Shown: piece after piece, positions 1 through 21,018 of the stretch
Position numbering within the stretch: the stretch's first letter is position 1
How the letters are laid out: each line of letters begins with the position of its first letter
From: Candidatus Micrarchaeota archaeon
GTDB taxonomy: Archaea > Iainarchaeota > Iainarchaeia > JAADDC01
DNA length: 21,018 bases
Assembly: GCA_027074515.1 (NCBI GenBank)
Contig: JALTCQ010000111.1
Coordinates: 1-21,018 of the forward strand
Direction: 5' to 3'
Position numbers and translations under genes: made by a program
Notes under the pieces: model-generated
Databases searched by the model: none
What the model saw: the letters and a program-made list of their open reading frames with translations, nothing else
What the model was told of the DNA's origin: nothing

Positions 1-2
1 AG

Positions 3-326
3 GTTACTTACGTTACGTGCGCGTTCTGCGGTCGGAGAGTCCCAAGGGACAAGGCAGTGCCACTCTACAAGCGGCCATCCTGGCTCCCCCCGAACGTAGA
101 CGTCCAATACATGGGTCTGGCAACGGAGAAGATATACGTGTGCATATCCTGTGCAAAGCACCGCGGAATCTCCTTCGCGGACTGGCGCAAGAAGGTAAAC
201 CGGAGCGATCAGGCCCACCGAGAAAGGGCCCGTCGTGCTGCAATGGGTAAGAGGCACGTTCGCCACAGGCGCAGCCACAGAAGGACGGACAACGCGGAAC
301 AGGGCAGCGGCGAAAAGCAGCAGTAA
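3..326 (+). CDS. rps26e: Ribosomal protein eS26 (S26e), 5'-truncated by the window edge
   Basis: Extending the frame of ORF 57..326 back to position 3 gives VTYVTCAFCGRRVPRDKAVPLY...EKIYVCISCAKHRGI. This matches the two Cys pairs and the VPKDKA segment typical of eS26 (..VRCxNCxRCVPKDKAI...YCVSCAIHxKIV). The basic C-terminal tail ends at TAA 324-326. Confidence 0.7.
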   Translation, partial: VTYVTCAFCGRRVPRDKAVPLYKRPSWLPPNVDVQYMGLATEKIYVCISCAKHRGISFADWRKKVNRSDQAHRERARRAAMGKRHVRHRRSHRRTDNAEQGSGEKQQ

Positions 327-330
327 CCCA

Positions 331-346
331 TTCTTTCCTATTTCTA
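331..346 (+). terminator. T-rich tract downstream of eS26 (candidate archaeal terminator)
   Basis: ttctttcctatttcta lies directly after the stop codon, in a convergent intergenic gap. Confidence 0.3.
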
Positions 347-356
347 ATTGCTAACT

Positions 357-379
357 GCAAAGAAAAAATTGAAAGGAAA
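357..379 (-). terminator. T-rich tract downstream of aglB (candidate archaeal terminator)
   Basis: The minus strand reads tttcctttcaattttttcttt, including a T6 run, immediately after the aglB stop at 380-382. Confidence 0.35.
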
Positions 380-2851
380 TCACTGAATTTTGTAGACCAT
401 CACGCCGTGGTGCGGCGCCACCCACGCGAGCCGGAAGTGCTCCATGGGCACGTCAAGAAGCATCCTCACAATCATGCTGTTGTTCATCCCAGGAGCAAGA
501 AGGATGAGCGTTCCACCCTTCTGGGATTCAGAAAGCTTGTACACTGCGTACTCCCTGTTACCAATGCGTATACGCGTGGCCTCATTAAACTCGCGGTAAT
601 ACTGCGGCTCAAACGGCGGTATGTCAGCCCATTGCTTGGCACTAAGTGTGGCAAGTGTGCTGCCGTTCTGCAGGCATATATAGTATGGTTTCCCCGTCAC
701 TATGGATTTGCCCACGCGCTCACAGTAGATCTTCCCTGCAGCGTAGTTTGCCAGGCGGGGGTCACGAAGATCACTGGTCTGCAGGGCGTAAAGCGCCAGA
801 GAATAACCCTGCCAGAGGAACTCCGGCTGGAAGATCACGTAGTTCATGTGGCGTTTGGAGGCAATAGCGTAGGCTGCGTTCTCGTCAGGGGCGAGGAAGA
901 ATTGCGCTGCCTCCACGTCTGCTTGGTAGTAGTAGTTCGTGTTATCTGTCATAACGCCACGGCCTGTGAAGAACGTGAGCCAGTGGCCTATACTCCACCA
1001 ATCGAGGAGATTCGCATCCTTTGGAGTGTTGGCGTCAATCCACTTGAACATGTCGATATAATCCTGCCCAGACGCTGCTGAGAATAGCGGTAGCCCCTTT
1101 GGTGCAAGGTTCATTTCCTGCGCCTCTGCAGACGTTAGGAGCATTGGAATCCGCGTGGCAGTGTGGTACACGGCCGTGGAAATCATTGAAATGGAAACGA
1201 GGGCAATAACTGCCATGATTGCTGCTCTCGCAGGCTTGGAAGACCCCCGCGTATAAAGATCGGCAAGAACAACCGCGCTAGCAATCGCTATGGGCAAACC
1301 TAGGTAGTAACAGAATTTTAACTGGTACCACGCGGCCCACCACGTTAGTGCAAGCCAGGCGAGCAAGAACAGAAAGTACCTATTCTTCTCGGAGCGGTAG
1401 AACATGAAAGGAATAGATGTTAGAACAATGAGGGCAAGTATCCCATACTTCGCGGGCCAGTTCGCGAAACCATACGTCTCCTCCCCAATAATTGCCGAGC
1501 CAATACCGTCCGTCTTCGGTTCGATGAAGCCCATATGTGGTTTGAGAACCGCGCTGTGTACGCCAACACCCTTACTCATCTCAGGGAAGAAGTTCCACTG
1601 AATGGTGTTGATAACGGGCTGGTACCAATTGTTTCCGTTTATTGGGCCTGAAAGCACGGCAAACAATAGAGGGACGTATATCACGCCAAGAAGCTTCCAA
1701 TCGATAATTCCACGCATGTCTTTACGCTTCTCAAAGAGGATTGTTGCTAATCCTCCCGCAAGGCCAGAGACCAGTATCATCAGGAGGGATCCGAGGAATA
1801 ACATGGAGAAGCTCGTGCTTTGGAACCCAATGCGGCGGGCAACTCCGTTAGAGTCCGTTATCTCCGTAATAAACCCGTTGTTCGCCGGGCCCATGTATGT
1901 GAGGATTGCGAAGACGACTGCACCCAGTGTCACGTATATGTATTTCCTCTCGTCCGTGTGGAGCCAAAGGATCGCCGCAGCAGTGGCCACACCGAAGAAA
2001 AATATCGCTATGTATGGCGTGGCAAGCGTGAAGATCGTAGTAGGAGTGAGCGCACCAGTAAGCGCGAGTGCATCTGCGGCCTCGGAGTACGCCAGCGTCT
2101 TTACGAATATGCCGGCGATAACGGCGAAGACACCGCCAAGGCCGATAACGGCCCAGTCCCACCATGAAACGTGATCAGGAACGTACCTGCGAATGTAGTC
2201 CAGAATAACGTATGCAAGGTAGAGTACAGTGAATACGAAGACTGTGTACGGAACGATGAAGAACCCGTCCCACGAGATCGCCTGGATAAGAAGCGTAATG
2301 CCAGCGAGAATCGTGTAGATCCAATACCACTTTCTATCCTTGCTGCGGTAGGCAAGATACGCAAAGATAAACGCAAGAGGTATGAAGAAAGAGGTCGCGT
2401 CATCTTCATAGAAGCCGGATAGCGTACGGTAGATGTATCCTGGGTTCGTGGCGGCGAAGAAGCCCGTAAGCAGCCCAAGCAAGGGCCCGCCGAGCACGTA
2501 GCCAAAGATCCCCATAATTAGAGATCCTGTCGCGCCGAAGCTAGCCGGGAGCCACTTAAACACCATCAGCATGTTCTGCTGGATGTAATGCGCGCCATAA
2601 ACGAGATGGTATACCCACGCAGGGAAATCCATGGATAGCTCCCAATCAATGGGGACTGGAGGGAAGCCACGGAACGCAACCGGATCGTATTTTGGCAGAT
2701 GCCCCATCTGGACAATGTACGATGCCATCCTTGCGAACCAATAAGAGTCAAAGCCAAAGATGTACGTATACTTCTCGAGATAGATGCGCGTTGCAAGCCC
2801 GAGAATGAATATCATTGTAAGCCCAAGAACCAAGCGCTCCCAGCTCTTCAT
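380..2851 (-). CDS. aglB: Oligosaccharyltransferase AglB (STT3 family), polytopic membrane protein, 823 aa
   Basis: The N-terminal two thirds contain many TM helices. STT3-like motifs appear in the expected order: FGFDSYWFAR (first acidic loop), GFYEDDATSFF, SWDGFF, then DWWSIGHWLTFFTGRGVMTDNTNYY aligning to WWDYGYxIxxxxxRxxxxDNNTW. A soluble C-terminal domain follows. Confidence 0.8.
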   Translation of the reverse strand: MKSWERLVLGLTMIFILGLATRIYLEKYTYIFGFDSYWFARMASYIVQMGHLPKYDPVAFRGFPPVPIDWELSMDFPAWVYHLVYGAHYIQQNMLMVFKWLPASFGATGSLIMGIFGYVLGGPLLGLLTGFFAATNPGYIYRTLSGFYEDDATSFFIPLAFIFAYLAYRSKDRKWYWIYTILAGITLLIQAISWDGFFIVPYTVFVFTVLYLAYVILDYIRRYVPDHVSWWDWAVIGLGGVFAVIAGIFVKTLAYSEAADALALTGALTPTTIFTLATPYIAIFFFGVATAAAILWLHTDERKYIYVTLGAVVFAILTYMGPANNGFITEITDSNGVARRIGFQSTSFSMLFLGSLLMILVSGLAGGLATILFEKRKDMRGIIDWKLLGVIYVPLLFAVLSGPINGNNWYQPVINTIQWNFFPEMSKGVGVHSAVLKPHMGFIEPKTDGIGSAIIGEETYGFANWPAKYGILALIVLTSIPFMFYRSEKNRYFLFLLAWLALTWWAAWYQLKFCYYLGLPIAIASAVVLADLYTRGSSKPARAAIMAVIALVSISMISTAVYHTATRIPMLLTSAEAQEMNLAPKGLPLFSAASGQDYIDMFKWIDANTPKDANLLDWWSIGHWLTFFTGRGVMTDNTNYYYQADVEAAQFFLAPDENAAYAIASKRHMNYVIFQPEFLWQGYSLALYALQTSDLRDPRLANYAAGKIYCERVGKSIVTGKPYYICLQNGSTLATLSAKQWADIPPFEPQYYREFNEATRIRIGNREYAVYKLSESQKGGTLILLAPGMNNSMIVRMLLDVPMEHFRLAWVAPHHGVMVYKIQ

Positions 2852-2872
2852 GGTATCATCGGGCCAGGAAGT

Positions 2873-2880
2873 GTTTTAAA
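2873..2880 (-). promoter_or_regulatory. TATA-like box for aglB (leaderless spacing)
   Basis: The minus strand reads ctttaaaa, centred about 26 nt upstream of the aglB ATG (2851-2849). Confidence 0.45.
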
Positions 2881-2968
2881 GTTCTGTATGAATATTGGTA
2901 TGTTCCTTGATCGGAGGCGCTGCGCACTGGCTATGCCAGGCGCACTGGGACGGGGTCCCAGCTGACGC

Positions 2969-2998
2969 GGGTCTGGTCTTCCGACCAGACACACAATG
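2969..2998 (+). repeat. 30-nt hairpin unit, copy A (upstream of tRNA-Leu CAG)
   Basis: Sequence gg GTCTGGTC ttcc GACCAGAC acacaatg: perfect 8-bp stem, 4-nt loop, conserved 3' tail cacaatg. Confidence 0.85.
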
Positions 2999-3003
2999 GT
3001 GGC

Positions 3004-3009
3004 ATAATT
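3004..3009 (+). promoter_or_regulatory. Possible TATA element for tRNA-Leu(CAG)
   Basis: ataatt is the only A/T-rich patch in the GC-rich leader and lies about 50 nt before tRNA position 1. It is identical in the second locus. If it is the promoter, the transcribed leader would be about 25 nt. Confidence 0.25.
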
Positions 3010-3056
3010 GGGGATCGTAGATCCCCAGTTAGCTCCGCGTCAACCGAGGATCGGTT

Positions 3057-3140
3057 GCGGGGGTGCCCGAGTGGCCAAAGGGGCCGGATTCAGGGTCCGG
3101 TGGCTTAGTGCCTTCCTGGGTTCGAATCCCAGCCCCCGCA
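3057..3140 (+). tRNA. tRNA-Leu (anticodon CAG), type II with long variable arm, no intron, CCA not encoded
   Basis: Manual cloverleaf: acceptor GCGGGGG/CCCCCGC + A73; D arm with GAGTGGCCAAAG loop; anticodon stem CCGGA/TCCGG with loop TT-CAG-GG; variable arm TGGCTTAGTGCCTTC; T arm CTGGG-TTCGAAT-CCCAG. Confidence 0.95.
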
Positions 3141-3167
3141 TCAGCCGATACGCGGCTGGCGAGCCGC

Positions 3168-3197
3168 GGGTCTGGTCTTCCGACCAGACGCACAATG
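3168..3197 (+). repeat. 30-nt hairpin unit, copy B (downstream of tRNA-Leu CAG)
   Basis: Sequence gg GTCTGGTC ttcc GACCAGAC gcacaatg, in direct repeat with copy A 199 nt upstream. The preceding cgc is also shared (cgcgggtctgg). Confidence 0.85.
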
Positions 3198-3243
3198 TGC
3201 TGCCATGCGCAGCACGCAGGGGTACAGGGGGCGCAGCCCCTTT

Positions 3244-3300
3244 GCCGATACGCGGCTGGCGATCCGCGAGGCCGGTTGCAAGCAACCGACCACACGAAGG
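3244..3300 (+). repeat. Diverged third trailer module (locus 1 only)
   Basis: gccgatacgcggctggcga at 3244-3262 repeats 3144-3162 exactly, 100 nt downstream. It is followed by a different hairpin (CGGTTG caag CAACCG) and a cgaccacacgaagg tail resembling cgaccagacgcacaatg. Confidence 0.5.
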
Positions 3301-3451
3301 GCCGTTGTATGTGGTCCGCAGGGGCGCTATTCGCCCACAGCTTCGTTATGTTCTACGACCTGCTGAGCGAAGCGAACGCAGGGCAAGCGCGGCCAGAGTA
3401 GCTGGCCATCTCGGCCCTGCACTACTTTTCCTGTGTTTCATGCAAGATTCC

Positions 3452-3459
3452 TTTTAAAT
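3452..3459 (+). promoter_or_regulatory. TATA-like box upstream of trpS
   Basis: ttttaaat lies about 40 nt before the GTG start at 3499. A GGTGAGG Shine-Dalgarno-like motif sits at 3482-3488. Confidence 0.4.
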
Positions 3460-3498
3460 CCACTTATCCCCTCCTTCTTGCGGTGAGGCAGATGGCAG

Positions 3499-4653
3499 GT
3501 GAAGGTCTTTGGCGATGATTTCGTTGTGACGCCCTGGGAAGTTGAGGGCGAGATCGATTACAACAAGCTTCTGGAGTACTTCGGTGTGGATAGAATCACA
3601 GGCGAGATGATCGAAGAGGTTAGGCGTCTTGTGGGGGACGTGCACCCATTCCTGCGCCGCCAGATCTTCTACGCGCACAGGGATTTTGACAAGGCCTTGA
3701 AGGAGTACGCTTCTGGCCAGAAGTTCTTCCTCTACACGGGCATTGCCCCGTCCAAGGGCCCCATGCACTTTGGACACTTAGTTCCCTTCCTCTTCACGCG
3801 GTGGATGCAGAAGGCCTTTGACGTAAACCTCTACATCATGGTCCCGGATGAAGAGAAGTACCTCGCCAAAAAGGTGGACTCGCTCAAGGACGTGGACGAA
3901 CGCGTCCGAGCGGTGGAGAGAATCATCGCGTCCCTGGGCTTTGACCCGGACAAGACCTTCCTCTTCAGGGACAGGGAGTACATCAAGCATCTCTATGACG
4001 CAGCAGTGGTGGTTGCCCGGAGGATAAACTACTCCGTTGCTAAGGCGGTTTTCGGCTTTGGAAGCGACACGAGTATCGGGCTTGTCTTCTACCCGGCGCT
4101 CCAGATCGTCCCGACGCTCTTTGAGAAGAACCGACCGGTAATACCGTGCGCCATCGACCAGGACCCCTACTGGAGGATACAGAGGGACATCGCGGAGAAG
4201 ATCGGCCATAAGAAGACCTCTACCGTTCTCTCCAAGTTCATGCCGGGGCTGGACGGCCCAACAGGGAAGATGAGCGCCAGCAAGCCTGAATCCACGATCT
4301 TCGTAACGGACGACGAGAAAACGGTCAAGAAGAAGATCATGAACGCCTTTACCGGTGGTCAGCCCACGGTCAAGGAGCAGAGGGAGAAGGGAGGAAATCC
4401 AGAGATCTGTTCCGTCTACAAGTGGCACACCCTGTTCACAGAGGACGACAAGGAGCTCGCAGAGATCTACCACGACTGCAAGGCAGGCAAGCTCATGTGT
4501 GGCGAGTGCAAGCTGCGCCTGTTGAAGAAAGTCCAGGGCGTTCTGGACGAGATCCACGAGAAAGAGAAGCACGCGGAGAAGAACTTGGAAAAGATAAAGT
4601 ACGATGGAAAGCTAGCGTCCCAGATGTGGGAGTGGGAGTTCGAGTACGAGTAA
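3499..4653 (+). CDS. trpS: Tryptophanyl-tRNA synthetase, archaeal/eukaryotic type, 384 aa (GTG start)
   Basis: VTPWEVEGEIDYNKLLEYFG N-terminal signature; YTGIAPSKGPMHFGHLVPFLFTRWMQKAFDVNLYIMVPDEEKYL (HIGH region closely resembling eukaryotic/archaeal TrpRS); KMSASKP (KMSKS). Confidence 0.9.
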   Translation: MKVFGDDFVVTPWEVEGEIDYNKLLEYFGVDRITGEMIEEVRRLVGDVHPFLRRQIFYAHRDFDKALKEYASGQKFFLYTGIAPSKGPMHFGHLVPFLFTRWMQKAFDVNLYIMVPDEEKYLAKKVDSLKDVDERVRAVERIIASLGFDPDKTFLFRDREYIKHLYDAAVVVARRINYSVAKAVFGFGSDTSIGLVFYPALQIVPTLFEKNRPVIPCAIDQDPYWRIQRDIAEKIGHKKTSTVLSKFMPGLDGPTGKMSASKPESTIFVTDDEKTVKKKIMNAFTGGQPTVKEQREKGGNPEICSVYKWHTLFTEDDKELAEIYHDCKAGKLMCGECKLRLLKKVQGVLDEIHEKEKHAEKNLEKIKYDGKLASQMWEWEFEYE

Positions 4654-4660
4654 CTCCCTT

Positions 4661-4670
4661 CAATATTTTT
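4661..4670 (+). terminator. T-run after trpS (candidate terminator)
   Basis: caatattttt begins 8 nt after the TAA stop. Confidence 0.3.
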
Positions 4671-4726
4671 ACACCCATTGGTTCTGGAACGTTTTGGTGA
4701 GCGAGGTGCTGGTGATGCCGTCCCAA

Positions 4727-4734
4727 TTTTAAAC
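4727..4734 (+). promoter_or_regulatory. TATA-like box for pheS-pheT (leaderless spacing)
   Basis: ttttaaac is centred about 26 nt upstream of ATG 4756. Confidence 0.5.
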
Positions 4735-4755
4735 ATTCGGAAGGAATTGGAAAAT

Positions 4756-6204
4756 ATGGAATCAGAGCGGATTGCTCGCTCTCTTTCAGAGCTGGAACGG
4801 AAGGTTATCAAACACGTGGATTCTAAGAAACCGGTTGCAGAAATAGCCAGAGCAGCAGGGCTTTCTGAAGTAGAGGCCATGCGTGGCCTGCAATATCTCT
4901 CCAACAAGGGCGTTGTCCGCCTCGTGCGCGAGGAGAAGGAACGTATTGTCCACACGGAGAAGGGAAGAGAGTACGTGGGTAAAGAACTGCCAGAGAGACG
5001 AATCCTGAATGCCCTGAAAGATGGATCGAAGAAGATTGACGAGCTTCCCGTGACGAAGGAGGAGTTCTCTGGCGTCATAGGTATTCTGAAGAAGGCGGGG
5101 CTTGTTCGCTTCGAAAAGGGTGTTCTCGCAATCACTGAGAAGGGAAAGTCCTTTATCTTCCCGTGGGAGAACTGTTATGATCGTCTGGACTGCCTAAATG
5201 ATGAAACGTACAAAATACTCAACCGTCGCGGTCTTGTTACCAAGGAGAAAAGCGTTGTTTGGTACGCTGAGCCCACGGAGCTCTGGGAGGATGTTTTGCC
5301 ACACGTGCGCGAGGATCTGATCGACAAGATCACCCCAGAGATCCTTCGGAGCGGTTCTTGGAAGGATAAGGAGTTCAGGCACTACGACGTGGTGTCACCC
5401 ATTCCCAAGAATTATTACGGGAAAAGACAGCCGTATTACGAGTTCCTCCGAAGGGTAAAGGACAGATTGTACGCCCTTGGTTTCCAGGAGGAGGAACCGG
5501 GCGAAATAGTCCTTCCGATGTTCTGGAACTCCAACGCCCTCTTCATGCCGCAGGACCACCCTGCAGCGGATATTCACGACATATACTTCGTTGCTGCGCC
5601 AAAGAAATATGGCTCAATTCCCGAAGAGCTAGTGGAAAAGGTGCGCAAGATCCACGAGCGTTCCTGGGGCTACAAGTGGTCCGACGAGAAGGCAAAGCGA
5701 CTTGTGCTTCGATCGCATGCCACAGCACTCTCTGCGTTCCTCCTGGCGAGCAAGCCGAAGATCCCTGGCAAGTACTTCACGATTTCAAGGGTGTTCCGCC
5801 CAGATGAGTTTGATTACAAGCACCTACTCGAGTTCAACCAGCTGGACGGCGTGGTCCTGTCAGAAGACATCACGTTCCGCGATCTTTTGGGGCTATTAAA
5901 GGATTTTGCCCGCGAGTTCGCAGGGACGGATAAAGTAAAGTTCAAGGCAGGCTACTTCCCCTTCACCGAGCCATCCGTGGAGCTCTTCGTCAAGCACCCG
6001 GAGAAGGGGTGGATAGAGATTGGCGGTGCAGGCATGTTCAGGGAAGAGCTCCTAGAACCCTTCGAAATAAACGTGCCCGTCATCGCCTGGGGCTTGGGGA
6101 TAGGAAGATTCGCCATGATGGAGTTAGGCATCCAGGATATCCGTGAGTTCTACTCCAAGCGGCTCGGCTATCTAAGGAGTGCCAAGAAGATCTGGAGGGT
6201 ATGA
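4756..6204 (+). CDS. pheS: Phenylalanyl-tRNA synthetase alpha subunit (archaeal type), 482 aa
   Basis: N-terminal winged-helix-like repeats, then a class II core with FRPDEFDYKHLLEFNQLDGVV (motif 2) and GAGMFREELL...AWGLGIGRFAM (motif 3). I chose ATG 4756 rather than the TTG at 4678 because of the TATA spacing and the MESERIARSLSELERKV start. Confidence 0.9.
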   Translation: MESERIARSLSELERKVIKHVDSKKPVAEIARAAGLSEVEAMRGLQYLSNKGVVRLVREEKERIVHTEKGREYVGKELPERRILNALKDGSKKIDELPVTKEEFSGVIGILKKAGLVRFEKGVLAITEKGKSFIFPWENCYDRLDCLNDETYKILNRRGLVTKEKSVVWYAEPTELWEDVLPHVREDLIDKITPEILRSGSWKDKEFRHYDVVSPIPKNYYGKRQPYYEFLRRVKDRLYALGFQEEEPGEIVLPMFWNSNALFMPQDHPAADIHDIYFVAAPKKYGSIPEELVEKVRKIHERSWGYKWSDEKAKRLVLRSHATALSAFLLASKPKIPGKYFTISRVFRPDEFDYKHLLEFNQLDGVVLSEDITFRDLLGLLKDFAREFAGTDKVKFKAGYFPFTEPSVELFVKHPEKGWIEIGGAGMFREELLEPFEINVPVIAWGLGIGRFAMMELGIQDIREFYSKRLGYLRSAKKIWRV

Positions 6205-6205
6205 C

Positions 6206-7867
6206 ATGCCGAAGTATGACGTTCGACAATCAGATCTCGAGCACCTCGTGGGAAAGAAGTTCACGCTTGAAGAGATTGAGAACATCCTCTTTGACCTGAA
6301 GGCGGAACTGGACGACTACGAGGATGGGATTATAACTGTGGACTACTCGGACACGAACAGGCCAGATGTGTGGTCCGTGGAGGGACTTGCACGGGAGATG
6401 AGGGGGTATTTGGGCATTGAAACGGGTCTGCCAAGGTACGAACTAACACCATCAGGCGCCGAAGTGCACGTGGATCCCTCCGTGGGCAAAGTGCGACCCT
6501 TCGTCGCAGCAGCCATCGTCAAGGACGTAAACCTGGGCGTGCCTGGCTACGAGCAGCTCATACAGCTCCAGGACAAGATCATGCTCACGTATGGGAGAAA
6601 AAGGAAGCGCGTGGCCATAGGAACGCACAACGCTGACCTCATACACTTCCCCGCAAGGTACACAACGGCAAAACCCGATGCAATATCCTTCGTACCACTC
6701 TGGGAATCCCGCGAGATGACCCTGCGCGAGGTACTCGAGTACCACGAAAAGGGCAGGGAATACACCCACTTGCTGGAGGGTCTTGAACGCTATCCCGTGC
6801 TGCTCGACGCGGAGGACAGGGTAATTTCCTTCCCGCCGATCATAAACTCCAACGATATCGGCAACATTGGGCCTGAAACGAAGAACATCTTCATCGACGT
6901 GACGGGAACGGACGAGAAAGCGGTTCTTACCGCGCTCAACGCAGTGGTAGCAGCCCTTGCTGAGAGAGGGGGGAGGATAGAGTCTGTGAAGGTTGTGTAC
7001 CCTGACCGCGTGGTAGAAGCACCAGATCTCTCTCCAAAGGAGTTCATCATTTCCAAAGCATATGCCGAGCGCGTTTCGGGGTTGAGATTCACAGACGACG
7101 AGTTCAGAAAGCTCCTTGAGCGGGCGAGGTACAGCGTGAAATCGGTGGATGGGGACAAGTGGACCGTCATATACCCGGCATACCGCGCAGACATCATGCA
7201 CCAGCGCGACATGGTTGAAGACATCATCATCGCATACGGATATAATCGCGTCGAGCCAAAGAAGCCAGCCTTCTTCACCCGCGGCGGCGCATCGGAGTAC
7301 ACGAAGCTGGAGGATGCGGTAAAGGAGCTTCTCATCGGTGCCAGTGCCCAAGAGATTGCAACATTCATCCTCACGTCCCGTTCAGTCGTCGAAAGAGCAA
7401 AGCACATCCCCGTTGTCGTCCTCCAGAACCCAATGACGGAAACATTTTCCTTAGTCCGTCCGGCACTTCTGCCCACAGTTCTTGACGTCCTCTCGGCGAA
7501 CACGGGAGAGGAGTATCCCCAGAAGGTGTTTGAGGTGGGAGACGTTGTTGTCTCCAGCGAATCCAGCCCCACGGGAACGAGAACTGAGCAGCACGTCTGC
7601 TACGCCTTGGCAGCATCTGAGGCTACATACACGGATGCCCGCCAGGTCTTGGAGTTCTTGCTGGATCAGTTGGGTGTTAACTACCGCTTAAAGGAGTCAG
7701 ACAAGCCGTGGTACGTCTCTGGACGCTCTGCCGACGTGGTTGTCGGCGGAGAGGTCATAGGGCACATTGGTGAGGTTCATCCCGAAGTCCTCGAGTCCTT
7801 TGGGATTGGGATGCCCGTTGTTGCCTTCGAAATTTCTCTTTCAAAGGTCCTGGGGGCGCTCAAGTGA
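6206..7867 (+). CDS. pheT: Phenylalanyl-tRNA synthetase beta subunit (archaeal type), 553 aa
   Basis: MPKYDVRQSDLEHLVGKKFTLEEIE start typical of archaeal PheT, with B3/4- and B5-like regions. ATG 6206 lies 1 nt after the pheS TGA, with GGAGGG at 6194-6199. Confidence 0.9.
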   Translation: MPKYDVRQSDLEHLVGKKFTLEEIENILFDLKAELDDYEDGIITVDYSDTNRPDVWSVEGLAREMRGYLGIETGLPRYELTPSGAEVHVDPSVGKVRPFVAAAIVKDVNLGVPGYEQLIQLQDKIMLTYGRKRKRVAIGTHNADLIHFPARYTTAKPDAISFVPLWESREMTLREVLEYHEKGREYTHLLEGLERYPVLLDAEDRVISFPPIINSNDIGNIGPETKNIFIDVTGTDEKAVLTALNAVVAALAERGGRIESVKVVYPDRVVEAPDLSPKEFIISKAYAERVSGLRFTDDEFRKLLERARYSVKSVDGDKWTVIYPAYRADIMHQRDMVEDIIIAYGYNRVEPKKPAFFTRGGASEYTKLEDAVKELLIGASAQEIATFILTSRSVVERAKHIPVVVLQNPMTETFSLVRPALLPTVLDVLSANTGEEYPQKVFEVGDVVVSSESSPTGTRTEQHVCYALAASEATYTDARQVLEFLLDQLGVNYRLKESDKPWYVSGRSADVVVGGEVIGHIGEVHPEVLESFGIGMPVVAFEISLSKVLGALK

Positions 7868-8475
7868 TTGACCCGCTCTACGCTTTGGTGCCCTACCTTC
7901 TCGGCTCGATACCCTTTGCGTACGTGCTTGCGCGCCTGCACGGAAAGGACATCGCTAACTTTGGGGACAAGAACATAGGTGCAACAAATGCGTACTACGC
8001 CACGGGCAAGCTTTGGGTCTGGGTCGCGGCTGCAACGCTGGATGCGCTAAAGGCATTCATTCCTGCATACTTCTGGGGGCCATGGTACGGATTAATCGCT
8101 GTTTTCGGCCATATTTTCTCGATTTTTACGTTTGTAGTGCTTAGAAGAGTCGTGTCAGGAGCAGGAACGGCGTCCGCCATAGGTTTCGCTCTTGCTGTAA
8201 ACCCGTGGCTCATACCCTTGGCCCTGGGCATCTTCCTCGTTTACTACTTCATCCTCCGTCCCGGCGGGAAAATCATGGACTTCTTTGCAGCGGAAAGGGG
8301 CTACACGCCAGGAATGGTGATGCTCTGGGCCACGTACACCATAGCGGCAAAATACGACATGATACGGGGTGAGGCGGCAGAGGCGATGTTTGTCCTCGTG
8401 GCCTTCGTCTCCCTCGTCTACGCCTACAAGCTCAGATACCTCTACAAGAAGTGGGGAATACTGGAGTACCGGTGA
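7864..8475 (+). CDS. PlsY-family (COG0344-like) integral membrane protein, 203 aa
   Basis: YLLGSIPFAYVLARL...GDKNIGATN resembles PlsY motif 1 (GSGNxGxTN). LDALKAF resembles motif 2. GHIFSIF....SGAGTASAIG is a degenerate motif 3. About 5-6 TM helices. The GTG start overlaps the pheT stop (GTGA). Confidence 0.6.
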   Translation: MIDPLYALVPYLLGSIPFAYVLARLHGKDIANFGDKNIGATNAYYATGKLWVWVAAATLDALKAFIPAYFWGPWYGLIAVFGHIFSIFTFVVLRRVVSGAGTASAIGFALAVNPWLIPLALGIFLVYYFILRPGGKIMDFFAAERGYTPGMVMLWATYTIAAKYDMIRGEAAEAMFVLVAFVSLVYAYKLRYLYKKWGILEYR

Positions 8476-9165
8476 TCACTCCAGGACGATCTTCTCCCTT
8501 ATTTTCATGTTCTCGTCGAACTCGTAGATGATGGGAATCCCCACGGGTACCTCTAACTGTCTCACTTCCTCCGGCGTTAGCCCATCCAGCTCCATGATGA
8601 TGCCCCTGAGCGTGTTTCCATGGGCTGCAACGAGGACTGTTCCCTTCTCCCTCAGCGCAGGAATGATTCGCTCCCTCCAGTAGGGAAGAACCCGCTCTAT
8701 CGTATCCTTGAGGGACTCTGATGCTGGAAGAAGCTCTGGCGGGACATCCTTATACCGTTCGTCGAATCTTGGGTGCCTCGGGTCGTTCCAGTCAAGGGGA
8801 GGCGGTGGCGCGTCGTAGCCCCTTCTCCACGCCCAGAATTTCTCTTCGCCCACCTCTTTACGCACCTCAGCCTTATTTCTTCCCTGCAGCGCTCCGTAGT
8901 GCCTCTCGTTCAGTCTCCAGTGCTTCTCGCAGGGAATCCAGAGCCGGCCCATCTCTTTCAACGCGAGAACGCCCGTCATGATTGCTCGTTCCAAGTACGA
9001 CGTGAACCAGATGTTCGGCTTGTATCCTGCCTTCATAAGCACGGTTCCAGCGTGGCGTGCCTGCTCCTCACCCTCTGGGGCGAGGGGAACATCAGTCCAT
9101 CCTGTGAAAATGTTCTCCTTGTTCCAAACGCTGAGCCCGTGGCGAAGAAGAATGAGGGTGGGCAT
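8476..9165 (-). CDS. gpmA: 2,3-bisphosphoglycerate-dependent phosphoglycerate mutase (histidine phosphatase superfamily), 229 aa
   Basis: LILLRHGLSVWNKENIFTGWTDVPL (RHG catalytic motif), WRLNERHYGALQG, and AHGNTLRG (second catalytic His). Confidence 0.85.
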   Translation of the reverse strand: MPTLILLRHGLSVWNKENIFTGWTDVPLAPEGEEQARHAGTVLMKAGYKPNIWFTSYLERAIMTGVLALKEMGRLWIPCEKHWRLNERHYGALQGRNKAEVRKEVGEEKFWAWRRGYDAPPPPLDWNDPRHPRFDERYKDVPPELLPASESLKDTIERVLPYWRERIIPALREKGTVLVAAHGNTLRGIIMELDGLTPEEVRQLEVPVGIPIIYEFDENMKIREKIVLE

Positions 9166-9166
9166 A

Positions 9167-10066
9167 TCACTCCACCCCGTAGAGAGAAACGATCTCCTGC
9201 CAGTCCCTCTCGCGCTTGCGCTTCCAGAATGGGCCCTTGCGCACGGAGGGCCAGCCCTCCTCGTATGACATCCTGTCTTCGCTCACGTAGAATACGCCTG
9301 TGGGCACCCCCGCATCCGGGTTCAAATCGTAGTTCCACTCGCGTGCCCGCTTCAGCGCTGCCTCGAAGTTCCTTGGGTCGTGGCCATCCTCCTCCAAGCG
9401 GTATACGTGCTCGCGGAAGTACTGTGTGGTGTCGTGGAAGGAAACACAGGGCTGGAGCACTTCAACGAGGGAGAACCCCTTGTGTTTTATGGCTGCCTTG
9501 AGGGTTTCCTTAAGGTGTGCCACGTCGTAGGCGAACTCGCGTGCCACAAAGGTTGCTCCTGCCTCCAGTGTGAGTGCTATCGGGTTCAAGGGTTCCTCGA
9601 AGGTGCCCAATGGCGTGCTCTTGCCCTTGAAGCCGTGCTCCGTGGTCGCGGTTGCCTGCCCTGTGGTCAATGCGAAGACCTGGTTGTTGTGGAGGACCAC
9701 TGTGATGTCCGAGTTGTAGCGAGCCGCGTGGATGAGGTGTGAGATCCCTTCGTTGAGGAGACCTCCGTCACCACCATAGGCAATGACCTTTAGCTCAGGG
9801 TTGGCCAGCTTGATGCCCACGGCCGGAGGAATCGTTCTTCCGTGAAGCCCGTAGAAGCCATTGACGTTGATGTAGTCGTAGATCTTGGCACCACAGCCGA
9901 TGTCCGCAGTTATCACGAAGTCCTTGCGCTGGGCAAAGCCTTCATTTATTAGTTCAGCTATGGCCATCTTGCTGGCCGTGAGGATCCCAAAGTTACCACA
10001 TCCCGGGCACCAGGTGATTGGTGCCGGCGTGTTCAGGTCGTTTGGAGTCATGGCACACATTTTCAC
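9167..10066 (-). CDS. 2-oxoacid:ferredoxin oxidoreductase, beta (TPP-binding) subunit, 299 aa
   Basis: WCPGCGNFGIL, DIGCG, YGGDGGLLNEG (TPP-binding GDG motif). The start overlaps the alpha stop by 4 nt. Confidence 0.85.
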   Translation of the reverse strand: MKMCAMTPNDLNTPAPITWCPGCGNFGILTASKMAIAELINEGFAQRKDFVITADIGCGAKIYDYINVNGFYGLHGRTIPPAVGIKLANPELKVIAYGGDGGLLNEGISHLIHAARYNSDITVVLHNNQVFALTTGQATATTEHGFKGKSTPLGTFEEPLNPIALTLEAGATFVAREFAYDVAHLKETLKAAIKHKGFSLVEVLQPCVSFHDTTQYFREHVYRLEEDGHDPRNFEAALKRAREWNYDLNPDAGVPTGVFYVSEDRMSYEEGWPSVRKGPFWKRKRERDWQEIVSLYGVE

Positions 10067-11703
10067 AACCTCCTTATGATGTATTCAGGTGTTAGAGGCC
10101 TCGCGTCGTAGCGGAGGACCCTCTCATCGATCATGATGCCCGTCTTCTCCGCTATGATCTGGCCGAGGAGTCCTGTAACGTCGTTCTCCACGAGGACGAT
10201 CCGCTCGGCGTCCTTGACTGCATCCTTGAACTGATCCACAGGGAAGGGTTCAACATATGATACCTGAACGAACTTCCAACCCTTCAGCCGTTTTATTGCA
10301 TCCATGATCGCGCCCTTGGTGCTCCCCCATGAAACGATCACGTTGTTCCCTTCTCCGTAGACGCTCACGGGTTCCAGGCGTGCAATCTCCTCTGCCATGT
10401 ATTTAACCTTTCTGAAGCGCTTGTCGTTCATCTTTATGGCCCACTCGCCCTCTTCCCTCGTGTATCCGTACTCGTCGTGCTCGTAGGACGTTGCTCGGAC
10501 GGGAACGTCTGCCTGGCCAGGAACAGCGCGCGGAGAGACGCCAGTCTCCGTTATCTCGTAGCTCTTGTAGTCAGAAGGAACAACGTCGATGATGTTCCTG
10601 CTGGGATTCACGCGCGGGGAGAACTCATCGATGGTATACGTAGATTCTGCAAGGTGCTTGTCAGAGACGATGATGGAAAGCACCCTGTACTTGTATGCCA
10701 GGTAGAACGCCTCGATGGTCCTCTCAAACGCCTCCCTGGGGTCTCCAGGGGCGACGACCACCTTAGGATACTCCCCGTGACCTATGTTCACCGCCATCTT
10801 TAGGTCGCCCTGGCCAGTATAGGTCGGAATGCCCGTGGAGGGAGCATTCCTCATGGCAAGGTATGCGACCAAAGGTACTTCACTCATGCCCTGCATGCTC
10901 ATAGCTTCTCCCATGAGGGCAAAACCGCCGCCAGACGTCCCGATCATGGTCATGGCTCCGGCGTAGGACGCACCGAGGGCAGCGTTTGCCACGGCAATTT
11001 CGTTCTCCAGCTGTATGGCTTGGTAGTCATACTTCGTCTGGAGGGCAGCGAGGTAGTGGAGCACGGGCGTTGCTGGGGTCATGGGATATGCGATGTATAG
11101 ATCCAGGCCCGATGCAATGGCACCAAGAGCTACTGCCTGGCTCCCAGAGATGAAGTAGCGGGGCTTTCTTTCAGGGTGCTCGTCAATGGCATGCCCAGCG
11201 TCCACTGCGTCGTATCCTTTCCTTGCCGCTTTCACAGCTGCTTCATTGCCCTTCAGTTCCTCTCTAATCGTCTTCTCCAGGGACTCAAAGGGCATTCCAA
11301 AGTACTTCCACGCTGCGGCGATAAGTATGGTGTTCTCCATGATGCGTGGGACGTTGAGCTCCTTGATTATGGCATCCGTGTCCACTGAAATCTTTTTCTC
11401 CGCGTTGACGCGGTTTGGAGCGAAGATCACCGCGTTGTCCTTCATCTCTGCAGCATGCTTAACAACCGTGTCGTCGTTCAGCGCGATCACAATGTCATGA
11501 CCCTCAAACTCGTGGGACATTATGGGCTCGTCCGAAATCGCCAAAACGTTGAAGTTATGGCCCCCTCTTATGAGCGAGGGGTAGTCCCTGTAGTTAAAAA
11601 CGTAAAACCCCTCACGAACAAAGGCCTTTCCAAGAATCTCTGCGGCCTTGGCAATACCTTGGCCGGCCTCTCCTCCTATGAGTATCTGGCGGTACATGCT
11701 CAT
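10063..11703 (-). CDS. 2-oxoacid:ferredoxin oxidoreductase, alpha subunit (gamma-alpha fusion), 546 aa
   Basis: N-terminal gamma-type domain (ILIGGEAGQGIAKAAEILGKAF...RGGHNFNVLAISDEPI), followed by an alpha domain (FISGSQAVALGAIASGLDLYIAYPMTPATPVLHYLA). The start could instead be the third codon (ATG 11697), judging by TATA spacing. Confidence 0.85.
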   Translation of the reverse strand: MSMYRQILIGGEAGQGIAKAAEILGKAFVREGFYVFNYRDYPSLIRGGHNFNVLAISDEPIMSHEFEGHDIVIALNDDTVVKHAAEMKDNAVIFAPNRVNAEKKISVDTDAIIKELNVPRIMENTILIAAAWKYFGMPFESLEKTIREELKGNEAAVKAARKGYDAVDAGHAIDEHPERKPRYFISGSQAVALGAIASGLDLYIAYPMTPATPVLHYLAALQTKYDYQAIQLENEIAVANAALGASYAGAMTMIGTSGGGFALMGEAMSMQGMSEVPLVAYLAMRNAPSTGIPTYTGQGDLKMAVNIGHGEYPKVVVAPGDPREAFERTIEAFYLAYKYRVLSIIVSDKHLAESTYTIDEFSPRVNPSRNIIDVVPSDYKSYEITETGVSPRAVPGQADVPVRATSYEHDEYGYTREEGEWAIKMNDKRFRKVKYMAEEIARLEPVSVYGEGNNVIVSWGSTKGAIMDAIKRLKGWKFVQVSYVEPFPVDQFKDAVKDAERIVLVENDVTGLLGQIIAEKTGIMIDERVLRYDARPLTPEYIIRRL

Positions 11704-11717
11704 ATAACGCTGTTAAG

Positions 11718-11725
11718 GTTTAAAT
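11718..11725 (-). promoter_or_regulatory. TATA-like box for the oxidoreductase-gpmA operon
   Basis: The minus strand reads atttaaac, 19-26 nt upstream of the two candidate ATGs (11703, 11697). Confidence 0.35.
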
Positions 11726-11738
11726 GCGAGGTGGTGCG

Positions 11739-11746
11739 TTATAAAG
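11739..11746 (+). promoter_or_regulatory. TATA-like box for the orphan membrane protein (leaderless spacing)
   Basis: ttataaag is centred about 26 nt upstream of ATG 11767, in a divergent arrangement with the oxidoreductase promoter. Confidence 0.45.
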
Positions 11747-11766
11747 GGCGACTACATTTTTACATC

Positions 11767-12927
11767 ATGGCTGAGAACAACAGGCACTTCGACGTTCTCG
11801 GGTTGATATTGGTCCTCCTCGGCCTGGCATACGCTGGTTTCGCCATATACTGGGGTGCGAATACAGAATGGAGCCCGCACACGGATTATTACGTGCAGCA
11901 GATACTAAACCACAACGGAAAATACATCGCAACGTTCGAGACACAAGCCGGATCGGTAGGAATCGTGGATCTGAAGGGAAGGTATGCATACGTCAAGGTA
12001 GACAGTGATGGGCTGATTAACGCAGCATACCTGCTCCCGGAGATGAACCTTGTTGGAGTGGCGAGAAAAGACAGCTACACATACCTGTTATCAGTATCCG
12101 GAAAGCACGCGTCCATATTTCGAATAGGAAGCGCGGGAATGGATCGCTTCGACTATAACCTAGATCTCTGGACCTTGCGCAGCACATCACGTGTACAGAT
12201 TTCAGATTCACCAGTGTTTTACGTGCCAGGAACGTGGAGGAACCACTACGGCGTGCTACGGCTCGATTTTTCCGAAATAAACAACCCCGTGGCGCGAGTA
12301 TTCTACGATGTGCCGACATCGGATTTCATAAGAGATGGAGACAGCATATATTTCCAAAGTCCACAGGGCCGCCTTCACGAGCTAGCAATCCGCGGAAAAA
12401 CTGCCACGGATTACAGAATACTGATCACGGGATCCCCGCTATCCGCAAGGGATGGGATCGTTGCGGTACAGTCAGAAAAGGGAGTAGGTTACGTGGAGAT
12501 CAATGGGAATACCGCCAACGCCATAATCCTTGACGGCACGAAGGGAAATGCAGTAGTAACGGACTTCGGCACGTTCATATCGGATAACGGTAAGTTCTAC
12601 GCAGTTACGGGGCATGATAAAAACAGCCTGCGCGTGCTCGTGGCAGATTTCCCCTTCGAACCATACAGCTACATACAAGGCACCGCGGAGTACGAGATCC
12701 TCGGCACGTACGCAGCAGATCCAGCATACATCCACGGCACCTTCGACTTCCCCCACTGCCCCCAGAACTTCGTAGCGATAGATGCAAACGTGACGTTCAT
12801 AACTGCCCCTGTGGAGAGAGTTTCAAGCGTTAGAGGCGTGCTAACACCCATAAACTACGAGGGCAACACTTCTGTGGCTCTAACGCCTGCAAAGCTCAGC
12901 GTGGACTTCCCGTGTTACAGCCCATAG
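11767..12927 (+). CDS. Hypothetical membrane-anchored protein with a beta-rich ectodomain, 386 aa
   Basis: MAENNRHFDVLGLILVLLGLAYAGFAIYWG forms a single N-terminal TM/signal anchor. The remainder is rich in G/S/T/Y/V short-strand patterns. I recognise no family motif. ATG 11767 was chosen because upstream ORF sequence overlaps the oxidoreductase alpha gene and the TATA box fits. Confidence 0.6.
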   Translation: MAENNRHFDVLGLILVLLGLAYAGFAIYWGANTEWSPHTDYYVQQILNHNGKYIATFETQAGSVGIVDLKGRYAYVKVDSDGLINAAYLLPEMNLVGVARKDSYTYLLSVSGKHASIFRIGSAGMDRFDYNLDLWTLRSTSRVQISDSPVFYVPGTWRNHYGVLRLDFSEINNPVARVFYDVPTSDFIRDGDSIYFQSPQGRLHELAIRGKTATDYRILITGSPLSARDGIVAVQSEKGVGYVEINGNTANAIILDGTKGNAVVTDFGTFISDNGKFYAVTGHDKNSLRVLVADFPFEPYSYIQGTAEYEILGTYAADPAYIHGTFDFPHCPQNFVAIDANVTFITAPVERVSSVRGVLTPINYEGNTSVALTPAKLSVDFPCYSP

Positions 12928-13514
12928 GCACGAAGCGCAGAGACTACCTGTTTGTGGACTGCAGTGGGCCCCTTTCGCCCATCGACCACGACAAAGCCGT
13001 GCTGAACAGCTAGCTCTGAGTACCTTTCTCGGACCCGCCGTAGAAACTCCTGGCGCTCGAAGTTTTGGACGAGGCCGTCGTTCCCATGCGCTCTTGCGAC
13101 GATTCTTTGGAGAGCAACATCTTCGGGCACATCTATTAATATTGTAACGTCCGGTTTTGGAAATTCTGCGTTCAGTTGCAATATATACTCCTCGTCAAGT
13201 CCTTGCAGCGTCTGGTAGACGATGGACGACCAGTAGTAGCGCTCAGAGATAACGATTTCCCCTGCTCTGAGCGCCGGTTCTATGACCTTCTTCACGTGCT
13301 CGTTTCTGTCCGCCGCAAACATGAGCGCTACCGTTTTTGGGTCCGGAACGTCCTTGGATCGTAGAAGCATGCGGAGAAAGTACCCCGTGAAGAGATCCTT
13401 TGTTGGCTCCTCTGTGAGCACCACCTTACGCCCCTGACGGATCAAATAGTCCGCAAGCATACGCGCCTGGGTGCCCTTGCCCGAGCCGTCGATACCTTCG
13501 AAGACGATGAACAT
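12915..13514 (-). CDS. tmk: Thymidylate kinase, 199 aa
   Basis: MFIVFEGIDGSGKGTQ (P-loop), DRY-like ...SERYYWSSIVYQ, and a lid region. Confidence 0.9.
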   Translation of the reverse strand: MFIVFEGIDGSGKGTQARMLADYLIRQGRKVVLTEEPTKDLFTGYFLRMLLRSKDVPDPKTVALMFAADRNEHVKKVIEPALRAGEIVISERYYWSSIVYQTLQGLDEEYILQLNAEFPKPDVTILIDVPEDVALQRIVARAHGNDGLVQNFERQEFLRRVRERYSELAVQHGFVVVDGRKGPTAVHKQVVSALRAYGL

Positions 13515-13568
13515 GTTTTTGAGTTGGATCGGGAGAATAAGAAAGGGGTGGTTAGAAAGGCCAAACCG

Positions 13569-14936
13569 TCACTTCGCTTTCTTAACCACTGGGATCTCGT
13601 GGAACTCCTTGGGCATGTAGGGGTGCAGGACATTTGGAATCCGCACCACCTCGTTCTCCGGGTCGTAGTGGTTCTCAAGAATTGCCAGCATGACGCGCTG
13701 TGCCGCCAGAGCCGTGCTGTTCAGGGTGTGCACGTAGTCCGTCTTTCCGTCCTTCCTGCGGTAGCGTATGTTTGCCCTCCTCGCCTGCCAGGCAAGGCAG
13801 TTCGAGCAGGACACCACCTCGCGGTACCTGCCCTGACCTGGATACCACGCCTCTATGTCGTGCTTGCGCGCCGCCACCATCCCCAGGTCCCCAGACGAAA
13901 TCTCAACCACGCGGTAGGGTATTTCCAGCTTCTGAAGGAGTTCCTCGGCGTTGTTCTGGAGGAACTCAAACTCCTTCCAAGAGTCCTCAGGATAAACGTA
14001 GGAGAACTGCTCAATCTTGTGGAACTGGTGCACGCGGAAGATGCCCTTTGTATCCTTGCCGTGGGATCCCGCCTCCTTTCTGAAACAGGGGGACCAGCCG
14101 GCGTACCGCTTGGGAAGCTCCCCCACCTCGAAGATCTCGTCCATGTGGTAGCCAAGAATCGCGTGCTCAGCGGTGGGGATCAGGTAGAGGTCTTCGCCTT
14201 CGATCTTGTATATGACGTCCTCAAAGTCAGTAAAGTACGTTGCAGCCTCCTCCACGCGCCTGCGCATCATGTAGGGCGGTATGATCGGCTCGAAACCCTT
14301 CTTCATGAGTTCCTCCAAGCCCCAGCGCGCCAGAGCAAGGTCCAAGAACACCAAAGCCTTCTTCTCATAGTAAAACCTGCTCCCGGACGTCTTCCCCGCA
14401 CGCTCCGTGTCTGCCACGTCGAGCATTTCAATGAGATCGTAGTGGTGGGGCGGCTGCCAGTCGATGACCTCGTGCTCCACGTCAAAGCCGTCCGTTTCTT
14501 CCTCGAACTGGTCGACATACTTCCTCCAAACCCTTGGCTTCCCCCAGAACTTTATGGGCTTGTTGTAGGAGTCGTCTGGAGCAATGATCACTGCGGGGTG
14601 CAGGAAGTTCGGCAAGAGGCGGAGCTTTTCGTCAATCATGCCCTTCAGTTCTGCTTCCCTCTTCTCGAGTGCCTCAATCTTCTCGTCCAGCATCTTTGCC
14701 TCCTTCTTAAGCTCCTCTGCAGCATCCTTTTTCCCTTCCTTGAACATCTTCCCGATTTCCTTGGATATCTTGTTCCTCTGCGCGCGGAGATCGTTTAGTT
14801 CCTTGAGCAGACTCCTCCACTCCGCATCAAGGCGTTCTATCTCATCCACAACAGGGATTAGTTCATCTAGATACCGCTTCTTCAGCGTTTCCACTACTTC
14901 CTCTTTCCTCTGCCTAATGTCATCTAAGCTCAGCAA
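13569..14936 (-). CDS. serS: Seryl-tRNA synthetase (bacterial-like type), about 455 aa
   Basis: N-terminal coiled-coil arm (KE-rich), class II core with FRKEAGSHGKDTKGIFRVHQFHKIEQF (motif 2) and LNSTALAAQRVMLAILENH (motif 3 region). I chose TTG 14936 as the start because a perfect GGAGGTGA lies 5 nt upstream and the product begins MLSLDDIRQRKEEVVETLKKR, like typical SerRS. The ORF itself could start at TTG 14954. Confidence 0.85.
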   Translation of the reverse strand: MLSLDDIRQRKEEVVETLKKRYLDELIPVVDEIERLDAEWRSLLKELNDLRAQRNKISKEIGKMFKEGKKDAAEELKKEAKMLDEKIEALEKREAELKGMIDEKLRLLPNFLHPAVIIAPDDSYNKPIKFWGKPRVWRKYVDQFEEETDGFDVEHEVIDWQPPHHYDLIEMLDVADTERAGKTSGSRFYYEKKALVFLDLALARWGLEELMKKGFEPIIPPYMMRRRVEEAATYFTDFEDVIYKIEGEDLYLIPTAEHAILGYHMDEIFEVGELPKRYAGWSPCFRKEAGSHGKDTKGIFRVHQFHKIEQFSYVYPEDSWKEFEFLQNNAEELLQKLEIPYRVVEISSGDLGMVAARKHDIEAWYPGQGRYREVVSCSNCLAWQARRANIRYRRKDGKTDYVHTLNSTALAAQRVMLAILENHYDPENEVVRIPNVLHPYMPKEFHEIPVVKKAK

Positions 14937-15037
14937 GTCTTTCACCTCCAACAACTAGGGCGAAGAGAGAATAAGTCCTATGCGTGTTCAGGATTGGTAC
15001 GGCATCGCCCTCCATAGAAGAAGGGGAAATGTGGTTT

Positions 15038-16864
15038 TTATATCTTGACTATCCGCACTGGCACTGTCTTGAACGCGGGAATCTTTGTATCCGGATCGAG
15101 ATCCAGTGATGTTAAAACGTTTACGGGGACGTCATGAGAGTGGAAGGTCGTGGCCACTGCACCCTCCGGCATGGTCTCTGAGGCCTGAACGGAAATTTCA
15201 ACGGCTCCGACAGGAGATTCAAGACGCACCACGTCCCCGTCCTTCAACGCCTCACGTTCCATATCCTTGGGGTTCATCCAGAGAACGTTCTTCGGTGCCA
15301 TCGCCCGGAGCCGATCAGAGGTCATCGTCAGGTCGCCTGTGTTGAATTGAGACATTCTCCTGGCGGTAAAAAGCGTGTATGGGTATCCTGGGTGCTCAAC
15401 AACTCGTGGATTCAGCGGACAGAATCGCTTCTTACGTACGCCCTTCTCCGCAAAGACGTCTTCGCCAGAATAAACGAGCTCAGGGTCTATGTGCATGTAT
15501 CCGTCCACAGTCGTGGTGATTTCATAAAACACATCCTTGGGACTCCGGTACTTCCAGTCTTCCCCCATCTGCCTTGCCAGATCTTGCAAGAACGCCCATT
15601 CCTGCCTCGCCTCGCCAGGGGGAGCAACGACACGCCTCACGTATCGAACCCTCCTCTCCCCGATGGTCACGGTGCCCTCACGCTCGTAAAGCAGGGGCGT
15701 CGGGAGAACCACATCCGCAAATTCAGTGGTATCGTTGAAGTAAGGCGTGGCCTGGACAACGAACATGCGCTCAAGGTTCCTCCAGACGAGGCGCAGGTGC
15801 GGCATGGACCGAGCGGGGTTGAATATGCTCGTGAAAAAGAAGTCCACTGGCTTCGTGGTGAGGAACTCAGTGAGGGCTAGCCCGTATTTCGGTGCGATTC
15901 CAACGTCGCCAGCTCCCTGTATGTTGATCTTCCCTCTCTCCGTGATGATCTTCCCGTTCTTGAGCAGGGCGATGCTCGTTAAAGCCTTCACGGCGTCCGT
16001 CCCGTGGTACGTCTGCGTGTACTTCATCCCGTGCATCACACCAATGCGCTCAGCGGAGTAAATCGCTTCCGCAAGCTCCACGATCCTCTCCTTTGGTACA
16101 CCGGCAATCTGGGAAACGGTCTCCGCATCGAAGGGCGCCACGGAATGCTTCAACTCCCCAAAGCCCTCTATATCGGAGCGCACGCCTTTTTCATAAATCA
16201 AATAATGCAGGATCCCCATGACAACGTAGATCATTCGTCCAGGCTTCGTGATAACCTTGTAATCCGCGAACTTTCCCGTTTCATTCTCCCACGTGTTTAT
16301 GCAGGCCAGTTTCAGGCCTTTGGATCTTGCAGCGACGATTTTCGAGAAAACGGTGGGATAGTTGCTCGCGGGGTTCGTCCCAACGACAAGCAAAAGATCC
16401 AAGGAGTAAATATCGTTTTCGTAGTCAGGAGAGGCGGGAACGCCGAGCATATCGTTATACGCCTTGACTGTGGGGGCGTGGCAGAGGCGCGCGCACGAAT
16501 CCACGTTGTCAGAACCGATAACCTCGCGGGCAAACTTCTGGATGATGTAGTTATCCTCGTTTGTGATCTCTCCACTGCCTGCCCACCCCGTCCGTTCGGG
16601 AGCTGTGTTTTCAAGCCGATCTTGAATAAGATCTAAAGCGTACTCCCAAGAAACTCGCGAAAATTCACCGTCAGCCTCGCGGACGAGGGGTTCCATGACC
16701 CTTTTGGGCTGGAGTGTGTGGATCGAAAGCCCCTTTACGCACGGCTTGCCCTCCGAAACAGGATCGTCAGGATCTGGGAGGATGTTCACGATTTTATTAT
16801 CATCCACAACGTACCGCAGCCGACAGCCCGCACCGCAGAAGATACAGGTAGATTTGACGATCAT
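15038..16864 (-). CDS. Molybdopterin oxidoreductase, formate-dehydrogenase-alpha-like (Cys type), 608 aa
   Basis: N-terminal 4Fe-4S motif CIFCGAGC...C(VKG), active-site-like SCARLCHAP, and a C-terminal MopB dinucleotide-binding domain (VWMNPKDMEREALKDGDVVRLESPVGAV). The real start is ATG 16864 (MIVKSTC). The first 87 codons of the 695-aa track ORF run through the tRNA. Confidence 0.8.
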   Translation of the reverse strand: MIVKSTCIFCGAGCRLRYVVDDNKIVNILPDPDDPVSEGKPCVKGLSIHTLQPKRVMEPLVREADGEFSRVSWEYALDLIQDRLENTAPERTGWAGSGEITNEDNYIIQKFAREVIGSDNVDSCARLCHAPTVKAYNDMLGVPASPDYENDIYSLDLLLVVGTNPASNYPTVFSKIVAARSKGLKLACINTWENETGKFADYKVITKPGRMIYVVMGILHYLIYEKGVRSDIEGFGELKHSVAPFDAETVSQIAGVPKERIVELAEAIYSAERIGVMHGMKYTQTYHGTDAVKALTSIALLKNGKIITERGKINIQGAGDVGIAPKYGLALTEFLTTKPVDFFFTSIFNPARSMPHLRLVWRNLERMFVVQATPYFNDTTEFADVVLPTPLLYEREGTVTIGERRVRYVRRVVAPPGEARQEWAFLQDLARQMGEDWKYRSPKDVFYEITTTVDGYMHIDPELVYSGEDVFAEKGVRKKRFCPLNPRVVEHPGYPYTLFTARRMSQFNTGDLTMTSDRLRAMAPKNVLWMNPKDMEREALKDGDVVRLESPVGAVEISVQASETMPEGAVATTFHSHDVPVNVLTSLDLDPDTKIPAFKTVPVRIVKI

Positions 16865-16883
16865 GATCTCAAAACGCGCCAGC

Positions 16884-16893
16884 ATAATAAAAA
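16884..16893 (-). promoter_or_regulatory. TATA box for the FdhA-like gene (leaderless spacing)
   Basis: The minus strand reads tttttattat, centred about 26 nt upstream of ATG 16864. Confidence 0.5.
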
Positions 16894-16990
16894 GAAGGTG
16901 GTGCCATTGTAACCAGATTTCCGTGGATACTAACCGCAAACGTTGACGTGAAGCAACCACATATGCCCCTGCGTGCTGCGCATGGCAGCA

Positions 16991-17020
16991 CATTGTGCGT
17001 CTGGTCGGAAGACCAGACCC
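16991..17020 (-). repeat. 30-nt hairpin unit, copy D (downstream of tRNA-Leu CAA)
   Basis: The minus strand reads gg GTCTGGTC ttcc GACCAGAC gcacaatg, identical to copy B. Confidence 0.85.
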
Positions 17021-17047
17021 GCGGCTCGCTGGCCGCGTATCGGCTGA

Positions 17048-17131
17048 TGCGGGGGCGGGGATTCGAACCCCGGAAGGCACTAAGCCAGCGGATCTTGAGT
17101 CCGCCCCCTTTGGCCGCTCGGGCACCCCCGC
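17048..17131 (-). tRNA. tRNA-Leu (anticodon CAA), type II, no intron, CCA not encoded
   Basis: Reverse complement: GCGGGGGTGCCCGAGCGGCCAAAGGGGGCGGACTCAAGATCCGCTGGCTTAGTGCCTTCCGGGGTTCGAATCCCCGCCCCCGCA. Anticodon stem GCGGA/TCCGC with loop CT-CAA-GA; long variable arm; T arm CGGGG-TTCGAAT-CCCCG. Confidence 0.95.
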
Positions 17132-17189
17132 AACCGATCCTCGGTTGACGCGGAGCTAACTGGGGATCCACGATCCCCAATTATGCCCC

Positions 17190-17219
17190 CATTGTGCGTC
17201 TGGTCGGAAGACCAGACCC
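17190..17219 (-). repeat. 30-nt hairpin unit, copy C (upstream of tRNA-Leu CAA)
   Basis: The minus strand reads gg GTCTGGTC ttcc GACCAGAC gcacaatg, 199 nt from copy D. Confidence 0.85.
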
Positions 17220-17300
17220 TCGTCAGCGCCGGCCGATGTTCGGCCGAGCGTCAACCGATGTAGCTGCCAAGGCCTGCGCGTAATACCAATGCAAGGGAAG

Positions 17301-17309
17301 TTTTTTATT
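17301..17309 (+). promoter_or_regulatory. TATA box for the antiporter gene (leaderless spacing)
   Basis: ttttttatt is centred about 27 nt upstream of ATG 17332. Confidence 0.5.
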
Positions 17310-17331
17310 CCGCCGCGTCGTTGTTTTTGCG

Positions 17332-19116
17332 ATGGAATCCACCTCTCTGAACGCTTCATTCTTTCAGCTGGGGATTCTCCTGTTTACTTCACTACTACTC
17401 GGTAGTATCCTTTCCATGTTCGGGCTTCCGGCGGTCATAGGATACCTTCTGTCTGGTCTGGGGCTCGGACCATACGGCATGGGCATCGTGACGGACAAGG
17501 TGCTCATAAACTACCTCTCCGAGCTCGGGGTCTTTCTACTCCTCTTCTACATGGGACTGGAGATCAGCCTGAAGAAGTTCAGTAAGGCAGGAACGTACGC
17601 TCTGTTCTTGGCGCCCGTAAAGATCGGTGTGGGGTTTGCCCTGGGTTTCCTCGTGATGAAGGCGCTTGGATACCCCAGCATGGTCGCTATCGTGTTTGGT
17701 GCTGCCCTTGCAGTGTCATCAACGGCCATAATCTCCCAAATAATCATAGAAAACCACTGGCAAGAGGCGCTGGAATCCCAGATCGCTCTTGCCATGCTCA
17801 TACTGGAAGATATCTTCTCTGTGTTCGTCATTGGATACATACTGGGCGCGCAGGGGAACGTATCAGTGGGCAAGATCATACTGAACTCCGCCGTGGTCCT
17901 GTTCATCCTCTTTGCCATTGGAAACAGACTATCGCGGCGGCTCCTGGCAGCAATCGAAAAATTCGGCAAGCCAGAACACTTCACACTCTACGCATTTGCC
18001 CTCTTGCTCATATTCGCATACGGTGTTAGCTATTTGGGAATGTCTCCGCTGCTGGGTGCGTTCTTCGCGGGAATGCTCCTGTCAGAGACGGCGAACGCGA
18101 AGAAAATAGAGGACGAGCTTGGGAGCCTGAGAAAGCTGTTCGTCATCATATTCTTCACGTCGCTGGGGCTGAAATACCAGATATCCTTTGGCCCAATGGC
18201 GTGGATTCTGGCGGGAATCGGCCTCCTCGTATTTTTGGTTCAGAGAATCGTGCTCCTCGTTACTGCGCCGTTCTTCGGCGTGACTCCCAAAAAATCCGCG
18301 AAGCTCTCACTCCTCCTCCTACCCGCAGGTGAGTTCGCCCTTTTCATGGCAGCAACCGTGCAAAAAATACCGCTAAACGACCCGCAGACGCTCAAATACT
18401 TCCACATAACAGCTACACAGGCAACGAAAATCGTGGCACTTGCGCCGGACCTAATGGGAGCCACGTTTATACTGATCGTTGTAACCACGATCCTCGCAGG
18501 GGTCCTGTTGAGACGGGGAGACGAGCTGGCGGAGGAATTGGTAAACTACGTACCTTCTTGGATACTGCAACTATCTGAACAGCTCAAGCCATACCTGACC
18601 GCAATGAGCGCCGCGCAGAGGGGGATTGTTGGCACAAAAGCCGTGGAGAAGAAAACAGAAAGAATTGTGGAGTACACGCTGGCGCTCATAGCAATCGCGT
18701 ACATTACAGGCTATGCGATGACAGAATACCCCGCCCACGGACTGCAAATAGCAATATTTGGATTCATTTTGGCTGCATATCCCCTTGCAAGCATAACAAT
18801 GGCCACATACGCAATCATGTACCACTACGCGGAAGAAATCACGAGATACTCGCCACTACCAGCCGAGTTAAGCAAGAGTTTGGCGAAGAACCTCGCATAC
18901 GTGATGGTGGGGATTACCATATTCTTGATAGGGCTACTCTCTCTTGCAGTGGGCCAGGGGCTGTCCGTGGTGACGTTCTGGGCAGTAGCGGCGCTTCTAC
19001 TCACCGCATCTGTGGGTCTCGCCGCCTACGGTATCGCGCAGATGCTAAAAATGTTCATGCTACCCCTTACTGAGCTCACTAAAACCACGCGTCCAAGGAA
19101 GTCTGCGCACCGCTAG
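17332..19116 (+). CDS. Cation:proton antiporter (CPA2 / Kef-NapA-like Na_H_exchanger family) with an extra C-terminal membrane domain, 594 aa
   Basis: The first roughly 380 aa carry FFQLGILLFTSLLLGSILSMFGLPAVIGYLLSGLGLGPYGMG and LSELGVFLLLFYMGLEISL, typical of the family, across about 10-12 TM helices. The C-terminal roughly 200 aa contain further hydrophobic helices. Confidence 0.8.
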   Translation: MESTSLNASFFQLGILLFTSLLLGSILSMFGLPAVIGYLLSGLGLGPYGMGIVTDKVLINYLSELGVFLLLFYMGLEISLKKFSKAGTYALFLAPVKIGVGFALGFLVMKALGYPSMVAIVFGAALAVSSTAIISQIIIENHWQEALESQIALAMLILEDIFSVFVIGYILGAQGNVSVGKIILNSAVVLFILFAIGNRLSRRLLAAIEKFGKPEHFTLYAFALLLIFAYGVSYLGMSPLLGAFFAGMLLSETANAKKIEDELGSLRKLFVIIFFTSLGLKYQISFGPMAWILAGIGLLVFLVQRIVLLVTAPFFGVTPKKSAKLSLLLLPAGEFALFMAATVQKIPLNDPQTLKYFHITATQATKIVALAPDLMGATFILIVVTTILAGVLLRRGDELAEELVNYVPSWILQLSEQLKPYLTAMSAAQRGIVGTKAVEKKTERIVEYTLALIAIAYITGYAMTEYPAHGLQIAIFGFILAAYPLASITMATYAIMYHYAEEITRYSPLPAELSKSLAKNLAYVMVGITIFLIGLLSLAVGQGLSVVTFWAVAALLLTASVGLAAYGIAQMLKMFMLPLTELTKTTRPRKSAHR

Positions 19117-20104
19117 CGGGCGAGTTCTCGATTAACCGCTGAACGGCGCGGTGCACACGATCTGGCGAGAAATCGTGCTCTTCGACCAATATTTCGTAGA
19201 TCTTCTGCTCATCAGGTTTCTTAAAGCGAATAGAGTAATCGTCGGTGATGGGAGGGTTCAGGAACAACTCTTCCACAGCTCTCCAATCGAAATCGGGCTC
19301 GTAAGACAGGGAGCGGAAGATATCCTCCAGCGAATCGTGCTCCTTTACAAGGGCAAGGGCGCGCTTCGGGCCAACCCCTGGCACCTTGTCGTTGAAATCT
19401 GTGCCTATGAGGATACCGATCCATATGAGCTTCCTACGGCCAATTCCGAGGTGCTCCAGAACTTCGTCCAGGATCAAGAGCTCTGGGTGAACAGGAACGT
19501 AAACGTCCTTGCCCGGTAACTTCCTTCGGCCCTCGATTGCAAGATTTCTGACGAGACGCGGCGCCCCAAAGAGCAGGGAGTCGTAATCCTGGGATCCAGA
19601 GGCCCACACGTCACCCTTTGCAGCCATATGAGCTGCCTGAGCCTCTCCCTCGGAGGGCGCCTGGACGTAGGGAATGCCCATGGCATCAAGCAGGGCCTTG
19701 GCATCGCCCACCATCTCTGCCGCTAGGCGCGTCGCTGCCTGCCCATACTTCCTCGCCTCCTCCACGTTTCCCGAAGCAAGCGCTTTCTCCCACCGTTCCC
19801 TTGCCTTCTCACGAACCTCCTTGCGCCTCTCGAGGGTTTTCTCCTTCAGCTCAGGGGGCTTCCCATCAAACACGTAAACGGGACGGACGCCCTTCTCCAC
19901 CATACGAATAGTCCTGTAAAAAAGACCAGAGAGGTGTGACGTGACCCGTCCCTGCCGATCCATGAGCGGCGTGCCGTCAGGCTGGCGAATAGCAGCAAGA
20001 AACTGGTATAGAGCGTTATATGCGTCCAGCGCGATGGTCTTGGACTTGAGTGCATCGTAGTCTATCTCGTGCTTGACGACGAGGTCCCCTATCTGAACGC
20101 CCAT
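19079..20104 (-). CDS. fen: Flap endonuclease 1 (FEN-1), 341 aa
   Basis: MGVQIGDLV...IALDAYNALYQFL...VYVFDGKPPELK (N domain), GIPYVQAPSEGEAQAA...ASGSQDYDSLLFG (I domain), and a C-terminal PCNA-interaction-like QTSLDAWF. ATG 20104 shares one base with the pan TGA. Confidence 0.9.
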   Translation of the reverse strand: MGVQIGDLVVKHEIDYDALKSKTIALDAYNALYQFLAAIRQPDGTPLMDRQGRVTSHLSGLFYRTIRMVEKGVRPVYVFDGKPPELKEKTLERRKEVREKARERWEKALASGNVEEARKYGQAATRLAAEMVGDAKALLDAMGIPYVQAPSEGEAQAAHMAAKGDVWASGSQDYDSLLFGAPRLVRNLAIEGRRKLPGKDVYVPVHPELLILDEVLEHLGIGRRKLIWIGILIGTDFNDKVPGVGPKRALALVKEHDSLEDIFRSLSYEPDFDWRAVEELFLNPPITDDYSIRFKKPDEQKIYEILVEEHDFSPDRVHRAVQRLIENSPASGAQTSLDAWF

Positions 20105-21018
20105 CACAAGTATATGTGCGCTGGTCCTTTATCTACCTTCTTCTTGCGCACCTTCTCCATGGCCTCCTGGAAGTCCCTGAGCGTGATGGACTTATGCCCC
20201 TTGCGAATCGCCAAGAGCCCTGCCTCCGTGACCACCGCCTTCAGGTCTGCGCCGGACATCCCTGCTGCAGATTTGGCAATGGCGCGTAGATTCACGTCCT
20301 TCGCAAGCTTCATACCTCGCGTGTGCACGCGAAGGATCTCGTAGCGGGCAGACTCGTCAGGTAGTGGAACCTCTATGACGCGATCGAATCGGCCAGGCCT
20401 GAGCAGAGCGGGATCAAGGATATCTATACGGTTCGTGGCGCCAAGCACTGCCACGCCGTCCAATGGCTTGAACCCATCCAACTCCGCAAGGAGCTGAACG
20501 AGGGTCCTCTGCACCTCCCGATCTCCGCCGGTCAGAGCCTCCGTTCGCACTGCACCAATGGCATCTATCTCATCTATGAACACGATAGACGGCGCCTTCT
20601 CACGGGCAAGCTTGAAGAGATCCCTAACGAGCTTCGCACCCTCTCCGATGAACTTACGCACCAGCTCGGAGCCCACAACTTGGATAAACGTAGCGTTGGT
20701 CTCGTGGGCCACTGCCTTGGCAAGGAGCGTTTTACCCGTTCCTGGAGGACCGTAAAGCAACACGCCCTTGGGCGGAACGATGCCCATCTCCTTGAAAACA
20801 TCTGGATTCTTTAGAGGGAGCTCGACTACCTCGCGAACTTCCTGGATAACATCTTTCAGACCGCCGATATCTTCATAGCTGACGCTTGGGCGTTCAACCA
20901 CCTCAAAGGCGCGCACCCTCGTGTCCTTCGGCTCGGGGAGAACGTCCACCACGGCAACGGTCTGCTGAGACATTGCAACTTGGGCGCCGGGATACAGCTT
21001 GTCGTAAACGGAGCTCAT
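20104..21018 (-). CDS. pan: Proteasome-activating nucleotidase (AAA+ ATPase), N-terminus outside the window
   Basis: The OB-domain end and AAA core are visible: [29 protein letters not shown] (Walker A), [12 protein letters not shown] (Walker B), [20 protein letters not shown] (SRH), and C-terminal ..HIYL resembling the HbYX tail. The ORF remains open to the window edge. Confidence 0.9.

Follow-up and report, generated by a model that had tools for sequence, protein, structure and literature searches.

Covarying hairpin modules flank two tRNA-Leu genes in a Candidatus Micrarchaeota contig

Introduction

The locus raises the question of why two tRNA-Leu genes with different anticodons lie in flanks that seem more alike than the genes themselves. 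The window, which is the whole stretch of 21,018 nt analysed here, contains tRNA-Leu(CAG) at 3056-3142 on the + strand and tRNA-Leu(CAA) at 17046-17132 on the - strand as called by ARAGORN. The tRNA-Leu(CAG) locus scores 52.2 bits with the Rfam tRNA model RF00005 (threshold 29). A sequence-only reading of the window had described a near-identical, end-to-end repeat of both loci and had attributed the likeness of the flanks either to direct selection or to gene conversion.

Results and Discussion

Differences between the two loci

Alignment confirms the repeat as an inverted pair with arms at 2961-3231 (+) and 16957-17227 (-), which are 271 nt long, ungapped and 93% complementary. The homology stops at 3222 in locus 1, with 4 further differences up to 3231. 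The repeat is far above chance, with four copies of a 21-nt hairpin core in the window where 0 are expected. Locus 2, including its shared leader, is identical base for base in the independent ENA assembly L048. Between the two 271-bp arms lie 13.7 kb of housekeeping genes.

An independent recount reproduces the earlier difference counts: 4/96 in the leader (2968, 2991, 3000, 3019), 8/85 in the tRNA body (3072, 3084, 3089, 3093, 3095, 3100, 3117, 3131) and 2/81 in the trailer (3157, 3158). The tRNA differences do include anticodon position 36 and two compensatory pair swaps, which are 27-43 C-G to G-C and a T-stem U-A to G-C. The flank changes at 3019, 3157 and 3158 are in loop and closing-pair positions, as had been described.

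The same counts had been taken as a sign that the flanks evolve more slowly than the tRNA, which would fit an old tRNA-Leu leader and trailer element in cis that is directly selected. Per site the flanks do differ less than the tRNA, and hairpins B and C of the leader (see below) are conserved in the related locus L004. However, the contrast of 8/85 in the tRNA with 6/177 in the flanks is marginal and not significant alone (Fisher p=0.07). Five of the eight tRNA differences (32, 36, 38 and the T-stem pair) are isoacceptor signatures common to orthologues, namely CAG in L003 and L049 and CAA in L006. When these positions are removed the contrast vanishes, with equal rates of 3/80 in the tRNA and 6/177 in the flanks and an overall divergence of ~3.4%. 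The idea of conserved flanks specific to tRNA-Leu also fails, since the trailers are absent at all three tRNA-Leu genes read in the close relatives (L003, L004, L049 and L051). The tRNA-Leu(CAA) of L006-L008 has none of the modules. An old, slowly evolving cis element is therefore very improbable and largely refuted by the relatives examined.

Plain recent duplication of the whole tRNA-Leu unit, followed by an anticodon switch and leaving functionless flanks, could account for the ~3.4% divergence outside the signature positions. To arrive at exactly the CAA-type positions 32, 36, 38 and T-stem pair of L006, five changes would have to have occurred in parallel. The tRNA-Leu(CAA) of the window has 32C, 36A, 38A and the T-stem G-C in common with L006, and the tRNA-Leu(CAG) differs by 1 nt from its L003 and L049 orthologues. 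Relatives share both locations, the CAA gene near FEN1 and the CAG gene upstream of TrpRS; since tRNA-Leu(CAA) is found near FEN1 in L006-L008 as well, the CAA locus is old. In addition, the modules flank other tRNAs and covary. Synteny and the shared signature positions contradict plain duplication, to which we give hardly any weight. The outcome named in the sequence-only reading as counting against its proposal, flanks that are only a recent duplication in this genome, was half borne out: orthologous sites are not conserved, but the modules recur at other tRNAs, and the repeat is therefore not merely a local duplication.

The tRNA-Leu bodies are old paralogues that are older than the young flanks. 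A trailer copy at tRNA-Arg in L052 has clearly diverged further than the two Leu trailers have from one another, and it carries compensatory changes; therefore, the identity of the Leu loci is specific to this pair and not the result of genome-wide homogenisation. The gene-conversion alternative raised earlier fits this pattern, with old differences around the anticodon kept apart while the flanks grew alike.

Anatomy of the two loci

All features of locus 1 are on the + strand. The nearest archaeal TATA-like box upstream is TTTTAAAG at 2874-2881, and a transcription start there would give a leader of ~150 nt. Related loci also have this TTTAAA-type box, which precedes tRNA-Ser, tRNA-Pro and tRNA-Trp by ~25-50 nt and is likewise found ahead of the TrpRS gene. 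The distal leader (2910-2961) consists of a degenerate 5' box, ATCGGAGGCGCT, at 2910-2921, hairpin 1 at 2921-2944 and hairpin 2 at 2945-2961. It is not common to locus 2 and is orthologous to 6442-6493 of L004. In that comparison hairpin 1 has two pairs changed on both sides and none broken, and the differences in hairpin 2 are confined to the loop.

The first core module copy (2961-3003) reads GCTGACGCGG, then GTCTGGTC-ttcc-GACCAGAC, then ACACAATGG. It matches the covariance model with 55.5 bits (E=3.7e-10) and forms direct repeat D4 with 3165-3197. Hairpin B (3002-3033) has 14 bp, GC-A-UAAUUGGGGAUC gua GAUCCCCAGUUA-GC, with a U.G pair on the tRNA-sense strand. In the consensus fold of the two window copies and L004 only the loop varies (GTA, GTG, GCA), with an invariant stem. 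The 5' arm contains GGCATAATT, a sequence that L052 has in the promoter region of tRNA-Arg. This motif could be a proximal promoter that leaves most of the leader untranscribed, which would count against the transcribed leaders proposed below. Hairpin C (3041-3057, CAACCGA gga TCGGTTG) ends in a G that is nucleotide 1 of the tRNA. It is preserved in L004 by a two-sided change of A-U to G-C, and a related hairpin (AACCG ggata CGGTT) is located immediately 5' of tRNA-Leu(CAG) in both L003 and L004.

The tRNA-Leu(CAG) itself extends from G1 to A73 at 3057-3140 (ARAGORN, Rfam tRNA), and CCA is not encoded. It is followed by the trailer box TCA-GCCGATACGCGGCTGGCGAGCCGCG (3141-3168), which includes hairpin D (CGCGGCT ggcg AGCCGCG, 3151-3168). 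The box is repeated at 3244-3268 and also occurs after tRNA-Ser(CGA) in L002 and L036. The copies of hairpin D contain mismatches and no covariation. The second core module copy (3160-3202) has the same class I hairpin as the first, followed by GCACAATG, and gives a covariance-model match of 60.9 bits (E=2e-11). Hairpin E (3198-3222) is TGCTGC catgc GCAGCA followed by CGCAGGGG, where the stretch common to locus 2 ends. The order of parts here is repeated in the tRNA-Arg trailer of L052.

A trailer segment found only at locus 1 (3227-3304) is repeat family D1. It contains a hairpin GGGGGC gca GCCCCU (3227-3241), the second trailer box (3244-3268) and a class III core module at 3260-3304, GGCCGGTTG caag CAACCGACC then ACACGAA, with a covariance-model score of 40.3 bits. 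The L052 copy of the 3227-3241 hairpin has a compensatory closing pair, C-G to U-A. A regex scan gave two further trailer hairpins within 3359-3407. The hairpin at 3359-3382, CCTGC-TGAGCGAAGCGAAC-GCAGG, is also present in L052, and the hairpin at 3391-3407, GGCCAGAGTAGCTGGCC, resembles the one immediately upstream of tRNA-Leu(CAA) in L006. A weak CCCxGCA repeat is seen at 3134-3140 and 3414-3420. A small ORF from the ATG of ACAATG was considered and rejected; it is not conserved between the loci and the locus 2 version enters the oxidoreductase frame by chance.

Locus 2 is on the - strand. Its distal leader (17230-17261) has a 5' box, CATCGGTTGACGCT, at 17261-17247 and a hairpin, CGGCCGA aca TCGGCCG, at 17246-17230. 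Other copies of the 5' box CCGCCAYATCGGYYGACGCT are present in L004, L053 and, in two places, L052, and a one-base variant, CTGCCATATCGGTTGACGCT, is located downstream of tRNA-Pro in L001; all copies found are in tRNA flanks. The shared leader (17132-17227) comprises a core module at 17185-17227 (53.2 bits), hairpin B at 17155-17186 and hairpin C at 17131-17147. The tRNA-Leu(CAA), at 17048-17131, is followed by the shared trailer (16966-17047), with the trailer box and hairpin D at 17020-17044, a core module at 16986-17028 (60.9 bits) and hairpin E at 16974-16990.

Distribution of the modules

The recurrent unit consists of an optional 5' box (CCGCCAYATCGGYYGACGCU), ..CGCG-R, a hairpin of 7-9 bp and a 3' box, RCACAAU. 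The hairpin is variable in sequence and its pairing is retained. The hairpin with RCACAATG is found on both sides of each tRNA-Leu in the window, and a third variant is the one at 3260-3304. A covariance model of the unit (R1) gave 15 matches when both strands of 215,588 nt of related DNA were searched. All 15 are in flanks of tRNA-Leu, -Ser, -Pro or -Arg and all 15 are co-oriented with the tRNA, in a sample that is small, with copies at ~7 tRNA loci of which some are orthologous to one another. In the MAG CAYVHT01 the modules are located downstream of tRNA-Pro(GGG) and tRNA-Ser(CGA). L052, which derives from the same metagenome as the window, has them downstream of tRNA-Arg(CCG), L053 has them on either side of tRNA-Ser, and L004 has them in the leader of tRNA-Leu(CAG). 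Thus, other tRNAs do carry the modules, a point that the sequence-only reading had proposed to check, and a leader or trailer element specific to tRNA-Leu was not borne out. The modules occupy either the interval from the nearest TATA-like box to the tRNA or that from the tRNA to the next T-tract or promoter.

A hairpin scan of public genomes matched only the MAG CAYVHT01. The trailer-box scan of metagenomes returned 35 loci; 34 are chance matches to coding DNA of high-GC bacteria, and the remaining one, L036, duplicates L002. Two window ORFs looked up as exact protein sequences gave no match. Rfam at its standard threshold likewise matched only the tRNA. Permissive Rfam searches (E up to 5 or 10) of window 2850-3450, L052 8400-8910 and L004 6380-6900 gave no family for the flanks, in agreement with the earlier remark that no described element of this kind was known. 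The scans of those regions returned only tRNA, sub-threshold noise and mascRNA-menRNA (E=0.0006), the last wholly on the tRNA-Arg gene.

The distribution bears on the possibility that the modules are a selfish or neutral mosaic of palindromic DNA repeats (REP/BIME, MITE or PATE type) with no host role. Recognition of the hairpins as single-stranded DNA by a recombinase or transposase would then preserve them, and copies would accumulate in tRNA flanks, where insertions are harmless because RNase P and tRNase Z trim them. Several observations are consistent with this. The modules vary in presence at orthologous sites of close relatives. A 33-nt core shows 100% identity between genomes with a ~19% difference in the neighbouring GT2 proteins, and the mosaic is rearranged between L003 and L004, which are strains with identical TrpRS. 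The hairpin at 3359-3382 is inverted relative to the tRNA in L052, which also counts against a role in a tRNA transcript. Contigs of the relatives break at module sites, as expected for multi-copy repeats. REP-like palindromes have been widely reported in archaea (PMC12306157). On the other hand, none of the R1 matches lies away from a tRNA in 215 kb, and their uniform orientation cannot be explained by a replication-strand bias since the two window loci are oppositely oriented. The in-place compensatory evolution at an orthologous leader is unexpected for dead copies. Terminal inverted repeats and target-site duplications are absent, no transposase or integrase gene was found in ten scanned window proteins or in the called genes of the retrieved loci, and three scans of viral contigs for the modules gave no match. 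A selfish or neutral repeat is the main alternative to the model proposed below, though on balance unlikely.

Structural constraint

The flank hairpins appear to be under structural constraint. In the recurrent hairpin 7/8 stem pairs are changed on both sides and none has a one-sided change, 93.8% of paired cells are standard pairs, and the covariation score is reached by 0/500 shuffles, with no slid control coming close. When the window is compared with the orthologous L004 leader, two-sided changes are seen at 5 pairs and at 1 in hairpin C, with 0 broken within hairpins, so that every stem substitution is compensatory. The modules fold with z-scores of -5.8 to -6.3. These results support the structural part of the earlier proposal that constraint acts at the level of RNA structure.

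The strand on which the constraint acts is less evident. The core hairpins contain no G.U pairs, and a recurrent C.A mismatch at the third base pair corresponds to G.U on the opposite strand. The summed MFE is -1025 kcal/mol for sense and -1040 kcal/mol for antisense, which gives no preference for the tRNA-sense strand, but both strand tests are uninformative because CA-rich linkers make the antisense strand G/U-rich. Taken at face value, the missing sense-strand asymmetry and the mismatch count against an RNA-level role, and a conserved mismatch without G.U pairs recalls the imperfect palindromes read by HUH enzymes in selfish repeats. The G+C content is 0.60-0.75 in the arrays and 0.69 in the tRNA, against 0.38-0.49 in other intergenic DNA.

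Long-range pairing of leader and trailer is weakly above shuffled controls for tRNA-Leu(CAG) (z=-2.1, -18 kcal/mol). The leader segment GAUCGGUU can pair with AGCCGAU of the trailer, which would lengthen the acceptor stem; the fold has one 3-nt bulge (A73-U-C), then a 7-bp helix and no second bulge. A general leader-trailer clamp was rejected, since the pairing is not significant for Leu(CAA), Ser, Pro, Arg and His, and non-cognate GC-rich trailers pair equally well. The bulge-helix-bulge motif scan matched too permissively and no canonical motif was identified. A predicted pairing of the 5' box with GCGUCAACCGA in locus 2 was also rejected; the partner changes in L004 track hairpin C and leave 2/11 mismatches. 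The weak leader-trailer pairing and the lack of covariation in hairpin D both count against an RNA-level role.

Comparison with known systems

The modules share several features with REP/BIME elements. Both are short, G+C-rich imperfect palindromes in transcribed intergenic DNA that combine with other small motifs into variable mosaics, vary in presence between strains and keep their stems by compensatory change; extragenic imperfect palindromes combined into mosaics are what was found here. In contrast to REP, the copies found so far in ~215 kb are confined to tRNA flanks and co-oriented, and they have conserved CGCGR and RCACAAU boxes where REP has a GTAG-type tetranucleotide. The RAYT (IS200-like) transposase of REP/BIME systems was not found in the scanned window proteins or the retrieved loci.

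Mobile G+C-rich hairpins are also known from organelles, such as the GC clusters of yeast mitochondria and the double-hairpin elements of chytrid mtDNA. These are likewise small, strain-variable spacer hairpins that are often beside tRNA genes, but they belong to another host domain and have no sequence relationship with the modules. Integron attC sites resemble the modules in having a conserved base and flanks, a variable upper stem, a conserved mismatch and structure conserved over sequence. They were rejected since there are no R''/R' sites (RYYYAAC / GTTRRRY), CGCGR and RCACAAU are not complementary, and the loci contain no integrase gene or cassette ORFs. A MITE was rejected because neither the 271-nt unit nor the 43-nt module has inverted termini or a duplicated target around it, the sole hint being the weak CCCxGCA repeat noted above. 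An integration site was considered for a 280-nt insertion relative to L003, which is bounded by CCCCCGCA and GGCCCTGCA; the repeat is too weak for an att site.

In Nanoarchaeum equitans a tRNA and a C/D box sRNA are made as a dicistronic precursor that is cut by RNase Z (PMC3491384). The modules fit a tRNA-linked sRNA co-transcript in position and orientation; as in N. equitans and the plant tRNA-snoRNA genes, a structured element is located immediately downstream of the tRNA on the same strand, and tRNase Z cleavage would therefore define the 5' end of the module. The first trailer module begins 3-9 nt past the discriminator base in all five module-bearing trailers read (both window tRNA-Leu, tRNA-Ser and tRNA-Pro of CAYVHT01 and tRNA-Arg of L052). 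This precedent raises the possibility that the modules are independent small non-coding RNA genes, guide-like or protein-binding, which are transcribed from the tRNA promoter and processed by tRNase Z and RNase P. The conserved single-stranded boxes around a variable hairpin and a G+C content as high as in stable RNAs of thermophiles would agree with it. However, the modules also lie upstream and in tandem, have no C/D boxes, H/ACA pseudouridylation pocket or K-turn and gave no Rfam match. Complementarity to a target was not detected; the sole partner of the 5' box is the tRNA-Leu leader, and this pairing is lost in L004. Close relatives also lack the modules. We consider independent sRNA genes improbable.

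Individual RNA classes were also rejected. The ACA after the hairpin recalls archaeal H/ACA sRNA, but the stem is an uninterrupted 7-9 bp with a loop of 3-11 nt and no pocket; the sole Rfam H/ACA signal is SNORA17 on the opposite strand with 16.6 bits (threshold 29). A CUGA within GCUGACG recalls C/D box sRNA, but the arrays contain no UGAUGA-type box. For a hammerhead, locus 2 has CUGACGA-G-helix-GCACAA and locus 1 has CUGACGC, but GAAA is absent and there is no Rfam match. The processing helices of rRNA operon leaders and trailers (PMC11404451) and the bulge-helix-bulge structures of archaeal pre-rRNA and pre-tRNA are similar in that long, structured, G+C-rich flanks surround a stable RNA gene. 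They differ in that the flanks here form mostly local hairpins, with pairing weakly above shuffles and no canonical bulge-helix-bulge.

Proposed model

Each tRNA-Leu gene lies within a mosaic of GC-rich modules from a lineage-specific, tRNA-associated repeat family. We infer that these structure-constrained modules are transcribed with the pre-tRNA and form its long, structured leader and trailer. Transcription and action as RNA are suggested by the position of the modules, their tRNA-like orientation and their tRNA-like G+C content. One possibility is that the modules act in cis to stabilise, organise or terminate the precursor; another is that they become stable hairpin RNAs once RNase P and tRNase Z have excised the tRNA. 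The same mosaic would be present at both Leu loci because a tract of ~270 bp was recently copied between them, probably by ectopic gene conversion anchored on the tRNA-Leu homology, while selection kept the isoacceptor-specific nucleotides distinct. This account has about an even chance of being correct. The presence and absence of the modules among close relatives argues against it, since it implies that they are dispensable.

A more specific form, which is doubtful, is that the modules are an undescribed class of tRNA-coupled structured RNA, made of interchangeable hairpin cassettes with conserved single-stranded boxes, transcribed in long pre-tRNA leaders and trailers and spread between tRNA loci by recombination in an uncultured, probably thermophilic archaeal clade. 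RNase P and tRNase Z would then release stable RNAs that act on a trans factor; alternatively, the cassettes may be built-in elements that protect, fold or insulate the precursor.

Implications

Flanks that seem better conserved than the gene between them can simply be younger than the gene. Archaeal tRNA genes usually have short leaders. If the modules act as RNA, the pre-tRNAs of this lineage would carry 150-400 nt of selected structure, which would point either to an unrecognised layer of precursor handling (thermal protection, termination or insulation) or to non-coding RNAs whose biogenesis is coupled to tRNA processing. If selfish, the modules would be a rare archaeal repeat family confined to tRNA transcription units and a likely driver of the rearrangements seen here, with three different tRNA-Leu genes at one syntenic site and inverted repeats on either side of 13.7 kb of housekeeping genes.

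Paired tRNA-Leu loci

The window has two tRNA-Leu genes, tRNA-Leu(CAG) (3056-3142, +) and tRNA-Leu(CAA) (17046-17132, -), each held by one arm of a gapless inverted repeat (2961-3231 and 16957-17227) which is 271 nt long and 93% complementary. The sequence-only reading had described two isoacceptors in a near-identical repeat, and our own count reproduces its numbers: the two loci differ at 4 of 96 nt in the leader, 8 of 85 in the tRNA and 2 of 81 in the trailer. Among the eight tRNA substitutions are anticodon position 36 and two compensatory pairs. The repeat is real, and the second locus occurs base for base in L048, an independent ENA assembly. Between the inverted 271-bp copies lie 13.7 kb of housekeeping genes, with TrpRS at one end and the oxidoreductase at the other, and homologous recombination between the copies would invert this segment. 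The arrangement in the related locus L049, where tRNA-Leu(CAG) is beside the oxidoreductase, could be a product of such an inversion.

Module family

The flanks are mosaics of modules and not one element. A 33-nt stretch, CGCGG-GTCTGGTCttccGACCAGAC-RCACAATG, is present on both sides of each tRNA-Leu, and tRNA-Leu(CAG) is followed by two copies of the trailer box GCCGATACGCGGCTGGCGAKCCGCG, with a different hairpin after the second. The common plan is an optional 5' box CCGCCAYATCGGYYGACGCT, then ..CGCG-R, a 7-9 bp hairpin of one of three sequence classes, and RCACAAU. A Leu-specific element does not hold, since the same modules follow tRNA-Pro(GGG) and tRNA-Ser(CGA) in the MAG CAYVHT01, flank tRNA-Ser(CGA) on both sides in L053 and follow tRNA-Arg(CCG) in L052, a scaffold of the window's own metagenome. 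L052 has about 110 nt with the same order of parts as the window trailer, and in L004 the modules are part of a hairpin array of 385 nt that precedes tRNA-Leu(CAG).

A covariance model built from 13 module copies was searched against both strands of 215,588 nt of related loci, a small amount of lineage DNA, and gave 15 matches, all in tRNA flanks and all co-oriented with the tRNA. It had no match in the more distant relatives L006-L008 and L046-L047. The flanks have no Rfam match and a literature search found no comparable repeat family, in agreement with the earlier statement that no described element fits. The modules make up a tRNA-associated family of mosaic hairpin repeats that is specific to this lineage. 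When the whole window was scanned at the Rfam gathering threshold nothing was returned, as the fast filters lost both tRNA-Leu genes; in a scan of 600 nt the tRNA model scored 52 bits (threshold 29).

The contigs of five independent assemblies stop inside a tRNA gene (L044 1-60, L045 1-30, L049 1, L052 1-25) or 3 nt upstream of one (L051 1-3). Such breaks are expected from multi-copy tRNA flanks, so arrays would be systematically under-assembled in MAGs.

Structural constraint

The proposal that the flanks are constrained at the level of structure is supported, and by better evidence than six within-genome substitutions. Pairs form in 93.8% of the cells of the 13-copy alignment, and seven of eight pairs are changed on both sides with none changed on one side; none of 500 shuffles and no slid control came near the observed value. 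Between the window and the orthologous L004 leader, five pairs and one more in hairpin C (3041-3057), whose last G is nucleotide 1 of the tRNA, are changed on both sides and no pair is broken within these hairpins, while the loops differ freely. The flanks also fold far better than shuffles (z-scores -5.8 to -6.3), and the G+C content of the arrays (0.60-0.75) is like that of the tRNA (0.69) and not that of other intergenic DNA in the window (0.38-0.49).

Age of the flanks

The flanks do have fewer differences than the tRNA (6/177 vs 8/85), as had been claimed, but the contrast is weak as a statistic (Fisher p=0.07). Five of the eight tRNA differences are isoacceptor signatures (positions 32, 36 and 38 and a T-stem pair), and when these are removed the rates are the same (3/80 vs 6/177). 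The CAG states are common to tRNA-Leu(CAG) of L003, L004 and L049, and the CAA states to tRNA-Leu(CAA) of L006. L006-L008 likewise have tRNA-Leu(CAA) near FEN1, and L003 and L004 likewise have tRNA-Leu(CAG) upstream of TrpRS, so both genes are in old positions. The trailers are absent at tRNA-Leu in L003, L004, L049 and L051, which argues against an old, slowly evolving Leu element. The two tRNA bodies are therefore paralogues of old date, and the mosaic common to both loci is recent.

Gene conversion had been offered as an alternative to direct selection. The tRNA states are indeed older than the shared flanks, and the copying step itself is probable: a single tract of about 270 bp would have been copied between the two Leu loci, with selection keeping the anticodon-arm and T-stem states. 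Several modules follow one another collinearly in each flank, so that transfer of one tract is a more economical explanation than parallel insertions. The L052 trailer copy is clearly more diverged than the two window Leu trailers are from each other; the near-identity is therefore confined to the Leu pair and not due to genome-wide homogenisation.

Gene surroundings

The window is archaeal and encodes AglB/STT3, FEN1, archaeal PheRS alpha and beta, TrpRS, SerRS, pyruvate:ferredoxin oxidoreductase and a molybdopterin oxidoreductase. Both tRNA-Leu genes are in divergent intergenic regions, each upstream of a same-strand gene (TrpRS; oxidoreductase). The nearest named relatives of the TrpRS (Thermofilum, Infirmifilum) are about 58% identical; closer matches are MAGs, among them DQUH01 (GTDB genus SZUA-1452), and the TrpRS of L004 is 92% identical.

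The site upstream of the molybdopterin oxidoreductase holds tRNA-Leu(CAA) in the window (16957-17227), CAG in L049 and L050 (both 1-125) and UAA in L051 (1-141), with oxidoreductase identities to the window of 82% (L049, L050) and 72% (L051). In this clade, tRNA-Leu genes look like hot spots of rearrangement or conversion. The mechanical ORF of the oxidoreductase (15038-17125, -) reaches across the trailer into tRNA-Leu(CAA). In the database the protein (P0121) begins MLARFEIM, and a TTTTTATTA box immediately precedes that ATG; the box position suggests that the true start is the MIVKSTC methionine, on a leaderless transcript.

A 490-aa ORF (11455-12927, +) without a Pfam match is located between the oxidoreductase alpha subunit and thymidylate kinase; its position is conserved in L003, L004 and L049, where its length is about 390 aa. 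Upstream of tRNA-Leu(CAG) and the TrpRS gene, L003 has an intron-containing tRNA (9527-9675) missed by ARAGORN, which on hand parsing resembles a tRNA-Trp(CCA) whose intron follows position 37, with a second intron probable. L004, with identical TrpRS, carries its hairpin array there instead. In L006 (3621-3640 and 3519-3538, minus strand), L007 and L008, a second copy of the 20 nt that open tRNA-Leu(CAA), GCGGGGGTGCCCGAGCGGAC, lies some 100 nt before the gene; this is a partial duplication or else an unusual intron in the D-loop.

Possible RNA role or selfish repeat

In leaders the arrays always lie downstream of a TTTAAA-type box and before the tRNA; in trailers they follow the tRNA and precede the next T-tract or promoter. 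Combined with co-orientation with the tRNA, a G+C content like that of the tRNA and compensatory evolution at an orthologous site, this placement favours transcription of the modules in long pre-tRNA leaders and trailers with a role as RNA, a reading to which we give an even chance. Release of stable RNA by tRNase Z has archaeal precedent (PMC3491384). The arrays lack a ribozyme core, C/D boxes and an H/ACA architecture, no canonical bulge-helix-bulge motif was recognised in them, and support for a leader-trailer clamp is weak.

A separate hairpin family has the conserved loop GAGCG-NAA-GCGAG (L002 4960-4988 (-), L003 9739-9767, L004 6705-6733), with a related loop at window 3359-3382. Its two-pair GC mini-stem, closing GNRA tetraloop and flanking tandem G.A/A.G pairs look like a K-loop, and it could be a binding site for L7Ae-type proteins.

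Other features fit a REP/BIME-like selfish repeat, which we consider possible but less likely than the RNA role; REP-like palindromes are widely reported in archaea (PMC12306157). Folding is equal on the sense and antisense strands, and the core hairpins have no G.U pairs but carry a recurrent C.A mismatch that would pair as G.U on the opposite strand. Modules are gained and lost among close relatives: L003 and L004 have identical TrpRS, yet are wholly different upstream of the hairpin-plus-RCACA junction. Genomes with about 19% difference in the neighbouring proteins share an identical 33-nt core, and L052 has one hairpin type in inverted orientation. Window 3359-3382 and L052 8648-8671 carry the same 24-nt hairpin, CCTGCTGAGCGAAGCGAACGCAGG, which in L052 has the opposite orientation with respect to its tRNA neighbour; either the loop or the entire element may have flipped between the stem arms. 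A role as RNA and a selfish origin are compatible and not exclusive readings of this family.

Follow-up and report, generated by a model that had tools for sequence, protein, structure and literature searches.

A small family of hairpin modules that flank tRNA genes in an uncultured lineage of archaea

In one uncultured archaeal lineage, short hairpin modules form a small family that is found only at the flanks of tRNA genes. These modules are probably either signals for RNA end processing or protection, or leftovers of insertions targeted to tRNA genes. The first-pass annotation of the stretch of DNA analysed here (21,018 nt, called the window throughout) had described a 30-mer, GGTCTGGTCttccGACCAGAC, in four copies, one on each side of each of two tRNA-Leu genes and in the orientation of the tRNA. 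Exact search (four copies, with none expected by chance) and the placement of the tRNAs by ARAGORN and Rfam bear out both the positions and the arrangement. The features of the two loci are the following.

2922-2943, + strand: leader hairpin hpA, GCGCaCTGGC tat GCCAGGCGC (from folding)
2945-2961, + strand: leader hairpin hpB, CTGGGAC ggg GTCCCAG (from folding)
2961-3231 and 16957-17227: arms 1 and 2 of a 271-nt inverted repeat, 93% complementary
2966-2998, + strand: H1 module copy 1, in the leader of tRNA-Leu-CAG, CGCGG G GTCTGGTC ttcc GACCAGAC ACACAATG
3005-3031, + strand: leader hairpin hpD, 12 bp, TAATTGGGGATC gta GATCCCCAGTTA (from folding)
3041-3057, + strand: leader hairpin hpE, CAACCGA gga TCGGTTG (from folding)
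3057-3140, + strand: tRNA-Leu (CAG), without encoded CCA (Rfam tRNA match, 52.2 bits; ARAGORN 3056-3142)
3144-3197, + strand: trailer-proximal unit, prefix B plus H1 copy 2 (repeat search and folding)
3144-3167, + strand: prefix B, GCCGATAC plus a small hairpin, GCGGCT ggcg AGCCGC
3165-3197, + strand: H1 module copy 2, downstream of tRNA-Leu-CAG
3244-3264, + strand: second prefix B (repeat search)
3265-3296, + strand: H2 module, the fifth, variant copy, CGCGA GGCCGGTTGC aa GCAACCGACC ACACG (model R1, 41.9 bits)
3368-3431, + strand: right end of a trailer array of ~280 nt (by sequence)
3368-3392, + strand: CCTGCTGAGCGAAGCGAACGCAGGG module, within the trailer array
3391-3407, + strand: hairpin GGCCAG agtag CTGGCC, within the trailer array
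3408-3421, + strand: putative degenerate fragment resembling a tRNA-Leu 3' end, ATCTCGGCCCTGCA (too degenerate for BLAST)
3422-3431, + strand: array terminus CTACTTTTCC, resembling the post-tRNA sequence of relatives
16991-17044, - strand: prefix B plus H1 copy 4, trailer of tRNA-Leu-CAA (repeat search, model R1)
17048-17131, - strand: tRNA-Leu (CAA) (ARAGORN 17046-17132; alignment to locus 1)
17190-17222, - strand: H1 module copy 3, leader of tRNA-Leu-CAA, prefix CGAGGG (repeat search, model R1)

The core 21-mer of the hairpin, GGTCTGGTCTTCCGACCAGAC, matches exactly at 2970-2990 and 3169-3189 on the + strand and at 16999-17019 and 17198-17218 on the - strand, and allowing up to three mismatches gave no further match in the window; in 100 dinucleotide shuffles its expectation was 0.00. 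The stem of eight perfect pairs and the TTCC loop are invariant in all four copies, as had been noted, and the shared context at locus 1 does reach CGCGGG, in such a way that the full repeat is 33 nt long (CGCGGG, hairpin, RCACAATG). At locus 1 these 33-nt repeats lie at 2966-2998 and 3165-3197 (+), with a spacing of 199 nt and one mismatch, and at locus 2 at 16991-17023 and 17190-17222 (-). Their distance from the tRNA is 58 nt on the upstream side and 24 nt on the downstream side, and they have no sequence in common with it. Both tRNA-Leu loci are a single 271-nt unit in inverted-repeat form with 93% identity, and the whole locus having been duplicated, the four H1 copies do not represent four independent events. 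The arms bracket a 13.7-kb block that runs from trpS to fdh, and in a relative (L018; relatives are given by their L numbers) this block is flipped relative to the Na/H exchanger gene and tRNA-Leu-CAA.

According to one proposal, the repeats terminate a tRNA-carrying cassette of about 230 bp; if such a cassette were mobile, recombination at the hairpins would move the tRNA plus one repeat between module sites, as in integrons. The repeats are indeed direct, flank the tRNA and share its orientation, the two loci become homologous only 5 nt ahead of the upstream repeat, and units in which a leader hairpin is joined to prefix B and a module exist both with and without a tRNA between them. However, the homology continues for 34 nt past the downstream repeat, so that the unit is 271 nt long and not the cassette as it was proposed; orthologous tRNA-Leu genes carry a different upstream allele (L020, L006) or lack the downstream module (L005-L007); no recombinase gene lies nearby; and neither an empty site nor a circle junction was seen. 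In integrons, attC sites are imperfect palindromes of 55-140 nt with R and L boxes, in arrays of ORF cassettes accompanied by an IntI integrase, whereas the modules here are far shorter hairpins of ~20 nt, with tRNA or other hairpins between them and no integrase. Neither do they resemble MITEs, defined by terminal inverted repeats and a target-site duplication, as the repeats are direct and the sole inverted repeat is the 20-nt hairpin itself. A cassette of this kind is thus very unlikely, and the part of the proposal that stands is that some module arrays are bounded by duplicated fragments of tRNA ends, in an insertion-like manner.

The 30-mer proved to be one allele of a more general module, formed by CGCGG, a stem-loop of 8-10 bp and RCACAA. 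With a covariance model (R1), 21 distinct copies were detected on both strands of ~300 kb of related archaeal contigs, five of them outside the training set of the model. All 21 lie within ~300 nt of a tRNA and in its orientation, the extremes being 280 nt upstream and 146 nt downstream, and 13 are downstream of the nearest tRNA. Seven tRNAs are flanked by the family (Leu-CAG, Leu-CAA, Pro, Ser, Trp, Asn and His). The model is clearly strand-specific, with ~52-54 bits in sense against 8 bits in antisense (52.4 against 8.2 for H1 copy 1). Run with the filters off, it revealed no additional copy in the window beyond those listed above. The fifth copy at locus 1, H2, has the same flanks as H1 and a different stem (GGCCGGTTGC/GCAACCGACC); this allele is also present in L002, L005, L006 and L020, and a compensated variant of it in L026.

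The exact hairpin is rare. A pattern scan of 185,579 species representatives found the exact hairpin at only two loci of one matching genome, and an exact-pattern scan of JGI metagenomes returned only those two loci of one MAG. In the sequences scanned the 30-mer is not dispersed, and it is not confined to tRNA-Leu either: in another MAG it stands behind tRNA-Pro and tRNA-Ser, so that framing it as specific to tRNA-Leu was wrong. No match to the H1, H2 or prefix B patterns was detected in 2.9 million viral contigs. Rfam gave no match in the whole window at the gathering threshold, and only tRNA and noise in the flanks at E values up to 10, and in the literature we found no earlier description of tRNA-flanking hairpin repeats in archaea. 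Prefix B together with the module is also present behind tRNA-Ser in L002 and behind tRNA-Leu in L020. Companion module types were noticed as well, namely prefix B, GGCCAG-N5-CTGGCC and CCTGCTGAG..GCAGGG.

The stems of the copies were compared. Pairing is kept in 89.9% of the cells, against 22-40% when the 3' partner is slid; six of the eight stem pairs show changes on both sides; and none of 500 shuffles reached the observed covariation score. Several stem alleles coexist (GTCTGGTC, GTGCGGC, GTGGGATC, GTGGGGC, GGCCGGTTGC and GGCCGGCTGC), and the H2 class retains a C-A mismatch, whose equivalent on the antisense strand is a G-U pair. Folding energies of 18 flanks in sense and antisense differed by a mean of -0.9 kcal/mol, with 10 of the 18 favouring sense, and the G-U counts of these flanks showed no strand asymmetry, so that they do not discriminate between an RNA and a DNA hairpin. 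At the homologous position of relatives the hpA stem of the leader differs and is fully compensated (CCGAC/GTCGG in L006, CTGAC/GTCAG in L020, CTGCTC/GAGCAG in L025). A module next to the family members keeps a GNRA tetraloop while its letters vary (GAAA, GCAA, GUAA), and in the predicted linkers CA and AC are the commonest dinucleotides, CA reaching 12.6% against 4.5% in stems; both observations hint at a function of the RNA.

These data bear on the idea, also put forward for the 30-mer, that the palindrome is an operator at which a dimeric DNA-binding protein controls expression of the tRNA. A perfect palindrome with one copy upstream of each tRNA-Leu would suit such a protein. Nevertheless, the half-site sequence varies among family members and orthologs and pairing alone is kept; the asymmetric flanks make the family strand-specific (52-54 against 8 bits); 13 of the 21 copies are downstream of the nearest tRNA; and the upstream copies are placed 3' of the conserved promoter without covering it. 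The A/T-rich, TATA-like patch CATAATT (3003-3009), which had been described as the only one and as lying next to the upstream copy, is in fact the base of the 12-bp hpD hairpin. We consider the operator barely credible.

With respect to the genes, a module has one of two places: behind the conserved tRNA promoter and ahead of the tRNA, or behind the tRNA and ahead of T-rich tracts. In three independent cases (window locus 2 compared with L018, L025 with L002 and L026, and L012/L023 with L015), a TATA box shared with module-free relatives is found upstream of the inserted modules, and in two of the three the motif GCTGCGCAGG is conserved as well. At locus 2, a TATA-like AATAAAAAA (17309-17301) and the motif CGCGCAGG (17280-17273) precede H1 copy 3, and the promoter of L018, an ortholog without modules, aligns with the two of them. 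CATAATT was rejected as the main promoter, being within a 12-bp stem and recurring in L006 ~190 nt from the tRNA; better TATA candidates exist further upstream, at 2874-2882 and 17309-17301. The hpD and hpE sequences are found also in L006, within a long leader array, and the trailers of L002 and L020 contain hpE-like hairpins that no tRNA follows. In the window, the final G of hpE doubles as G1 of the tRNA-Leu. A leader-trailer helix, or a bulge-helix-bulge (BHB) motif with two 3-nt bulges separated by 4 bp, is a doubtful candidate: in the window the leader CCGCGU...AUCGG could pair with the trailer CCGAUACGCGG, but the ortholog L020 lacks this complementarity, the pairing was not chosen in minimum-energy folds and no BHB geometry was seen.

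Orthologous loci differ in the allele found at a given place, and some have no module there. The first-pass annotation had made much depend on the 30-mer being present at orthologous tRNA-Leu loci, and there some loci have a different allele and others no module. Between close strains the upstream allele is swapped (H1 in the window, H2 in L020); a different upstream module is present at orthologous tRNA-Leu in L020 and L006; and no module is found downstream of tRNA-Leu-CAG in L005-L007, at tRNA-Leu-CAA in L018, or at the tRNA-Asn of L015 and L016. In L008-L011, which are more distantly related, modules are absent. As they are not universal, the modules cannot be essential for tRNA maturation. 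Where present, the trailer-proximal module is 91-93% conserved, against 67-82% for neighbouring genes. The trailer module of L002 and that of L026 share 53 of 58 positions, including one compensated pair, against 67% identity for the neighbouring GT2 gene, 82% for tsaD and 67% for the promoter region; the trailer-proximal unit of the window shares 51 of 55 positions with that of L020, against 81% for the adjacent AglB gene.

Among the roles first proposed, a processing or stability signal on a long pre-tRNA fits these results best, on account of the position between promoter and tRNA or between tRNA and T-tract, the strand specificity and the covariation. We hold it tentatively, at a little under an even chance, that the modules belong to long, mosaic leaders and trailers of pre-tRNAs and exert their effect at the RNA level. 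Their transcription together with the tRNA, their activity as RNA and the identity of the nuclease are inferred. The module, ~45 nt long and specific to the lineage, has a conserved single-stranded CGCGG, a stem-loop of 8-10 bp that changes freely as long as it pairs, and a conserved single-stranded RCACA(A), and along with a few further types of hairpin it would be a building block of unusually long, hairpin-rich mosaic leaders and trailers. The stable stem could block exonucleases and keep the CA-rich tail single-stranded, and this tail may be the entry or cleavage site of an endonuclease, the candidate being the beta-CASP enzyme aCPSF1. Cleavage preferentially at single-stranded CA is known for aCPSF1/CPSF73 (PMC3553952); this preference, determined in vitro with the Pyrococcus enzyme, is the sole basis for the nuclease assignment. 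Long precursors would then be cut to defined pieces, and RNase P and RNase Z would finish the tRNA. Leaders and trailers would share their pool of modules through local duplication and recombination, and the 271-nt inverted duplicate may be kept similar by recombination; the common pool and the inverted duplicate would explain the copy on each side of each tRNA-Leu. As counterpoints to a processing role, some loci lack modules, the H2 class keeps its C-A mismatch, the allele swaps at orthologous sites look like turnover and not like site-specific constraint, and conservation above that of host genes is also expected of a recently spread mobile sequence.

At the 3' end, the last trailer module and the T-rich tract that follows it may cooperate in 3'-end formation. 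In L002, L026, L025 and L020 a T-rich tract comes after the terminal module, and the trailers of tRNA-His show a similar stem-GCACA-TTTAT arrangement. A stricter version of this idea makes the module a composite terminator or 3'-end signal, formed by hairpin, RCACA and U-tract, the internal and upstream copies being spare or decayed. It agrees with the short distance, 0-9 nt, of the tract from the last trailer module in L002 (ACACAATCC TTTTT), L026 (ACACAATC TCTTTTTCT), L025 (GCACA TTCTTCTTACTTTAT), L020 (GCACA TTCTCCTCATTTCAT) and the tRNA-His trailers (GCACA TTTATAC). Archaeal termination is reported to rely on U-tracts together with aCPSF1 (PMC8716108). Against it, none of the four H1 copies of the window has a T-run behind it, as had been noted, nor does L001, and the terminator scan found no site in 2700-3600 of the window; two of the four H1 copies are upstream of the tRNA that they would terminate. 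Against the need for such a signal, archaeal intrinsic termination is not known to require a hairpin. The bacterial type of intrinsic terminator is a GC-rich hairpin with a U-run immediately behind it, and differs from what we found, with T-rich tracts only behind terminal modules, at other loci and after RCACA. Taken as a terminator, then, the module is decidedly unlikely.

The likeness to the 3' stem-loop of metazoan histone pre-mRNA, processed by CPSF73, whose archaeal ortholog is aCPSF1, deserves separate mention. Both have a short stable stem-loop followed by a CA-containing single strand, and the comparison says only that one may work like the other. The modules differ in that the substrate would be a tRNA precursor and in that they stand on both sides of the tRNA and in tandem. 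We know of no analogue of SLBP or U7 for the module system. Pushed further, this analogy would make the module an undescribed archaeal signal for RNA processing, in which a sequence-independent stem presents single-stranded CACA to aCPSF1 (FttA) for cutting and terminating long, hairpin-rich tRNA precursors, a proposal that we regard as quite unlikely.

The main competing explanation, somewhat unlikely in our estimation, takes the modules for remnants at the DNA level, or for miniature versions, of integrative elements directed at tRNA genes. On integration a tRNA end would be duplicated, and later deletion would spare the arms of the element beside the tRNA. Any importance of the hairpins would then lie in recombination, and within the pre-tRNA they would be tolerated without being useful. 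Several arrays look like such insertions. In L027, an insert of ~145 nt with an H-module, another module and a GGCCAG-N5-CTGGCC hairpin follows an intact tRNA-His, and it is followed by a perfect 21-nt copy of the tRNA-His 3' end and then by the normal trailer as in L024 and L026. In L012 and L023, a 15-nt 5' fragment of tRNA-Asn keeps the original promoter, and the GGCCAG hairpin, an H-module and the intact tRNA come after it; this arrangement mirrors pTN3-type integration, which parts the rebuilt tRNA from its promoter (PMC5495485). In the window, at 3391-3421, the same hairpin is followed by the putative degenerate tRNA-Leu 3' fragment and then by the ancestral downstream sequence, since CTACTTTTCC matches the sequence directly 3' of tRNA-Leu in L006 and L005 (CCCCCGCA followed by CTACCTTTCC). 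Moreover, tRNA-Leu-CAG and tRNA-Ser-CGA share 22 identical bases of the T arm and acceptor stem, with the same prefix B and module behind them, and both the variable presence among close strains and a between-genome similarity above that of host genes suit such scars.

Other data speak against it. No integrase or other element gene adjoins any copy, the five spurious ORFs of the flanks have no Pfam match at E values up to 1, with no decayed integrase detectable, and the three module patterns are absent from the 2.9 million viral contigs. At most copies no duplicate of a tRNA fragment is detectable (L001, L002, L026, L025, window locus 2). As the 33-nt repeats contain no part of the tRNA, they do not qualify as att sites. 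In a recombinase site it would be odd to find several stem alleles within one genome while the single-stranded flanks are conserved, and the GNRA loops and the T-tracts after modules point to RNA. The att scars of archaeal tRNA-integrating elements (pTN3, TKV4, SSV-type) and the tRNA-bounded inversions of Thermococcus resemble the arrays in the tRNA 5' and 3' fragments that bound them, and differ in that the repeats here are outside the tRNA, no integrase gene or fragment was detected, and the inserts are 80-280 nt of hairpin modules.

Archaeal tRNA genes are usually described with short leaders and a simple T-tract terminator. In this lineage the leaders and trailers extend over 100-400 nt of interchangeable, covarying modules, whose conservation exceeds that of the protein genes beside them. 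Should the modules be active as RNA, they would represent a new cis-element in the processing of tRNA precursors or in the formation of their 3' ends, and a natural substrate for the conserved and poorly understood nuclease aCPSF1. If they are insertion scars, they would be a record of very small tRNA-targeted insertions, and repeated tRNA flanks would be drivers of genome inversions in uncultured archaea. On either reading, the modules account for the assemblies of these genomes breaking at tRNA loci.

Among known repeats, the bacterial REP/BIME elements are short GC-rich palindromes arranged with conserved linker motifs in variable mosaics; they occupy the transcribed intergenic DNA where genes end. 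They are elements for which a block to 3' exonucleases or a role in termination has been proposed and which turn over between strains. The modules share with them a palindrome that forms a hairpin, with stems of 8-10 bp supported by covariation. By contrast, they are few and at tRNA flanks instead of dispersed genome-wide (21 of 21 in ~300 kb are by tRNAs), their copies are all direct and co-oriented with the tRNA instead of alternating, and they have several covarying stem alleles, conserved single-stranded flanks and an archaeal host; no transposase, RAYT-type included, was among the genes called at the loci. CRISPR repeats, which Cas6 processes, are also similar in their length of ~30 nt, internal hairpin, conserved 8-nt tail (GCACAATG) and direct orientation in one transcript. 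A CRISPR array has at least three identical repeats and unique spacers of a uniform length of about 25-50 nt. The modules, however, are spaced by 100-199 nt instead of 30-40 nt, their "spacers" are conserved (tRNA, hairpins), there are two or three copies per locus with stems that differ between neighbours, and no cas genes were found in the window. Two classes of small RNA were considered and rejected: in archaeal H/ACA sRNA an ACA follows the stem as it does here, but the module stem is continuous, with a loop of 3-6 nt and no pseudouridylation pocket or K-turn, and for C/D box sRNA a CUGA precedes two copies, with no RUGAUGA box seen by eye. As a side observation, H1 and H4 have an apical TCTTCGA in common that is like the TTCGA of the T-loop, a likeness that is only suggestive of an origin from a T arm.

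The window contains four copies of the 21-mer GGTCTGGTCTTCCGACCAGAC, at 2970 and 3169 on the forward strand and at 16999 and 17198 on the reverse strand, and a search allowing up to 3 mismatches returned no further copies in the window, with none expected from shuffled sequences. With its flanks, the repeat (H1) is 33 nt long and consists of CGCGGG, an 8-bp stem with a TTCC loop, and RCACAATG. Its copies are spaced 199 nt apart in each locus, with the tRNA-Leu gene in between, and are oriented as the tRNA. Pattern searches and shuffles thus showed that the first-pass annotation was right in describing a four-copy hairpin repeat bracketing tRNA-Leu, coordinates included. The tRNA-Leu-CAG (locus 1) and tRNA-Leu-CAA (locus 2) genes lie in two inverted copies of a single 271-nt unit (2961-3231 and 16957-17227, 93% identity). 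Their leaders, the upstream flanks, show around 4 differences in 90 nt, and their trailers, the downstream flanks, 2 in around 83 nt; the tRNA bodies differ at 8-9 positions. The flanks are therefore closer to each other than the tRNA bodies, supporting that the four H1 copies are a single arrangement that was copied or homogenised. Folding predicted that leader and trailer are nearly all hairpin (z-scores of -6.4 and -4.0), and the CATAATT previously taken for a TATA-like patch is instead the base of a 12-bp stem (3005-3031).

H1 is one allele of a module (CGCGG, an 8-10 bp stem-loop and RCACAA) that was also found with other stems, and that in some cases is preceded by prefix B, a short sequence with a small hairpin. 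The relevant sites, where L-numbers designate tRNA loci on related archaeal contigs, are as follows.

Modules at locus 1 and at related tRNA-Leu loci
Window, 3265-3296, locus 1: fifth module, with the H2 stem (GGCCGGTTGC/GCAACCGACC) and the ACAC tail shared with H1
L020, upstream (true ortholog of locus 1: AglB, then tRNA-Leu-CAG): H2-type module
L020, downstream of the tRNA: prefix B and H1 with a TTC loop, then another allele and a T-rich tract
L006 (relative, tRNA-Leu-CAG): upstream, an array of around 390 nt with three modules; downstream, none
L005 (relative, tRNA-Leu-CAG): upstream, an intron-containing tRNA-Trp, then one module; downstream, none
L018 (tRNA-Leu-CAA): no module upstream or downstream

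Just ahead of its fifth module, locus 1 has prefix B (21 nt, GCCGATACGCGGCTGGCGA) for the second time. At orthologous tRNA-Leu loci, where the first-pass annotation had said that absence of the 30-mer would count against its reading, the 30-mer is not a fixed feature, but some member of the family is usually present. The suggestion of a tRNA-carrying cassette of around 230 bp finds no support in these loci, and no A/T-rich box lies close to tRNA-Leu-CAG in L006. The trailer unit is identical at 51 of 55 positions between the window and L020, versus 81% for AglB. Similarly, the tRNA-Ser trailer module is identical at 53 of 58 positions between L002 and L026, with one stem pair fully compensated, the corresponding values being 67% for the flanking GT2 gene, 82% for tsaD, 67% for the promoter region and 94% for the tRNA. 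Trailer modules above gene identity point to purifying selection or recent spread. In L005, the tRNA-Trp(CCA) (9529-9674) has a 71-nt intron and is separated from the downstream tRNA-Leu-CAG by 165 nt that include the module, in what looks like a dicistronic tRNA unit; it was missed by default ARAGORN, found in its intron mode, and matched the Rfam tRNA family.

The distribution of the element was also studied. In a scan of 185,579 species-representative genomes, only one other MAG had the exact H1 hairpin, 26 nt past tRNA-Pro(GGG) and 22 nt past tRNA-Ser(CGA). The tRNA-Ser copy comes after prefix B, and further downstream lie another unit, with the H2 stem, and TTTTT. A scan of JGI metagenomes recovered these two sequences again. 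The element is therefore not restricted to tRNA-Leu. Loci of the same clade were collected through neighbouring TrpRS and glycosyltransferase genes; close relatives bear the NCBI labels "Candidatus Diapherotrites archaeon" or "Euryarchaeota archaeon". A covariance model of the module family (R1) detected 21 distinct copies in around 300 kb of clade contigs searched on both strands, 5 of them absent from its building set. All 21 lie within around 300 nt of a tRNA (Leu-CAG, Leu-CAA, Pro, Ser, Trp, Asn or His) and in its orientation. A filter-free search of the window returned just five copies, with 42-54 bits in sense and 8 bits in antisense. Modules were not found in more distant relatives (66% TrpRS identity), no Rfam family matched them, and no earlier description of such tRNA-flank elements was found in the literature searched. 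The closest known kind are the bacterial REP/BIME mosaics, from which the family differs in dispersal and orientation.

Fifteen module copies aligned readily. Both single-stranded elements, CGCGG and RCACA(A), are kept, as are the first and the last pair of the stem, and the inner stem varies (GTCTGGTC, GTGCGGC, GTGGGATC, GTGGGGC, GGCCGGTTGC). In the 8-bp stem alignment, 89.9% of the cells pair, versus 22-40% with a slid 3' partner; in six of the eight pairs both sides have changed, and the covariation score was reached by none of 500 shuffles. A neighbouring module keeps its GNRA tetraloop despite letter changes (GAAA, GCAA, GUAA). The module family is real, structured and unexpectedly conserved, and limited to a narrow uncultured lineage. 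A palindromic operator, also proposed for the 30-mer, is disfavoured, since the half-sites are not conserved in sequence and most copies are located on the downstream side of a tRNA.

The position of the modules was compared with that of promoters. In locus 2, a TATA-like AATAAAAAA (17309-17301) and the CGCGCAGG motif (17280-17273) align with the L018 promoter, whose elements are 25 nt from tRNA-Leu-CAA, and around 130 nt of modules, H1 included, are inserted between the CGCGCAGG motif and the tRNA. The tRNA-Ser locus of L025 carries, relative to L002 and L026, a 245-nt insert with H1 downstream of ATTTTAAAC..GCTGCGCAGG, and modules are likewise inserted downstream of the tRNA-Asn promoter in L012 and L023 relative to L015. 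On the other side, a T-rich tract follows the last trailer module in L002, L026, L025 and L020, and the tRNA-His trailers end in stem-GCACA-TTTAT. From promoters upstream and T-tracts downstream we infer that both H1 copies would be within the primary tRNA transcript. The conserved GCTGCGCAGG motif, found in several tRNA promoters around 25-30 nt past the TATA box (window 17280-17273; L018 around 9636-9645; upstream of tRNA-Ser in L002, L025 and L026), probably represents the region where transcription of the clade's tRNA genes starts. A further recurring module, CCTGCTGAGCG...GCAGGG with tandem G-A motifs (window 3368-3392; L025, L020, L027 and L023 trailers), comes after the T-rich tract in several trailers.

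A role of the modules on the pre-tRNA, as a processing or stability signal, is tentatively favoured. The stable stem might protect an RNA end and leave the CACA tail unpaired and accessible to an endonuclease, a candidate being aCPSF1, whose in vitro preference is for single-stranded CA (PMC3553952), and the terminal module could cooperate with the U-tract. In the predicted linkers, CA and AC are the most frequent dinucleotides; folding of the flanks showed no asymmetry between sense and antisense, a result equally compatible with RNA and DNA hairpins.

The main rival, which we regard as less likely, takes the modules to be arms or scars left by small insertions targeted to tRNAs, with their presence in the transcript no more than tolerated. 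It draws on duplicated tRNA ends in L027, L012, L023 and the window. In L027, tRNA-His is followed by around 145 nt of modules closing with a GGCCAG-N5-CTGGCC hairpin; the tRNA 3' end then recurs as a perfect 21-nt copy, beyond which the normal trailer resumes, as in L024 and L026. In L012 and L023, a 15-nt tRNA-Asn 5' fragment remains at the promoter, followed by the same hairpin, a module and the intact tRNA. Window 3391-3431 has the L027 design (GGCCAG hairpin, degenerate tRNA-Leu 3' end, then the sequence found directly after tRNA-Leu in L006), so around 280 nt of the window trailer look inserted. Such inserts with tRNA fragments resemble integration by tRNA-targeting recombinases (PMC5495485); however, no integrase remnant was detectable near the modules, and no viral contig carried their patterns. 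Origin by insertion and a present role on the pre-tRNA may be compatible. Prefix B accompanies both tRNA-Leu-CAG and tRNA-Ser-CGA, which share 22 identical bases (T arm and acceptor stem).

The GGCCAG-N5-CTGGCC hairpin, with conserved stem and variable loop, adjoins partial tRNA copies in several loci and could be a recombination-related site (window 3391-3407; L027 3480-3496; L012 2784-2800; L023 around 7188-7204; L018 trailer). Other sequences shared with parts of tRNAs were observed. An intergenic minihelix in L005 (5013-5035, GCGGGGGC taac GCCCCCGC plus ACA), with no tRNA, is identical in sequence to the tRNA-Leu acceptor stem, and L008-L011, more distant relatives without hairpin modules, carry an att-like remnant in which 19 nt of the tRNA-Leu 5' end recur around 100 nt upstream of the intact tRNA-Leu-CAA (e.g., L008 3621-3639). 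Two independent assemblies, those of L024 and L027, end in or beside the tRNA-Ser locus (first 100 nt or so), consistent with repeated flanks breaking short-read assemblies.

The gene content of the window is archaeal (AglB/STT3, archaeal-type TrpRS, PheRS alpha and beta, SerRS, POR). The 13.7-kb block inside the inverted tRNA-Leu repeats (trpS, pheS, pheT ... serS, fdh) is inverted compared with L018 (Na/H exchanger, tRNA-Leu-CAA, trpS, pheS, pheT), with endpoints in the tRNA-Leu loci, assembly ambiguity across the repeat being a less likely cause; tRNA loci have been described as inversion endpoints in Thermococcus (PMC5495485). A 490-aa ORF (11455-12927, forward strand) has no Pfam match, nor does its 386-393-aa syntenic counterpart in relatives, located between the POR genes and a thymidylate kinase gene. 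The whole-window Rfam scan at the gathering threshold gave 0 matches and missed both tRNA-Leu genes, apparently through speed-filter loss for class II tRNAs, as a permissive scan scored the locus 1 tRNA-Leu at 52 bits. Finally, an archaeal SRP RNA (RF01857, 141.5 bits) was detected at L012 1888-2162, between ftsZ and the tRNA-Asn locus.
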